Source of the DNA: an uncultured Verrucomicrobiota bacterium
GTDB taxonomy: Bacteria; Verrucomicrobiota; Verrucomicrobiia; Limisphaerales; UBA9464
Direction of reading: 5' to 3'
Length of the DNA stretch: 64,000 nt
NCBI GenBank assembly: GCA_903907925.1
Contig: CAIVQB010000073.1
Location: 2,780-66,779 of the forward strand
The position numbers were made by a program, and so were the translations under genes. The notes under the pieces are model-generated. The model was not told the origin of the DNA. It saw nothing but the letters and a program-made list of their open reading frames with translations, and ran no database searches. Below are positions 1-64,000 of the stretch, one piece after another (the stretch's first letter is position 1; every line of letters starts with the position of its first letter).

Positions 1-512
1 GCGTCACCTTGATCGTCAGCGACGACCACGCCGGACTCAGGGCGGCCCGTGCCGCGGTCTTCCCATCCATCCCTTGGCAACGCTGCCAGTTCCATCTCCA
101 ACAGAACGCCCAGGCCTACGTCCCGCGCCTCGACCAACGGGCCGCTGTCGCCGAAGCCGTGCGCGGCATCTTCCTCAGCTCGGATCTCCCCGCCGCACAA
201 CGCCGCCTCAAAGAGGTCGTCGCCGGCTACGCCGGCACCCACCCGAAGCTCGCCTCGTGGATCGAGGAGAACATCCCCCTGGGCCTCACCGTTTTCGCCT
301 TCCCGGTCGCTCACCAAAAGCGCCTCCGCACCACCAACGCCCTCGAACGGATCAACCAGGAACTCAAACGCCGCACCCGCGTCGCCCGCGTCTTCCCCAA
401 CGAATCCTCTCTCCTCCGCCTCGTCTCCGCTCTCCTCGCCGAGATCTCCGAAGATTGGGAAACCGGAAAAATCTACCTCAGCATCGTCTCCTCATTCCCG
501 CCTACGACCTGA
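1..512 (+). CDS. IS256-family (Mutator-like) DDE transposase, C-terminal part; 5' end lies outside the window
   Basis: The reading frame is open from the window edge (VTLIVSDDHAGL...). The C-terminal IS256 signature RLRTTNALERINQELKRRTRVARVFPNESSLLRLVSALL is present. The stop is at 510-512, and the IS right end is probably within 513-665 but cannot be placed without the left end. Confidence 0.85.
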   Translation, partial: VTLIVSDDHAGLRAARAAVFPSIPWQRCQFHLQQNAQAYVPRLDQRAAVAEAVRGIFLSSDLPAAQRRLKEVVAGYAGTHPKLASWIEENIPLGLTVFAFPVAHQKRLRTTNALERINQELKRRTRVARVFPNESSLLRLVSALLAEISEDWETGKIYLSIVSSFPPTT

Positions 513-665
513 TGCCCGCAGAAATTACAGAAATAAAATTGCGCGGCCGTGTGTGTTCTGCTTTAACTGTACCCGGGTGCCGTGGTTGGCATGCCTTTAG
601 CATCCGTAAAATAGAGCCTGACAATTTTTGGCGCCGACCGAGCCACATCCATACGACCTGTTCCA

Positions 666-1328
666 ATGTCAATTCCTGCCATGAATCCATTCACCAAGCC
701 CCTCTCATGGGTGGCTCTCGCCGCCCTCACCATCGCCACCACCACCGCCCAAGCCTCGGCCTTAATCACCAATGGTGATTTTGAAACCGGCGACTTAACC
801 GGCTGGATATCGGGTTCGTTCAATTCGCTATCCGTCGGTTGGTCGAGTTTGCCCGGGGGAGGACTTTATTCCGCCCAAGGGCCTTGGGACGGGAATGGCC
901 CCGGGACCATCTCCCTCGCTCAAGACATTGGCGTTCTTGCAGTCGGAAGTTCTCTGAGCTTCGACTACGATGCCAGCGGTATTAATATGGGTGGTGGTGA
1001 TCGTGTTTTCAGCGTTTCGATCAGCCCCTTCGGAGGAGGCACGCCGTTCACTACTTTTGAGGTGTTTCGCATCCTTAGCGGTAGTCTTGGTAGCCAGAAT
1101 GGACCCACTAGTTTGGATTTGTCGGCATTTGCAGGTCAAAATGTGCGCGTGAGTTTCGAGTTGACTGTTCCCGCACCTTTTACGGGGATCGGCTCTTTCG
1201 AGTTGGATAACGTGACACTCACCGCGGCCGCCGTGCCGGAGCCTGCGGAATACGCGGCGGTGACCGGGTTGGCGCTGGGCGTCTTTGCTCTGGTGCGGTG
1301 TCGCAAGCAGGTAACGTGCAACGGATGA
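666..1328 (+). CDS. PEP-CTERM sorting-domain secreted protein with a jelly-roll/CBM-like module
   Basis: It has an N-terminal signal peptide (LSWVALAALTIATTTAQA) and an NGDFETGDLTGW module. The C-terminus is VPEPAEYAAVTGLALGVFALVRCRKQ, i.e. a PEP motif, a TM helix and a basic tail. Confidence 0.8.
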   Translation: MSIPAMNPFTKPLSWVALAALTIATTTAQASALITNGDFETGDLTGWISGSFNSLSVGWSSLPGGGLYSAQGPWDGNGPGTISLAQDIGVLAVGSSLSFDYDASGINMGGGDRVFSVSISPFGGGTPFTTFEVFRILSGSLGSQNGPTSLDLSAFAGQNVRVSFELTVPAPFTGIGSFELDNVTLTAAAVPEPAEYAAVTGLALGVFALVRCRKQVTCNG

Positions 1329-1443
1329 ACGCACGAATCACCAGTTATAATCTCGTCGATTTGCTGTGGGTCAAGTTGGACGCGAGTCCTCAGTGAAACA
1401 TTGATGAACATTTAGATTTAGTGATTTAAAGTTGAGAAAATGG

Positions 1444-1483
1444 AACCCATTCTTTCAGAAATGAGAGGATGGGTTTTTCGTTT
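1444..1483 (+). terminator. Rho-independent terminator downstream of the PEP-CTERM gene
   Basis: AACCCATTCTTTC / GAGAGGATGGGTT forms a stem of about 13 bp (with G-U pairs) around a 6-nt loop. It is followed by TTTTTCGTTT and sits inside an AT-rich 420-bp spacer. Confidence 0.6.
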
Positions 1484-1752
1484 ACCGAAACGATGTCCAC
1501 AATGCCCATTGCCGCGACAAAACGGCACCTATGCATACATTTGCAGTGTTGACGTATGATTTGATGGTCTTCCAATCAAATGTGCTTAGTGAACCAATTT
1601 CTTTTTAACTCACACTCGCTTAAACTTCATCACGGGCTTGATTCCAAATTGCTGAAGGCAGTTGTTCTGTATAGTTGCCTCGATTGTTTTTGCCTTATTT
1701 TCTATTTCAGCATCTTCTGGTTCGGCAAATATTCCGCCGGTAGACGTCACTG

Positions 1753-3537
1753 ATGAGATTCCTCCTTGTGCTCAGTTTGGCCCTCGGGCTGTGGGGCCGG
1801 TTGCTGGCCGGGGAACAGGCGACAGCGGTTGCCACGGTGACAGCTGGATTCGTTACCGGCATCACGGTGACCTCCGGAGGGTCGGGATACGTCGGCGAAC
1901 CGGCAGTGACTATCACCGATGGAGGAGGCTCTGGATCGGGAGCGACAGCCAAGGCGATTCTTACAGGAGACAAGGTGACGCTGGTCGTCGTGTTGACGGC
2001 GGGGTCCGGCTACTCGGGGCCGCCCACGGTTCAAATTGAGGCACCGCCAAAACAAACGGGACTCTCCATCCGACTGGTCCCGGCGCTCACGGTTGATGGA
2101 CCTCCTGGCAGCACCGATACGGTGGAATGGAGTTTGGAAGCGTATGGGCCGTGGACTGCGTGGACGAATGTTGTAGTTGGAACCAACGGAACTGTCGTGG
2201 TGGATCTCTCGATTGGTGCGTCAACTCGATTCTATCGAGCGGTTGCGCGGTCCGGGCCCCCTATCCCTGCCGGATTTGTTTTTGTCCAGGCAGGGACATT
2301 TGCAATGGGGACCTCAAGTTTGGATCCTTCGTTCCAAGATTCCCCACAACATTTTGTGACACTGACGCAAGGTTTCTGGATCAGCGATCACGAAACTACC
2401 GAAGGCGAATGGTTGCGAGTTATGGACTCTCGCTACTCTCAAATGGGCGATAATATGCCGATCTCCGGCGTGGGTTGGTACAACGCGGTAGACTACTGCG
2501 ACCGACTAACGGAACTGGAACGGTCGGCGGGGCGCTTATCCACGACCCAGACGTATCGACTTCCGACCGAAGCCGAATGGGAGTACGCCTGCCGAGCGGG
2601 AAACACCAATGATCCATCCGGAATTTTGGATTCAATCGCGTGGTACTCCAACAACTCTTCAGAACGAGCGCATCCCGTTGGTCAAAAACAACCCAACGTT
2701 TGGGGGCTGTATGATACGCTCGGAAATGTTGCCGAATGGGTTTGGGATCGGTACGGGAATATTTCAACCGCCTCAGCTATTGATCCCCGTGGACCCGGGT
2801 CAGGAACTCGCCGAATTAGTCGCGGTGGCAATTGGGCGAGTGGTACGTCCGATTGCAACGCTTCCTATCGTGGGGGGCAATCTGGCATAACTGGATTTCG
2901 TCCGGTTTTAGCCGCAGTTAATTCTAAAACACCACCGACCGTTGCTATCACTTACCCTGTGGATCAAACCCTGTTGCGGCGGTACCGCGGATTTAATTTT
3001 TTTGCGATGGTGGAGACATCTTACGCCGATGGGTGGATACCATTTGTTGAGCTTCTCGCGAATGGCCAATCGATTTCATCCTCGGGATCACAGATAAAGG
3101 GGGCTTGGTCTTCGGTCGATTCACCGGCGTCGTTCATCGGCCTGGACCTTCCTGAAGGAACTTATGATTTGACCGCTCGAATTCTAGATAATGATGGGAA
3201 CTCATATACATCTGCTCCAGTACACATTGTCGTGGAATCCATTCCTCCACCTGTTTTTACTCAGCAACCAGCAAGTGTTTCTGTTGCCTCCGGAGCAAAG
3301 GTCACATTTTCGGCGCTTGCGGTTGGCCAGGCTCCAGGGGATCCGAGGGGGGGCACGGGTTACAGTTGGTATTTCAACGGGGGTCTAATAAATGGGTTGG
3401 CAGGTGGAGGCACAGCCACGCTTCGAGTAAATAATGGGAATCCGGTCACGGCACAGAATGCCGGTAACTACTGGGCAGTCTTTTCTGACACGGCGGGATC
3501 CGTGCAGAGTACAACCGCGGTTTTAACCGTTCAGTGA
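1753..3537 (+). CDS. Secreted formylglycine-generating-enzyme (SUMF1/FGE-sulfatase) domain protein with Ig-like C-terminal domains
   Basis: It has a signal peptide. FGE-domain motifs are present: FVFVQAGTFAMG, HFVTLTQGFWISDHETT, YRLPTEAEWEYACRAG, WGLYDTLGNVAEWVWD, RGGNWAS. The C-terminus contains Ig-like repeats (EGTYDLTARILDNDGNSYTSAPVHIVV; I-set-like ending TAVLTVQ). Confidence 0.85.
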   Translation: MRFLLVLSLALGLWGRLLAGEQATAVATVTAGFVTGITVTSGGSGYVGEPAVTITDGGGSGSGATAKAILTGDKVTLVVVLTAGSGYSGPPTVQIEAPPKQTGLSIRLVPALTVDGPPGSTDTVEWSLEAYGPWTAWTNVVVGTNGTVVVDLSIGASTRFYRAVARSGPPIPAGFVFVQAGTFAMGTSSLDPSFQDSPQHFVTLTQGFWISDHETTEGEWLRVMDSRYSQMGDNMPISGVGWYNAVDYCDRLTELERSAGRLSTTQTYRLPTEAEWEYACRAGNTNDPSGILDSIAWYSNNSSERAHPVGQKQPNVWGLYDTLGNVAEWVWDRYGNISTASAIDPRGPGSGTRRISRGGNWASGTSDCNASYRGGQSGITGFRPVLAAVNSKTPPTVAITYPVDQTLLRRYRGFNFFAMVETSYADGWIPFVELLANGQSISSSGSQIKGAWSSVDSPASFIGLDLPEGTYDLTARILDNDGNSYTSAPVHIVVESIPPPVFTQQPASVSVASGAKVTFSALAVGQAPGDPRGGTGYSWYFNGGLINGLAGGGTATLRVNNGNPVTAQNAGNYWAVFSDTAGSVQSTTAVLTVQ

Positions 3538-3875
3538 GATTCGGTATCGTGGGCCATTTGTTACGCGAGTAACGGGCTTCGTTGTCGGACTGGTTTGAAC
3601 AGACCCGCGTGAGGTACTGGGGTGCCGCAGCCTCTGGCTGCCCCGTAAGCGCGTCCTGATGCCCAGCCTGCTGCATCTCGCACCGCCCGATGTTATCGGC
3701 GGATCCTGGTGGCGTCGGATGCTTTGAGCATCCTTGAAGCAATGCTTGGAGCACGGGTGGCGGATGGCGGATTCCTTGGCGTACATTGTGAACAGCGTGA
3801 ACTTTGTGAATGTTTACAACCTAACTGTTTCGGGTGTCGCGATGGTTCGCGAGGGCTTGTCGAATGGCACAGCCG

Positions 3876-4205
3876 TCATTGGCCACCCTCCAGCATCGAC
3901 ACCAGCCGGGCGCGGGCGCGGGCGAGAGCGGGGTGACGGGTCGCAGCCAAGCCGGCCAGAACGCGTCGGAGTAGAGCCGGCGATCCACCGTCAAACTCAC
4001 CATCGAGAACCTGTCGAGCGGTCGAAACCAAGGCCGGGCGGTGTTGTTCGTCGAGGATCTCCAGCACCTCGGCTTTCTGTCGCCGGAGCTGGTCCAGTAG
4101 TTCCCGTGAAAGTTGGTCGTAGCCGGTGATGCCGAGGCCGTTGGGGTGGCGTCTCAAGATCGCACCTCGGATCTGACATTCGTGAACGAGTTTGTCGGCG
4201 GTCAT
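3876..4205 (-). CDS. Hypothetical island protein, translationally coupled to the primase-like gene
   Basis: An ATGA overlap links it to the upstream gene at 4202-4205. The segment RGAILRRHPNGLGITGYDQLSRELLDQLRRQKAEVLEIL resembles TubC_N-type docking motifs; this is a weak assignment made by eye. Confidence 0.5.
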   Translation of the reverse strand: MTADKLVHECQIRGAILRRHPNGLGITGYDQLSRELLDQLRRQKAEVLEILDEQHRPALVSTARQVLDGEFDGGSPALLRRVLAGLAATRHPALARARARLVSMLEGGQ

Positions 4206-5626
4206 AAAATAATTTCGGCGGGACTGAGCGGCACCGCGCTCGGGGAATCCTCAACGACACCAACAACCCATTCGTTCGGAACATTCAAACGGTATTCGGC
4301 GGCCCGGGTTGGCGTTTTAGATGCTTTTGTAATGCGGTCCAGAGTCGGCCTGAATCCCTTTAGAACCCGATGAACCTTCGCAGGGTGGTCGAGCTCGACG
4401 AACCCTTCATCCTTCGCGGCGGTAACAATGAGATCGAGGGGCGCGATGATGATTCCGCCGGTAAGCTGGGCTTGGATGGAAAGCATGGCCAAAAGTCGGA
4501 GGCGCTTCGGCTCTGGATCTTCGATTACATGGTGCCACCACGACGGCGGCGGTTCGGTTCGGCTCCGTTCCCACGCAATCCGCCACGGCACACTGGTGAT
4601 GCCGAGTTTAGCGTCGAGGAACTTCTGGGTAAACTCGTCCCGATAGTCTGAGTCGGAGTGCCGCCGGAATTCGTTCGGTGTCACTTCCAGCCAAAGATTG
4701 ATAACCGTCCGTTGGTCATTCTTGGACAGTTGGAATCGGTCTAGTCCGAGTTCACGCTCCAAATCGCGACACAACCGACCTAGTCGAAAAAGGCCGGCAT
4801 CGGTTTGACTGATGGCAACGGGGGCGAGTTCCTTGATCCGATCACGCAGTTTCGGGTCATTGGGATTTAGCTGGCCTTCACCTGCTATCGGAGAACCGGG
4901 AGAGGGGGTGGATGAGAGAGGAAGATGACTGCCATTCCGCAAGTCTGAACGTCCGCTAGTCTGTAAGTCTGTCTCACACCTCGCCGGCTTCCCGAAATCC
5001 GTTACCGTAACGGTGCGTAGCGGTGTGTAGCGCCCGGTGGGAGCTTTCACGATGATGCCTGGGTCGAACGACACAAAACACCGTCGGCAAACGTCCTTCC
5101 CGGATGGGTCGACCGTGAGCTTCGGGAACTTCTCGGCAACCTCTCGAACGACGGCGTCGAAACATCCCCGGTGACTGGTTTCTTCGGTAGCATCAACCGC
5201 GACAACCCATTTGATCCCGCAACCCGACGGTGAAATGAACACAAGAACGGTGGCCGGGTGCCGCCCGAGCTCGTCCTTGGCCCTCTCGATCTGGTCTAGC
5301 GCTAAACCATCGAAATCGACCACCAGCAGGCCCGAGTGCTGGACCAGACCTGCTTTGCCGGCCGCGCGGAATTCTCCGGAGAACGTCACCGCTGGGAGGG
5401 CATCTTTAACTTCTTTGTACGCACCTTTGTCGCCTTTCTTATAGGCATCTCGACCGGCCTCGATCTTTTCCCGATAATCGTTGCCGCGGATTAGATCAAC
5501 AACCTGTTGAACCGTGATCGGTTTGACGACCTTTCCAGTAATCCGTTTTTGAAATGTGACCTGTGTGTCGAGAACGGTCCGGGCTTTCGGAGGGCGTTCG
5601 ACTGGCGCGATAAGAACCATGCTCAT
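4202..5626 (-). CDS. Primase-like protein with a BT4734/VirE-type N-terminal domain (mobile-element replication or mobilisation)
   Basis: LPAVTFSGEFRAAGKAGLVQHSGLLVVDFDGL...VLVFISPSGCGIKWVVAV matches the BT4734-like/VirE_N pattern. No Walker A motif is visible in the C-terminal half. Confidence 0.65.
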   Translation of the reverse strand: MSMVLIAPVERPPKARTVLDTQVTFQKRITGKVVKPITVQQVVDLIRGNDYREKIEAGRDAYKKGDKGAYKEVKDALPAVTFSGEFRAAGKAGLVQHSGLLVVDFDGLALDQIERAKDELGRHPATVLVFISPSGCGIKWVVAVDATEETSHRGCFDAVVREVAEKFPKLTVDPSGKDVCRRCFVSFDPGIIVKAPTGRYTPLRTVTVTDFGKPARCETDLQTSGRSDLRNGSHLPLSSTPSPGSPIAGEGQLNPNDPKLRDRIKELAPVAISQTDAGLFRLGRLCRDLERELGLDRFQLSKNDQRTVINLWLEVTPNEFRRHSDSDYRDEFTQKFLDAKLGITSVPWRIAWERSRTEPPPSWWHHVIEDPEPKRLRLLAMLSIQAQLTGGIIIAPLDLIVTAAKDEGFVELDHPAKVHRVLKGFRPTLDRITKASKTPTRAAEYRLNVPNEWVVGVVEDSPSAVPLSPAEIIL

Positions 5627-5777
5627 GTCGGGTCCTTCTCAACGGCCCACGCGAGCAGGGCACACCCTTCCCGATGCTGGTGTACCGCCTGGTTGACCTC
5701 GTGACGCGTCCGGTTCCATTTGTTCGTATCGGAGGGAGCACCCGTTGGCGGCGTTTCGCAGCGTTTTAGGGGGTTCA

Positions 5778-6131
5778 TCAAAACGCCTCCTTTCCCACAG
5801 TACTCCCGCCATTGGGAACCTCATGCCGAGCAATGAAACTGAGGATGCTCTCAAGGTGAAAAAGCCGACACCCACGCTCTTTCCCGGGCTCACGAATCGA
5901 GACGGTCCGGATGACGCCTTGGCCGGCAAGTTGGTAGAGGTAACTCCGGGTCAAGCCCGTGTAGATTTCGATTCCCGTCTTGGGTGCGCGAACCCAAATC
6001 GGGATTGGACCGGATCGGTCGTTGAGAAGAACATCCGCTCTCTCGGTTGCGGTTTTGCGCTTCGCATTTCCCGGAAGCGTCTCGGGGGATTCATTTGTGT
6101 TTGCCACACCCCCTAGAAACCACATTTTCAC
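5778..6131 (-). CDS. Excisionase/AlpA-like helix-turn-helix DNA-binding protein
   Basis: IEIYTGLTRSYLYQLAGQGVIRTVSIREPGKERGCRLFHLESILSFI fits the HTH_17/excisionase-type pattern. The true start may be internal. Confidence 0.55.
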   Translation of the reverse strand: MKMWFLGGVANTNESPETLPGNAKRKTATERADVLLNDRSGPIPIWVRAPKTGIEIYTGLTRSYLYQLAGQGVIRTVSIREPGKERGCRLFHLESILSFIARHEVPNGGSTVGKEAF

Positions 6132-6172
6132 ACGCAGCGATCTTGCCGCTTTTCTGTCAAATCGCAGGCCCG

Positions 6173-7105
6173 TTAGAGGGGCCGTGTCTTCCGGTACGCC
6201 CTTGCCCTAGCAGTTTTCACGTCCATGGCTCCGATGTGGTCGCTTTCATTTTCGCCTCCTGTCCCAGCATCAGCCAAGCGCCCAACGACCTGGTCAAACG
6301 GCTTGAAGGCCGCAGCCTCGCTCCCATCTGACCGAAGGAGAACTTGGGATTCCACGGCGTTGAATCGCATCTGCGAATCCGGATGGTAGCATTTGGCGAG
6401 GTATTGGAGCAGCCCGCCGCGTCGCCCGGGTGCGCCAAGAATGGCTTCCAGAAGTCTGGTAACCCTTTGCCGTGTTTCGCTCTTGTTGGGATCCGAAGAA
6501 GGCACAGGACCGGAAAGCGTTCCCACCCGTAGCCATTGCCACAGGGATCGGTGGGCCGGTTCGTCAAAGGTCGGCCGCCCTTCCGCATCGTGGGTTTTCG
6601 GGTGATTTGGCAACAACCAACGCCAGTCGTAGGAAGGACCTCCACAAGGCGGTTTTCGCCGAGCGTCCCTGCGATGGCCGGCAAACTCCTCAATCGCCAT
6701 CCTAAGACTCTGGCGGAGCGCAGGCTTGGCAATTCCACCGGTTACCAATTCCAAACCAAGGAATCGGTGTTGGCGGGCCGCCGCGGTGGTCGAATTGCCC
6801 CGTTCCTCAGCAAGTTGAAGCAATTCCTTTCGCGTCAGCTCGCGGCGGGGTGGGGCTACCGCGCCAGCGCGCAGGGATTCACCTTCCGCATCAAGGGTGG
6901 CTGCGACCAACGCCAATTCATTTTCCCTTACCGGTCCACACAACAACAAAATTCCAATCTCCCCCAAAAGGGTCTCGGGAACTTTGGGGTGCTTGCACTT
7001 TGCCACTGCGGCAGCGATCTGGTTGGGGACCAGTCCGGATCCCAGTTGGACGCCCGGGAAATATCCGTCGGGCACCTTTTTGCTAACTTTTTTTCCGTTG
7101 GCCAT
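6173..7105 (-). CDS. Hypothetical protein in the integrase position next to tRNA-Phe; no recombinase motifs seen
   Basis: The ORF runs 6173..7198, with ATG at 7105 (MANGKKVSKK) the most plausible start. No tyrosine-recombinase (R..HxxR..Y), serine-recombinase or DDE signature is recognisable. Confidence 0.5.
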   Translation of the reverse strand: MANGKKVSKKVPDGYFPGVQLGSGLVPNQIAAAVAKCKHPKVPETLLGEIGILLLCGPVRENELALVAATLDAEGESLRAGAVAPPRRELTRKELLQLAEERGNSTTAAARQHRFLGLELVTGGIAKPALRQSLRMAIEEFAGHRRDARRKPPCGGPSYDWRWLLPNHPKTHDAEGRPTFDEPAHRSLWQWLRVGTLSGPVPSSDPNKSETRQRVTRLLEAILGAPGRRGGLLQYLAKCYHPDSQMRFNAVESQVLLRSDGSEAAAFKPFDQVVGRLADAGTGGENESDHIGAMDVKTARARAYRKTRPL

Positions 7106-7212
7106 CCGTCGCCGTTCGCTGGGGTTGAATTCTTGCCGACCCCCGCCCCCGTCCCGGACCGGCTGAACACACCCTAGAACTTCGGCGAACTCAGGCAAAC
7201 CCCGGAGGATTT

Positions 7213-7235
7213 GTTAGCACTGGGCGTTAGCACTG
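7213..7235. repeat. Tandem direct repeat GTTAGCACTG (two copies, 13-bp period) between the island's first gene and the tRNA 3' end
   Basis: GTTAGCACTG occurs at 7213-7222 and again at 7226-7235, both read directly from the sequence. Confidence 0.7.
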
Positions 7236-7271
7236 AGGGCCGGAAAACCCCTAACCCGTTGCGGGAGAAAA

Positions 7272-7347
7272 TGGTGGCTGCGGCCGGAATCGAACCGGCG
7301 ACACGCGGATTTTCAATCCGCTGCTCTACCAACTGAGCTACACAGCC
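7272..7347 (-). tRNA. tRNA-Phe (anticodon GAA), CCA encoded
   Basis: The reverse complement is GGCTGTGTAGCTCAGTTGGTAGAGCAGCGGATTGAAAATCCGCGTGTCGCCGGTTCGATTCCGGCCGCAGCCACCA. It folds as a cloverleaf with a 7-bp acceptor stem, a TTGAAAA anticodon loop and a GGTTCGATTCC T-arm. Confidence 0.95.
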
Positions 7348-7507
7348 TTCCGTGGGCGGGCAATAAACTCGACGGATGCCCGCCTACGCAAGGGGTTTTT
7401 TGGATTGGAGCAGGTGGGGAGGTTGAAGAGGGAGCCGCATCCGACGGTTCGGTTGGGATCTGTTCTTCGACTCCGGGTTCCACAGGTGAGAATCCGGGCG
7501 GACCCGG

Positions 7508-8413
7508 CTACACCAACTCGGTCTGCAGGCGGTCGAGCAGGCGCTTGGTGGCATTGACGCCTTCGGGTTCGGAGAGGTGTTCGCCCTCGTATTCGATGCC
7601 CAGCCACCGATGGTAGCCGGCGGCCAGCACGATGCGCATCATCCGGCGATAATCGGTCTCGGTGCAGTTGCCCCGCGCGTCGAAGTCGTGGCTCTTGGCG
7701 CTGACCGCATGCGCGTACGGCATCATCTCAGTCACGCCCTGGTAGCGGTCGTAGTCGTACCAATTCCCGAAGTCCGGCAGCAAACCGGCCCGTGGATGAT
7801 CGACGCGCCTCATCAAGCCCACCAGCCATTGCCCGTTCGAGGCGAGGCCGCCGTGGTTCTCGACCATGCAGTTCAATCCCAGATCGGCGCAGTATTCCGT
7901 CAATTGACGCAGGCCGTCGGCTGCCCGCTTCTGTTGTTCCTCGGGGGTGCCTACGTGACCAGTCTCGGCATTGACCCGGATGCTGTGGCACCCGAAATAC
8001 GCCGCTGCATCCGCCCATTTGCGATGCTGGATCGCCGCCAACTGGCGCAGGACCGGATCGGGATCACCGAGTGCGCCCTCGTCGTCACACATGATGAGCT
8101 TGATGCCCACGCCTTCGCCCTCGGCGCGGCGCTTGAATTCCGCGAGGTAGGAACGGTCGGTCGCCTTGTCCATGAAGAACTGGTTCACCAGTTCGATGGC
8201 GTCGATGCCGTGATCCCGCCGGGCCACCTTCGGAAAGTCCAGGTGGGACATTTTCCGGCCGAACAGGGCGTTGTGATAGGACCATTCCGCCAGACTGATC
8301 TGGAACAACGGCCGCCGGGCGCCCGTCACCGCGGCGCAGCCGGCTCCGGCGAACGCCCCGACGCCAACCGCAGCGGCGGCTGTCGATCCGATGAGGAATT
8401 GGCGGCGATTCAT
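7508..8413 (-). CDS. Sugar phosphate isomerase/epimerase (xylose isomerase-like TIM barrel) with a Tat signal
   Basis: MNRRQFLIGSTAAAAVGVGAFAGAG carries a twin-arginine signal. The TIM-barrel body includes DAIELV, IKLIMCD, HSIRVN, CMVENHGG and GIEYEG. A TTG at 8437 is an alternative start. Confidence 0.85.
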   Translation of the reverse strand: MNRRQFLIGSTAAAAVGVGAFAGAGCAAVTGARRPLFQISLAEWSYHNALFGRKMSHLDFPKVARRDHGIDAIELVNQFFMDKATDRSYLAEFKRRAEGEGVGIKLIMCDDEGALGDPDPVLRQLAAIQHRKWADAAAYFGCHSIRVNAETGHVGTPEEQQKRAADGLRQLTEYCADLGLNCMVENHGGLASNGQWLVGLMRRVDHPRAGLLPDFGNWYDYDRYQGVTEMMPYAHAVSAKSHDFDARGNCTETDYRRMMRIVLAAGYHRWLGIEYEGEHLSEPEGVNATKRLLDRLQTELV

Positions 8414-8433
8414 GGCAGGACGGTTCAGCCGCC

Positions 8434-9672
8434 TCAATGGGCGGCAACGCTGGCACCGACTTCAGCCGGTCGATCGGTCGGGGGCTTGAAGAAGATGGCC
8501 AGGATCGCCAGCGCGGCAACGGCGAGGCCCGACGGCAGCATGAACAGCTTGTGGTAGTCCACCGCGCCGGTCGCCGAGGTCACCGAAGCCTTGAAGGAAC
8601 CAAACCAGAAGTTGGCCAGCACGACGCCGGCACCGAGGACGAGCAGGTTGAACAGTCCCTGCGCGCTGGTTCGGATGTCCTTGGGAAACACGTCGTCCAC
8701 CCAGATATAGAGGGTGGCGAAGAAGAAGGCGTAGCAGATGCCGTGGAGGACCTGAACCGCGATGATGAGGTACATGTCGGTCGGCTGATTGAAGAAGGCG
8801 AACACCAGGAACCGCACCAGGTGACCGCTGATCCCGAGGAGCATGGTCATTTTCCAACCGATGCGTTTCAACACCGTTCCCAGGATGAGCATGGTCACGA
8901 TCTCGGCCACCTGACCGATGGTGGTGACCGCTGAAATCCAGTTGTCCGGCATCTTGATCGCGCCCTGAAGGAATCCGCCGATGAGCACGAAATAGCCGTT
9001 GTGGATGGTGGAATCGATCAGGGTGACCAGGAACAGAACGAAGACGTAGGGAAGGCTGAGCAACTTGGCGGCCTTGACCCAAGCCAGCTTGTCCATCCCA
9101 TCGACGTTTTTGCGCGGCGGCGTGTGGGGCAGGGTCAGGCTGAACCCGGCCAGAACAAACGAGATGATCGCGGCGACGTAGAAAATCCATTTCATCTGGT
9201 CGACCGTGGACTTGGCATCGAGCAGAAAGACCAGCGGCCAGGAGACCACGATCCATCCGATGGTCCCGCCCATGCGGACGAAGCCGAAATCCTTGGCCGG
9301 TTCCTTGAGATTCGCAAACGCCAGCGAATTGGTGACCGAGATCGTGGGGACGTAAAACAGGCCGTAAGCGAGGAAGCAGGCGAAGAACGGCCAGAATTCC
9401 CGGGCGGTTCCGGCACCGATGAGGGCCACACCACCAATGAGATGACTGAAGGCGAGAAACTTCTCGGCGGCGAAATTCCGGTCGGCGAACTGGTTGCTGA
9501 AGAAAATCCCCACCACCGAGGCAATGGCGAACATCGAGCCCGCCAGGTTCATCTGCCAGCCCTCGAACTTCAGCATCGGCATGTAGTTGAAGATCTGGAC
9601 CTGCCAGGCACCCCAGATGGCAATTTCCAGCACCATCATGAGGAACAGTTTGTTGCGAATGGATAGATTCAT
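8434..9672 (-). CDS. MFS transporter, nucleoside:H+ symporter (NHS/NupG-XapB-like) family
   Basis: The 412-aa polytopic protein begins MNLSIRNKLFLMMVLEIAIWGAWQVQIFNYM, which is typical of the NHS family, and has about 12 hydrophobic segments. Confidence 0.8.
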   Translation of the reverse strand: MNLSIRNKLFLMMVLEIAIWGAWQVQIFNYMPMLKFEGWQMNLAGSMFAIASVVGIFFSNQFADRNFAAEKFLAFSHLIGGVALIGAGTAREFWPFFACFLAYGLFYVPTISVTNSLAFANLKEPAKDFGFVRMGGTIGWIVVSWPLVFLLDAKSTVDQMKWIFYVAAIISFVLAGFSLTLPHTPPRKNVDGMDKLAWVKAAKLLSLPYVFVLFLVTLIDSTIHNGYFVLIGGFLQGAIKMPDNWISAVTTIGQVAEIVTMLILGTVLKRIGWKMTMLLGISGHLVRFLVFAFFNQPTDMYLIIAVQVLHGICYAFFFATLYIWVDDVFPKDIRTSAQGLFNLLVLGAGVVLANFWFGSFKASVTSATGAVDYHKLFMLPSGLAVAALAILAIFFKPPTDRPAEVGASVAAH

Positions 9673-9730
9673 GGGAGGGGGAGCGTTTCGGACCCGAGAT
9701 TAGGGAGAGCGGAAGGCGAATGGCGATGGC

Positions 9731-9863
9731 AAAAGTTCAAAGGAAAAAGGCAAAACGGAGAGATTCAAAGTCCAAGGTCGACAGGCGGACGTGCCCACAG
9801 TGCGGACTTTCAGTACTTGGATCTCACATCTTCATTTTTCACTTTTTCCTTTTTAACTTTAAA
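9731..9863. repeat. AT-rich imperfect palindrome of about 130 bp in the divergent promoter region
   Basis: AAAAGTTCAAAGGAAAAAGGCAAAA (9731-) is mirrored by TTTTCACTTTTTCCTTTTTAACTTT (-9860). Inner arms are also partly mirrored (GAGATTCAAAGTCCAAGG versus ACTTGGATCTC). Confidence 0.55.
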
Positions 9864-9932
9864 TTGCCACCCCCGCTCCGGGGTTGCTTTGACCGCGGGG
9901 GATCGTAGCGTCGCGCGGTCACCCATCCCGTC

Positions 9933-11663
<1,731 letters not shown>

Positions 11664-11683
11664 GCCAGTCCTCAATCCACTTC

Positions 11684-12595
11684 ATGGACACCCGACCGCT
11701 GACCTCCGAACAACTCGCCTCATCGGTCATCGCCGTTCCGCCGCTGGCCCGGGATGCATCCGAGCGGGTTTGTCCGAGCGAAAACACCCGACTCATTCGA
11801 CACCTCGAAGCCGGCGGCGTGCGGGTGCTGCTCTACGGCGGCAATGCGATTTTCTATCATCTCCGACCCAGCGAATACGCCGCCACGCTTCAAATGCTCG
11901 CCGAGGCCGCCGGCCCGGAGACGGCAGTCGTTCCGTCGGCCGGCCCCTCGTATGGCGTGTCAATGGATCAGGCGGTGATTGCCCGGGATTTCAACTTCCC
12001 GACGGTCATGGTCCTCCCTCATCAGGGATTGAACACGCCCGCCGGCGTGGAAACCGGACTGCGCCGCTTCGCCGAGGCGTACGGAAAGCCGATTGTGGTC
12101 TACATCAAACAGGAGGGTTATGTGAATCCCGCCGAAGTGGCCCGCCTGGTTCGCGACGGCTGCGTTTCGTGGATCAAGTACGCGATTGTCCGCCCCAATA
12201 CCGCTGAGGATCCGTTCCTGAAGGAGCTTCTGCAACAGGTGCCGGTATCCATGGTGGTCAGCGGCATCGGGGAACAACCGGCGATCATTCACCTGCGCGA
12301 ATTCGGTCTGAACGGTTTCACCAGCGGCTGCGTTTGCGTCGCGCCGCGGCTGTCGATGGACTTCCTGCGCGCGGTAAAATCAGGGAATGAGGTGGAGGCG
12401 GAACGGATCCGAGCAGTGTTCAAGCCGCTGGAGGATCTGCGCAATGCGATCAATCCAGTCCGCGTGCTGCACGAGGCTGTTTCGCTGGCGGGCATTGCCA
12501 ACACCGGAACGATCCTCCCTCTTCTGAATCCACTGAGCGAATCCCAGGCTCAATCGGTCGGCACCACGGCGAGGTCGCTGTTGACCGCCAACTGA
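11684..12595 (+). CDS. Dihydrodipicolinate synthase/N-acetylneuraminate lyase (DapA) family enzyme, probably a 2-keto-3-deoxy-sugar-acid dehydratase or aldolase
   Basis: ATG at 11684 (MDTRPLTSEQLASSVIAVPPL) lies 21 nt after the dehydratase stop. The ORF-track extension back to 10961 overlaps the dehydratase gene and is rejected. Confidence 0.8.
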   Translation: MDTRPLTSEQLASSVIAVPPLARDASERVCPSENTRLIRHLEAGGVRVLLYGGNAIFYHLRPSEYAATLQMLAEAAGPETAVVPSAGPSYGVSMDQAVIARDFNFPTVMVLPHQGLNTPAGVETGLRRFAEAYGKPIVVYIKQEGYVNPAEVARLVRDGCVSWIKYAIVRPNTAEDPFLKELLQQVPVSMVVSGIGEQPAIIHLREFGLNGFTSGCVCVAPRLSMDFLRAVKSGNEVEAERIRAVFKPLEDLRNAINPVRVLHEAVSLAGIANTGTILPLLNPLSESQAQSVGTTARSLLTAN

Positions 12596-12626
12596 ACGTC
12601 AGGCGGGCGGCGAAATCCGGCTGGGA

Positions 12627-14840
12627 TCAGATCGACGTCACGCCGGTCCGTTCCCAAACCGGTCGGTGCGGATCGACGTCGCGTCCAACCTCGAACACCG
12701 CCAGCACGCGTTCCGCGCAGGCGGGATCGTTCAGACACACCGTTCCTGAGACAATCTTCGTCACCGGATCACCCGCGAGTTGTAGATCCTCGCCACAGCG
12801 CTCTGCTGCCAGAGCGGGAAACGAATCGAATCCAGCCCGCTGAACCGCCGTTTTGGAGAGCAACCGAAACACCCCTCGCACGCCAGGCGCCACGCGGTTC
12901 ATCAATTCCAGGGTCAACCGTCCCATGGTGTAGCGGGGATTGATCTCCACCACCGGTTTCAACCTTACCCGGCCGTCGTGATCGCGATACACCAGCGCAT
13001 CGATGCCAACCGGTCCCTCGAATTCCAATCGTCGCAGCTCGGGTTCCAACCTTCGAATCAAACGACGGTACAACGCCGTCAACGCCACTCCGGGAAGGCC
13101 GACACAAACACTCTTCCCGCCCATTCCATGTTCCACTCCGTCGCCCGTGTTCCACAACGTCAGGATGTTGGTGGGCACCCGGCGGTCCCAATCGGCATCG
13201 GCCCAATTGGCCTGGAACTGTCCGCGCAGATCGTTCACCAGGCCGGTGAAGCCCACGAGCCGCAGTCCGCGCACTCCGGATTCCATTTCCAATTGGACGG
13301 AAAAGTCACCGATGCGATCGAGCCACGGTTCAACGAGCAACGTACCGCCCGATTCGAAGGCCGATTCCATCCACCGGCGTTGGGCCGGGAGAATCTCGAG
13401 CTCCCACAGTCGAATCTGGCCGGTTCCAGCGAATCCAAACTCCTCCTTCACCACGACCCGATGATGTCCGCTGCCTCGGACGGCGGCGATCGCCTCCAGC
13501 GCGTCCGCCAGGGATCGCACCGACACGCCGACTTCATCCGGTGAACTTAACGGCGCCGTGGGATTTCGAGGATCGATCAAGGCCGACTCCGCTTCCAAAA
13601 ACCCGCGCAGGAACGAGGCGCTCCAGACCTTCGAATAAAGGCCGGCGATTCCCGGATTGAACCGCTGATCCATGCGGCGGTCTTCACCGGTGACCTGGGC
13701 AGCAAGCGGCTCCAGGCATTCCACGCTATCTGGACCCCACGCCCAGGGGCGGAGTTTCCCAAGCTTGCGGTCCGTCAACTCGCTTCCAACCGGAATTCGT
13801 CCGCCCTCCATCACGACGAATTCGGGAATCGGGAAACCGGCCTTTTGCAGCGTCAATTGGTGAATTTCAGACGGCGATGACGGCACCAGGACGACATCAT
13901 CGCGGCGGCAAAGAAACTGCGTGAGACCCGCCAGGTCATTGGCGAATGTCTGCTGATCGCGGGAGGATTGGAATCGACGGCCACGGGCCGCGGCGGCAAT
14001 GGAGGCCTCGCAAAACGGGTTGAACAGGAAGATTCCCGGGGTCCGGCCGCGGGATCGGGCGAACACTTCCAGCGCGCGAATGAACTCCGGATCGAGTCCG
14101 GCGGCGCGGCGTCCTTCCGGATTAAAGACCGTTCCCTTCGCCCGCTGTGGCGACAGGGGAAACTTCAACTGGCGGCAGAAGGCCTCCCAATCGTTCTCGG
14201 CCGGATTCTTCCAACGTCGAAACCACTTCAATCCGTGAGCCACGTGGGCGATTTCATCGCGGTAAATGCCGTCCAACAGGCGCGAGGTTTCGGCGTCGCC
14301 CACCGCTGCGAACGCCGTGGCGTATTCACGGCAGAAATCGAGATTCGCCTGCTCGAAGGTGAGGCTGAGACCGGCCACGAAATCGATCGGGTTGCTCATC
14401 GGTGCCACGGATCGCCAGAAATAGCCGCTGACCGGCAGATCGCCGAACTCGACCCCGCCGGCCCGCATGCGTTCCACATACAGGCGGGTGTGGGCCTGTT
14501 CATCCCGGAGCGTCTTGAAAACGCCCTGCCGGAACGCCGGCGGCGCGTCCGGAAACCGCAACAACACGAGCGCCATCAACTCGGTCGCGAGCAGTTCGTG
14601 ATTGGCGAAGAAGTGGAGGAGTCGCGCCCGTTCCCCGGTCTTCTCCAACCCGCGGACCCCCGGGAAACCGGAACTCCCCTCCCCGGCACCCTTGAACTTC
14701 AGCGTCGCCGGCCGACCCGGCTCGACAGGCGCCCCACGGGCGGAACCCGGCCGTTCATCGGTCACTTCATCAGGACACCCCAGCTTGTCCGCCAGGGTGG
14801 TTCCAAAGAGCACCTGCTCCGCCAGTTCGCGCAGTTCCAT
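12627..14840 (-). CDS. Fusion protein: N-terminal DUF455 ferritin-like di-iron domain plus C-terminal ATP-grasp-like domain
   Basis: Di-iron ligand pattern: NHELLATELMA, RDEQAHTRLY, FEQANLDF, RDEIAHVAHG. The C-terminal half has VVVKEEFGFAGTGQIRL and GPVGIDALVYRDHDGRVRLKPVVEINPRYTMG, which are ATP-grasp-like. The start is taken at MELRELAEQ (14840); the ORF is open up to 15002. Confidence 0.7.
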   Translation of the reverse strand: MELRELAEQVLFGTTLADKLGCPDEVTDERPGSARGAPVEPGRPATLKFKGAGEGSSGFPGVRGLEKTGERARLLHFFANHELLATELMALVLLRFPDAPPAFRQGVFKTLRDEQAHTRLYVERMRAGGVEFGDLPVSGYFWRSVAPMSNPIDFVAGLSLTFEQANLDFCREYATAFAAVGDAETSRLLDGIYRDEIAHVAHGLKWFRRWKNPAENDWEAFCRQLKFPLSPQRAKGTVFNPEGRRAAGLDPEFIRALEVFARSRGRTPGIFLFNPFCEASIAAAARGRRFQSSRDQQTFANDLAGLTQFLCRRDDVVLVPSSPSEIHQLTLQKAGFPIPEFVVMEGGRIPVGSELTDRKLGKLRPWAWGPDSVECLEPLAAQVTGEDRRMDQRFNPGIAGLYSKVWSASFLRGFLEAESALIDPRNPTAPLSSPDEVGVSVRSLADALEAIAAVRGSGHHRVVVKEEFGFAGTGQIRLWELEILPAQRRWMESAFESGGTLLVEPWLDRIGDFSVQLEMESGVRGLRLVGFTGLVNDLRGQFQANWADADWDRRVPTNILTLWNTGDGVEHGMGGKSVCVGLPGVALTALYRRLIRRLEPELRRLEFEGPVGIDALVYRDHDGRVRLKPVVEINPRYTMGRLTLELMNRVAPGVRGVFRLLSKTAVQRAGFDSFPALAAERCGEDLQLAGDPVTKIVSGTVCLNDPACAERVLAVFEVGRDVDPHRPVWERTGVTSI

Positions 14841-15100
14841 CGATCTCGGAGATGCGTAACAGGCAGGACCCGCTGATGCAGGCGTTTTTGAGGGCTGGAA
14901 CCCGGCGACAGCAGAAGGTTCCTGTCCGATCACCCGCCGGATTCTATCGCTTCCGGGCAAACTCAACCTGCGTGATGGGGGCCCGGTAGAACCCACCGGC
15001 AATCCGTTCCCTCTCCACCCGTGTTCGCCACATCCTTCTCTTTGGAACGTTCATGCTCCAAAGCAAACCACACTTCACCTCCAACTGGCACCGGGCCTCA

Positions 15101-15241
15101 CCGAGCGCTAACCCACATCAGGCAGTATGCGTGGATCCCCGACCCGGCCTTCGCGCAGGTCTCGGCAAGCGAGGTGAGAAAGGACTCCCGACCGTCGTCA
15201 TCGCGGAAAATCGCCTCCCTCCGATCCCCTCAATTCATCAC
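15101..15241 (-). pseudogene. Relic of a Y1 (IS200/IS605-like, RayT-type) transposase gene
   Basis: The minus-strand frame reads VNVMN*GDRREAIFRDDDGRESFLTSLAETCAKAGSGIHAYCLMWVSAR*. This matches the N-terminal YHVMNRGDRRE..IF.DD.DR..FL..L.E.C...G...HAYCLM pattern. It has an in-frame TGA (15230-15232), and the HUH (NHxHL) part is lost. Confidence 0.5.
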
Positions 15242-15254
15242 GTTGACACTTTTT

Positions 15255-15279
15255 GTGTCATTATGTGGGACTGACCCCT
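15255..15279. repeat. Left 25-bp inverted repeat of the AT-rich cassette
   Basis: GTGTCATTATGTGGGACTGACCCCT is the reverse complement of 16131-16155 at 22 of 25 positions, including a 16-nt perfect core. Confidence 0.75.
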
Positions 15280-15290
15280 ATTCCCGGCCT

Positions 15291-15917
15291 TCATCGACCC
15301 GAAAACTCGCTTCCATCTATAAGGCGTTTTCCGTTCGTCCACGAAACCACCAACTTCTCGACCTCGCTATACAGTTCCTGAGCTTTGCAAACCTCACGAT
15401 CCTCTTCTATATAAGGGCGCAAGCATTTAAAAGTCCACGGAAGCGTAAACCCCAGCGACTGCTCCAAGACATCTTCATCGACGTAATCACACTGAATCGC
15501 AATGGAGGCATCCTCGTATATTCCCAACGTCACCGTGACAGCATTGAGTAAATCAGCATCCTCCACGATCTTTTTATACAGATCAGATTTGGATATTTGG
15601 TCATGATTCTTTAGTTGCTGTTCAATAAATCGCCTCACCTGAACAAATTCAGGCCGGTTCAACAGAGTCAGTATTTCAAAACTTTTATCTTTCCTATCAC
15701 GTTGCAGTTTTAGGCGAAGTGCTGCACCAACATAATACGCGCTATAAATTGCGGTCGCTCCTGCGATTACGGCTGTAGAAAACTTTAAATGCTCCCTGCC
15801 ACCCGGCCATAAATAGTATATCGCAAGTATCAAACCAGAGGCGAGCGAGAGCACGATCCACAACGGCACAGACACCCTAAAGTTTAGTAGCTGACCTATA
15901 CGAGTCTTGCCTTTCAT
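15291..15917 (-). CDS. Orphan membrane-anchored protein (two N-terminal TM helices plus a helical cytoplasmic domain) on AT-rich DNA
   Basis: The 208-aa ORF has TM segments VSVPLWIVLSLASGLILAIYYLW and FSTAVIAGATAIYSAYYVGAAL. Its codon usage is clearly AT-richer than neighbouring genes. The architecture is reminiscent of DUF4760-type proteins, but this is unverified. Confidence 0.7.
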   Translation of the reverse strand: MKGKTRIGQLLNFRVSVPLWIVLSLASGLILAIYYLWPGGREHLKFSTAVIAGATAIYSAYYVGAALRLKLQRDRKDKSFEILTLLNRPEFVQVRRFIEQQLKNHDQISKSDLYKKIVEDADLLNAVTVTLGIYEDASIAIQCDYVDEDVLEQSLGFTLPWTFKCLRPYIEEDREVCKAQELYSEVEKLVVSWTNGKRLIDGSEFSGR

Positions 15918-16130
15918 ATGAACATCCTCATGCTTCAGTCGGTTAAAAGCGATCGCCTAGTCTCGTGAATTTCGTTTAGGTCTGAGTCTTCTTTGCCCCG
16001 CTCACTCGACTCTAGGCCAACCTGAATGAGCTGGTACCGATAGAGCGCCGGCGTTGGCAAGATGAAACTGAAGAAAAAGAAGGGGCGGTGGCACGGAGGG
16101 CACGGAGAGACAGTGGGGTCGTATCAGTGA

Positions 16131-16155
16131 AGGGGTCAGTCCCACACTTTGACAC
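16131..16155. repeat. Right 25-bp inverted repeat of the AT-rich cassette
   Basis: AGGGGTCAGTCCCACACTTTGACAC is the partner of 15255-15279. Confidence 0.75.
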
Positions 16156-16245
16156 TTGGTTCGACCTGCCGCTTGGACGAGAGCAGGTTTGGCAGGACTT
16201 TCTCCATCGTCGTGCCTCGCCCTTCAGCCTTTTCCTCGACAACAG

Positions 16246-16267
16246 GACCCTTCCTCATTTTCAGACG
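16246..16267. repeat. Half-copy of the palindromic repeat found at 48986-49019
   Basis: GGACCCTTCCTCATTTTCAGAC is identical over 22 nt to the reverse complement of 48998-49019. Confidence 0.7.
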
Positions 16268-16344
16268 CGTTCTTGGAGCCGATTCCTTCATTTTCCTCAA
16301 TTTCTCCCTCGTCGCCGGCCGGGAGCTCCGCTATCTGAAACCGC

Positions 16345-19300
16345 GTGCCCCCCCGACTGAGCCAGCGCCCACTGCTGTTTCTTGCCGTTGCGGTGTCACT
16401 TTTGGGCCGTGCGGCGGATTTTCCGGAGCCGTTCAACTCCGAAAAACCCGGGCTGGAACCGATGCCCGCAGCTCAAGCCGCCGCCTCGTTCGCGCTCCCC
16501 GAAGGCTTCCACATCAGCGTCTTTGCCGCGGAACCCGACGTCCGCCAGCCGATCGCGATGACCACCGATGCCCGCGGCCGGCTCTGGGTCGCGGAGAATT
16601 ACACCTACGCGGAATCGAAGGTGAATTTCGCCACCCAGCTCAATGACCGGGTGATCATCCTCGAAGACACCAACCACGACGGGAAATTCGATCGACGGAC
16701 GGTGTTCTGGGATCAGGCGAAAATCCTGACCAGCATCGAGGTCGGTCGCGGCGGGGTGTTTGCATTGTGTCCGCCTCGACTCCTGTTTCTACCCGATCGC
16801 TCCGGCAAGGATCGGCCAGACAGTGAGCCGGAAGTGTTGCTCGATGGATTCTCCACGACAACCGGCAATCGCCATACTTTCGCCAACGGACTCAAGTGGG
16901 GACCGGACGGCTGGTTGTGGGGCCGGATCGGAATCTCCAGCGGCGCCCGCATCGGCCTGCCCGGAAGTGACCCCGCCAGCCGCACGGAAATGCGGGGCGG
17001 CATCTGGCGCTATCACCCGGAGCGAAAGATTTTCGAAGCCGTCTGCCACGGAACCACCAATCCCTGGGGACTCGACTGGAACGAGGTCGGCGAACCGTTT
17101 TTCATCAACACCGTCATTGGCCATCTGTGGCACGCCATTCCCGGGGCCCATTTCCGCCGGATGCACGGCGACGACGTCAATCCCCGGGCCTATTCGCTGA
17201 TCGATCAACATGCCGATCATTTTCATTTCGATACCGGCGCCGGTTGGACGAAATCGAGGGCCGCATTCGACGGCAGCACCTTTGCCTCGGGCAGTGACGC
17301 GCTCGGAGGAGGTCACGCCCACGCCGGGTTGATGATTTATCAGGGCGACAACTGGCCCGCGAGCTACCGCGGGGATGTGTTCACGCTCAATCTCCATGGA
17401 CGCCGGATCAACCGCGATCATCTGGAACGCGCGGGGACCGGTTACGTCGGACGACATCGTGCCGACCTGATGCAGGTGGGTGATCCGTGGTTCCGCGGAT
17501 TGGACCTGATTCAGGGACCTGAAGGCGGTGTTTTCATTTCGGATTGGTCCGACACCGGAGAATGCCACGACAGCGACGGCGTTCACCGAACTTCCGGCCG
17601 CATTTACAAAGTCACCTACGGCGTAGAAACCAACCCGCCGCTTCCGGATCTTGCTGGTCTTTCTGACGCCGCACTCATCGGCCGTGTGACCGATCCGAAC
17701 GAATGGATTTCACGCCAGGCCCGGCAGATCCTTGCCGACCGAGCGGCGGCGGGACGTTGCGAGCGCCTCACGGGAGAACAACTTCGCGCCCGGTTTGAGC
17801 AATCGACGACGGTTCATGATCGGTTGCGTTGGCTGTGGGCGGGGCACGCCGTGAACGCCACCCCGGTGGACTGGTTGGCCCGTCATCTCACGGATCCTGA
17901 CGAACACGTTTCGAGCTGGATGGTGCGCCTCATCGCGGATCAATTGCCGTTAAGCCCGGACGACACCATTCCGCAGGCCACGGTGACCGCCGCGAAAACC
18001 GCGCTGAACCGGTTTGCAGGAGGATCGCATGCACCGCTTACTCGGCTGTATCTCGCTTCAGCATTGCAACGAATGCCCCCCGCCGAACGGACCAAACTGG
18101 CGGACGCCCTGCTCGGACCGGGAACGGAATCCACCGACCATAATTATCCGCTGCTGCTGTGGTACGGCCTGGAGCCCTTGATTGCGGCGTGTCCCGAGAT
18201 GGCGCCCCATTTCTTTGCGACCTGCAGTCACCGATTGGTCCGCCAATACATCGCCCGAAGACTGACCGAGGACCTTCGATCCGCTCCGGACGGCCTAAAC
18301 CAACTATTAGCATCCCTGACCGGCCCGGGTGCCGGGAGCGCGGCCTCACAACAAGATTTGCTGCGCGGTGTGGCTGATGCACTGCGCGGGCTGCGGAAAT
18401 GTCCTCCACCTGTCGGTTGGAACGCCTTTGCCGCATCCGCCGCCAATCGCGCCGACTCCGAGATCAACGAGCGGCTCCGGGATTTGGGCGTGGTTTTTGG
18501 TGATGGGCGCGCCACCGACGATTTGCGACACATCGTCGCCGATCCCGCCGCGGATGCCTCTTCCCGCCGCAATGCCCTGACCGCGCTGGTCGAAGCCCGC
18601 ATTCCCAATCTGAGTCCATTGCTGCGCAGTGTCGTCAGCGACGGAACCCTCCGACCCACGGCCTTGATGGGCCTGCTCCAGACCGATGATCCCGATGGCG
18701 CTGCCCAAGTGGTGTCCAATTATCCGTGGCTCGGGTTGGAGGATCGCCCCGCGATTCTCACCGCGATGGTGTCCCGGCCGGCGACGGCGCGAACACTTCT
18801 GGACGCCCTCGCCGCGGGAACGGTACCGCGGACCGATCTGACCGCATTTCACGCCCGACAGATTGTCTCCTTGGCCGATGCCCGGTTGACCCAGCGATTG
18901 ACCGAGGTCTGGGGCGTGGTGCGGGTGGGGGAGAGCGATCACCGGTCGGCGATTGACCGTTTTCGCGGCCAGATGACCCCAACCGCGGTCGCTGGTGCCA
19001 ACCTGCAGGATGGTCGACAAACGTTTCAACAACTCTGCGCCCCCTGTCACCGGCTTCACGGCGTCGGAGGCGAAATCGGTCCCGATCTGACCGGGTCGGG
19101 ACGGTCCAATCTCGATTATCTGCTGGAGAACATCGTCGATCCCAACGCCGTTGTTCCTGCCGGGTACCGGTTGACGACGGTGATCCTGACCGACGGACGG
19201 GCGCTGGCGGGTGTGGTTCGGGACGAAAATGACAGGACCCTCACCCTCCAGGCTCCGGGTCAGTCCCAAGTGATTGATCGCCGTGAAATTCAGCATCTTG

Positions 19301-19422
19301 AGACCTCGAATCAATCGATGATGCCCGAGGGACTTTTGGAGGGGTTGCCGATCGAAGCCACTCGAAACCTGCTGGCGTATCTCATGCATCCGGGTGAGGT
19401 TCCGCCAACCGCTCCGCGATAA
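16345..19422 (+). CDS. PVC-type heme-binding CxxCH protein (membrane-bound dehydrogenase domain, HEAT-like repeats, C-terminal cytochrome c)
   Basis: It has a signal peptide. The dehydrogenase-domain start is [38 protein letters not shown]. The C-terminus has [24 protein letters not shown] (CxxCH) and NQSMMPEGL. Confidence 0.9.
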   Translation: [1025 protein letters not shown]

Positions 19423-19752
19423 GGTTTTTTCGGAGCCCCGCTCAGGGCGACATCGAGTTCGATTGTTGACACTTTAACAACGAAATATCCCTTGAGCGAG
19501 GCGGGTTCATGGGGTGTTGCTTGGGTCAACCCAATCACAGTGCAGTCCAGTGAGGCAGTTCAGAATCCGCGTGAACACTCGACGAGTCATAGTTTCAGGA
19601 ACGGTTTGGAACGGAGTCGCCGCCGCGCTGGTGCCGGTCGTTCCACCCACTCTCCCCGCCCGATCATTTCGGTCGACGCCTCCCCTCAACCCGCCCGGTC
19701 CCGTCCGGCGCCCCACGGCGAACCGCCGTGTTTCAGCGCCCCGGGTGTCACG

Positions 19753-20145
19753 ATGGCAGGTCGACTTCTGATTGCGAACGGTTCGGCGATCGACGTGGGT
19801 CATGTCTCGCAGGTACGGGCTGAACAGGTCCGCTCAATGCCGTTCGGTGCCCTGGCGGTGATTTGCGGAGGACTCGCCATCGCGGGGATCGGAGTCGCCC
19901 TCGGCGGTGATCGCTCGACGCAGGCGCTGACTCCTGCGTTCACCTGGCTGGGAATCTGGTTGTTCACCGTGGCGTCGCTGCTAAGCGCGCTCCGGGCCTT
20001 CACGGCAAGCCAACTTTGCAGCGTGGTGATCTCCACCTACGACGGCTCGGCCCATCGGGTTTCATTGCGCGGCCGGGAACAAGCCATCCACCTGGCCAAG
20101 GCGCTGCAACGCGCCATGACGTTGCCCGTCCGATCCCGTCGCTGA
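19753..20145 (+). CDS. Hypothetical small membrane protein
   Basis: An internal ATG at 19753 (MAGRLLIANG) precedes two hydrophobic helices (FGALAVICGGLAIAGIGVAL, FTWLGIWLFTVASLLSAL). No family is recognised. Confidence 0.4.
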   Translation: MAGRLLIANGSAIDVGHVSQVRAEQVRSMPFGALAVICGGLAIAGIGVALGGDRSTQALTPAFTWLGIWLFTVASLLSALRAFTASQLCSVVISTYDGSAHRVSLRGREQAIHLAKALQRAMTLPVRSRR

Positions 20146-20255
20146 ATCAGCGCGGATCCGGCTTCCCGCATTCCTTCGCAAAAGCCGGAATTCCCAGGTG
20201 GCAACACCCGGAATCCATTTCGCGTCGCGCCCACGCGGAACCGATTTACCTCCGA

Positions 20256-21716
20256 TCACGCCAGGACTTTTTCGATCACCCGCCGGTCGAGCACTCCGGT
20301 CAGGCGTTGATTGAGTCCGCTGTGGAGGAAGGTCAGCCGGGTGTGATCCAGGCCCATGAGGTGCAACACTGTCGCATGGAGATCGGACACATGACACGGC
20401 TCGTCGACCGCCTTGAATCCCAATTCGTCGGTCGCGCCGATCGCCTGTCCACCCTTCACCCCGGCGCCCGCCAGCCACATGGAAAACCCATGCCAGTCAT
20501 GGTCGCGACCCGGCTTCCCGACGCCCTCGCTGGTCGGCGTTCTTCCGAATTCGCCACCCCAGATCAACAGAGTCTCATCCCACAAACCGGTGCGCTTTAG
20601 ATCCTCAATCAGCGCTGCGATCGGCTGATCGGTCTCGCCCGCGTGCAGGCGGTGGTTGGCGATGCAATCGTTGTGACCATCCCAAGTGTCCTCGATATGG
20701 CCGCCACCGGAATAGAGCTGAATGAACCGGACCCCCTTCTCCAGCAGTCGCCGGGTGATCAGACATTTGCGGCCAAAATCCGCCGTCAGCCGATTGTTCA
20801 ATCCATAGAGCTCGCGGGTCCGCTCATCCTCGCGTCCCAAATCCACCACCTCGGCCGCCGAGGTCTGCATCCGGTAGGCCAGTTCGTAGGATTCGATCCG
20901 CGCGGCAAGTTCGGATTCTCCCGGACGGGACGCGAGATGCTCTCGATTCAGCTTCCCGAGAAGATCCAGCGCTTTGCGTTGCGTGACATCGGTCGTTCCC
21001 TCCGGCGTGGCGAGGTCCAGCAACGGCACTCCGGCGCTGCGAAACAAGGTGCCTTGATAGGCGGCCGGAATGTAGCCCGCGCCCCAGTTCGAGGCGCTCC
21101 CGATCGGACCGCCCCGCGGATCGGTCATCACCACGAAACTGGGAAGATTTTCGTTCAACGCTCCGAGCCCGTAGCTCAGCCAGGCTCCGAGGCACGGCCG
21201 CCCGATGAAGATGCTGCCGGTGTTCATCTGGAGACATCCGGAGGCGTGCGCCGCGGTATCGGAATGCATGGAGCGGATGACGCAGAGATCATCGGCAAAG
21301 CGCGCGGTGTGGGGAAACAGACTGCTGATTTCAAGGCCACTCCGGCCGTGCCGCTTGAACTCGAATGGCGATTGCATCAGGCGTCCGACCGGCCGGCCGT
21401 TGGAGCCCACCTTGGCGTCGCCTTGATAGGGCAGGCCGTTGTATTTCGACAAGGCAGGCTTCGGATCGAAGGTGTCGACCTGGCTCGGTCCACCATTCAT
21501 GAACAGAAAGACCACATGCTTTGCCCGCGGCCGGAAATGACCCGGATGCGGCGTGAGCGGACCGGGAAGGACTCCCGCGTTGGCCGGGTTGCCGCGGAAA
21601 AACAAATCGGCCAGGGCGAGTCCGGCAAATCCGCCGCCGACCTGCCAGAGAAACTCGCGACGGGACCGCCCGCACGGCGTGGGATTCGGAATAAATCGGG
21701 ATCCGGGCGTCGTCAT
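20256..21716 (-). CDS. DUF1501 domain protein (sulfatase-like fold, Tat signal)
   Basis: SRREFLWQVGGGFAGLALADLF is a Tat-type N-terminus. The 486-aa body is typical of DUF1501, and the gene sits immediately downstream of a PSD1/DUF1553 gene. Confidence 0.9.
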   Translation of the reverse strand: MTTPGSRFIPNPTPCGRSRREFLWQVGGGFAGLALADLFFRGNPANAGVLPGPLTPHPGHFRPRAKHVVFLFMNGGPSQVDTFDPKPALSKYNGLPYQGDAKVGSNGRPVGRLMQSPFEFKRHGRSGLEISSLFPHTARFADDLCVIRSMHSDTAAHASGCLQMNTGSIFIGRPCLGAWLSYGLGALNENLPSFVVMTDPRGGPIGSASNWGAGYIPAAYQGTLFRSAGVPLLDLATPEGTTDVTQRKALDLLGKLNREHLASRPGESELAARIESYELAYRMQTSAAEVVDLGREDERTRELYGLNNRLTADFGRKCLITRRLLEKGVRFIQLYSGGGHIEDTWDGHNDCIANHRLHAGETDQPIAALIEDLKRTGLWDETLLIWGGEFGRTPTSEGVGKPGRDHDWHGFSMWLAGAGVKGGQAIGATDELGFKAVDEPCHVSDLHATVLHLMGLDHTRLTFLHSGLNQRLTGVLDRRVIEKVLA

Positions 21717-21722
21717 CTGGGG

Positions 21723-24011
21723 TCACTCCGGGTAGGCGAATTCATTGAGGTTGAAGAGCACGCGGCAGACTTGTTCGAGACCCTGATCCGGATTCATCCC
21801 AGACGCCGGTCCCAGGAATTCCATCAGCGTCCTGCGTTCCGTCGCATTCGGCGGCCGGCACAGAGTCAGGCGAACCGCGAGATCCACCTGACGCACCGGA
21901 TCGGATCCCGCCTCCCGTTTCAACCGTTCGGCAAAGTGTCGTGCCTGCAAGTGGACGAATTCTCCATTGAACAGCGTGAGCGCCTGCGGGGCGACGGTGG
22001 TTACCTGACGCCGCGGCGCGCTGCTGACCGTGTCGCACAAATCGAGCACTTCCAGCAACGGCACCACCAGGCCGCGCTTGATAAAGGCGTATACTGTTCG
22101 CCGCGAGGTCTCCGCTTCGCCGGCGGCCGTCCAGATCGAGTCACGATCGGTATTGGCCTCCAACGCCGCGCTCGGGATGGGAAGAAACACTCCCCGCCCC
22201 CCCATGCGCAGGTCGAGGCGACCGCTCACCGCCAGGATCGAATCACGCAACGCTTCCACTTCCAGGCGGCGATAGGATTGATGACTGAGCCAACGATTGT
22301 CCAGGTCAGCGGCCACCGCCTCAGCCCGCGCGGACCGGCTCAAACGCCAAGTACGACTGCCAAGAATCATCCGGTGCAGTGCTTTCACCGACCATCCGCC
22401 CTCGTGGACAAACCAATCGGAAAGCCAGTCGAGTAGTTCCGGCTGACTCGGCGGCTCGCCCATGGTTCCGAAATCATTGGCGGTGCGAACGAGTCCCACT
22501 CCGAAATGCTGCTGCCAGACGCGATTCACCAGAACCCGCGCGGTCAACGGGTTCGACGGACTGGCGATCCACTGCGCGAGCCCCAACCGCCGGTGACTGG
22601 TCCACGGATCGGGTTTCGGAAACATCGGTTGCTGCCGAACCAGTACCGCGGGCACCGCCGGCTCCACGCGATCGCCCGGACGCGAGGGATTGCCACGCAA
22701 CAGAACATGCGACACCGGCGCAAGCCCGGCCGGTTCATACAGAAAATAGCCCTCCGGATACTCCGCGTTGAAGCTCTTTAATCGCTCCTGAACGCGCGGA
22801 TGCCCGATCCCGTCCGACGATTCTGTTGTCTTGGCTTTTTGGTCCGCCTCACGCTGCAGACGTTGGTATTCCTCGATCCGCGCCGGTGGTCCCGCCGGCC
22901 GCGTCAGTTCGGTGCGACCGTTTTGCGGACGGTTCAACGGCGCGAATACCGAGACCATGGAATAGTAATCCCGCGTGGTCAGCGGCTCGAACTTGTGATC
23001 GTGGCAGCGCGCGCAACCGAGGGTCAGTCCGAGAAACGCCTGCGAGGTGGTGCTGACGATGTCGTCCAATTGATCGTAGCGATCGGTCGCGGGATCCGCC
23101 GGTTCGTCATCCCAATTACCGAGCCGCAAATAGCCAGTGGCCAGCACTGTCTCGGACGAGGCATCAGGCACTTCGTCACCGGCGAGTTGTTCCGTCAGAA
23201 AACGGTCATAGGGTTTATCCTTGTTGAAGGCGTCGATGACATAGTCGCGGTACCGCCAGACCATGGGTTTTTCGGCGTCGCGCTCGTATCCGTTGCTATC
23301 GGCATAACGCACCACATCCAGCCAGTGGCGCGCCCACCGCTGGCCGTATGCGGGACGCGCGAGCAACTCTTCAATCACCCGATCCAGGGCCGCGTCGGAC
23401 GGGTCCCGCAGAAAAGTTTCCTGTTCGGCGGGCGTGGGTGGGAGTCCGGTCAGATCGAGATGGACCCGACGCAGGAGTGCGGCGAAACCAGCCTCGGGTG
23501 CAGGTTTCAAACCATGGGCTTCGCACTGCGCCAGAACGAACGCATCAATCGGATTCCGCGCCCAGCCGGGTGTCGCGACGGTCGGAGGGGATGGACGGCG
23601 AACCGGTTGAAAGGCCCAGTGATCCCCGGGCGCGATCCGCACCGGTTCATCCTTGGGAAAGGGTGCGTCGGATTCGATCCATCGCCGCAACAGGGTGATT
23701 TCTTCCGGCGTCAGCGGTCGCTCATCGAGCGGCATCCGCACTTCGGGATCGGTCGAGGTGACCTTCTGGATCAACCGGCTGATCCCGGCGGCATCGCGCT
23801 CGAGAACAGACCCATGACGTCCTCCTCTGTGAACCAGGATTCCCGCGTCCAGACGCAGATCGCCCTTTTGTTTCAGCCTCGAATGGCATGGATAACAGCG
23901 GCGTTCGAGCAGCGGCTTCACCTCACGCCGGTAGTCTACCTCCTCTCCCCGCACCACACCCACGGCCGCCAGCATCGAAGCGACGAGGACCGATACCCAC
24001 GCCATGACCAT
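21723..24011 (-). CDS. PSCyt/DUF1549/DUF1553 (PSD1) family protein with an N-terminal planctomycete cytochrome c-like motif
   Basis: The signal peptide is MVMAWVSVLVASMLAAVGVV. It is followed by VDYRREVKPLLERRCYPCHSRLKQKGDLRLD, then DUF1549- and DUF1553-type sequence (CARCHDHKFEP). The ORF is open up to 24068. Confidence 0.9.
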   Translation of the reverse strand: MVMAWVSVLVASMLAAVGVVRGEEVDYRREVKPLLERRCYPCHSRLKQKGDLRLDAGILVHRGGRHGSVLERDAAGISRLIQKVTSTDPEVRMPLDERPLTPEEITLLRRWIESDAPFPKDEPVRIAPGDHWAFQPVRRPSPPTVATPGWARNPIDAFVLAQCEAHGLKPAPEAGFAALLRRVHLDLTGLPPTPAEQETFLRDPSDAALDRVIEELLARPAYGQRWARHWLDVVRYADSNGYERDAEKPMVWRYRDYVIDAFNKDKPYDRFLTEQLAGDEVPDASSETVLATGYLRLGNWDDEPADPATDRYDQLDDIVSTTSQAFLGLTLGCARCHDHKFEPLTTRDYYSMVSVFAPLNRPQNGRTELTRPAGPPARIEEYQRLQREADQKAKTTESSDGIGHPRVQERLKSFNAEYPEGYFLYEPAGLAPVSHVLLRGNPSRPGDRVEPAVPAVLVRQQPMFPKPDPWTSHRRLGLAQWIASPSNPLTARVLVNRVWQQHFGVGLVRTANDFGTMGEPPSQPELLDWLSDWFVHEGGWSVKALHRMILGSRTWRLSRSARAEAVAADLDNRWLSHQSYRRLEVEALRDSILAVSGRLDLRMGGRGVFLPIPSAALEANTDRDSIWTAAGEAETSRRTVYAFIKRGLVVPLLEVLDLCDTVSSAPRRQVTTVAPQALTLFNGEFVHLQARHFAERLKREAGSDPVRQVDLAVRLTLCRPPNATERRTLMEFLGPASGMNPDQGLEQVCRVLFNLNEFAYPE

Positions 24012-24308
24012 CGGAGATCGTGAAGATATCCGGATCGGGCATTCCAGTTGGGCATTCAGACCTGCCATTCACGCCCGCCGACGCGTCGCTGGAATATCCG
24101 CACGATCCCAGAGTGTCTTGCGCGGTGGAGCGCCTCAAGCCTACTCCCCAACCGGGCGAATTGAAGCGGTGTTTTCGGCGGGAGGGTTCACTCCATACGG
24201 GCCGGTCCGCGATTTTTTGGCCGGATCCATGAACAGGGATTCTCGGAAAACAAAAACGTCGCCGGCATCCCCCTGGGACACCGGCGACGGTGAGTCTCTT
24301 GTCCGAGA

Positions 24309-27300
24309 TCAGAAATTCAGCGCCAGCACGCCGGCCGCATCGGCTTGGAACCCCGATGCCGCGGGCGCCACGGTCACTGTCAGGCCGGGACCATTGGCTA
24401 CTGCGGAAACAGAGTAGAACGCGCCGGGAACACATCCGGTGACGAAGTGATTCAACACACTGCCAGGAACCGAATACGCCGTCCCCGCAAACGGTTGCGT
24501 GATGTCCATGACGAACAGAACGGCGCAGCCCGCGACCGTGGTTCCCTGCATCGGAGTGCCACCAGTGCTCTGGATAAGCGTCGCCGGACTGGCCGGAGTG
24601 AACGGGTCAGCGCCTTGCAGCACGTGGAGGAACCGGACAGACGCGGGATGACTGGTGTCCTCGACCACGATGCGACCCGCCGACGGCTCCAGCCAGGCCA
24701 CCGTGGGCAGCGTGCTGCTGGTCGGGAAGTAGGTCGTGGTGGCGTTGGCAGGCAGCAGGGTTTGCACGAAGAGATGCTGGCCCCTCGGCGTGGTTTCAGT
24801 GACCAGACCCGGCGTGATTTGCGGCGGCGAAACCATGTTCAAATTGAATTGCTTGAACAGGCCTGTGTGGATCGATGAGGCCCGGTCGTAGATCACGACG
24901 TGGTCGGGCTTGATCCAAAGAATCGACCGGCTGGCGTGGGTGATATCCAGACAGGCGTTGGTCGGCGTCCAAATACTGGGACGATTGTACAACGGTGTGA
25001 TGTCCGCATTGGCAAATGTGTAGCCGGGTCCGCTGCTGATGAGTGTGACCGGATCGCCGGAGGACATTCCGAGCGTCCACTGGCTTCCGGACTGGAACAG
25101 CGGATTCTCGAACCAATTGAGCTGCGGCGTGCCGGCGGGGCACCAGTTTTTCAGCGACAGGGTGTTGTGCCACATTGATGCCTGACCATTGCCAACGCTG
25201 TCGTAGTTGCTCACCTCCTTGGTCAGCCATTCACCCTGGCGATAGAATTCGAACTGGCCGGCGTCGGCATCCTGATGGTTGATGGAATTCCAACTGGCGC
25301 GGAAGTCGAACTGGTCGGCGAGCGGTGTCCAGGCAGTGCGATCGATGATTCGGCCCTGAAGATCGTCGGCAAATGCGGTGGGGTAGGCAGGCCGGGGATC
25401 GGCAGCCGCCGGCAATGCGGGATCGAGCAACAGGAAATACAATGCCGACTCGGTCACACCATAACTCCAGGGACTGGAGACCCGGCTGAGAAGATTGTTG
25501 TGCCCGCCTTCCACGGCCTCGGTCACGAACCAGCGCGCGACATCGCGATGTGTGGTCTGTCCATTCTCCTGTTCCAACAAGGAAAGCAGCGCATACGGCT
25601 CCATGTAATCCGGCGTGATCCAGAGACGCAGCAGATCGCCGTAACTGTCCATCTCGAACACCGGCCCCATCCACGACCAGTTGGGATAGACTTGGGCGGC
25701 GGGAACCAGGGAGCTGATGAAGCCCTGCGCGAATCGGCCCCACACCGGGGCATCGATCAGGCCAATCTGCGGACCTGCGAGAGTTGGGTCATGGAATCCG
25801 GCGGTCTGCAGACCGAGGAGTCCGCCCAGCACGTAGGCGAAGGAATGGCCATACAACATGCCTTCCGGCGGAAGTCCGCCACTGGCGAGACCGACCTTCG
25901 TTCCGGGTTGAAGAGCGTAGGCACTGGTGACAGTGGAGGGATCGCCGAACATGGCGAACTGCTGATAGAGCCAGGCACCGGTGGCATCGGTGAGATAGCT
26001 TCGGAGCGAGTTCCCGATCAGAGCAATAGGCTGGCTGGGATTCACGGCCGGATCATCCGAGGGATCAATGGCGAGGCTCATCAAGGTGAGCAACCGCGCA
26101 TGGCCGGCGTAGTAGTTGTTCGCCGCCATGCGATAGGCATTGCCGTTGGGAAGAAGTTGGGTGCTGTTGACCACGCCGATCGGTGCGGGGTGATCGCCAC
26201 CAGTGGTGTAGGCGTTGAGACAATCATTGGCCCACTGCATGAAAACATTTCGAATCGTCAGCTTGTCGGAGCCGCTCAGGACTGGGACTCCATTTGTATC
26301 GGTCGCGTTGTAAATCCAGTCCACGGCCAGCGGCCAGCATTCGGAAGACCCATTGCCGTGATTGTAGACGGCGAACATCGGGTCCCGGAACGGTGCGTTG
26401 ACCAGATGACCCAACGCGGCCTGATTCATCGCATACATGATCAGGTTGCGGGCGTACCCGGCATAGCGGCTGCGAGCGATCGGATCCGGATCAATGAGAG
26501 AATTGAATGCCAGGATGAAGGCGTATTCCTCGCTCAACAGGCCCTGATATCCCTGCGTGTCACCCGGGTCCGGATAGTTCGGATTGGCAACACCGCCGGG
26601 AAAGAACTGATGAGTGTAGTCGGTCACCGCCTTCTGCAACAGGGGCACGATTCCCTGCTGATAGATCGGGTTGGTCGAGGTCGCCCAACTGCGCAAACGG
26701 GTCAGGTGATTGGTGGTGACCCAGAGGCGCGGATGGCTGTCCACGGGGTACGGAACCGGCGCGGGTGTGAAAAACGTCGCGGTCAAGGCGAGATTGGCCG
26801 TCGGCATCGTGACCGTCGTCGATGGCGACTGAAACCCGGCGACCGGGCCACCCATCCATTGCTGAAACACCTGTCCGGCAGCCGGAGTATTGGCCGTGAT
26901 GTGGACCACCGTTCCAGCGGTGTAATTGCCGCCACCCGAACCGTTGTTGATCGTTAGAGTGTAGGTCGTCGGAGGCGGGGGCGGCGGTGGAGTCGTGGAG
27001 CCACCGGTTCCACCTGAACTGGTGACCGTAAACGTCGGTGCCATGGTCGAGGCGGAGGCACCAACGCTATCGCGCACAAGTGCTCCGACGGACTAAGATC
27101 CAGGCGGGACATTGGGCATCGTACAGGTGAACGGCGGACCCGTGAGCACCTGGATGATCTTGGCCACGCTCGGCGTGGACTGGTAGAAGGTTACGCTGGA
27201 AATGGTCGCGCCCGGGTTGGGATCACTGACGGTGATCTGCAACGGGACATTGGAGTACGCCGGATACGTCGCGTTGGCACCGGGGATCACCCAGGTCACC

Positions 27301-27437
27301 ACCGGCTTTGGCAGCGACGACCCATCGCCGAGCACAGCGGCCGTGGTCATCGCCCCCATCATCAGGCCAGCTACCCCATACCAGCGCGCCAAGGGAGCGC
27401 CACCACACCATCGATTGGATCCATTCATAGTCTTCAT
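24309..27437 (-). pseudogene. Secreted heparinase II/III-like polysaccharide lyase interrupted by one in-frame TAG (27093-27095)
   Basis: ORFs 27093..27545 and 24309..27077 are in the same frame. The upstream piece supplies the signal peptide and half of an Ig-like domain. The downstream piece has a list-type beta repeat and a lyase body with the NSINHQDADAGQFEFYRQGEWL motif. Confidence 0.7.
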
Positions 27438-27627
27438 TTCGCGCAAGGCAGATCGGAACAAAACGGCAGAACTCAGAAGGAATCCGCCTGTCCCAGGCCT
27501 ACAACCCCTCCTCTGTGCCAGCATCGCCGCGCTGCAGGTTTTCACCCTCCTTTAAGCTGGAAGCCGAAAAGGGTTACACCCCGACGGTTGCGTTCGTTCA
27601 AAGCGATGCGATGAATGCCGGCAAACG

Positions 27628-28098
27628 ATGACCATTCACACGCTGGACCAGGAACTCTGGCTGCCCCGCGCCCGGGACGAGGTGTTTCCGTTTTTCGCCG
27701 ATGCGCGGAATCTGGAAATCATCACGCCCACTTGGCTGAAGTTCCGCGTCCTGAATCCCGGGCCGATCCCGATGCGCTCCGGCACGCGCATCGACTATCG
27801 ACTCTCCCTGCACGGAATCCCATTTCAGTGGCAGAGCGAGATCACCCTTTGGGAACCGCCGTTTCGATTCTGCGATGAACAACGCCGTGGACCCTACCGC
27901 TGCTGGATCCATCAGCATGAATTCCTGGAACGCGACGGCGGAACCCTCTGCATCGATAGGGTCCGCTATTCCGTGTCCGGCGGATCCTGGATCAACCGCC
28001 TGTTTGTCCGACGCGAAGTGGACAAGATCTTCGCCTATCGCCTGCAGGTGTTGCTGGACCGATTTGCAGCCAACCGGTTTTCAGCGAGAAACCTGTAA
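27628..28098 (+). CDS. SRPBCC-family (cyclase/dehydrase, START-like) protein
   Basis: The 156-aa sequence ELWLPRARDEVFPFFADARNLEIITPTWLKFRVL...FCDEQRRGPYRCWIHQHEF is typical of SRPBCC proteins. Confidence 0.8.
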   Translation: MTIHTLDQELWLPRARDEVFPFFADARNLEIITPTWLKFRVLNPGPIPMRSGTRIDYRLSLHGIPFQWQSEITLWEPPFRFCDEQRRGPYRCWIHQHEFLERDGGTLCIDRVRYSVSGGSWINRLFVRREVDKIFAYRLQVLLDRFAANRFSARNL

Positions 28099-28172
28099 CG
28101 AGCGCCATTTCCCACCGTCCACCCGAGCTCCATGAGTCCAAGCGTAACCGCAAAAGAACCGGGTAGACGCTC

Positions 28173-29453
28173 TCACTTCTTCGTGGCGATGCAGGAGAGT
28201 TGATTCCCGGTGCGCAGGTAGATGCGACCGTTGCTGAACGCGGGCGTGCTGAGGGTCTCTTCCTTCCATTCATTCCGGGCGAGGATTTCCAGGCGTGGAG
28301 CGGACCGGACCACCACGCAGTTTCCCTGTCCGCTGGTGAAGTAGATGCGGCCTTCTGCCGCGACCGGCGAGACTTTGACGTTGTCGGTGAACAACCGTTC
28401 CTGCCACAGGATCGTGCCGGACTTCAATTCAACGCAGGAGGCCATGCCATCATCGCGGATGGTGAAAACGCGTCCCTGATCGATGACCGGAGTCGGGCAA
28501 TCGGGCGCGAACTTGGGCACCGACCACAGGCGGTTGCTGGCGGTAATGTCGCCGCTGCCACCGGCGCGAAACGCCACGGTGTAGCCACGGTTTTGGAAGC
28601 CCGACGCAACCGCCACCACCACACCGTCGGCCGTCGCCGCGCCGGCGATCGTGCGGCCGTAGGGGTGGTCCACCTTCACGCCCTTGAAAACCCAGCGTTG
28701 CCGGCCGTTTGCCGGATCGTAGGCATCAATCGCCTCGGCACCCGCCAGCGCCACGGAGTGCACTCCACCGGCGTTCACCGGAAAGGGACTGCTGTACGAA
28801 TCATTGGCCTCCTCACGCGCACCCAGATTGCGGTCGGTTTTCCACAGGGTCCGTCCCGTCTTCGGATCTACGGCCAGAAGGAAGGAGGGGCCCTGATGCA
28901 TCATCGTCACCAGCAGGCGGCCGTCCAGCAACAGAGGCGAGGATCCATAACCGTGATTGGCGTGGTAGGCTCCGTAGTCGGCGGCGAGATTCCGACGCCA
29001 GACCACTTTACCTTCCACATCCAGGCAGGCCAGGTCGCCCGTTCCGAACATCACCCAGATTCGTTTGCCGTCCGCCACCGCCGAAGGCGTCGCCATGTTG
29101 TGAATGGAATTGGCTTTCGCGGTGCCGTTCGCCACTTCGCGGTCCCAGAGAAGCCGCCCTGACTTCGCGTCGATGGCGATCACATGGAGCCCGTGATCGG
29201 CGGTCTGGCTGGTGAGATAGACCCGGCCACCCACGACCACCGGGGAGGATGCGCCCTTTCCCGGGATCTCCACTGACCACGCCACATTCCGGGTTCGGGA
29301 CCATTCCAACGGAAATCCACGATCCCGCGTGGTCGCCGTGCCAGCCGGCCCAAGCCACGAAGGCCAGTCGCTGGCGCTGGTTTCAAAGCTGGGGGACACC
29401 GCTCCACCGAAGAGCAGAGTCAGCATCAGGAAAACGGTCGGTTGGGTCTTCAT
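28173..29453 (-). CDS. Secreted PQQ-like (BamB-type) beta-propeller repeat protein
   Basis: The signal peptide is MKTQPTVFLMLTLLFGG. It is followed by DWPSWLGPAG and repeated SSPVVVGGRVYL-type blades. Confidence 0.8.
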   Translation of the reverse strand: MKTQPTVFLMLTLLFGGAVSPSFETSASDWPSWLGPAGTATTRDRGFPLEWSRTRNVAWSVEIPGKGASSPVVVGGRVYLTSQTADHGLHVIAIDAKSGRLLWDREVANGTAKANSIHNMATPSAVADGKRIWVMFGTGDLACLDVEGKVVWRRNLAADYGAYHANHGYGSSPLLLDGRLLVTMMHQGPSFLLAVDPKTGRTLWKTDRNLGAREEANDSYSSPFPVNAGGVHSVALAGAEAIDAYDPANGRQRWVFKGVKVDHPYGRTIAGAATADGVVVAVASGFQNRGYTVAFRAGGSGDITASNRLWSVPKFAPDCPTPVIDQGRVFTIRDDGMASCVELKSGTILWQERLFTDNVKVSPVAAEGRIYFTSGQGNCVVVRSAPRLEILARNEWKEETLSTPAFSNGRIYLRTGNQLSCIATKK

Positions 29454-29500
29454 GGATGGCCTTATCCAGCCAGAGGCGACGACCACCGGCAAGTCGCGGG

Positions 29501-31458
29501 TCAAGGCGAAGGAGATCGATCCGGACTGCGGGATCCACCCGACGGAAGAAAGAGTAGTTCAAACAAATCATGCAGCCCCATCGCGCCGGCGACACTCAGA
29601 TGGCTCTCATCGCAATAGAGTGCACTGCCGTTGCGAATGATCCGATACCGTCCGGTGTTGGGATCGGTGAACACGGCGGAGGGATCCAGGATTCTTGCCA
29701 CCCGAAACCGCGGGTCCGGATTCCGGAACAGCGCCTCCTGTCGCTCCATCTCCACGCGGTAGTCCTCCAGCCGACCGCCCATTTGTGAAAAATCCCAGCC
29801 GTGCAACATCGCTGAGGCAAGGAGCGTGGGAACATTCCATCGAGGCTTCGGAACCTGTTTCAAGATCCACACGACGGCACCGGCCCGATCCAGTTTCTCG
29901 ACAGTCTCGGACAGGCGGTCGTGGAGTTTTTCAGTGCTGTTGTTCTCAAGGTGTCCCAACCACTTCGCAACCAGCACCACGTTCCGCACGCGGTTCTTCC
30001 GTACGAATTCAACCAGGGAAGCGTTGGCAAGCGCGCTCTCCGGAAAAGCGAATCGTCCCTGCTTCACCTCTCCAATCAACGGAGCGGTTGACGCATGAAC
30101 CGCGGCCACCCCGCGAACTCCATGTTCTGCACACAGGGAATCCATTACTGGAATCACCGCGGCGGCATGACTGTCACCCCAGAGCAACACTTCGATCGGA
30201 GTTCGGTCGCCCGCACCTCCAAGTTCAATCAGTTTCCCGGCCAGCAAATCCTCCAGCTTCAATTGGTAGCAATATCGCTGATTCAATCCGTAGTCGTCCC
30301 TGCCCTCGGCAAGAATTCGATTGGCCTGGTCGGGGAGTCGCGTCGGAACTCCATCAAGCTTATTGATCGCCAACCCAAAGACCCCAAACACCGCAGTGCC
30401 GGTCGCCAGGGAAATAAACACCGTCTTCTGCACGGCGACTGGGCCACGTCGACGCAACGGGGTTTCAACATATTTCCAGGAAACATAGGAAACGAGGAAC
30501 ACTCCGATCAGGAGTCCCGCGGTCTGAGAGGGTTGAACCTGTCCGAAGGTGAGTACCTTGGAATAAACGATCGCGGGCCAGTGCCAGAGATAAAGTGAAT
30601 AGGAGATGGCTCCAATCAGCGTGACCGGTCGAAATGAAAGCAGTCTTCCAACAGTGTTGCCCTTTCCGGCGCCAGCCCAAATGACGAGAGCGGCGCCAAC
30701 ACAGGGAAGGAGTGTTGCCGTTCCCGGAAATGGTGTGCGGGCATCCAAGGCTGCGATCGCGACTCCGATCATCAAAAGACCCGACCATCCCAGGCCTTCC
30801 ACCATCCATCGCGGGCGCCCGCTGGAATCCGGCACTCCCGCAGCCAACCAAGCCCCCAGCAACAGTTCCCAGGCGCGGGAGGGCAGGAGAAAGAAGTTGA
30901 ACATCGGGTAGCTCCGACCCAGGGAAAGACAGGTGACAAAGCTCACCACCGCTACCAAAACGATGCCCCTTAACAACCTCGCGCGGCCCGCACAGACCAA
31001 GGCAGCCAGTGAGAAAACCAGGTAGAATTGCTCCTCGACCGCGAGCGACCAAGTGTGAAGGAACGGACGCAGCTCGGCCGCCCTGTCAAAATACCCGGAG
31101 GATCGAAAGAAATAGAAATTCGATGCGGAGACCGATTGAGCGAACAGTTCCTGCCCGAGGAGTTTGAACTCATAGGGAAGGAGAATGAAATATCCAGCCG
31201 TCGCCGTCGCGACGGTCACCAGGGCGAGGGCGGGGAAGATGCGCCGGATGCGCCGTTCAAAGAAATCGACGATTCGGAATCGACCAGCGTCGAAGTCCTT
31301 AAGAATCAGACCGGTGATCAAATAGCCGGAGATGACGAAAAACACGTCGACCCGACAAACCCTCCGGGACAACCCATTCCTGCGTGAAAAAAGACCACCG
31401 CCAGAACGGCGACAGCTCTCAGCCCGGTTCGGAAAAGCGGCGAATCGATACCGGACAC
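29501..31458 (-). pseudogene. Acyltransferase-3 (OafA/YrhL-type) plus SGNH domain gene with a 1-nt frameshift in a C/G run at about 31351-31353
   Basis: The main ORF starts inside the conserved block VDVFFVISGYLIT. The missing N-terminus (IDSPLFRTGLRAVAVLAVVFFHAGMGCPGGFVG) is encoded just upstream in another frame. A C-terminal GDSH motif (LLWGDSHAAAV) is present. Confidence 0.75.
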
Positions 31459-31950
31459 CCGTTCAACTTCGGCCCGCAATGGTCGTCGGACGGAGAATGG
31501 CTGCTATTCGTCAGCGGCGTGCGCGGCCGCAGCAATCCGTATGTGGTGAAGCGCGACGGCACCGGACTCCGGCAACTGGCCGATCTGAACGGCTACCGGG
31601 GTTGGATCCTCTTCCTCGACGTTCCTGATTTTCACGAAGGAAGCAGCGACGTTCCGGTCTGGGCGAAGGATGGGAAATCGATTTTCTACACCGCGAAGGT
31701 CGGGAACAACGTGGAGGTGTTTCAAGCCGAACTCGATGGGAGGATTCTTCAACTGACTCGAACGCCCGAAGGCACCCTCCACTATCATCCGCAGCCTTCA
31801 CCCGACGGCCGTTGGCTGGCCTACGGTTCCAAGCGCGCTGGAGCGGGGCAGCTCTTCATCCGGAACCTCACCGACGGCCGCGAACGGTCCGTCACCCGCC
31901 TGACGCCAGGACACAGCGCCATGTGGCTGCAGTGGCAACCGACTCCGTAG
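31455..31950 (+). pseudogene. 5'-truncated fragment of a TolB-like PD40 beta-propeller gene
   Basis: PD40 repeats are present (WSSDGEWLLFVSG, PSPDGRWLAYGS). There is no signal peptide and no credible start, and the upstream part of the listed ORF overlaps the acyltransferase N-terminal coding segment on the other strand. Confidence 0.5.
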
Positions 31951-31981
31951 ATCGAACCGGCACCGTTGTCCGGGCGTCGCG

Positions 31982-34639
31982 CTACTGGATCAGGACCACC
32001 CGATAGAAGCGTTGGGTCCCGCCTCCGGGCTTCACGGTTGAAGTCATCGCCGGATCCGTCGCAACCGCTGGATCTCCCGCCGCAATCCAATTCGCCACAC
32101 CCAGGTCGTCGGTGTATTGCAGTTGATAGTTCAAACCGGGCACCGCATTCCATGCCAGCACGACCTGGGTGGGTGTTGCCGACTGAATCCCAAGGACCGC
32201 CGCCGCGACCCGCTCCACCCGGATGTCATCCAGTCCAAACGCGTTGTCATCGTTTCGGAATTCGAAGGTCAGGTCGGTTTGAGTTCCGGTGGCCGGGACC
32301 ACAAAAGATGCGAGCGTCCACGGCATGACTCCGACATCGGATTGATCGAGCAGGACGGTCCCGTTCCAAGAGGCTCGAAACTGATTCGGTGTTCCTTCGG
32401 CGGGATTGTTCCAATAAAATGAGAGCGAATACAGTTCGCCGGGAAGGGTCGGCAGGGTTTGGGACAGCGAACCTAGGGCGGTATTCTCCCCCAGAAACAT
32501 CCCGAAGATGCCTGAATGGACAAACTGGCTGTCATCGATTCCGGGGATGGTTGAGCTTCCAAGGAGAAGGCTGGTGTCGATGGAGTCGACGAAGTTGTTG
32601 TCGGTGCTTCCGTTCAACGTCCAGCCATCATAGTCCCCGGTTTCAAATCCTCCGTTCCGACGATCGTCGGTCATCGGACGCTCCTGCACCGACCCGGTGT
32701 CGAGATTGACGAACGCCACCGAGGCGCTTCGCGAGCCCAACAACAACCCGGTGTCATCGGGATTCAACGACAAGGTCACCGTGGCCGCGGGGCCGCCCGG
32801 GGTCAGAGTTCCACCCGTTGAAGTGGCCAGAAGCCACGAGGGCAGGTTCCGGACGGCCCAGTGCACCGTGGTCGAACTGGTGTTGCTGAGGGTGTAGGTC
32901 TGTTCCTTCACGCCAAATCCATCGCGCACCGGTTCGACCACGAACAGTCCAAGCGGGGGCGTGATCTGAAGGCTGTCGGCCGGCGCGAGGGCCAGCAGTG
33001 CGTTGATGAAATCCGTGCCGCGGGGCGTGCCCCAACCGGTGCAGAGGTCATAGCCGCGCGTCGCCGAGAACAGTCCCGCGCTTCCAGTGCTGGCGTTGTT
33101 GCCGGTGGTGATGTCGTGAAAAACAGCCGCCGTGCGGGGATCTCTGCCGATGCGGTAGACCGCCGGATTGAGGAATCCAACCGGCTGTTGACCCTTCGCC
33201 GCCGCCTGTTCGTTCGCCAGAGCCATCAAGCCCGCCCAAAGCGGCGCGGCAATGCTGGTGCCCTGGAACGCGGCACCCTTGCCCTTGTCGGCGATCGCCC
33301 AGACATTGTCGGCGACCATGGCCACATCCGGAATGTTGCGAAACACGGTCGACCCACGATTGAGGGTCATGTCGATGCCCTGTTGCCACTCGGGAAGCGG
33401 ATACAGCGTGCTGATTCCCCCGCCGCTGCCACTCCAGGTCGTTTCGGAACTCCACTTCTTGAGGCCGTCCGTCGTCAGGCTGGTGCCACCGACGATCGTG
33501 ATGTAGGGATTGTCCGAGGCCTGTTCGACGGGCCCCACAAAGGCCCCATTGTCGCCCGAGGCGAGAAAGTACGACTGCCCCTGTGCCGCGTATTCCTGGA
33601 AGATCTGTTGGGAGATGATGTCGGCGTCAAACCCCCAGGAACAACTGAGCTGCCGCGCCAGATTGTCCGTCGCCATTCGGTTGAGCAGGTGATCGATGCT
33701 CGCGCCAGTGGCGTCCGGCGAGGCTTCGTACACCAGCAGTTGGGACAGACCCGGTGCCATGCTCATGGTCACCTCGATGTCGAGCGCCACCTCTTCATTG
33801 GCGCTGCCGGTACTGCGTCCCGCTGGGATTCCATTGAACCCATCGATCAAAACATTCTTCAGCGGCACCTTGGTGATTCCCGCCAGTGTGGCATAGGCGG
33901 TGATATCGGAGGCGTAGTAGCCATCCAGTTCGAACAAACCGACGGATTGACCCTGACCGTTCAACGTCGTTCCGGGCAGATAGGCGCTCCGAAAATCATT
34001 CCCAATGAAGGTGGCGGTGGGACCGGATCCCGCCCGCGGAACACCGCCCGTTGCGGATCGGACGGGCGATGCACCAGAGGCCGGCCGGAGACTCCTCGGA
34101 CGCGGCAAGCTGAAGTTGTCCAGACCGCTGATGTGCAACACGCGGGTGGACAGCTCGAGTGAGGGTTCGGCGTCGGCAGCAAAGAAGGTGCGGAATTCGG
34201 TCGGGTGCGGGTAAAGGCGGAACGTCACTCCCAACGCCCGTTCCACGGTCGCCACGTCGCCCTCCACATTAAGCAACAATCGATTGGAATGTGTGGCCGT
34301 CACCACCAGTCCCTTCGCCGCGGCGAATTGTTTCAGCGACTGGTAGTCCGCTTCCGACGGACCGAACCGTTGGGTGAATTGATCAGGAGTAAGAAAATGC
34401 CGGAACTGCGGATGGGCCGGATCGTACAAGTCTCGGAGAAGGTTGGTGAGACCCTCGGGATCGACCCACGGCAGACCGATCGCCAGTTTCAACCGGTTCG
34501 TCGCCGCCAGCCGACCGACCGGCTGCACCTGGGCCTCCGGCCTGAGTCGTTGGCCAGCAATTCGTTGCCGCTCCACCGCAAGCGACCGGGAACAGACGCC
34601 CAGAAGCAGGCCAACGGTCAGAATCGCACGCAGTCTCAT
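31982..34639 (-). CDS. Secreted S53 (sedolisin/kumamolisin-like) peptidase with pro-domain and C-terminal CBM-like and Fn3-like modules
   Basis: The signal peptide is MRLRAILTVGLLLGVCSRSLA. The pro-kumamolisin activation region includes HPQFRHFLTPDQFTQRFGPSEADY. The catalytic-Ser region is GTSIAAPLWAGLMALANEQ, and the C-terminus has an NGGFETGDYDGWT module. Confidence 0.85.
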   Translation of the reverse strand: MRLRAILTVGLLLGVCSRSLAVERQRIAGQRLRPEAQVQPVGRLAATNRLKLAIGLPWVDPEGLTNLLRDLYDPAHPQFRHFLTPDQFTQRFGPSEADYQSLKQFAAAKGLVVTATHSNRLLLNVEGDVATVERALGVTFRLYPHPTEFRTFFAADAEPSLELSTRVLHISGLDNFSLPRPRSLRPASGASPVRSATGGVPRAGSGPTATFIGNDFRSAYLPGTTLNGQGQSVGLFELDGYYASDITAYATLAGITKVPLKNVLIDGFNGIPAGRSTGSANEEVALDIEVTMSMAPGLSQLLVYEASPDATGASIDHLLNRMATDNLARQLSCSWGFDADIISQQIFQEYAAQGQSYFLASGDNGAFVGPVEQASDNPYITIVGGTSLTTDGLKKWSSETTWSGSGGGISTLYPLPEWQQGIDMTLNRGSTVFRNIPDVAMVADNVWAIADKGKGAAFQGTSIAAPLWAGLMALANEQAAAKGQQPVGFLNPAVYRIGRDPRTAAVFHDITTGNNASTGSAGLFSATRGYDLCTGWGTPRGTDFINALLALAPADSLQITPPLGLFVVEPVRDGFGVKEQTYTLSNTSSTTVHWAVRNLPSWLLATSTGGTLTPGGPAATVTLSLNPDDTGLLLGSRSASVAFVNLDTGSVQERPMTDDRRNGGFETGDYDGWTLNGSTDNNFVDSIDTSLLLGSSTIPGIDDSQFVHSGIFGMFLGENTALGSLSQTLPTLPGELYSLSFYWNNPAEGTPNQFRASWNGTVLLDQSDVGVMPWTLASFVVPATGTQTDLTFEFRNDDNAFGLDDIRVERVAAAVLGIQSATPTQVVLAWNAVPGLNYQLQYTDDLGVANWIAAGDPAVATDPAMTSTVKPGGGTQRFYRVVLIQ

Positions 34640-34765
34640 GGATGAAACCTTTCTCAATCGCGGGGCGGAAGTGGATGACCCCGGGAGAATGGGGAAACTG
34701 GACCAAGTTTTCATCAGGAACCTGCAATTGAGCAATACACGGGCCAGAATCAGGCCCAGTGGCCG

Positions 34766-35953
34766 TCAGTAATAGCTCAGCAACCAGCCATTCCGGGTGC
34801 GGTCCACCGAGAGTACGAGGCGTTCATCCCGACCTACAGCACGCGCCGCCGAAAGATAGAAGACCGGACTCTTCCAATGATTGGCGTCGCTGACCGACGC
34901 CGGGAGGGTGTTCAGCGTGGTGGGCCCCAGGGTGAGCTCAAAACCGACCAGCAGACCGTTCAACACCCCCGCGGCGCAACTGGTGATGTCCAACGATTGA
35001 CTGGGTGCCTGCCCGTCGAAATTCGCGAAATCCACCTCCGCCAACACTACCGGATCCGCCAGTTTCAACCAGTCCCGGGCCTTCTGCGGGCTGATGTAAA
35101 ACAGCGGTCGATCGTCGGGATGACACATCTTCTGGAGTGGCGAGAAATCAGTACCATACCACGTCTTCCACGTTTCCAGGGTGGCCGGCAGTACCAAGTG
35201 TTTGGAAAGCTCGGTCTCAGGAATCGAGACCGGCAGTCCCAGCACGCGCAGCCGACCCGGAAGGTACCGCGCCCCCGGTTGAAGGAGGCGTTTTCGGGCA
35301 TCAAGCAGGACCGGAATCACTCCTTCGCCCAGCGGATCGTTGCCAATGATCTCGCTGACCACCACGTCGGCCAGTTCCGGCAGTTCAATTTGGGTCGACC
35401 AGCCGCGAATGAGCGTGATGCGATCCGCGTAGGCGCTGGCCTCGAAGTTGGCCTGCGCCACGTCCGCCATGGACCCGGACTCCACGGCGTAAACCCTTCG
35501 CGCCCCCGCCTGCGCCGCCGCCAACGCGAGCACCCCGGTGCCGGTTCCGATATCCAGCACCACATCCCCGGGACGGACCACCGCCCGCAGGCCGGCGAAA
35601 TAGGCATCGACCCGCGCCCGATCGTTCAGCATGGCGATGTGAACTCGGGCATTGCCGAATCCTCGATCCGTGGAAAACGGTCTGGCCTCGTGGGTCAGCA
35701 GACAGCCGAGTTCATGCAACCGCTTCACCGTCGCCAATGCCACGGCATGGTCTTCGGTGCCCTCCGCGAAGATCGACCGCAGTCCAAGCTGCAGGGGGGT
35801 CGGCGTCGCGAAGGCCTTCAGGATCTCAAACGTATGCCGACCGCTCTCGATCCACCCGCCCTCCATGAAAACTCGGACCGAATTGTCGGCCACGAGGTTC
35901 AGTTCCAAGTCGACGATGCGATGAAGGAGAGTGTCGGGTGTCAGTTCGGTCAT
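34766..35953 (-). CDS. Protein arginine N-methyltransferase (PRMT)-like class I SAM methyltransferase
   Basis: Motif I is VVLDIGTGTGVLALAAAQAGARRVYAVE. A double-E-loop-like VVSEIIGNDPLGEG and a THW-loop-like NHWKSPVFYL are present. The ORF is open to 36109, and ATG at 35953 (MTELTPD) is the preferred start. Confidence 0.75.
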   Translation of the reverse strand: MTELTPDTLLHRIVDLELNLVADNSVRVFMEGGWIESGRHTFEILKAFATPTPLQLGLRSIFAEGTEDHAVALATVKRLHELGCLLTHEARPFSTDRGFGNARVHIAMLNDRARVDAYFAGLRAVVRPGDVVLDIGTGTGVLALAAAQAGARRVYAVESGSMADVAQANFEASAYADRITLIRGWSTQIELPELADVVVSEIIGNDPLGEGVIPVLLDARKRLLQPGARYLPGRLRVLGLPVSIPETELSKHLVLPATLETWKTWYGTDFSPLQKMCHPDDRPLFYISPQKARDWLKLADPVVLAEVDFANFDGQAPSQSLDITSCAAGVLNGLLVGFELTLGPTTLNTLPASVSDANHWKSPVFYLSAARAVGRDERLVLSVDRTRNGWLLSYY

Positions 35954-36177
35954 GTTCAAAATCTCTCGCGGTCTGACCTCCGAATCCGGGTCGTCGTCCG
36001 CAACGATGCTCTGGTGGGGTAAATGAGATGATCTGCCCGGCAACTCGGATTCCGTCACCGATGCACCACGCCGTGAACCGGGACGATGGCAGAAACCGCC
36101 GCCCATCACAAAACTTCCCGGCCTCCACCGGATTCAGTGGTTTTGCAGGCGCGCCGCGGTCCGTGTACTCTCCGCCG

Positions 36178-37404
36178 ATGACCCGGCGTTTTTCTTGGAG
36201 GGGTGCTCTCATTTTCATTTTTCTCTTTGCCTGCACTGCGGCGGGTGCCGCACCCCTGAAGGAACAGAGGTTCATCGACACCCCCACCGGAATCGACTGG
36301 CTCGCCCGCTGGGAACGCAACATCACCGACGATGCCCGCAACCGCTATTGCGACGGCGAACGGGGCGAGGAACTCGGCTGGCGGGTCAGTCCGTTTTTGA
36401 ACGGGTTCCATTCCGCCTACCGCGCCACTCTCGATCCGAGGTGGATCGAGCGGCTGATCGATTGGACGGATTCCTGCATCCGTCGCGGCGTTCGGGAACC
36501 GGACGGTTTCACCGGATGGCCCAAAGGAGACGGCGGCGGCGGCGATTCCAGGGCCTATTCCGCGGACAGCCTCCTGGGTGAGGCGATGCTGATGCGTCCG
36601 GTCGTTCTGATGGCCCAAACGATTCAGAAGGATTCCCAACTCAACGCCAAATACGGAGCCAAAGCCCGCGAATACCTCGCGCTCGCTGAATCCCTGTTCG
36701 CAAAATGGGATTCCAGCGCATGCTGGCGCGCGACCACCAACGGCGGGGTCTGGATCGTTCCCGCATTCGGCATCGACAGCGCCACAGGCGGATGGTCCGC
36801 CGGCTACACGAATCGAACGACCACCGGATTCACCAATCCCGACAACAAGGAGAACCACATCGCGCTCTGGATGCTGGCGATGCATGACGCCACCGGAAAA
36901 GCGATCTATCGCGACCGCGCGGAACACTGGTTTCGAGTAATGAAATCACGCATGAAGCGGCGCGAGGACGGAAAATATTGGGTTTGGAACTACTGGGAGC
37001 CGGCCGGGCCCTGGGATTTCCAAACCAACGGCACTCCGAAACACTGGATTGGCGTGCATCCCAACGGCGGCTACTACGCGATCGACCTGGAAGCCATCGT
37101 CTGCGCCTACCAACACGATCTGGTCTTCACCCGGGCAGACCTCGACCGATTGATCGCCACCAATCGTGATTTCATGTGGAACCAGAGCGTCGAAAATGCG
37201 CGGTTTCAACGCATCGACGGCGAACCGCCGGATCCGCGTTGGAAGAATTCGCCCGGGCTTTTGTGGGAAGCTTTGCTCCCGTATGACAAAACCCTTCGGA
37301 CGATCTTCATCGCCAATCACAACCCCGCGAGTTGGGGCGGATTGGCATCCACGCCCCGGTTCCTGGCGGATGACAATGCCGGGCTTCACCCTTCCCAGCC
37401 ATGA
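36178..37404 (+). CDS. Secreted hypothetical protein, possibly an alpha/alpha-toroid glycan-active enzyme
   Basis: The signal peptide is MTRRFSWRGALIFIFLFACTAAGAAP. An ATGA overlap links it to the downstream GH2-like gene. No family is confidently recognised. Confidence 0.6.
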   Translation: MTRRFSWRGALIFIFLFACTAAGAAPLKEQRFIDTPTGIDWLARWERNITDDARNRYCDGERGEELGWRVSPFLNGFHSAYRATLDPRWIERLIDWTDSCIRRGVREPDGFTGWPKGDGGGGDSRAYSADSLLGEAMLMRPVVLMAQTIQKDSQLNAKYGAKAREYLALAESLFAKWDSSACWRATTNGGVWIVPAFGIDSATGGWSAGYTNRTTTGFTNPDNKENHIALWMLAMHDATGKAIYRDRAEHWFRVMKSRMKRREDGKYWVWNYWEPAGPWDFQTNGTPKHWIGVHPNGGYYAIDLEAIVCAYQHDLVFTRADLDRLIATNRDFMWNQSVENARFQRIDGEPPDPRWKNSPGLLWEALLPYDKTLRTIFIANHNPASWGGLASTPRFLADDNAGLHPSQP

Positions 37405-40400
37405 TTCCCCGTTCGTTCTTCCCGTGGTGGGCACTGTGGTCGGCCTCCCGGTTCCATGCCGTGATGGTGATGATGATCGGTTTGGCGTTCACCGACCTTC
37501 ACGCCGACGCCTTCTCGACCCCACTTCCGGACGGCGTGCGCGCCGTGTGGGAACCCGGCAAAGCCTTTCACGAAACCACCCCGACCCGCGAGCGCATCTG
37601 CCTCAACGGCCTGTGGCGCTGGCAGCCCGGTGATGTCCACGAGGAACGGACCCCGGTTGGAAACTGGGGATTCTTCAAGGTCCCGGGCTGCTGGCCTGGC
37701 ATCGCCGACTACATGCAGAAGGATTCCCAGACTCTGTTCGCGAACACGGAGTGGAAGGGCTTCAAACCGGCAGAGACCGCCGCGGCCTGGTACGAGCGGG
37801 AAATCACTGTTCCCAGTGCCTGGTCCGGCCGTGCCTTCGCGCTCCAGGTCGAATCGCTGAACTCTCTCGCCATCGTTTTTGTCGACGGGGCGAAGGTGGA
37901 TGAACTCCATTTTCCCGGCGGCGAGCTGGATCTGACCCACGCCTTGCGGACGGGTGCCACCCATCGCCTCAGCATCCTGGTCGTCGCGCTGCCGATGAAG
38001 GGCGTGATGCTCTCTTACACTGACAGCGCCTCGGCGCGCGAAGTGAAGGGTGCGGTCGCGCGGCGGGGATTGTGCGGCGATGTCTTTCTTGTCAGCCGGC
38101 CTCGCGGTCCACGGATCACCGATCTCCGTGTGGCCACCTCCGTCCGTCAACGGCACCTGACGGTTTTCATCGCGCTCGACGGACTTGCACCCGACGGTCA
38201 CTACCGGATCCAGACCCGCCTCTTCAAGAGCGACGCGCAACTCGAGGAGTTCATCAGCCCCACTTTTCAAGCCGCCGACCTCCGCGAGGGCCGCCTGTTG
38301 ATGACCAACCACTGGATGCCGGACACGCTTTGGGACATTCATACGCCGCAGAATACATTCGATCTGAAGTCGTCGTTGGTGAATGCCGACGGAACCGTGT
38401 TGGACAGTGATTGGCGGCAGCGCATCGGCTTTCGCGAGTTCTGGATTGAAGGTCGCGACTTCGTCCTCAACGGCACCCGCATTGCGCTCTCGGCAGTTCC
38501 ACTCGACAACGCGCAGATCGGCGCGGCGCTGGCCACCTACGAGTCCGCCTGTGAAAGCCTTCGACGGCTCAAGAGTTTCGGAATCAACTACGTTTATACC
38601 CACCACTACGGCTGCGAGCCGGGTGCGCATCTGGACTTCTCCGAAATCCTGCGGGCCGCCGACGATGTCGGGATGTTGGTGGGATTCACCCAACCCCATT
38701 TCAGCCACTACGAGTGGAGTGCTGCTGATGCAGATGAGAAAAATGGCTACGCCCGACACGCGGCCTACTACGCACGCGTCGCCGGACTGCATCCCTCGGT
38801 GGTGATGTATGCGATGAGCCACAACGCCACCGGCTACGAAGAGGACATGAACCCCGATTTGATCGACGGAATTCACGGGGACCGCGATCAGTGGGCCGCC
38901 AAAAACGTGAAGCTGGCGACGCGGGCCGAAGCAATTGTCCGGCGGATGGATCCAACCCGGATCGTTTATCATCATGCGTCGGGGAATCTGGGCGTGATGC
39001 ACGACAGCAATTTCTATCCGAACTTCGCTCCGATCCAGGAGCTGGACGACTGGTTCGAGCATTGGGCGACCACCGGAGTGAAACCCGCGTTCACCTGCGA
39101 ATACGGCGCGCCCTTCACCTGGGATTGGACGATGTACCGGGGTTGGTACAAGGGTCAGCGCGAGTGGGGCAGCGCCCGGGTTCCATGGGAATTCTGTCTC
39201 GCGGAATGGAATGCTCAGTTCCTCGGAGACCCCGCCTACCAGATCAGCGAGCCGGAAAAAACGAACCTCCGCTGGGAGGCCGGGCAGTACCGTGCCGGGA
39301 ACGTCTGGCATCGTTGGGACTATCCGAATTCGGTCGGTTCGGACCGGTTCGATGAACGGTATCCGGTCTTCGCCCGGTATCTCACCTTCAACTGGCGGGC
39401 CTATCGCACCTGGGGAGTCTCCGGCATTTCACCCTGGGAATTTGAGCATTTCTGGAAGGTTCGAGAAGGCGTCGACCGTCGTCGGAAGAATCTCAAGGTC
39501 GACTGGGACCACCTCCAACGACCTGGATTCAGCCCCGATTTCATCGATCAACAGTGTGAGCGGATGGACCTGGCCTTCGAAGCGTCGGACTGGATTGCCA
39601 CTCCTGCGGCCGAGGCTTTGATGCGCAACAATCGTCCGTTGCTGGCCTACATCGCCGGAAAGACGGGCGCGTTCACCGCCAAGGATCACAACTACCGGGC
39701 CGGCGAAACTGCGGAGAAGCAATTCATCGCGATCAACAACTCCCGGGAAGCCGTGACCTGCTCGCTGTCCGCATCCCTCAATCTACCGAGCGCGATCACC
39801 GCCCAGCATCGAGTCCAGATTGCCGTCGGGGACCAGGTCCGAATTCCGTTTCCATTCACGATTCCCGCCAATCTTCCCTCAGGCCGCTACGAACTTCATC
39901 TGACCGCGACTTTCAACAACGGCGAGTCACAGGACGACCGCTTCCAGATCGACGTAGTGCCGAATCCGGGTCTTCGCGATGGAACCACCCCTCTTCCCAG
40001 AATCGCATTGTTCGATCCCAAGGGTGAAACCGGGCACTTGCTCCAAGCGCTGGGGATTTCCGCGGAATCTGTGACGGCGGACACGGATCTTTCGCCCTTC
40101 GAAGTACTGGTGATCGGCAAGGCGGGATTGACGGTCGAAGGGGCTTTTCCAGATCTGAGCCGGGTGCGACTCGGCCTTCGAGTAATCGTCTTCGAGCAGA
40201 CTTCCGACGTTCTGGAGAAGCGTCTGGGATTCCGCGTTCAGGAATATGGATTGCGCGACGTGTTTCCGCGTGTTGCCGGACATCCCGCACTCGCCGGGAT
40301 CAATCCGGAGAACCTCCGCGATTGGCGCGGATCCGCGACCTTGCTGGCGTCCCGGTTGAAGTACGAAATGCGATCGCGCTACGGGCCCACCGTGGAATGG

Positions 40401-41345
40401 GCCGGCATTCCAGAAACTCGGGTCTGGCGCTGCGGCAATCGCGGGAATGTCGCTTCGGTACTGATCGAGAAGCCGGCCCGCGGCAATTTTCTCCCGATTC
40501 TCGACGGGGGGTTCAGCCTTCAATACAGCCCGTTGTTGGAATATCGCGGCGGCGATGGCTCGGTGGTGTTCTGTCAACTCGACGTGACGGGCCGCACCGA
40601 GGCCGATCCGACGGCAGAAGCGATCGTGAGGAATCTGTTCCGTTACGTCTCCGAACAAAAACCGGCGGTTCATCGGGTCGCCGTTTATGCCGGCGAAGCA
40701 GACGGACGAAAGCACCTCGAATCGCTCGGCATCCCGGTTCAACCCTTCGAGCCCGGCACTCTGTCGGCCACCACAACACTGGTGCTGGGTCCGGGCTGCG
40801 GCGCGATTCTGGAACCTCACCTCGACGCTGTTCGCAACTTTGTGCGCACGAGCGAAAACCTCCTGGCAATTGGCCTCGATTCCGACGAGATCAACCGCGT
40901 CCTCCCTTTCAAAGTCACCCTGCGCAACGCCGAACACATCGCGGGTTATTTCGAGCCGTTCACCGAACATTCACCGTTCGCCGGAGTCGGATCCGCCGAC
41001 GTTCACAATCGCGATCCACGGACGCTTCCCTTGGTTTCATCGGGTGCGGAATGTTTCGGCGACGGTGTTCTGGCGGTTGCCGGCGGGCAGAATGTGGTCT
41101 TCGTCCAGATAGCACCGTGGCATTTCGAAGGGGCGCACCAGGCGAATCTTCGCCGGACATTTCGCCGCAGCTCGACGCTGCTCAACCGGGTCCTGGCCAA
41201 CCTCGGCGTGGCGGACTCCACCGCGCTGCTCGAACGCTTCCACCACCCCGTCGCCGACCTCAAGACCGACAAACGCTGGCTGGACGGTCTCTACGTCGAC
41301 CAACCCGAAGAATGGGACGATCCGTACCGTTTCTTCCGGTGGTAG
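37401..41345 (+). CDS. Large glycoside hydrolase family 2-like protein (beta-galactosidase/glucuronidase-type sugar-binding and TIM-barrel domains plus a long C-terminal extension)
   Basis: ICLNGLWRWQPG, WYEREITVPSAWSGRAFALQVESLNSLAIVFVDG and IGFREFWIEGRDFVLNGTRIAL fit the GH2 N-terminal and Ig-like layout. Confidence 0.7.
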   Translation: MIPRSFFPWWALWSASRFHAVMVMMIGLAFTDLHADAFSTPLPDGVRAVWEPGKAFHETTPTRERICLNGLWRWQPGDVHEERTPVGNWGFFKVPGCWPGIADYMQKDSQTLFANTEWKGFKPAETAAAWYEREITVPSAWSGRAFALQVESLNSLAIVFVDGAKVDELHFPGGELDLTHALRTGATHRLSILVVALPMKGVMLSYTDSASAREVKGAVARRGLCGDVFLVSRPRGPRITDLRVATSVRQRHLTVFIALDGLAPDGHYRIQTRLFKSDAQLEEFISPTFQAADLREGRLLMTNHWMPDTLWDIHTPQNTFDLKSSLVNADGTVLDSDWRQRIGFREFWIEGRDFVLNGTRIALSAVPLDNAQIGAALATYESACESLRRLKSFGINYVYTHHYGCEPGAHLDFSEILRAADDVGMLVGFTQPHFSHYEWSAADADEKNGYARHAAYYARVAGLHPSVVMYAMSHNATGYEEDMNPDLIDGIHGDRDQWAAKNVKLATRAEAIVRRMDPTRIVYHHASGNLGVMHDSNFYPNFAPIQELDDWFEHWATTGVKPAFTCEYGAPFTWDWTMYRGWYKGQREWGSARVPWEFCLAEWNAQFLGDPAYQISEPEKTNLRWEAGQYRAGNVWHRWDYPNSVGSDRFDERYPVFARYLTFNWRAYRTWGVSGISPWEFEHFWKVREGVDRRRKNLKVDWDHLQRPGFSPDFIDQQCERMDLAFEASDWIATPAAEALMRNNRPLLAYIAGKTGAFTAKDHNYRAGETAEKQFIAINNSREAVTCSLSASLNLPSAITAQHRVQIAVGDQVRIPFPFTIPANLPSGRYELHLTATFNNGESQDDRFQIDVVPNPGLRDGTTPLPRIALFDPKGETGHLLQALGISAESVTADTDLSPFEVLVIGKAGLTVEGAFPDLSRVRLGLRVIVFEQTSDVLEKRLGFRVQEYGLRDVFPRVAGHPALAGINPENLRDWRGSATLLASRLKYEMRSRYGPTVEWAGIPETRVWRCGNRGNVASVLIEKPARGNFLPILDGGFSLQYSPLLEYRGGDGSVVFCQLDVTGRTEADPTAEAIVRNLFRYVSEQKPAVHRVAVYAGEADGRKHLESLGIPVQPFEPGTLSATTTLVLGPGCGAILEPHLDAVRNFVRTSENLLAIGLDSDEINRVLPFKVTLRNAEHIAGYFEPFTEHSPFAGVGSADVHNRDPRTLPLVSSGAECFGDGVLAVAGGQNVVFVQIAPWHFEGAHQANLRRTFRRSSTLLNRVLANLGVADSTALLERFHHPVADLKTDKRWLDGLYVDQPEEWDDPYRFFRW

Positions 41346-41371
41346 TCCGCTCCCGTCTCAGGCTGGATCGA

Positions 41372-42166
41372 TCAAATCTGTGAGGCGGAGGTCCGTTTCA
41401 GGAAGACGGTGTTGATCTTGGAAACGTTGTCCTTGTAACGGGGGTCGCTGCTCAACTTCTTCCAGAGCGGTGCCTCGCCAAAACCCTTCCAATGCAGCTT
41501 GTGGGCGTCCTGACTTTCGCCCGAGACCATGTAGACGAGGTTCGGCATTTGCGAACCGATCACCGTCTGGGCGAAAAAGACCGGCGACAAACCGACTTCC
41601 TTCATCAGCTCGATCTCGCCGGCGTTGAACATCTCGACCTTGTTGATGCCCTTGCCCTCGCTGTGGCTCTGGTAGGTGCGCAGCTCGAAGATCCAGGGTT
41701 TCTTCTCCGCCGCCGACGGCGGGACGGCCAGTTTCTTCATGCCGTCAAACGCCACCAGGAGGGAGCTTTCGAAACGGACAAAAGTCGGGTCCGACTTCGG
41801 GACATTGAGGTAGTCCGCGGCGGCCGTCTGATAAACGGCGTCGGCGGTAAGCTGACCCGCCACGGCGGCATAAGCTCCCGGCGTCTCGAACGGAATCAAC
41901 ACGTAGACCTTGCTGTTCGTGGATTCCTGCAGTTCGGTGAAGACGCCAACCGCGGAAACTCCGAGACGGTTGTAGGCTGGAACAGCGGCCTTTTCCCAAT
42001 AGTCGTTGATCGCCTTCTGCTGCGCTTCAGATTTGGTGGTGTAAACCCGCAACTCGTAATACTGCGACGGCCCGGCCTCAGCGGCGATCAGGCGGGTGGG
42101 GGTGCCGGACGAAATGACCAGGGCCGCCAAGCCGAAGAATGATTGGAAAAAGGCGCGCAGTTTCAT
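41372..42166 (-). CDS. Secreted tandem NIPSNAP-domain protein
   Basis: It has a signal peptide, followed by two repeats beginning YYELRVYT and IFELRTYQ. Confidence 0.8.
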   Translation of the reverse strand: MKLRAFFQSFFGLAALVISSGTPTRLIAAEAGPSQYYELRVYTTKSEAQQKAINDYWEKAAVPAYNRLGVSAVGVFTELQESTNSKVYVLIPFETPGAYAAVAGQLTADAVYQTAAADYLNVPKSDPTFVRFESSLLVAFDGMKKLAVPPSAAEKKPWIFELRTYQSHSEGKGINKVEMFNAGEIELMKEVGLSPVFFAQTVIGSQMPNLVYMVSGESQDAHKLHWKGFGEAPLWKKLSSDPRYKDNVSKINTVFLKRTSASQI

Positions 42167-42302
42167 GTGTTTTCAGGATCTAAGCCAGCCCGGCCGGTTC
42201 CTGCAATGAGTCCGGGCTGGAATCTTTCCAAGGCATCCATCCCGAATCGAACCGACCAGCAGATGCGTTGCACTCCGCTCCACGATCCGCCCACAAATCC
42301 AT

Positions 42303-43331
42303 TCACCTTTGAAAGGCACCGAACACCGACTTCAGAAGATCAGTCGTCCTCGCCACCGGATTTTCCCGAACGCGTTTCTCCTCCTCGGCCACCATCTTGA
42401 ACAGGCCGTCCAACGTCTTATCCGTTACGTAACCATCGAGATCGACAGTCGGCAGGCTGACAAACGGCGACGCAATCCGGGCCCGATCCATGATCTGTTT
42501 GAAGGCAGCCGTCGCACCCGTCTTGGCGGTCGCCTGCTGAACGATCGGCAGGAATTGTTGGGTCAGTTCGGTCGTCGTCGTCTTCCGGAAATACTCGGTC
42601 GCCGAATCCTTGGGTCCATTGAGGATCTTCTTGGCATCCTCGACCGACATGCGTTTCAGGCTGCCGGTGAAAACTGCAGCCGCCACCGGAACCGCCTGCT
42701 CGGCGGCCTGGTTCATCGTGGCGATGAACTCATCCGCAAGCCCGTCTTGCTGCAGCGAACGCAGGGTTTTCTCAACCGACTGCAACTTCTCCGGCATTGG
42801 AATCTTCACTGCCGGATTGGTGAGGAACCCTCCGGCCTTCCCCAGGGATCCGATCGCCTGTTGAAGTCCCTTGCCCAATGCCTCCTTGAGTCCACGTGTC
42901 ACCTGGTCCTGGGTCAGATCGGCGATTGAATCCGCGGATGCCGTCGTGACCGGTGGAGTTCCGGCGCTGGGTGATGCCACCGCCGTCTTGGCCGGAAGCG
43001 TCTCTGCAACCCGATCCAACAGAGCCAGGGCCTTTTGCCCGCTGGTCGGCACCGGTGTCGGCGGCGGGACGGCAGTGGTGGCCGTCGCTGCCGTGGTGTT
43101 CGCCGCAGGGAGGGTTGGCTCGACGGCCTTGGGAACCGGGGCCGCAACAGGAACCGGCACGGGTACCGGAGTTGGAGTCGGTGGCGTCGCCGGCTCGGCC
43201 GCCATCCGATTGGGTGCAGAAGCAGCGGGCGCGGGAGTTGATGCGGGCGAACCCGTGGCCGCCTCCTCGTTTTTCTTGCATCCGACCATCAGCCACGCGA
43301 TCGCCAGGAAAAGGGAACACCGGAATGTCAT
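42303..43331 (-). CDS. DUF4197 lipoprotein with a long Pro/Ala/Thr-rich linker
   Basis: The lipobox is MTFRCSLFLAIAWLMVGC. The C-terminal 230 aa (VTRGLKEALGKGLQQAI...GYVTDKTLDGLFKMVAEEEKRVRENP) are typical of DUF4197. Confidence 0.8.
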   Translation of the reverse strand: MTFRCSLFLAIAWLMVGCKKNEEAATGSPASTPAPAASAPNRMAAEPATPPTPTPVPVPVPVAAPVPKAVEPTLPAANTTAATATTAVPPPTPVPTSGQKALALLDRVAETLPAKTAVASPSAGTPPVTTASADSIADLTQDQVTRGLKEALGKGLQQAIGSLGKAGGFLTNPAVKIPMPEKLQSVEKTLRSLQQDGLADEFIATMNQAAEQAVPVAAAVFTGSLKRMSVEDAKKILNGPKDSATEYFRKTTTTELTQQFLPIVQQATAKTGATAAFKQIMDRARIASPFVSLPTVDLDGYVTDKTLDGLFKMVAEEEKRVRENPVARTTDLLKSVFGAFQR

Positions 43332-43479
43332 GCCGCAGACTATCCCATCCGCAGTTTCTCTCAACTGATTAGACCCGCCACCGGTTGCCGTCGACGGATC
43401 GGCACCCATTCGGTCCGCTCTTCAAACTTGCGCACGGACTCCGACCCCGTTGATCTTCCCGGTCAGTCACCCGAATCTT

Positions 43480-44073
43480 ATGCGCCCGTTTTCCACCCAT
43501 CATTTGTTGATCGCCGTCGTGTTGCTCCTGTCGTCGATGCCCGGCTCCAGTCGGGCGGAATCATTCAAGCCCGATCGCGGCTTCAAGAGTCTCACCAACG
43601 GGAAGGATCTTACCGGATGGAAATACAAACCGGACGACATCTTCGACGGAAAGACCGAGGCCAGCGACGGGCGCTACACGGCCAAGGACGGCATGATCGT
43701 GGTCAACGACTACATTCCAGCGAAGGGCCCGCATCTCCGGCAGATGTGGACGACCCGGGTCTTCCCGAAGAACTTCATCCTCAAGCTGGAATTCCGCGCC
43801 TCCGTCAACGCCGACAGCGGCATCTTCATCCGCGATCCGCAGTTGCAATGCCGCGACTACCTCGTGGCCGGGCCCTACAAGACCCTGAAGCACTACAAAC
43901 CCCAGGATTGGAATCTCATCGTCGTCACCGTGAAGGACAACGTGGCCCACTGCACCTGCAACGGCGAAGTGCTGGAGGAGGCATTGAAGCTCCCCGCCAC
44001 CGGACCGATCGGTCTGGAGGCCGATCGCGGCCAGATGGAATACCGCCGCATCCAGCTCAAGGAACTTCCGTAA
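43480..44073 (+). CDS. DUF1080 (3-keto-disaccharide hydrolase-like) secreted protein
   Basis: It has a signal peptide, then FKSLTNGKDLTGWK...NADSGIFIR...GPIGLEADRGQMEYRRIQLKEL. Confidence 0.85.
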   Translation: MRPFSTHHLLIAVVLLLSSMPGSSRAESFKPDRGFKSLTNGKDLTGWKYKPDDIFDGKTEASDGRYTAKDGMIVVNDYIPAKGPHLRQMWTTRVFPKNFILKLEFRASVNADSGIFIRDPQLQCRDYLVAGPYKTLKHYKPQDWNLIVVTVKDNVAHCTCNGEVLEEALKLPATGPIGLEADRGQMEYRRIQLKELP

Positions 44074-44172
44074 CCTCCCCGACGACTGGAAGTGCTGGCA
44101 CCCTGTCGGCGAGTCGGCTGCCGCCAAAGAATCCTGCGGCATTTTGCGTTTGGAAGTACCGGTGCTGGGTCC

Positions 44173-46587
44173 CTACTTTCTGATCAACCAGACCTCGGAA
44201 ACCTGGCAACCACGGCCGTTGCCACCGAGACCCTGCTCCCGGTACCAGCTCAATTCCAACCGACCGTCCCGGGTCGCCTCAGCGGGAATATCGAACTCCA
44301 CCGGCCGATACGGAAACTCCTTTTTGATCAAGGGATGGATTTCGAATCGATCGTTCGCGACGAGGCGGATGGGCAGCTTCGGAGCATCGCCCACGTAGGT
44401 CACTCGAATCCGATAGTGCGCCTTCCGGTCGAGGTCGGTGTACCGCATGCGCAACGGTTGATCGATCAGTGATTCGGCATGATCAAGCCACGAAATCCGC
44501 ATCGCTGCCTCGGGTTTTTCGTCCGGCTCATCGACCACATCGCCTTCTTCAAAGCCCACCTTTGACGACACCCAACTTCCGGGATCTTGATCGAAGGGCA
44601 GCCCGCGAACCACATGCGGCTGACGGGCGATGTTGCCGGTGTCGTCGTAGAATCCGCCAGGACCGGGGTTGGTCCAATTGACAATTCGATCCAAGGCCTG
44701 CAGCCGTTCCACCTCGGTCTTCATACGCCGGATTTCATCGAACTGTTCGGCCAACCAGCGTCGATTGTTCAACGCGTAGTCAATGGTATCGAGACTCGCC
44801 CCGCGATCGACGCCGATTGCCTGGTAGCGGGAAACGCTCAATTGCATGCGAATGCTTTGAAACAGGGCCTCACCCAGCTCGAACGTACGCGCTCGGAGGT
44901 CGAGCGACGCGAACTCGGTGAGCGCCCGGTTCAAGATCGCTTCGGCCTCGTTCATCGCCGGTCGCGTGCCCACGCGACCCGCCTCCTGCAGTTTATCCAT
45001 CGCCCGATCCTCAAGGGCGGTCTCATGGATCAACCGGCTCCGGGTGTAGGCGTCGAAGTACGCCCGGAAGAGCGCCTGCTGAAACCGCCAGTTCGCCTTC
45101 ATCCGCGGCGTGGCCTCGCGTTCCAGTTGTTGGAATTGATGCAACGTCGTGTTCACCCCGTCGTTGGCGATCAACGGTCCGCGCCAGTTGCGTTCCAGCG
45201 CCATCAAACCCTGCGCGAATCCCTCGGTGGACGCGTCCCCAATGAAATACCGGCTGAACTCCCGCAGAACATCGATCACTTCGGCGTCGGGATTCCAGTT
45301 CAACGCGCTCCACACCGCCTTGTTCACATCGTCATTGCAGCCCTCGGAATAACTGATGAACCCCACCGTGTTCGGCTGAAGCAGGCGAACGATCGCGGCC
45401 TCGTCCACCGGGCGCGGATTGATGCATTCACGTCCCTCGGTGATGGCGAACGCGGTATCCCAATCCGGCACCGGATACTCACACTGGCGGGTGTGGGTGA
45501 TGTCGGGATAATGCCGGATTGGATAGCTTCTGGGCACTGCCGCCCGCAACTCCGGTAGGCTCATCCGCACCTGCGGGCCGAAGACGATTCCGCTCAACCA
45601 TTTCGGCTGCTGCGTCTGGAGGATCTCGAGGAATTCCTTCAGCCAAACGCTGTTGAAGCTTTGCGGCGATACCCACATTTGAGCCTTGGGGTGGGTCCGG
45701 TGCAGCGATTCGGTCTGCTTTTCCAACAACGCCATCAGTTGTTTCGGTGGGGTGTGACCAGGATCCCCTCCCGGAACGAATACGGCGTCAATCCGGGGAA
45801 GTTTCTGAAACACCGCCGCCCATTCGCTGATCGCCGATTCCACGGTCTTCGGATCGGAATAATCCTTGTCCATCGCCGGATACCAGATCCAGACGTCCAG
45901 TCCGTAGTCGTCCGCCAATTGCGACATTCCCGTCATCATTTGCAGCGGCGGCAGCGGAAAATGCGGGCTGTCGGCATCGTCATCCGAACGAGGCGGAATC
46001 AATTCAATCGCGTTGGCGCCAAAGACGATGAGATCCCGATAATATTGCTCCCAGGTGGCGAGATCCCAGGCGTCGTAGGAATGCGTTTTCGGACGGTAGC
46101 CGAGCTGATGGCCCCGCAGCGGGTAACGCGGAGCCGTCGAAATCGACAGATCATCGGCCACCGTGATCCGACCCCGGGCCAGTTGGAGTTGTCGCAAGAG
46201 ATGGCCGACCCCGTACAAGACTCCGCGAGGATCATTGCCAACGATGGCCACCGACGGGTTCCCGGCGTCGCTGTTGACCCGGATCCCGAATCCTTCCGCC
46301 CCGCGAGCCTCGGCCGCACGGGCGTTGAGTCCGGGAATCGCTTGGAGCGTTCCGATCTGTCCCAAGGCGATCATTGCAGTGCCATCACCCGGGCGCACAG
46401 CGCGGATTTCCCAGCGGATCTGGGATCGTTTCTCAACCTCTTCGACGAGGAGTGTCACCGCCTTCTTCTCCAACCGCGAAAGTCCTTCCGGCGCGACGAC
46501 CACAGCACGGGTCAGATCCAGCGCTGACACGCCGGATGAATGCACGAGCAGCACCGCAAACGCCGTGTGGAGGATTCTTCGCAACAT
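44173..46587 (-). CDS. Secreted putative glycoside hydrolase (GH20/GH67-like N-terminal alpha/beta domain plus TIM barrel)
   Basis: The signal peptide is MLRRILHTAFAVLLVHSSGVSA. It also has GFGIRVNSDAGNPSVAIVGNDPRGVLYGVGHLLR and APRYPLRGHQLGYRPKTHSYDAWD. The family assignment is tentative. Confidence 0.55.
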   Translation of the reverse strand: MLRRILHTAFAVLLVHSSGVSALDLTRAVVVAPEGLSRLEKKAVTLLVEEVEKRSQIRWEIRAVRPGDGTAMIALGQIGTLQAIPGLNARAAEARGAEGFGIRVNSDAGNPSVAIVGNDPRGVLYGVGHLLRQLQLARGRITVADDLSISTAPRYPLRGHQLGYRPKTHSYDAWDLATWEQYYRDLIVFGANAIELIPPRSDDDADSPHFPLPPLQMMTGMSQLADDYGLDVWIWYPAMDKDYSDPKTVESAISEWAAVFQKLPRIDAVFVPGGDPGHTPPKQLMALLEKQTESLHRTHPKAQMWVSPQSFNSVWLKEFLEILQTQQPKWLSGIVFGPQVRMSLPELRAAVPRSYPIRHYPDITHTRQCEYPVPDWDTAFAITEGRECINPRPVDEAAIVRLLQPNTVGFISYSEGCNDDVNKAVWSALNWNPDAEVIDVLREFSRYFIGDASTEGFAQGLMALERNWRGPLIANDGVNTTLHQFQQLEREATPRMKANWRFQQALFRAYFDAYTRSRLIHETALEDRAMDKLQEAGRVGTRPAMNEAEAILNRALTEFASLDLRARTFELGEALFQSIRMQLSVSRYQAIGVDRGASLDTIDYALNNRRWLAEQFDEIRRMKTEVERLQALDRIVNWTNPGPGGFYDDTGNIARQPHVVRGLPFDQDPGSWVSSKVGFEEGDVVDEPDEKPEAAMRISWLDHAESLIDQPLRMRYTDLDRKAHYRIRVTYVGDAPKLPIRLVANDRFEIHPLIKKEFPYRPVEFDIPAEATRDGRLELSWYREQGLGGNGRGCQVSEVWLIRK

Positions 46588-46903
46588 AGGAATCAGATCC
46601 CGGCAGTACCGTCCGCTGCGCCGGGGATGTGGTTTGGGAACCCAGCGATTAAAGCCCTTTTTCCAGGGTCTAGGAATCCCGTTTTCGCGGAAAACCTCGG
46701 CCGACGGAAAAGCATTCCAGCACGGAATCAGATTCACCTCGCCGCTCCAGAACACGGAGCGCATCGTGACCTTCATCGCCGGCCGACCCTCACTCATCGC
46801 GAGGTGCCGTCACGGTGAACGAGAAAGGCCCGATGTGTTGCGAAGTCCTCTGAAAGCCCGTCCAGGAACCGCCCGGTCTTCCGGCGCACTCGCGGTTCAC
46901 ACG

Positions 46904-48916
46904 ATGGCCATCGCCCTGTTCGTGATGCTGCGCGGCTGGGTCATCGCCGCTCCGGACGCCAACCGGCTCACTACTCTCGATGGCTCCGATCCGTTCCACC
47001 CCGGCTTGGCGTCGGCCCGGTTCACCACGCCCCAATGGATCGGCGAAACCAATGTCGAGGCGGTGGTCATCCTCTCGATCGACGATTTGCGGGCGACGGC
47101 CAAATACGAAACCCATCTCCGGCCCGTTCTCGAACGGCTCAAGCGGATCGATGGTCGGGCCGCGTTCAGCATTTTCTGCAACGCCTGCCCAACCGACGAT
47201 CCACAGTTTGCCACCTGGCTACGGGAGGGCGTTTCTCTCGAAGTCCATACCCTAGCGCATCCCCGTCCGCTGCTCTCAACCAATGGCTTCGCGGCCGCGG
47301 CGAACAACTTCTTCGGCGGCATCGACCTCATCGCAGGCATTCCCGGAAATCATCCCGTCGCGTTCCGCATGCCTTGTTGCGACTCGATGAATTCGGCGAG
47401 CCCCCGCTTCTACGCCGAACTGTTCCACCGGACCTCGCCGGAGGGACGCTGGCTCTCGATGGATTCCTCGGTGATGATGCTTTACACGACCAACGATCCG
47501 TCGCTCCCGCGAGAGTTGGTGGTGGAAGGCGGACACGAGCGTTTCCGCAAATACTTTCCAACACCCGCAGCCGGGTCCGCAAAGGTCTCGCTCGGTGCCT
47601 TTGCCGGTTACATCCGCGACTATCCATATCCCTACGTCATCGGCCCGGGCTGTTGGGAATTCCCGTGCGCGGTCCCCAGTGATTGGGAGGCGTTCAACGC
47701 CCACGGCGCGACGAACTCCGCGACCCTGTCCGACTGGAAGGCCGCGCTCGATGCGACCGTGATCAAGCAGGGGGTGATGACCCTCATTCTGCATCCGCAC
47801 GGCTGGAGTTCGCCCCAGCAACTGGTCGCGCTGATCGACTATGCCGTCGAAACCTACGGATCGAAGGTGAAGTTCCTGACCTTTCCCGAGGCTCTCGCTC
47901 GGATTGAGAAAAACGCCCTCGCCGGCGAATCACTGCGCGCCCGGAACGGCGGCGACAACGGAGTGCGTCTGTTGGATGTAGACGGCGATGGATTTATGGA
48001 TGTCGTGATCGGCAACGGGACCCGGCAAGTCACGCGCCTGTGGCAGCAGGGATCGCGAACCTGGCGGGAAACGCCAACGCCGACCCCGCTGGTTCGGGAT
48101 GGTACATCGACTCAGGTGCGGTTCGGCATCGTGCGTTCCGGCAGCGTCGCCTTGCTGGCTCCCGGCGACCGGCTCGGCGCCTGGGAATTCAGTGATGGAA
48201 TATGGTCTGCCCAACCAGAACTTCTCCTGGGCCTCGAGGGAGTCCTGTCGGGCGCCGCTGGAATTGACCGCGGCCTGCGTTTGCGGGACCTGGATCACGA
48301 CGGCCGGTGCGAGTTGATTCTCAGCAACCCCGAACGCAGTGGGATTTACGGATGGTCCGAACCGATGAAGCGGTGGCAGAAGCTCGACTACACGCTGCCC
48401 GCGGACGTCACCCTGGTGAACACCCGGGGCGAGGACAACGGCGTGCGGTTTGTCGATCTCAACGGGGACGGATTTGAGGACGTGCTCGCGTCAAACGAAC
48501 AGGGCTACTCGATCCATCTTTGGGCGGCCCACGTTAAGGATTACCTCGGCTGGAAGCGGGGATGGTCCCACGAAATCGTCCGCAACACTCGCGGCGACAA
48601 ACCCGGGCCGCGCGAGATTCCACCGCTCACCCGCGACGACCACAACAACGGTGCCTGGTTTCACGACGGTTATCTGGTGGTTCAAAACGAGGAGACCGCG
48701 GCGCTTCCCGACAAAGTCTGGAGACGTTCGTTCCATGACCTGATCGCCTTCGACATGCCGCCGCCGAAATCGCCGGAGGAATCGCGGGCCAGCATCCGCG
48801 TGCGACCGGGATTCAAGGTCGAACTCGCCGCCACCGAACCGGTCGTCATTAGTCCCATGGCCTTTGAATGGGACGCGACGGGACGGCTGTGGGTCGTCGC
48901 GGTTCATCGACGATGA
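46904..48916 (+). CDS. NodB-type polysaccharide deacetylase plus FG-GAP/VCBS repeat protein, ending in a roughly 40-aa stub of a PVC dehydrogenase domain (probably 3'-truncated)
   Basis: NodB-type motifs are SIDDL and EVHTLAH. FG-GAP-like repeats are DVDGDGFMDVVIGNG, DLDHDGRCELILSN and DLNGDGFEDVLASN. The C-terminus is IRVRPGFKVELAATEPVVISPMAFEWDATGRLWVVAVHRR*. A GTG at 46835 is a possible alternative start. Confidence 0.7.
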   Translation: MAIALFVMLRGWVIAAPDANRLTTLDGSDPFHPGLASARFTTPQWIGETNVEAVVILSIDDLRATAKYETHLRPVLERLKRIDGRAAFSIFCNACPTDDPQFATWLREGVSLEVHTLAHPRPLLSTNGFAAAANNFFGGIDLIAGIPGNHPVAFRMPCCDSMNSASPRFYAELFHRTSPEGRWLSMDSSVMMLYTTNDPSLPRELVVEGGHERFRKYFPTPAAGSAKVSLGAFAGYIRDYPYPYVIGPGCWEFPCAVPSDWEAFNAHGATNSATLSDWKAALDATVIKQGVMTLILHPHGWSSPQQLVALIDYAVETYGSKVKFLTFPEALARIEKNALAGESLRARNGGDNGVRLLDVDGDGFMDVVIGNGTRQVTRLWQQGSRTWRETPTPTPLVRDGTSTQVRFGIVRSGSVALLAPGDRLGAWEFSDGIWSAQPELLLGLEGVLSGAAGIDRGLRLRDLDHDGRCELILSNPERSGIYGWSEPMKRWQKLDYTLPADVTLVNTRGEDNGVRFVDLNGDGFEDVLASNEQGYSIHLWAAHVKDYLGWKRGWSHEIVRNTRGDKPGPREIPPLTRDDHNNGAWFHDGYLVVQNEETAALPDKVWRRSFHDLIAFDMPPPKSPEESRASIRVRPGFKVELAATEPVVISPMAFEWDATGRLWVVAVHRR

Positions 48917-48985
48917 ATCGTTCCAACGGGTGGTACGCCGGTCGCTGGCGTTTGGTTCGAATCCTTTTTCAGATCCTGAGAGCCT

Positions 48986-49019
48986 GTCTGAAAATGAGGA
49001 AGGGTCCTCATTTTCAGAC
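48986..49019. repeat. Perfect 15-bp-stem palindromic element (REP-like) between convergent genes
   Basis: It reads GTCTGAAAATGAGGA-AGGG-TCCTCATTTTCAGAC. No U-tract follows on either strand, and a half-copy lies at 16246-16267. Confidence 0.75.
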
Positions 49020-49025
49020 GGGCTC

Positions 49026-49568
49026 TTACACCGGCAGCGGGTCTTCGATTTGGAGTTCCATGTAGGCCACGTCCAGCCAGCGATCGAATTTGTATCCAAC
49101 GCCCCGGAACAGGCCGACGCGCTCGAATCCAAATCGGGCATGAAGTCGGATGCTGGCCTCATTGCCGGCGTCGATCACCGCAATGATCGCACGCAATCCG
49201 CGGGCGCGTGCCGCCGGAATCAGGGGCGCGAGCAGGAGGGATCCGATCCCCCGCCCCCGGTGGGAGGCCAGCACGTACACCGAGTTCTCGGTGGTGAAGC
49301 GGTATCCCATCCGGTCATGATATCGATTGAGGGCGCTCCAACCGACCACCGTTTCGCCGCCGCCAGGATGGGATTCAACGGCGACAAAGACCGGGAACGC
49401 CCCGCGGGCATGATCGTCAAACCAGTGCTCCCGATGCTCGAGGGTCCGCGGCTCGTAGTCGTAGGTCGCCGTGGTGGTCAGCACCGCTTCGTTGTAAATC
49501 GCGAGAATTCCCGGGCAATCGCCACGGACGGCAGGCCGCACCCGGATTTCAATATCGGACCCGTTCAT
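49026..49568 (-). CDS. GNAT N-acetyltransferase, phosphinothricin/methionine-sulfoximine acetyltransferase (PAT/MddA-like) type
   Basis: [40 protein letters not shown]...[11 protein letters not shown]...[17 protein letters not shown] is present. Confidence 0.85.
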
Positions 49569-50362
49569 ACCGCCACCGGGGCCTTGATGGCCGGATGTGG
49601 ATCGTAGCCGGTCAGTTCAAAATCCTCGAAACGGAACTGATGGATGTCGGTGATGGCAGGATTGAGTTTCATGACCGGCAGGGCCTTGGGAACACGGCCC
49701 AACTGGAGCTTCACCTGATCGGCGTGATTCGAATAGACGTGGACATCGCCGAAGGTGTGGATGAAGTCGCCGGGCTTGAGGCCAGTCACCTGGGCCACCA
49801 TCAAGGTGAGTAGGGCGTAGCTGGCGATGTTGAACGGAACGCCCAGGAAAAGATCGGCGCTGCGCTGATACAACTGGCAGCTCAATTCACCGTCGCTGAC
49901 ATAGAATTGGAAGAGTGAGTGACAGGGCGGCAGGGCCATCGACTCCACCTCACCGGGATTCCACGCGGTGACGATGAGCCGCCGTGAATCGGGATTCTTC
50001 CGGATCTGGGCGATCACCTGGTCGAGTTGATGAATGCTGCGTCCGTCGGCCGTTCGCCAGTCGCACCATTGCGCTCCGTAGACACGTCCGAGATCGCCGG
50101 TCGTTGGATCGGCCCAATCATTCCAGATGGAGACCCCGTTTTCCTGGAGCCAGCGGACATTGGTGTCGCCGCGGATGAACCAGAGCAGTTCGTAGATGAT
50201 CGACTTGAGATGAACCTTCTTGGTGGTGACCAGCGGAAACCCGTCCGCCAGACGATACCGGGTCTGCGCGCCAAACTGGGACAACGTACCGGTCCCGGTG
50301 CGATCCGCCTTGAACCGACCGTGTTCGAGGACCTGGCGGAGGAGGTCGAGATAAGGTTGCAT
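49565..50362 (-). CDS. thyA: Thymidylate synthase
   Basis: [38 protein letters not shown]...[11 protein letters not shown]...[15 protein letters not shown]. The protein is full length at 265 aa. Confidence 0.97.
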
Positions 50363-50451
50363 CGATGAAAGCGCGGTCGGGGCCGGATCCTAGCCGGACA
50401 AGACGGGGCGGCAAGCCAGCGGAGGCGGCCGACTACAAAAATCGGAACGGA

Positions 50452-51717
50452 TCAGGAAACGGTCAGGTAGATGGCCTTGAGGTACCGGGCTTCCGGAATC
50501 CGGGCGGGATGATCGACGGGATGACCCGATGTCTCCAGTTCCGTCCAGCGGCGCTGGCTCGATTGAGCGGATTCCCGCACCACCGCGAAGAATTCGTCGG
50601 CACTGACGTGCGCGCTGCAGGACGCCGAAACCAAGATGCCGCCGGGGCGGACCCGCTGGATCGCCGACGTGGCCAGCCGTCCGTAAGCCTGGATGGCCCG
50701 TTCGCGTTCCACTTCCTTCTTCGCCAGCGACGGTGGATCCACGATGACCACATCGAATTGACGCGCCGGCGCCTCCGCCAGCCAGCCGAAGGCATCGCCT
50801 TGAATCTGCTCGTGATGACACGCGGCGACCGTTGGATGATCGACGTTGAGCTCGAAATTCCTGCGGCCGGATTCGAGTGCGTGAGCGGAAAGATCGAGAT
50901 CGAGAACTGAACGCGCTCCGGCCCGCGCGGCGTAAAGACTGAAGCCGCCGGAAAAACTAAAGGCATTGAGAACCTCACGACCTTCGGAAAAAGCGGCGAC
51001 GCGGCGACGGTTCTCCCGTTGATCGAGAAAGAATCCGGTCTTCTGGCCCAGAACCACATCCGCTTCAAAGCGAAGACCTGTCTCGTGAAACACGACCCGC
51101 CCGGAGGACTCGGTCGCCGCAGTCACCGGAACAGCGCCAGGTCGCGGCAATACCGTGCCACCTGGCAAGCCCATCCGGCGTGCTTCGTCCTCTATGTTCC
51201 GGCTGACCCGAAACACCAGCGCCGCGGGTTGAAGGACCTCATGCAGCATCGCGCCGATCATTCGGACGTGGGGCAGCCACGCGGCTGAGTATACCTTCAG
51301 CACCAGATGATCGGCATACCGGTCGAGGACCAGTCCCGGCCAACCGTCGCTCTCGCCGTTGATCCACCGGAATCCGTCGGTGTCCGGTCCGATCGCCTCC
51401 GGTGTTCGAAGCGCGAGGCTGTCGTTCAGGCGGGCGCGCCACCACGCGACATCCAGCGTGACCGGTTTGCCGGTGTGGAGAATTCTGACGCGGATAGGCG
51501 AGATCGGATCATAGAGACCGATCGCCAGGAACCGGTCGTTTCGATCATACAGAATCGCCAGTTCACCTGCGGTTCCCTCGCGGTTTTGATCGCGAATGGA
51601 ATCCGAGAAAACCCAGGGGTGCCTGCCGCGTACAATCGATTCGGCGGTGGGACTGACGCGCAGGCGCAGCCGGGGAACAGAACGGGGAGCGTCTTCCATC
51701 GGACGTGATACTGGCAT
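50452..51717 (-). CDS. RlmI/RlmK-like class I SAM-dependent rRNA (m5C) methyltransferase with an N-terminal PUA-like domain
   Basis: [49 protein letters not shown] and [10 protein letters not shown] are present. Confidence 0.8.
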
Positions 51718-51879
51718 GATCCCGGATCGCGTACCAGTCAGGGAAAACCGCGTTCATCCACGTCGTTTCGAGCCCGAAAGATCGACACGGATTGCGCCAA
51801 TTGCCACGGATTCGAGAATGGTGAAAACGAAGTCGAGCGTAGAATCGACTCCACGCCCGCGCCATTCCTGGACCGCTGG

Positions 51880-53370
51880 CTACAGGATGTTGGCTGCGAG
51901 TTCTGCGAGTTCGCTGCGTTCGCCGCGCGAGAGTTCGACGTGGGCGGCGATCGCCTGATCCCGGAAGCGGTTGACCACGTAGATGAAGCCGTTGGAGGCG
52001 GCGTCGACGTAGGGATTGTCGATCTGATAGGGATCGCCGGTAAGGACGATTTTTGCCCCATGACCGACCCGGGTCAGAATCGTTTTGGCCTCCAGCGGGG
52101 TGAGGTTCTGCGCTTCATCGACGATCACGAATTGATTCGCGATGCTGCGTCCGCGGATGTAGCTCAACGCCTCGACCACGATGGTTCCGCTGCGCAGAAG
52201 ATCGGCACTGCGGCCGCCATCACGGCCCATGTTCATGTCGCCCAACATTTCGAGGGCGTCGTGAATGGGCTGCATCCACGGGCCGAGTTTCTCTTCCAAT
52301 GATCCCGGCAGAAAGCCGAGTTCCTTGCCCATGGAAATGGTGGGGCGGGCCACCACCAGACGCCGGAATTCGCGGTCGCTCACCGTCCGCTTGAGGCCGG
52401 CCGCGAGGGCCAGCAGTGTCTTCCCGGTGCCCGCCTTGCCCATCAACGTCACCAGCTTGATCCGCTCGTCGAGGAGGGCATCGAGGGCGAAGTGCTGTTC
52501 CTTGTTCCGGGGCTTGATGCCCCAGATATTCTGGCAGTCATGCAGCGGAACAATCTGTTTTCCGGTGGAATCCACCCGGCCCAGCATCGTCCGCTTCGGT
52601 TCGGTATCACCGATGACAGTGCAGTATTCATTCGGCGAACGCTTCGGTCCCGATGGCAGCGGGAGAACACCGGCCGACCGGAATTCGCTGAGCTTCGCCG
52701 CAGAACCCGGCAGGTCGAACATCCCGGTGTAGAGATCCTGGAGATTCACGCGGTCGGTCTCGTAGTCCTCCGCCGGCAACCCGTAGACATCGGCCTTCAA
52801 ACGCAGATTGATGTCCTTGGTGACCAAAAGCGTCGGCGTCTTTGGGTCGGCTTTTCGCACTGCCAGCGCCAGGGCCAGGATTCGATTGTCCACCGATCCC
52901 GGCAGCGCTGATCCGTGGTTGCCGACGATGGACGCGTCGAGGCCGAGCTGCTGTCCGAAGATGATCCGGAGGCGTCCGCCGTTCTCCAGTGGAACACCGT
53001 CGCTCAAGGAGCCGTGCTTCCGAAGCTGATCGAGAATTCGTGAAATCGACCGGGCGTTTTGACCGCGCTCCGAGGTCTCGCGCTTGAACTTGTCGATCTC
53101 CTCCAGCACCTCAATCGGGAGGAGGACGTTGTTGTCCTTGAAGCTAAAGACCGCGTCCGGGTCGTGAATGAGAACGTTCGTGTCGAGAACGTAGTTCTTG
53201 ACCTTGGCGGTCGCCGCGACGGCGGCACGGGTGGATTTGCGGGGTTTGGCCGTCACTGAAGAAAGAACGGCGCCGGTCGAGTCCAGCACGTTGTCGAGCA
53301 CGGGGTAACGGTTACCAAGGATGCGATATCCGACAAGTTGATTTCGGTGACAATTGTAAAAAACCACCAC
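51880..53370 (-). CDS. PIN-domain plus PhoH-like ATPase (YlaK-type)
   Basis: The PIN domain reads NYVLDTNVLIHDP...LPIEVLEEIDKFK. The P-loop reads LMGKAGTGKTLLALAAG, and the PhoH C-terminus reads KIVLTGDPYQID. A GTG at 53256 is a possible alternative start. Confidence 0.85.
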   Translation of the reverse strand: MVVFYNCHRNQLVGYRILGNRYPVLDNVLDSTGAVLSSVTAKPRKSTRAAVAATAKVKNYVLDTNVLIHDPDAVFSFKDNNVLLPIEVLEEIDKFKRETSERGQNARSISRILDQLRKHGSLSDGVPLENGGRLRIIFGQQLGLDASIVGNHGSALPGSVDNRILALALAVRKADPKTPTLLVTKDINLRLKADVYGLPAEDYETDRVNLQDLYTGMFDLPGSAAKLSEFRSAGVLPLPSGPKRSPNEYCTVIGDTEPKRTMLGRVDSTGKQIVPLHDCQNIWGIKPRNKEQHFALDALLDERIKLVTLMGKAGTGKTLLALAAGLKRTVSDREFRRLVVARPTISMGKELGFLPGSLEEKLGPWMQPIHDALEMLGDMNMGRDGGRSADLLRSGTIVVEALSYIRGRSIANQFVIVDEAQNLTPLEAKTILTRVGHGAKIVLTGDPYQIDNPYVDAASNGFIYVVNRFRDQAIAAHVELSRGERSELAELAANIL

Positions 53371-53596
53371 AGCTGGGGGTGTGACCGTCTCGTCACCCCA
53401 ACTGAATGGGGTGAGTCCTTCAGACGGGATGATTCAAAAGAAGACGGAGAAGGAGACGGAATGGACAGAATGAACGGAATTGGGACGGCGCTTTGGGGAC
53501 CGTGATCATTCGAAAATCGGTGTCCAAATTTCCGCCGCTCCCGGTGAAGCGATGTCCCGTCTTCGAGGTGGCCATCGTGGCGGCAACCGTGTGGAT

Positions 53597-54517
53597 TCAT
53601 CTTCGGTGATCGTCGGAGACTTGGGACGCATCTTGCGAAGGCGAAGCACCTGTCGGCGCGACCGGTCGTGACAGTGGAGGTGGCGCGTTGAGCTTCAAAT
53701 ACAGCCACTTTTCCACCGGGCGAAGCGGTCCCAGCCACGGGTAGATGGGCGAATAAAGCAGGCGAAGCCGAATCAGCGACAGCAGCATGTTCAGCGAGGT
53801 GCGGAAGTTGAACACCACGTGCGATCCAGTCTGATCGTTCCATACGGTGGCGACCTCCTCGATCCTGAAGCCAGCCCGTTTCAGCGAATAGAGCAGATTG
53901 ACGTCGAACGCCAAGTCCGCGAGGCGGAGTTGTCCGTGGACCACTTCGATGGCCTGACGGCGAAAAACCTTGGCACCGCACTGGGTGTCGCGAATCCCCA
54001 TCCAGAAGAATCCCTCCACAAACAGATGGAAAAGCCGGCTCGCGATGCGTCGTTTCTCGGGCTGGGCATGGGTGATCTTCGCCCCGGAAATCCACCGGGA
54101 GGCGATGACGCAATCGGCATTTCGGGTGACCGCATGCGAAACGAGATCGAGAAACGCCTCCGGGGGCGTGGCACCGTCAGCGTCCACATAGCCGATGAAA
54201 TCGGCAAGGGGGGCGAGCTTGAGGCCCTCGATCAATGCACCACCCTTTCCGATGGGCGCAGCGAATTCCAGGTGCGAGATGCAGGAATGGCGACGTTCGG
54301 CCGACTCGACAACGCCGAGCGTATTGTCGCGGCACCCGTTGAGGATGACGACGATTTGAATCGGGCCGGGGTAGTGGGCCTGAAGGTGGGATGCGTAACG
54401 TTCCAGCACCGGACCAATCCGGCGTTCCTCGTTGTAGGCGGGAATCAGCAGAAAGACGCTGGGGGAGGAACCGGTCACGTTTCGCGGTAGCGTCGGGTTT
54501 TCCCTCGGGGCCTTCAA
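53597..54517 (-). CDS. Family 2 glycosyltransferase (polyprenyl-phosphate sugar transferase type)
   Basis: VFLLIPAYNEERRIGPVL, IVVILNGCRDNT and YVDADGATPP are present. Confidence 0.85.
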   Translation of the reverse strand: MKAPRENPTLPRNVTGSSPSVFLLIPAYNEERRIGPVLERYASHLQAHYPGPIQIVVILNGCRDNTLGVVESAERRHSCISHLEFAAPIGKGGALIEGLKLAPLADFIGYVDADGATPPEAFLDLVSHAVTRNADCVIASRWISGAKITHAQPEKRRIASRLFHLFVEGFFWMGIRDTQCGAKVFRRQAIEVVHGQLRLADLAFDVNLLYSLKRAGFRIEEVATVWNDQTGSHVVFNFRTSLNMLLSLIRLRLLYSPIYPWLGPLRPVEKWLYLKLNAPPPLSRPVAPTGASPSQDASQVSDDHRR

Positions 54518-54602
54518 GCGCCGCGGAAGGGGGGTGTTTCAGAAACTCACCAGCCACCTTGGCTCTTGAACCCCGGCAGGCCGCCGCTACCGTCGGCTCG
54601 AA

Positions 54603-55601
54603 ATGAACTGGAAGCGCTCGTTCCTGGCCCTGTGGCTCACTTTTTCGCTGGGACCGCTGGGACAATCCGCCCGGGCGGTTGAACTGCTCAATGGCCTGGC
54701 GGCGATCGTCAACGACGCGGTCATCACCGTGGACGACGTCGAACTCTACACCCGCCGGGCGGTGGAGGGTGCCGCGCGCCAGTTGTTGCCCCTCGGGAAG
54801 GAGGCCGAATTTGAACGCCGCCGCCAGACGCTGATGCGCGACGGACTCGAGCAGTTGATCGAACGCGAGTTGATCCTCCATGAGTTCAAGACCGCCGGGT
54901 ACAACCTGCCGGAGTCGATCATCGATGACGTGGTCGCCGCGCGGGTGAAGGAGGAATTCGGCGATCGCCTGACGCTGACCAAGACGCTTCACCTCCGGAA
55001 CCAGACCTACGAAAGCTTCCGAAAAGACGAGCGGGACGCCTTCATCGTCGCCCAGATGACGATCAAGAACATCAATCAAAACCTCTTCGTGTCCCCGAAG
55101 AAGATTGAGCGTTATTACACCGAAAACGAGGAACGCTACCGGATTGGCGATCGGGCAAAGGTGCGAATGATCCTGATCGACAAGAGCCGTCACGCGGTGG
55201 GCGAGCCAAAAAAGCTGGCGGATTCCATCCGGGAAAGAGCGGCCAAAGGTGAGGATTTCGGGAAGTTGGCCGATGAATTCTCCGATGACGCACGCCGCTT
55301 CAAGGGCGGTCTTCGTGGCGACCAGGGCTGGGTGGAAAACAAAGACAGCGACCTGCGGAAGGAACTGCGCGATTTCGCGTTTGCGGCCAAGGAGGGCGAC
55401 CTCAGCCCGGTGATTGAAACCGAGGGCGCCGTGTTTCTGGTCAAGGTGGAGGGCCGCGAAGCCGCCCGCGTCCGCCCGCTCGCCGAGGTCCGGGGTGACG
55501 TCGAATCCACGCTGAAATCAGTCGAACGCGAACGTCTGCGCAAGCAATGGATCGCCCGATTGCGAACCAAAGCGTTCGTCCGGTTTCCGGGACAAGGCTG
55601 A
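54603..55601 (+). CDS. Periplasmic SurA-like chaperone / PpiC-type peptidyl-prolyl isomerase
   Basis: It has a signal peptide, a SurA_N-like LLNGLAAIVNDAVITVDDVE, and a rotamase region VRMILIDK...DFGKLADEFSDD...GDQGWV. Confidence 0.85.
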   Translation: MNWKRSFLALWLTFSLGPLGQSARAVELLNGLAAIVNDAVITVDDVELYTRRAVEGAARQLLPLGKEAEFERRRQTLMRDGLEQLIERELILHEFKTAGYNLPESIIDDVVAARVKEEFGDRLTLTKTLHLRNQTYESFRKDERDAFIVAQMTIKNINQNLFVSPKKIERYYTENEERYRIGDRAKVRMILIDKSRHAVGEPKKLADSIRERAAKGEDFGKLADEFSDDARRFKGGLRGDQGWVENKDSDLRKELRDFAFAAKEGDLSPVIETEGAVFLVKVEGREAARVRPLAEVRGDVESTLKSVERERLRKQWIARLRTKAFVRFPGQG

Positions 55602-55722
55602 CCCAGCGGGGGAACCCACCGCACTACACGCTGCATCGCAGTCTGCCGAATCGCTGGACATCAGCGCCGGCAGAAACTCTGGAAGTCCGGTACGTGACCG
55701 TTCCTCGCTGACCGGCTCCCGA

Positions 55723-56139
55723 TCAGGCCTCGATTTCTTCAGGTCGGAAAAACCGGCGCACTTCGAGTTCCGCATTCTCCACGGAGTCCGAGGCATGGGC
55801 AATGTTGCGCATGCTATCCGTGCCGAGATCACCGCGAATCGTACCCTTCGGTGCCTTGCGCGAATCGGTGGGTCCGAGGAGTTGACGCACTTCGGCGACG
55901 GCGTTGGAGCCGGTCAGGATCACTGCGAGTACGGGACGCGACCGCATGAACTCGACGATTTCCGGAAAGAACGGGCGATCCTTGATGTGGCTGTAGTGTT
56001 CGGCCAGCAACTCAGGTGTGAGACGCAAGGTCTTCGCCGAACTGATCCGAAGACCGGCGGCCTCGAAACGCGCGAGGACGGTTCCGATCAGGTTTTTGTC
56101 GACACAGTCCGGCTTGCAGAGAATGAGAGTACGTTCCAT
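55723..56139 (-). CDS. ndk: Nucleoside-diphosphate kinase
   Basis: MERTLILCKPDCVDKNLIGTVLARFEAAGLRI...TIRGDLG...NIAHASDS, with the catalytic His context NIAHAS. Confidence 0.95.
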   Translation of the reverse strand: MERTLILCKPDCVDKNLIGTVLARFEAAGLRISSAKTLRLTPELLAEHYSHIKDRPFFPEIVEFMRSRPVLAVILTGSNAVAEVRQLLGPTDSRKAPKGTIRGDLGTDSMRNIAHASDSVENAELEVRRFFRPEEIEA

Positions 56140-56182
56140 CTGGAACGGGAGACGTGCCACAGCGAGGCTTCCAGGTAAAGCC

Positions 56183-56695
56183 TCAGTTCCCGGAAATCTG
56201 ATGCCGCAGAAGAAGATTCAGGGAGAAAAGTGCGATCATCGTCAGGCAGGAGGCGATTTTTCCAACGGTGCCCGCGATCAGTCCCAGAGCGGCTCCCAAT
56301 CCCGCCTTGCCGGCCTCGCCCAACTGCCGACCGCCCAGCAATTCACCGATGGTTGCTCCCAGAAGCGGGCACAGAATCAGACCAAACGGCGGCAACACGA
56401 AGAGCCCGACGACCGCTCCGAAACCGGCTCCCACCATGCCCCGCCAGGTCGCGCCGAGCTTGCGGGCACCCAACGTGGTGGCGGCAAAATCGAAGGCGAA
56501 CGAGATGACCGCGAGGAGCCCCAATACCACGACGACCCACACCGCGACGCTCCGATCCCCGAAGTACAATCGATGCAGCAGCGCAGCGACAAACACCAGC
56601 GGAGGCCCCGGCAATCCGGGCAACACCGCCCCAACCAAGCCGACCAGCATCAGCAGCAAGGTCAGGATAAAACCGGTGATCTCTGCTGCAGTCAT
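56183..56695 (-). CDS. DUF456 family integral membrane protein
   Basis: The 170-aa glycine-rich polytopic protein has LPGLPGPPLVF and a repeated GxxxG-rich organisation typical of DUF456. Confidence 0.8.
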   Translation of the reverse strand: MTAAEITGFILTLLLMLVGLVGAVLPGLPGPPLVFVAALLHRLYFGDRSVAVWVVVVLGLLAVISFAFDFAATTLGARKLGATWRGMVGAGFGAVVGLFVLPPFGLILCPLLGATIGELLGGRQLGEAGKAGLGAALGLIAGTVGKIASCLTMIALFSLNLLLRHQISGN

Positions 56696-56731
56696 GGTCC
56701 ATGCAGCCCAACCTTGGGCCGAATCTGTGAC

Positions 56732-57889
56732 CTATCCGTGGGTGCACACCAAGTCCCGATCAGCGTCAATGCCCCACCGGCGGCCGACGGCTTCCAAATC
56801 CGGGGTCAATCCCCACTGATCGGCGACGGGAGGAGCGGTGTGAGCCCGGCTGGCTCCCTTCAAATGCATGCAACCGCGGTTGTCACCGATCTTTCCAATC
56901 CATTCAATTTCAGACTCCGATAACGTTACCGATGGAAGCGAAGCCAGTTCATCGACCTTCGCCTCTATGGACTTGGCCGTGGCACCGACTTCCTGAATCA
57001 ACGTCGGCACCACCGACTTCACCCCCGGTTGGCTCAGGTTCCAAGTGCAGGCCAATTGAAGCAGGGTCAAACCATGGCGATCGGCAATCTCACGGACTTG
57101 ATCCAGCTTTTGGTTTCCAGCATCCACCCAGTTGCCGGGTCGAAAGGTTCGATGATCGCCGTACCCGAACTGATGGCCCGGCTTCACGTCGTCGTGGAAA
57201 AGCCCACCATAGTCGACCACCCGGGTGATCAACCGGATGTTGTTCTGTACCGCAGCCGGCAAAAGCAACGACCCCGGCCAGGGTTCAAACGGATTGAGAA
57301 TGATCATCGCCCAATCGATCAGCGGCCCGAACCGTTCGAAGCACTGGATCAGATCGAGGGTGAAGCCATTGGCCGGCCCGGGCGCGACACCAAGCATCGA
57401 TGTAATGGATTCATCAACAAGCCGTTGCATGGCAGTCCACACTCGATCGTCTGAATACCCAATGGTGTCCGGATTATGAAGCATCAGCAGGTCGAAATGA
57501 TCTGTCCCGCAACGGGTTAAAGACTTCTCCGCTGCCATTCGGAGGTAATCCAAATAGTCGGACGGTTGGCGCAGGTCGGGATTGGTAAACCGGGGGAATC
57601 CTTTGGAGCCGTCCCGTTTGCCGGAATAGAAGTCATGGCCCACCGCACCCACGAGGCAGTAGGAGTCTCGCGGAAACCCAGCTAACGCTTTCCCCAGAAG
57701 CTCGTCCGCTTTTCCGTTACCGTAAACGTCAGCTGTAATAAAGGTGCGAATGCCTTTTTGATAGGCGCGTTGGGCCGATTCGATCCATCGGGTTTCATCG
57801 AGCGGTTCGCCGAAATGCATGAATCGGCCACCATTCCAGGTGCCGAAAGCGGTTTGTGTGACATCCATAGCCATTAGTGACGGTGACAA
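56732..57889 (-). CDS. Aldo/keto reductase family oxidoreductase
   Basis: GIRTFITADVYGNGKADELLGKAL, FDLLMLHNPD and the overall length fit the AKR family. Confidence 0.85.
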   Translation of the reverse strand: MSPSLMAMDVTQTAFGTWNGGRFMHFGEPLDETRWIESAQRAYQKGIRTFITADVYGNGKADELLGKALAGFPRDSYCLVGAVGHDFYSGKRDGSKGFPRFTNPDLRQPSDYLDYLRMAAEKSLTRCGTDHFDLLMLHNPDTIGYSDDRVWTAMQRLVDESITSMLGVAPGPANGFTLDLIQCFERFGPLIDWAMIILNPFEPWPGSLLLPAAVQNNIRLITRVVDYGGLFHDDVKPGHQFGYGDHRTFRPGNWVDAGNQKLDQVREIADRHGLTLLQLACTWNLSQPGVKSVVPTLIQEVGATAKSIEAKVDELASLPSVTLSESEIEWIGKIGDNRGCMHLKGASRAHTAPPVADQWGLTPDLEAVGRRWGIDADRDLVCTHG

Positions 57890-58033
57890 TAGAGCCTTTG
57901 CTCCTCCTGCGGCAACCCGACAGTTGGCAGGAACCCCACCAAAGTTGGCGACCAGGTCCGGAGACGGATTGCGTATAAGTTCATCAAATTCAGCATTGTC
58001 GGGCGACGCAGATCTTCGAAAGCTGGTGGGGCG

Positions 58034-58453
58034 ATGTCGACAAACGGATTAGGCAGGGGCTTGGGTTCCCTGTTGGAGCCGAAGCCCAGCCCGGCGGCCA
58101 AAGGGACAGCCGTGCGCGGAATGGGTGTCCTGATGGGAGGCGCGCCAAGCCGGGTCGGGATTGCGTTGGATTCCCGAGCCAACGGTTCCTCACCCGCCCC
58201 GTCGATGGAACGCTCGGAAAGCCTTGATCGGCTCCCGGCGCTCGACTCGACGGAATCGTCCTCCCCACTGAGCCTGCCACAGTCCGTAAGGTGGGCCTTG
58301 GTCGTAGCAGACCTCTTCCTCGTTGGAGTCGCCGGATGGATTATCCTGATGGCAGCGGGTTCGGATCACACACTCCGACTCGGTGTTGGAATGCTCTTGG
58401 TCGGGACTGCCGCAGGGCTCGGGACTCTGGCCGGGGTCGCGGGCCGTCGATAG
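58034..58453 (+). CDS. Small membrane protein carrying a ParB-type N-terminal GLGRGL..LL peptide
   Basis: MSTNGLGRGLGSLLEPKP matches the ParA-stimulating N-terminal peptide of ParB proteins. The C-terminus has two hydrophobic helices (WALVVADLFLVGVAGWIILMAAG, LGVGMLLVGTAAGLGTLAGVAG). No ParB HTH or CTPase domain is present. Confidence 0.45.
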   Translation: MSTNGLGRGLGSLLEPKPSPAAKGTAVRGMGVLMGGAPSRVGIALDSRANGSSPAPSMERSESLDRLPALDSTESSSPLSLPQSVRWALVVADLFLVGVAGWIILMAAGSDHTLRLGVGMLLVGTAAGLGTLAGVAGRR

Positions 58454-58501
58454 TGCGGGAGTTGGGTGCCGCAGTTGGAGTCGAGCGGAGGACACGCCTG
58501 A

Positions 58502-58519
58502 ATGTTCCACGTGGAACAT
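58502..58519. promoter_or_regulatory. Perfect 18-bp palindrome ATGTTCCACGTGGAACAT, 41 bp upstream of the mnmG start (candidate operator)
   Basis: Read directly from the sequence. An identical 16-nt core TGTTCCACGTGGAACA recurs at 59278-59293 inside mnmG. Confidence 0.5.
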
Positions 58520-58559
58520 CGGCTGGCGGCTTTTTCGTGGATCGGTCATCTTCGGCACG

Positions 58560-60533
58560 ATGTTTGTCTATCCAAAGCACTACGACGTCATTGTCGTGGG
58601 AGCCGGTCATGCCGGCGTGGAAGCGGCGTTGGCCGCCGCGCGGATGGGTGCCAGCACGCTGCTGCTCACGATCAACCTGGATACGATCGGGCAAATGTCC
58701 TGTAATCCGGCGATCGGTGGACTCGCCAAAGGTCATTTGGCCCGGGAAATCGACGCGCTGGGGGGCGAGATGGGGCGGACGACCGACATGGCCGGGCTTC
58801 AGTTCCGGATGCTTAACACCAAGAAGGGCCCCGCGGTGTGGGCGCCCCGGGCGCAATGCGACAAGAAGGCCTATCAATTCCGGCTGAAATGGATCTGCGA
58901 ACGGCAGGCCAATCTGGACTGCAAACAGGGGCAGACCCTCCGATTGCTGCACCGCGATGGAACCGTCTACGGTGTGGAGACCGGTTTGGAGGTTCAGTTC
59001 CACGGGACCACGGTGATAATAACGACCGGAACGTTTCTGAGGGGATTGATGCACGTCGGAGCGAACCAGCAGTCCGGCGGCCGGGCGGGTGAATCGGCAG
59101 CCATGGGTTTGTCCGCCTCGTTGAAGGAAGTGGGATTGGAACTGGGCCGGCTCAAAACCGGCACCCCACCCCGGCTCGTCCGGCAGTCGATCGACTTTTC
59201 GAAATGCCAAGCTCAGCACGGTGACGAACCCGTCCCCTGGTTCACCTATTGGAAAGAAGATCTCTGGACCGATCCATTGTTCCACGTGGAACAATCGACT
59301 GGATCTGCGCCTCCCGTGGAACCCGCGGAGGAGGTTGCCGGTTACCCTCCGGGGTCCATTCTGGCGCAGATTGGCAAACAACTGCCCTGTTATCTGACCC
59401 GGACCACCCCCCGGACTCGGGAGCTGGTGACGGCCAATCTCCACAAATCGCCGATGTATGCCGGGGTCATCGAAGGAATCGGACCCCGGTATTGCCCCAG
59501 CATCGAAGACAAGTTCGTACGCTTCGCCGAAAAGGAGGATCATCAGGTCTTCCTCGAACCGGAGGGGATTCAAACCGACGAGATCTACGTCAACGGCTTT
59601 TCCACCTGCCTGCCCTTTGACGTCCAGATCGAGATGGTTCGCAGCATCGTCGGGTGCGAGTCGGCCGAAATCATGCGACCGGCCTATGCGGTGGAGTATG
59701 ACTTCAGTCCGCCCACCCAGCTTTTCCCGACCCTGGAAACCAAGGTCTGCCGCAATCTATTCCTCGCCGGCCAGATCAATGGGACCTCGGGCTATGAGGA
59801 AGCCGGAGCCCAGGGGCTCATCGCCGGCATCAATGCCGCGCGGCGCGTGCAACATCGCGAACCGATCGTTCTGCGCCGGGACCAGGCCTATATCGGAGTC
59901 TTGATTGATGATCTGGTCACCAAGGGCACTCAGGAGCCGTATCGGATGTTTACCTCACGGGCGGAGTACCGGCTGTTGCTCCGGCAGGACAACGCGGACG
60001 AGCGCCTGAGTCGGTTGGGATTTGAAGTGGGACTACTCCCGGAGCGGCACCTTCGCCGCTACGAGGCCAAGGCGGCGGCGGTCATTGCCGAACGGCACCG
60101 ACTCGACACCACCCGCATTGGCCAGGATTCGTTAACCCAATTGCTCCGTCGGCCCGAGGTGACGTATCAGAATCTACCCGGCACTCATCCGCGGCTTGCG
60201 GAAGAGATCACCAGCCAGGTGGAAATCTTTGTGAAATACGAGGGGTATATAGTGCGGCAGGAAATGGAGGTCGCACGGTTCAAGGATCTTGAGGATCGCG
60301 GCATTCCCGACGGATTCGATTTCGCAGCGATTCCCGGAATCCGGCTCGAAGCCCGTCAAAAGATGATTCAAATCCGCCCGACAACGGTGGCTCAAGCCAC
60401 ACGCATCTCCGGTGTCTCCCCGGCGGACGTTTCGTTGCTCATGGTGTGGTTGAAACGCGCCTCTGGAACTCGAACCCTGATTGAACCGTCCAACGAAGTG
60501 CCTCCGAATTCCTGCGACGAGTGCATCGAGTGA
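58560..60533 (+). CDS. mnmG: tRNA uridine-5-carboxymethylaminomethyl modification enzyme MnmG (GidA)
   Basis: MFVYPKHYDVIVVGAGHAGVEAALAAARMGASTLLLTINLDTIGQMSCNPAIGGLAKGHLAREIDALGG. The ORF-track extension back to 58383 is rejected. Confidence 0.95.
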   Translation: MFVYPKHYDVIVVGAGHAGVEAALAAARMGASTLLLTINLDTIGQMSCNPAIGGLAKGHLAREIDALGGEMGRTTDMAGLQFRMLNTKKGPAVWAPRAQCDKKAYQFRLKWICERQANLDCKQGQTLRLLHRDGTVYGVETGLEVQFHGTTVIITTGTFLRGLMHVGANQQSGGRAGESAAMGLSASLKEVGLELGRLKTGTPPRLVRQSIDFSKCQAQHGDEPVPWFTYWKEDLWTDPLFHVEQSTGSAPPVEPAEEVAGYPPGSILAQIGKQLPCYLTRTTPRTRELVTANLHKSPMYAGVIEGIGPRYCPSIEDKFVRFAEKEDHQVFLEPEGIQTDEIYVNGFSTCLPFDVQIEMVRSIVGCESAEIMRPAYAVEYDFSPPTQLFPTLETKVCRNLFLAGQINGTSGYEEAGAQGLIAGINAARRVQHREPIVLRRDQAYIGVLIDDLVTKGTQEPYRMFTSRAEYRLLLRQDNADERLSRLGFEVGLLPERHLRRYEAKAAAVIAERHRLDTTRIGQDSLTQLLRRPEVTYQNLPGTHPRLAEEITSQVEIFVKYEGYIVRQEMEVARFKDLEDRGIPDGFDFAAIPGIRLEARQKMIQIRPTTVAQATRISGVSPADVSLLMVWLKRASGTRTLIEPSNEVPPNSCDECIE

Positions 60534-60836
60534 CGCGACATCCCGGGTGGTTGCCAGCCCGCATCGTTGGGTTCCAACAGCGGTCCAAGGGGGCTGAAGG
60601 CATCTGCCCGACGACGGGTCACCCGCAATCCCGACTGCCACCCAACCTGCACGAACGCATCGCTCGGACGTCAGCAAAAGCCGTTTATAGTTTACGATTG
60701 TAATTTATAAATCAGACCCGAACCCGTTGAATCCAATGCACTGCGCATAACTCAGCGATTAAACGCCTTGAAATTCTGAGGGCGGCCCTTCTACTGCTGG
60801 CATCTCCTAGATGAATCCCCCTGAGTGGGGGGATTG

Positions 60837-60891
60837 GCGGGCTTGGGCGGTGCAATTTCCGTGTGCCACCCCCAAGCCCGCTTTTTCTTTT
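60837..60891 (+). terminator. Strong intrinsic terminator about 300 nt downstream of mnmG and about 155 nt upstream of the next gene
   Basis: GCGGGCTTGGGCGGTG / CACCCCCAAGCCCGC forms a 15-bp stem with one bulge. It is followed by TTTTTCTTTT and preceded by a second hairpin AATCCCCC-TGAGT-GGGGGATT (60814-60835). Confidence 0.65.
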
Positions 60892-61045
60892 GCGAGCTCC
60901 ACTGACGAGCCGGACTGAATTCCCGGAATTCAATCGGTGGATTGCGATGGGAAAACCCGGCCCGGTAGGGAGGATTTTGGCTGGCGCGACACCGCGGGAG
61001 GCGTAGAAAGAGCGAGTCCCACACTGCACGAACCGTCGCACGGCT

Positions 61046-61801
61046 ATGAATCGCTCCCTAAATCCTCGAAAAGCGCAGGCGTTCACCCTGATTGAACTCC
61101 TCGTTGTGATCGCCATTATCGCCATTCTGGCGGGCATGCTCTTGCCTGCTTTGTCCAAGGCAAAGAGTAAGGCAAACTCGATCGCCTGCCTCAGCAACAC
61201 CAAGCAGTTGGGGCTGGCGTGGATCCTATACAGCGGAGATTTTCGGGAGGAGCTGGTCCCGAATCATGTCGGTGACAACAACGCGTGGATTCTTGGTGAC
61301 GTCAACGCAGCACCCGGAGACACCAACGTTCTGAACATCAAGAATGGACTCCTTTGGAAGTACAACACCTCCCTCGGAATCTATGTCTGCCCGTCGGACG
61401 ACTACAAACGGAATAACAAGACCAGAACCATCCGGGTTCGTAGTTTTTCGATGTCCGGTCAGATGAACAGCGATGTCCAGTCGGTCAACGCGAAGTACCC
61501 CATCCGAAAAAAGACCTCGGACATCATCCACCCAGATCCCTCGGATGCACTGGTTTTCATCGACGAAAGCAGCAAAACATTGGAAGATGGCTACTTCGCG
61601 ATCCAAGTGGACACGCGCGTTTGGCAAAACGATCCATCCGACCGGCACAGCCGAGGGGCGAACATTTCTTTCGCCGACGGCCATTCTCAGATTTTCAAAT
61701 GGTTGGAGCCAATGACCGGGAAGCACGACTACAATGCGCCCGCCTTGAAGCCGGTCGACCGAGACTTCGACAAACTGGCCCCTACGATTGCCATGCCATG
61801 A
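61046..61801 (+). CDS. Prepilin-type N-terminal cleavage/methylation domain protein of the H-X9-DG (DUF1559-like) family
   Basis: The N-terminus reads [29 protein letters not shown]. The C-terminal [13 protein letters not shown] gives H-X9-DG. Confidence 0.9.
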
Positions 61802-61860
61802 CAAAACCCGCGGTAATCGCTACCTAGTGCACCCGCCACGATCAGATTTTTAATCATTCC

Positions 61861-62709
61861 ATGAGATTCGGCATCAATTCCTTCCTGTTCACCTCTCCGT
61901 TCACCACGGAGAGCGCGTCACTCTTCCCCAAGTTCAAAAAGTGGGGATTCGACACCGTCGAGATCCCCATTGAGGATCCCTCCCACATTGACGCCGCCAA
62001 GGTCCGGGTCGCCCTCGACAAAGCCGGCCTGAAGTGCGGATCGATCTGCGCCTGCATGGGACCCGGCCGCGACTTCCGGGGAACGCCTGAAGAACAGAAG
62101 ACCGCGATGGACTACTGCAAGGCCCTGATCGATCAAGCGGTGGTGCTCGGTTGTCCTTCAATGATCGGTCCGGTGTACAGCGTTGTCGGCAAGGCCGATG
62201 CCGTGGAACCCGCTCAGCAAAAGAAGGAATGGGCTCTGGTGGTCAAGAACCTCAAGGTACTCGCCAAGTATGCCCAAAAGAAGGGCATCCAGATCTGTGT
62301 GGAGCCCTTGAACCGATTCGAGACCGATTTCCTCAATACCTGCGATCAGGGATTGAAGTTGATCAAGGACGTCGGATCCCCGGCACTGAAACTCCACCTC
62401 GACACGTTCCATATGAACATCGAGGAAAAGAATCAGGCCATCGCCATCAAGAAGGCGGGCAAACTCCTCGCTCATTTTCATGCCTGCGGCACCGATCGTG
62501 GCACCCCGGGCAACGATTCGCTCCAATGGGAGCCCATCGTCAAGGCCCTCAAGGCGATCAAGTACAAGGGCGATGTGGTCATCGAATCGTTCACCACCGA
62601 CGTCAAGGTGATCGCCCGGGCGGCTGCCATTTGGCGACGGATTGAACCGACCCGTGACGAAATCGCCGTCAAGGGTCTCAAGAACCTCAAGAAATCATTC
62701 GGTCGCTGA
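61861..62709 (+). CDS. Sugar phosphate isomerase/epimerase (ketose 3-epimerase-like TIM barrel)
   Basis: MRFGINSFLFTSPF, FDTVEIPIED, ICVEPLNRFETDFLNT, LHLDTFHMNIEE and VVIESF are present. Confidence 0.85.
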   Translation: MRFGINSFLFTSPFTTESASLFPKFKKWGFDTVEIPIEDPSHIDAAKVRVALDKAGLKCGSICACMGPGRDFRGTPEEQKTAMDYCKALIDQAVVLGCPSMIGPVYSVVGKADAVEPAQQKKEWALVVKNLKVLAKYAQKKGIQICVEPLNRFETDFLNTCDQGLKLIKDVGSPALKLHLDTFHMNIEEKNQAIAIKKAGKLLAHFHACGTDRGTPGNDSLQWEPIVKALKAIKYKGDVVIESFTTDVKVIARAAAIWRRIEPTRDEIAVKGLKNLKKSFGR

Positions 62710-62730
62710 ACGAATCTCCCCATTTTCCTC

Positions 62731-63474
62731 ATGAAGAAAACTCTGTTTTCGTGCCTGCTGCCGGCTCTGCTCGGCGTTCTGGCCATCACCCAGTCCGGCT
62801 GCAAAACCAGCGCCGGGGCTGAACCCGGATTCGTCAGCCTCTTCGACGGAAAGACGCTCGCCGGATGGGACGGCCTCCCTAATCACTGGAAGGTCCAGGA
62901 CGGAACCATCACCGGGTACACCGAACGCGAGAACCCGCTGAAGGGAAACACGTTCCTGGTCTGGACCAACGGCTCGGTCGCCAATTTCGAACTGCACGCC
63001 CGCTACCGGATTACACCGGTCAACGACGTCGGCTTCGCCAATTCGGGAATCCAATATCGCAGCAAGCTGGTCGATCCCGCCGGATTTGTCGTTGGCGGCT
63101 ACCAGGCGGATTTCGAAGCGGGCAAGACCTACAGCGGCATCCTTTACGAGGAGCGCGGTCGCGGGATTCTCGCCGAACGGGGTCAACGGACCCGGGTCAC
63201 CGAAGTGAACGGCCAAACCCGGATCCTGAAGGTGGGCGATCTCGCTCCTTCCGCCGAACTTCAGGCGAATATCAAATCGGGCGATTGGAACGACTATGTG
63301 ATCATCGCCGATGGAAACCATCTCATGCACTTCATCAATGGCCGCATGACCATCGACGTTGTGGATGAGCAACCCGCCAAGGCGGCCCGCAGCGGAATCC
63401 TCGCTCTGCAAATCCACGCCGGACCTCCGATGATGGTCCAGTTCAAGGATATCCAGATCAAGCGGCTGCCGTAA
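62731..63474 (+). CDS. DUF1080 (3-keto-disaccharide hydrolase-like) lipoprotein
   Basis: The lipobox is LAITQSGC. It also has FVSLFDGKTLAGWDGLPNHWKVQDGTITG and SGILALQIHAGPPMMVQFKDIQIKRL. Confidence 0.85.
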   Translation: MKKTLFSCLLPALLGVLAITQSGCKTSAGAEPGFVSLFDGKTLAGWDGLPNHWKVQDGTITGYTERENPLKGNTFLVWTNGSVANFELHARYRITPVNDVGFANSGIQYRSKLVDPAGFVVGGYQADFEAGKTYSGILYEERGRGILAERGQRTRVTEVNGQTRILKVGDLAPSAELQANIKSGDWNDYVIIADGNHLMHFINGRMTIDVVDEQPAKAARSGILALQIHAGPPMMVQFKDIQIKRLP

Positions 63475-63588
63475 TCCGCCGGGAAGGCCGGATCAAAAAA
63501 CGACCGAGACCCGTCCGGCATACCGGCGGGTTTCGGGATTCGCCTTGCGCGATACAGGGGGTGTCGCCACTTTTTGGCGATTCATTCC

Positions 63589-64000
63589 ATGCACGTCCCC
63601 GTAGCGTCCGCTCACCAGTTTCAATCGGAATCCCCCACAAATCGCAGGCCCGCCGCGGCTGCGTGGACTTGGGTTTTGGGATTCGCGTTCCTCGCGCTCG
63701 TCCTCGGCACCGGGTGTGCCACGTCGACGCCAGCCGCACCGAAACGGATCGTATTGATCGCCGGCAAACCCAGCCATCCGCCGGGGATGCATGAGTTCCG
63801 GGCCGGTTGTCTGTTACTCCAGAAGTCGCTCGCCGGCTACCCCGGAGTCGTCGTCGATGTCTATTCCAACGGATGGCCCGTCAAGCAGGTGGACGGCGCG
63901 TGGGTGGATGATTCTGCGAAATTGGAGGGCGCAGCGGCGATCGTGATTTACGCCGACGGCGGCGGTGGTCACCCCGCCATCAAGCCCGAGCGCATGCAAT
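63589..64000 (+). CDS. ThuA-like domain lipoprotein, 3' end outside the window
   Basis: This frame is not in the ORF track because it is open-ended. It reads MHVPVASAHQ...FLALVLGTGC (lipobox), then RIVLIAGKPSHPPGMHEFRAGCLLLQKSL...AAAIVIYADGGGGHPA. Confidence 0.6.
   Translation, partial: MHVPVASAHQFQSESPTNRRPAAAAWTWVLGFAFLALVLGTGCATSTPAAPKRIVLIAGKPSHPPGMHEFRAGCLLLQKSLAGYPGVVVDVYSNGWPVKQVDGAWVDDSAKLEGAAAIVIYADGGGGHPAIKPERMQ

Follow-up and report, generated by a model that had tools for sequence, protein, structure and literature searches.

Two decayed TIRtron remnants flanking a DUF4760 gene of probable horizontal origin in a Verrucomicrobiota bacterium

Repeats associated with Y1 transposases

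REP units are imperfect palindromes of 20-40 nt that are tagged by GTAG or CGTC. The IS200/IS605 insertion sequences (IS608 and similar elements) end in subterminal hairpins, which are not inverted repeats of one another. REPtrons, also called REPIN-RAYT systems, were reportedly described by Nunvar in 2010 and by Bertels and Rainey in 2011.

The closest described counterparts of the locus analysed here are the TIRtrons, whose transposases are known as TIR-associated tyrosine transposases or TIRYT (Di Nocera et al. 2013, PMC3733652) and have been equated with the TnpA_REP-like Y1 proteins of subclass 2.1 (Quentin et al. 2018, PMC6006769). The published motif of the TIRtron terminal inverted repeat (TIR) is GGGGWSAS (PMC3733652; PMC6006769), and TIR copies occur as dimers and groups (PMC3733652). 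Proteins of subclass 2.1 are characterised by a C-terminal HTH similarity to Bac_DnaA_C, HTH_23 or HTH_28 (PMC6006769).

The window, a 64-kb stretch of DNA from an uncultured Verrucomicrobiota bacterium, contains a pair of inverted repeats around a single gene. What looks like a gene cassette with terminal repeats is more probably made up of two relics of this known transposon class, that is, of two decayed tandem TIRtron remnants flanking a horizontally acquired gene of unknown function, a reading that is given a probability of about 0.8. The deciding test is the polarity of the repeats, namely which of their ends faces the transposase gene.

A TIRtron family in Verrucomicrobiota

The arms of the repeat pair lie at 15255-15279 and 16131-16155, and a repeat finder returned them as 25 nt each, 88% complementary and spaced by 851 nt, which bears out the preliminary description in its inverted match at 22 of 25 positions, its perfect 16-nt core and its 851 enclosed base pairs. 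The core, TGTGGGACTGACCCCT, has exactly two copies in the window, one per strand. The 21 specified bases of the repeat, written as the motif GTGTCANNNTGTGGGACTGACCCC, are found at 28 loci in other Verrucomicrobiota genomes, and because of this recurrence the repeat is not attributable to chance. Matches to a 15-mer core in IMG/VR (n=64) were rejected as unrelated sequences that do not include the GTGTCA part.

The 26-nt consensus of the TIR is GTGTCAATNTGTGGGACTGACCCCTT, and its outer end, GGGGTCAG, conforms to the GGGGWSAS motif given for TIRtrons. In many Verrucomicrobiota genomes it bounds an element of about 1 kb that is laid out as TIR, RayT-like Y1 transposase gene (about 310 aa) and TIR, and like the TIRtrons the element thus carries a RayT-like Y1/HUH gene between terminal inverted repeats that are not self-complementary. 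Four copies are full-length (L013, L020, L024 and L027), measuring 1002-1012 bp with a TIR at each end and an ORF of about 310 aa. The ORF of the intact homologue L013 matches the Pfam family Y1_Tnp (PF01797) with an E value of 5.4e-12, and the motifs NHFHLV and GRYK are present in its product. The best NCBIfam match of the L013 protein is REP_Tyr_transpos (E 4.5e-13), the transposase family shared with the REPtrons, at a sub-threshold 49 bits against a curated cut-off of 80, and for the IS200 equivalog model the score is 13 bits (cut-off 55, E 0.067). By these profile scores the predicted protein is closer to REP_Tyr_transpos than to IS200. The element shares with IS200/IS605 a Y1 HUH transposase, a length of about 1 kb and the fact that no target-site duplication was seen, but it differs from that group in having true TIRs at its ends as well as in the marginal IS200 match.

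As in the published TIRtrons, the spacing between TIRs and gene is short and fixed: one TIR precedes the start (MARKLRIEYPG...) by about 30 nt and the other overlaps the stop at the 3' end. The protein is also longer than a classical RayT, with a C-terminal extension of about 170 aa. The DnaA_C/HTH similarity of subclass 2.1 is not detectable here with Pfam, and four C-terminal segments gave no match to a Pfam HTH model at E < 0.1.

The two ends of the TIR can be told apart by their relation to the gene, since any Y1-gene match next to a TIR is located on its GTGTCA side. The copies bounded by inverted repeats in other genomes, four of them intact and about nine shortened, range in size from 1 kb through 400-600 bp down to 52-160 bp, and without exception GACCCC(TT) is their outer end and GTGTCA their inner end, so that the GTGTCA ends point inward in all of them. 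The smallest class consists of TIR doublets of 52-160 bp (L002, L010, L014, L015, L018 and L022). The L014 doublet folds into a long hairpin (-40 kcal/mol, z -11), and such scattered doublets are analogous to REPINs, just as the flanking of the gene by inverted copies of a short repeat recalls the REPtrons. The 26-nt unit, in contrast to a REP, is not palindromic, and neither a GTAG nor a CGTC tag is present in it. The folding of single TIRs does not exceed that of shuffled sequences (z +0.2 to +0.8), and because single copies do not self-fold the repeats are classed as terminal inverted repeats and not as REP palindromes.

Intact copies, internally deleted copies and bare TIR doublets of the family are apparently spread through Verrucomicrobiota, and this dispersal within and between genomes suggests that the elements are, or have been, mobile. 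TIRs scattered as singles, dimers and groups are also a feature of the published TIRtrons; the full series of internally deleted copies, a point of difference from them, gives the Verrucomicrobiota family the look of an active insertion sequence with MITE-like derivatives and not of a domesticated single-copy gene. Neither the 26-nt TIR family nor its Verrucomicrobiota hosts were found named in PMC3733652 or PMC6006769. A well-populated TIRtron family with intact copies, internally deleted copies and hairpin doublets is documented here, and it could serve as a natural system in which to ask whether TIRYT proteins mobilise their TIRs.

Two transposase remnants in the window

The preliminary description had placed a decayed Y1 gene just to the left of the left repeat, and this fragment was recovered. 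Remnant A, at 15113-15244 on the minus strand, is a RayT-like Y1 (TIRYT) pseudogene fragment detected by tblastn and blastn that covers codons 15-57 and includes an in-frame stop. It is 72% identical to residues 15-57 of the intact L013 protein (tblastn E 7.7e-14), and by blastn the window positions 15241-15113 correspond to element positions 99-227. Pfam gave no match to the 104-aa conceptual translation of this left remnant, the fragment being too short and decayed. TIR-A, at 15255-15280 on the minus strand, is the 5' terminal inverted repeat of remnant A; window positions 15278-15255 correspond to element positions 1-24 (92-96%), and element positions 25-98 have been deleted from the remnant. 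The GTGTCA end of TIR-A is directed to the left, towards the pseudogene, and its GACCCC end towards the 851-bp segment.

The right repeat, TIR-B, occupies 16130-16155 on the minus strand and was assigned as the 3' terminal inverted repeat of remnant B by element mapping and by its conservation in the contig L189, which comes from a relative discussed below. Here too the GACCCC end is directed towards the 851-bp segment, and the GTGTCA end towards the coding remnant on the right. This remnant B (16156-16215, minus strand) represents the last 41-60 nt or so of a TIRYT gene as judged by blastn and by alignment A4. Window positions 16196-16132 correspond to element positions 947-1011 with an E value of 3e-6, and the remnant reads ..LPNLLSSKRQ.. 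where the conserved C-terminus reads ..LSNLLS.RR... The coding part is short, with about 41 nt past the TIR at 69-75% identity. Alignment A4, in which nine 3' ends of homologous elements elsewhere are set beside the orthologous remnant of L189, contains invariant columns and supports remnant B. A stretch at 15230-15251 was considered as a third TIR on the strength of a 77% direct-repeat match to the right TIR, but it lies inside the decayed coding sequence and has little in common with the right TIR beyond GTGTCAA, and this assignment was dropped.

Alignment to the family shows that the two repeats are TIRs whose GTGTCA ends face outward and that both remnants are present. No other TIR copies occur in the 64 kb, tblastn detects a single Y1 fragment, and no intact transposase was detected in the window. 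The window apparently holds two dead remnants, arranged head-to-tail on the minus strand in what was formerly a short spacer between a divergent pair of DUF455 and DUF7133 genes, and in this it differs from the published TIRtrons, as there is no working element. Since the outer ends of the remnants face each other across 851 bp, the segment is sandwiched between two elements and is not the interior of one. This comes closest to one of the three explanations offered in the preliminary description, in which the repeats belonged to the RayT-like Y1 gene nearby: the repeats are indeed ends of a RayT-like element, although not REP palindromes, and the left repeat bounds the decayed gene at its 5' end, whereas the right one belongs to a second remnant and not to a shared gene.

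The enclosed segment and its DUF4760 gene

One credible gene lies between the repeats, as had been described, at 15291-15917 on the minus strand. It encodes a protein of 208 aa of the DUF4760 family (Pfam PF15956, E 1.4e-15), with a score of 58.1 bits against a gathering cut-off of 25 and a match to profile positions 2-141 of 141. The AT-richness of the segment, which had been judged by eye, is borne out by a windowed GC content that falls to 0.42 at 15400-15850, the flanks being at about 0.62, but it is uneven, being pronounced in the gene (GC 0.455) and less so in the 213-bp upstream part (GC 0.53). The gene has a GC3 of 0.474, as opposed to a GC of 0.63 and a GC3 of 0.70-0.72 in both neighbours, and no other 627-bp stretch of the 64 kb is as low in GC; its composition is foreign. 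The non-coding region upstream of it, 15918-16129, is without counterpart in the relative with the 86% identical DUF7133 protein, and yielded neither an Rfam match at gathering score nor a sigma-70-like promoter in a consensus scan. Rfam and tRNA scans found nothing within or near the segment.

The DUF4760 protein is predicted to comprise two membrane helices at the N-terminus and an all-helical domain, and its AlphaFold model is all-alpha with a mean pLDDT of 90.5. A Foldseek search against the PDB gave no match (best E 1.4), and Foldseek otherwise returned one unnamed viral protein only (E 6e-3). A weak likeness of the model to the EDS1 EP domain was observed (TM 0.41-0.43, probability at most 0.44). 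As regards defence systems, PADLOC produced no match to the protein even at E 1, PHROGs only a family of unknown function and NCBIfam nothing meaningful, and a pattern scan of IMG/VR found no DUF4760 relatives.

The nearest homologues of the protein are about 50% identical, with a maximum of 53%. Their genes are solitary, stand in unrelated contexts and also have a GC content below that of their hosts. DUF4760 is a patchily distributed solitary accessory gene that is also present in phages and genomic islands. The segment in the window is probably a horizontally acquired single-gene islet, whose predicted membrane-anchored product is an uncharacterised, horizontally mobile membrane protein.

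The locus in relatives

The left flanking gene (12627-14840, minus strand) encodes a 737-aa protein of the DUF455 family (Pfam PF04305, E 2.4e-46), and the right flanking gene (16345-19422, plus strand) a 1025-aa DUF7133 / PVC-type haem-binding protein (Pfam PF23500, E 1.5e-62). Both are host genes that lie outside the element, and the DUF455 gene marks the original locus. The orthologues of the DUF455 gene in relatives are located about 110-150 bp from the DUF7133 gene, whose own orthologues are 86%, 71% and 68% identical at the protein level. A further close relative is represented by the 4136-bp contig P0034, where the DUF455 protein is 85% identical and its gene has a 468-bp gap upstream. 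Of the residual spacer between the DUF455 gene and remnant A (14841-15112), the part up to about 14905 aligns with the intergenic DNA of relatives, including a common AAAACGCCTGC block upstream of the DUF455 ATG in alignment A1; the remaining 200 nt or so are unmatched, and the spacer gave no Y1 or TIR match. On the other side, the region upstream of the DUF7133 gene (16216-16344) is common to relatives, being about 88% identical to L189 over the aligned stretch, and the alignment with the 71% relative, L190, begins at window position 16299.

The two genes are separated by a gap of 108 bp in L042-L044 and of about 150 bp in L190, and the DUF4760 gene and the Y1 remnants are absent there. The alignments show that the site is empty in these relatives, whose flanking proteins are 62-71% identical to those of the window. 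The preliminary description had envisaged an empty site joining approximately 15254 to 16156. No such junction was found, as the empty sites of the relatives are without the Y1 remnants too.

The 86% relative, L189, differs from these in that it retains remnant B and a degenerate TIR-B but not the segment. Homology between L189 and the window begins exactly at the outer end of TIR-B, where position 542 of L189 equals window position 16130, and beyond this point L189 carries different DNA with the end of a PEP-CTERM-type gene. The comparison shows that remnant B is older than the divergence between L189 and the genome of the window. Between these close relatives synteny is broken precisely at a TIR end, and if this were general the elements would organise DNA that varies from strain to strain. 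In two further metagenome assemblies, the others with readable DNA and drawn from different samples, the locus runs collinear with the window (99.95-99.98% identity) and has the same orientation. A metagenome scan returned relatives of at most 59% identity, none with a DUF7133 neighbour, Y1, TIR or DUF4760, and the candidate partial orthologue P0032 turned out to be a complete, unrelated gene.

Origin of the arrangement

It is proposed that remnants A and B would have arisen by neighbouring or tandem insertions that were later eroded by deletions, and that the DUF4760 segment may have come to a TIR end, or been substituted for other DNA there, through recombination between TIR copies or through cleavage and joining by the transposase. 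Nothing at the locus would be mobile now, because no intact transposase was detected in the 64-kb window, each remnant has a single TIR and the outer TIRs are gone. Besides the shortness of the right-hand coding remnant, two points weigh against two eroded insertions. The loss of the outer halves of both elements next to intact flanking genes calls for at least two further deletions, and two independent insertions less than 1 kb apart are a moderate coincidence given that just two TIRs occur in the 64 kb. The latter objection is softened because published TIRs cluster in dimers and groups (PMC3733652).

An alternative, which is considered unlikely, assigns the transposase a more direct part, in that it brought or exchanged the DUF4760 segment at the site. 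The segment could have moved as intervening DNA, flanked by the right end of one TIRtron and by the left end of its neighbour, or cleavage at a TIR end could have been followed by the joining of foreign DNA there, and by either route the outward-facing TIR pair would be a slot made by the transposase and not an accidental sandwich. The homology between the window and L189, which ends within 1-2 nt of the outer end of TIR-B with different DNA beyond, is consistent with this, but a breakpoint at the repeat edge is also expected from plain repeat recombination or from an old insertion edge, and L189 is a metagenome contig in which an assembly join is possible. The remnants are also in tandem, only 851 bp apart and without other copies in the window, and L028 is arranged likewise, as Y1 3' end, TIR, gene, TIR and Y1 5' start; yet the genes between the outward-facing TIR pairs of L023 and L028 are ordinary host-type genes. 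The homologues of DUF4760 elsewhere are never beside TIRs or Y1 genes, and no outer TIRs are left to bound a composite unit. A foreign gene between two copies of one transposable element does recall a composite transposon, but both copies have lost their far sides and outer ends and cannot move as a composite now, and nothing shows that the locus moved as one in the past. In its broader form, which is held to be doubtful, the idea is that the outward-facing ends of neighbouring TIRtrons constitute a cargo slot in which the transposase or TIR recombination takes up or exchanges foreign single-gene DNA exactly at the outer end of a TIR. If so, two lineages with an 86% identical DUF7133 protein would differ from the same nucleotide onwards, beside one and the same old remnant, one having the DUF4760 islet and the other the end of the PEP-CTERM-type gene.

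It is very improbable that the segment and its repeats are a non-autonomous MITE-like unit mobilised in trans, as in the cassette with its own TIRs that had been put forward initially. An inverted repeat matching at 22 of 25 positions around one compositionally foreign gene, at a site that is empty in more distant relatives, would be in keeping with such a unit. The polarity contradicts it: the GTGTCA ends, which are internal to the element in every bounded copy of the family, here point outward from the segment, and remnants of the transposase gene run on directly past both repeats. Moreover L189 keeps TIR-B without the segment, no second copy of the 851-bp segment was found, repeats of this kind are absent from the surroundings of the protein's relatives, and a target-site duplication at 15254/16156 is lacking.

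An invertible switch, in which recombination between the repeats would flip the DUF4760 gene together with its promoter region, was likewise among the initial suggestions and is regarded as highly unlikely. Inverted repeats do enclose the gene plus its upstream region, but the latter would travel with the gene, and flipping would bring about no obvious switching. For homologous recombination a perfect core of 16 nt is short. No invertase or other recombinase was found among the genes that were Pfam-scanned or annotated, either inside the repeats, as had been remarked before, or within several kb on either side, and the two other readable assemblies have the same orientation, consensus assemblies being blind to a minority orientation.

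A chance match or local duplication, by which the inverted repeat would be without wider meaning, is refuted, for even though a simple calculation puts a perfect 16-nt inverted core within 2 kb at about 0.06 occurrences per 64 kb, when the window was shuffled 40 times under a first-order Markov model just one shuffle contained an inverted repeat within 2 kb that matched at 22 or more of 25 positions, and the 28 outside loci are always beside Y1 genes or form doublets.

A small hairpin reported at the left repeat, TGACAC-TTTTT-GTGTCA (15244-15260), is present in the sequence but is no better than expected from shuffled sequence (z -1.7, with 12 of 200 shuffles equal to it). Consensus scans of 14800-16400 gave nothing in support of a promoter or terminator role of the TIRs. 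One weak terminator-like site was seen in the same scan, within the start region of the DUF7133 gene.

Inverted repeats around an AT-rich gene

The two arms GTGTCATTATGTGGGACTGACCCCT (15255-15279) and AGGGGTCAGTCCCACACTTTGACAC (16131-16155) are returned by a repeat finder as 25-nt sequences with 88% complementarity and a spacing of 851 nt. Their 16-nt core occurs twice in the 64-kb window, once on each strand, and among 40 first-order Markov shuffles a single one contained any inverted repeat matching at 22/25 or better within 2 kb, which confirms the pair named in the preliminary description. The AT-richness claimed for the enclosed DNA is likewise borne out by windowed GC, which falls to 0.42 at 15400-15850 compared with about 0.62 on both sides. 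The DUF4760 gene of the segment (15291-15917, minus strand) has a GC of 0.455 and a GC3 of 0.474, compared with 0.63 and 0.70-0.72 in the two neighbour genes, and no other 627-bp stretch is as low in GC (window mean 0.603, sd 0.032). The 213-bp part upstream of the gene, with a GC of 0.53, is milder.

A TIRtron family in Verrucomicrobiota

The repeat recurs in other genomes, where the preliminary description had proposed to look for it. When one genome per species is scanned with GTGTCANNNTGTGGGACTGACCCC (21 specified bases), 28 loci emerge, compared with about 0.3 chance matches expected by our own calculation; 27 of them belong to Verrucomicrobiota assemblies, and the remaining one to a contig assigned to Acidobacteria by binning. 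Polarity is constant in the flanks of these loci, the GTGTCA side adjoining either the start or the end of the same gene. At the start the repeat lies about 30 nt upstream of MARKLRIEYPGAIYHVMNRGDRRE..., and at the end, ...MGTGASLSNLLSERRRKGK*, the stop codon overlaps it. With up to four mismatches allowed in partner repeats, complete units of 1002-1012 bp are recovered at four loci (L013, L020, L024 and L027), composed of a reverse-complement repeat, about 29 nt, an ORF of about 310 aa and the repeat. The ORF encodes a Y1/HUH transposase (PF01797, E 5.4e-12) that matches the NCBIfam model for REP-associated tyrosine transposases with an E-value of 4.5e-13 (below the cut-off) and is more distant from the IS200 model (0.067). 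Internally deleted copies occur at L003, L007, L021 and L026, and bare doublets of 52-160 bp at L002, L010, L014, L015, L018 and L022; the GTGTCA ends point inward in every bounded pair. The conserved block over 46 copies is 26 nt, GTGTCAATNTGTGGGACTGACCCCTT, with a sharp drop in conservation at both edges.

The name TIRtron has been given to units in which a RayT-like gene has terminal inverted repeats (TIRs) on both sides instead of REPs, and the proteins are called TIRYTs; the TIRs have the common motif GGGGWSAS and exist as single copies, dimers and clusters (Di Nocera et al. 2013, PMC3733652). The repeat family is a TIRtron family because the outer end of the window repeat, GGGGTCAG, fits this motif exactly. 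TIRYTs form subclass 2.1 and have C-terminal HTH extensions (Quentin et al. 2018, PMC6006769), an extension that Pfam did not confirm in the Verrucomicrobiota TIRYT protein. The class itself is already published, and its representatives in the window are dead remnants. A new addition to the class is the Verrucomicrobiota family, which shows the whole series of decay stages.

The bare doublets are REPIN-like derivatives of this family. Their inner ends lie 5-138 nt apart, as at L014:5513-5565, L018:1940-1992 and L022:3995-4047. A single repeat copy shows no self-folding, whereas the doublet of L014 folds at -40 kcal/mol (z -11) into a hairpin of 33 bp that is nearly perfect. The Acidobacteria-binned match, L026 (VFZW01000601.1), is an internally deleted copy whose placement could reflect mis-binning or horizontal spread.

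Two remnants with outer ends facing the segment

Blastn of the window against the four intact elements places three minus-strand matches, namely the 3' TIR with the last ~41 nt of the gene (remnant B) at 16196 to 16132 (element positions 947-1011), the 5' TIR at 15278 to 15255 (positions 1-24) and codons 15-57 of remnant A at 15241 to 15113 (positions 99-227). Element positions 25-98 are deleted from remnant A, which by tblastn is still 72% identical over residues 15-57 (E 7.7e-14) and contains a stop in frame (NVMN*GDRREAIFRDDDGRESFLTSLAETCAKAGSGIHAYCLM). When nine 3' ends taken from other genomes, along with the orthologous remnant of L189 (a relative's contig), are aligned with the right remnant, invariant columns run through ...CTGTC.AA.CTG.T.TCG...GCGGC...; the right remnant encodes LPNLLSSKRQ here, the conserved counterpart being LSNLLS.RR. 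The minus-strand order is element B 3' tail, TIR-B (16130-16155), the 851-bp segment, TIR-A (15255-15280) and element A 5' part. The GACCCC outer ends of both TIRs face the segment, which is therefore external to both elements, a layout opposite to that of a TIR-bounded cassette.

Outward-facing TIR pairs around ordinary genes are also found at L023 and L028, the latter in tandem orientation as in the window. Between them lie, as identified by eye, a flavin-reductase-like ORF alongside a 289-aa ORF (L023:209-1783) and a prepilin-type N-terminal (DUF1559-like) protein (L028:94-1468).

Left of TIR-A, the junction at 15230-15260 reads GTTGACAC-TTTTT-GTGTCA. The deletion junction carries a 7-nt inverted copy of the TIR inner end (GTGTCAA), possibly left by a doublet or by a microhomology-mediated deletion. 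The small hairpin reported at 15244-15260 is present, but it is no better than shuffled sequence.

The locus in relatives

Two loci from other metagenome samples (L029 and L030; 99.95-99.98% DNA identity) are collinear with the window and unchanged in orientation. In three relatives (L042-L044; DUF455 62%, DUF7133 about 68%) the two flanking genes are divergent and adjacent across a 108-bp gap, and in L190 (DUF7133 71%) the genes are adjacent across about 150 bp without a TIR; these short gaps imply that some 1.3-1.4 kb were inserted in the window's lineage. In L189 (DUF7133 86%), both remnant B and a degenerate TIR, GTTTCAAAGTGTTGGACTGGCCCC, are still present upstream of the DUF7133 gene (window 16345-19422, plus strand), so remnant B is older than the split of the two lineages. 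In a comparison of L189:1-570 with window 16060-16160, homology begins at L189:542, window 16130, the outer end of TIR-B to within 1-2 nt; past the TIR, L189 continues into the 3' end of a gene of PEP-CTERM type (GC 0.60) instead of the DUF4760 upstream region. The DNA at the outer end has therefore since been altered in at least one lineage; that synteny breaks exactly at the TIR end counts as a lead rather than as a finding. In the contig of an 85% DUF455 relative (P0034), the gap upstream of DUF455 measures 468 bp, similar to the 450 bp of the window. All of 80 more distant DUF455 loci are without a DUF7133 neighbour, TIRs, Y1 genes or DUF4760.

Origin of the arrangement

It is proposed, with a probability of about 0.8, that a DUF4760 islet, acquired horizontally, lies between two decayed TIRtron remnants in tandem orientation. 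The inverted repeat would then be a by-product of two facing element ends, and the islet could have been placed by neighbouring insertions followed by deletions, by recombination between TIR copies or by transposase-mediated joining at a TIR end. Nothing at the locus is likely to be movable now, since no intact transposase was detected in the window and no outer ends are left. That the only two TIR copies in 64 kb lie so close together speaks for some link between the events; this is unsurprising, as TIRs are reported to cluster (PMC3733652).

Capture of the gene as cargo by the transposase, or a composite unit, is unlikely. A MITE-like cassette with terminal inverted repeats of its own, as the preliminary description considered, is highly improbable, being contradicted by the reversed TIR polarity and by L189. 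The preliminary description's further suggestion of an invertible switch fares equally badly, as no recombinase gene turned up among the genes annotated or scanned with Pfam over several kb to either side, and a single orientation is seen in the window and in two other contigs with readable DNA. A chance inverted repeat, for a sequence recurring at 28 loci, can be dismissed.

The DUF4760 protein

The gene encodes a 208-aa DUF4760 protein (PF15956, E 1.4e-15) whose homologues (identity up to 53%) are solitary, lie in unrelated neighbourhoods and have no TIR nearby in a repeat scan with up to four mismatches. In three other hosts, too, the GC of the gene is below that of its surroundings. In PHROGs its match is a family of unknown function, no PADLOC model fits the protein, and the sole paper found to name the domain lists it within a Serratia genomic island (PMC9964261). 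In the confident AlphaFold model (pLDDT 90.5), two membrane helices at the N-terminus are joined by a helical bundle; the model has no significant PDB neighbour and resembles one unnamed viral protein (E 6e-3, TM 0.54-0.58). The protein is probably an accessory protein of the membrane whose gene is horizontally mobile. The helical domain (structure m81adfe109be0) has a weak, non-significant likeness to the EP domain of plant EDS1/PAD4/SAG101 (TM 0.41-0.43, probability 0.14-0.44, E > 2).

Other features of the window

The DUF455 protein (12627-14840, minus strand) is 737 aa long, with the DUF455 domain covering only residues ~35-254 (89-308 in the longer 791-aa ORF used for the scan); its C-terminal ~480 aa are conserved across thousands of homologues without a Pfam assignment. 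The second-lowest GC region (666-1328, plus strand; 0.47-0.49) holds an ORF that has no Pfam match and ends in a PEP-CTERM-type anchor (VPEP...). A C-terminal fragment of an IS256/Mutator-family transposase (9-512, plus strand; PF00872, E 5.9e-41) is interrupted by the window start. The BT4734-like N-terminal domain, which accompanies primase-type proteins of integrative elements, is found in a protein encoded at 4202-5626 (minus strand; PF08800, E 4e-24), ~1.6 kb from the sole tRNA gene of the window, a tRNA-Phe (7272-7347, minus strand). This gene and its position near tRNA-Phe, taken with the transposase fragment, suggest that an element is integrated in the left end of the window.
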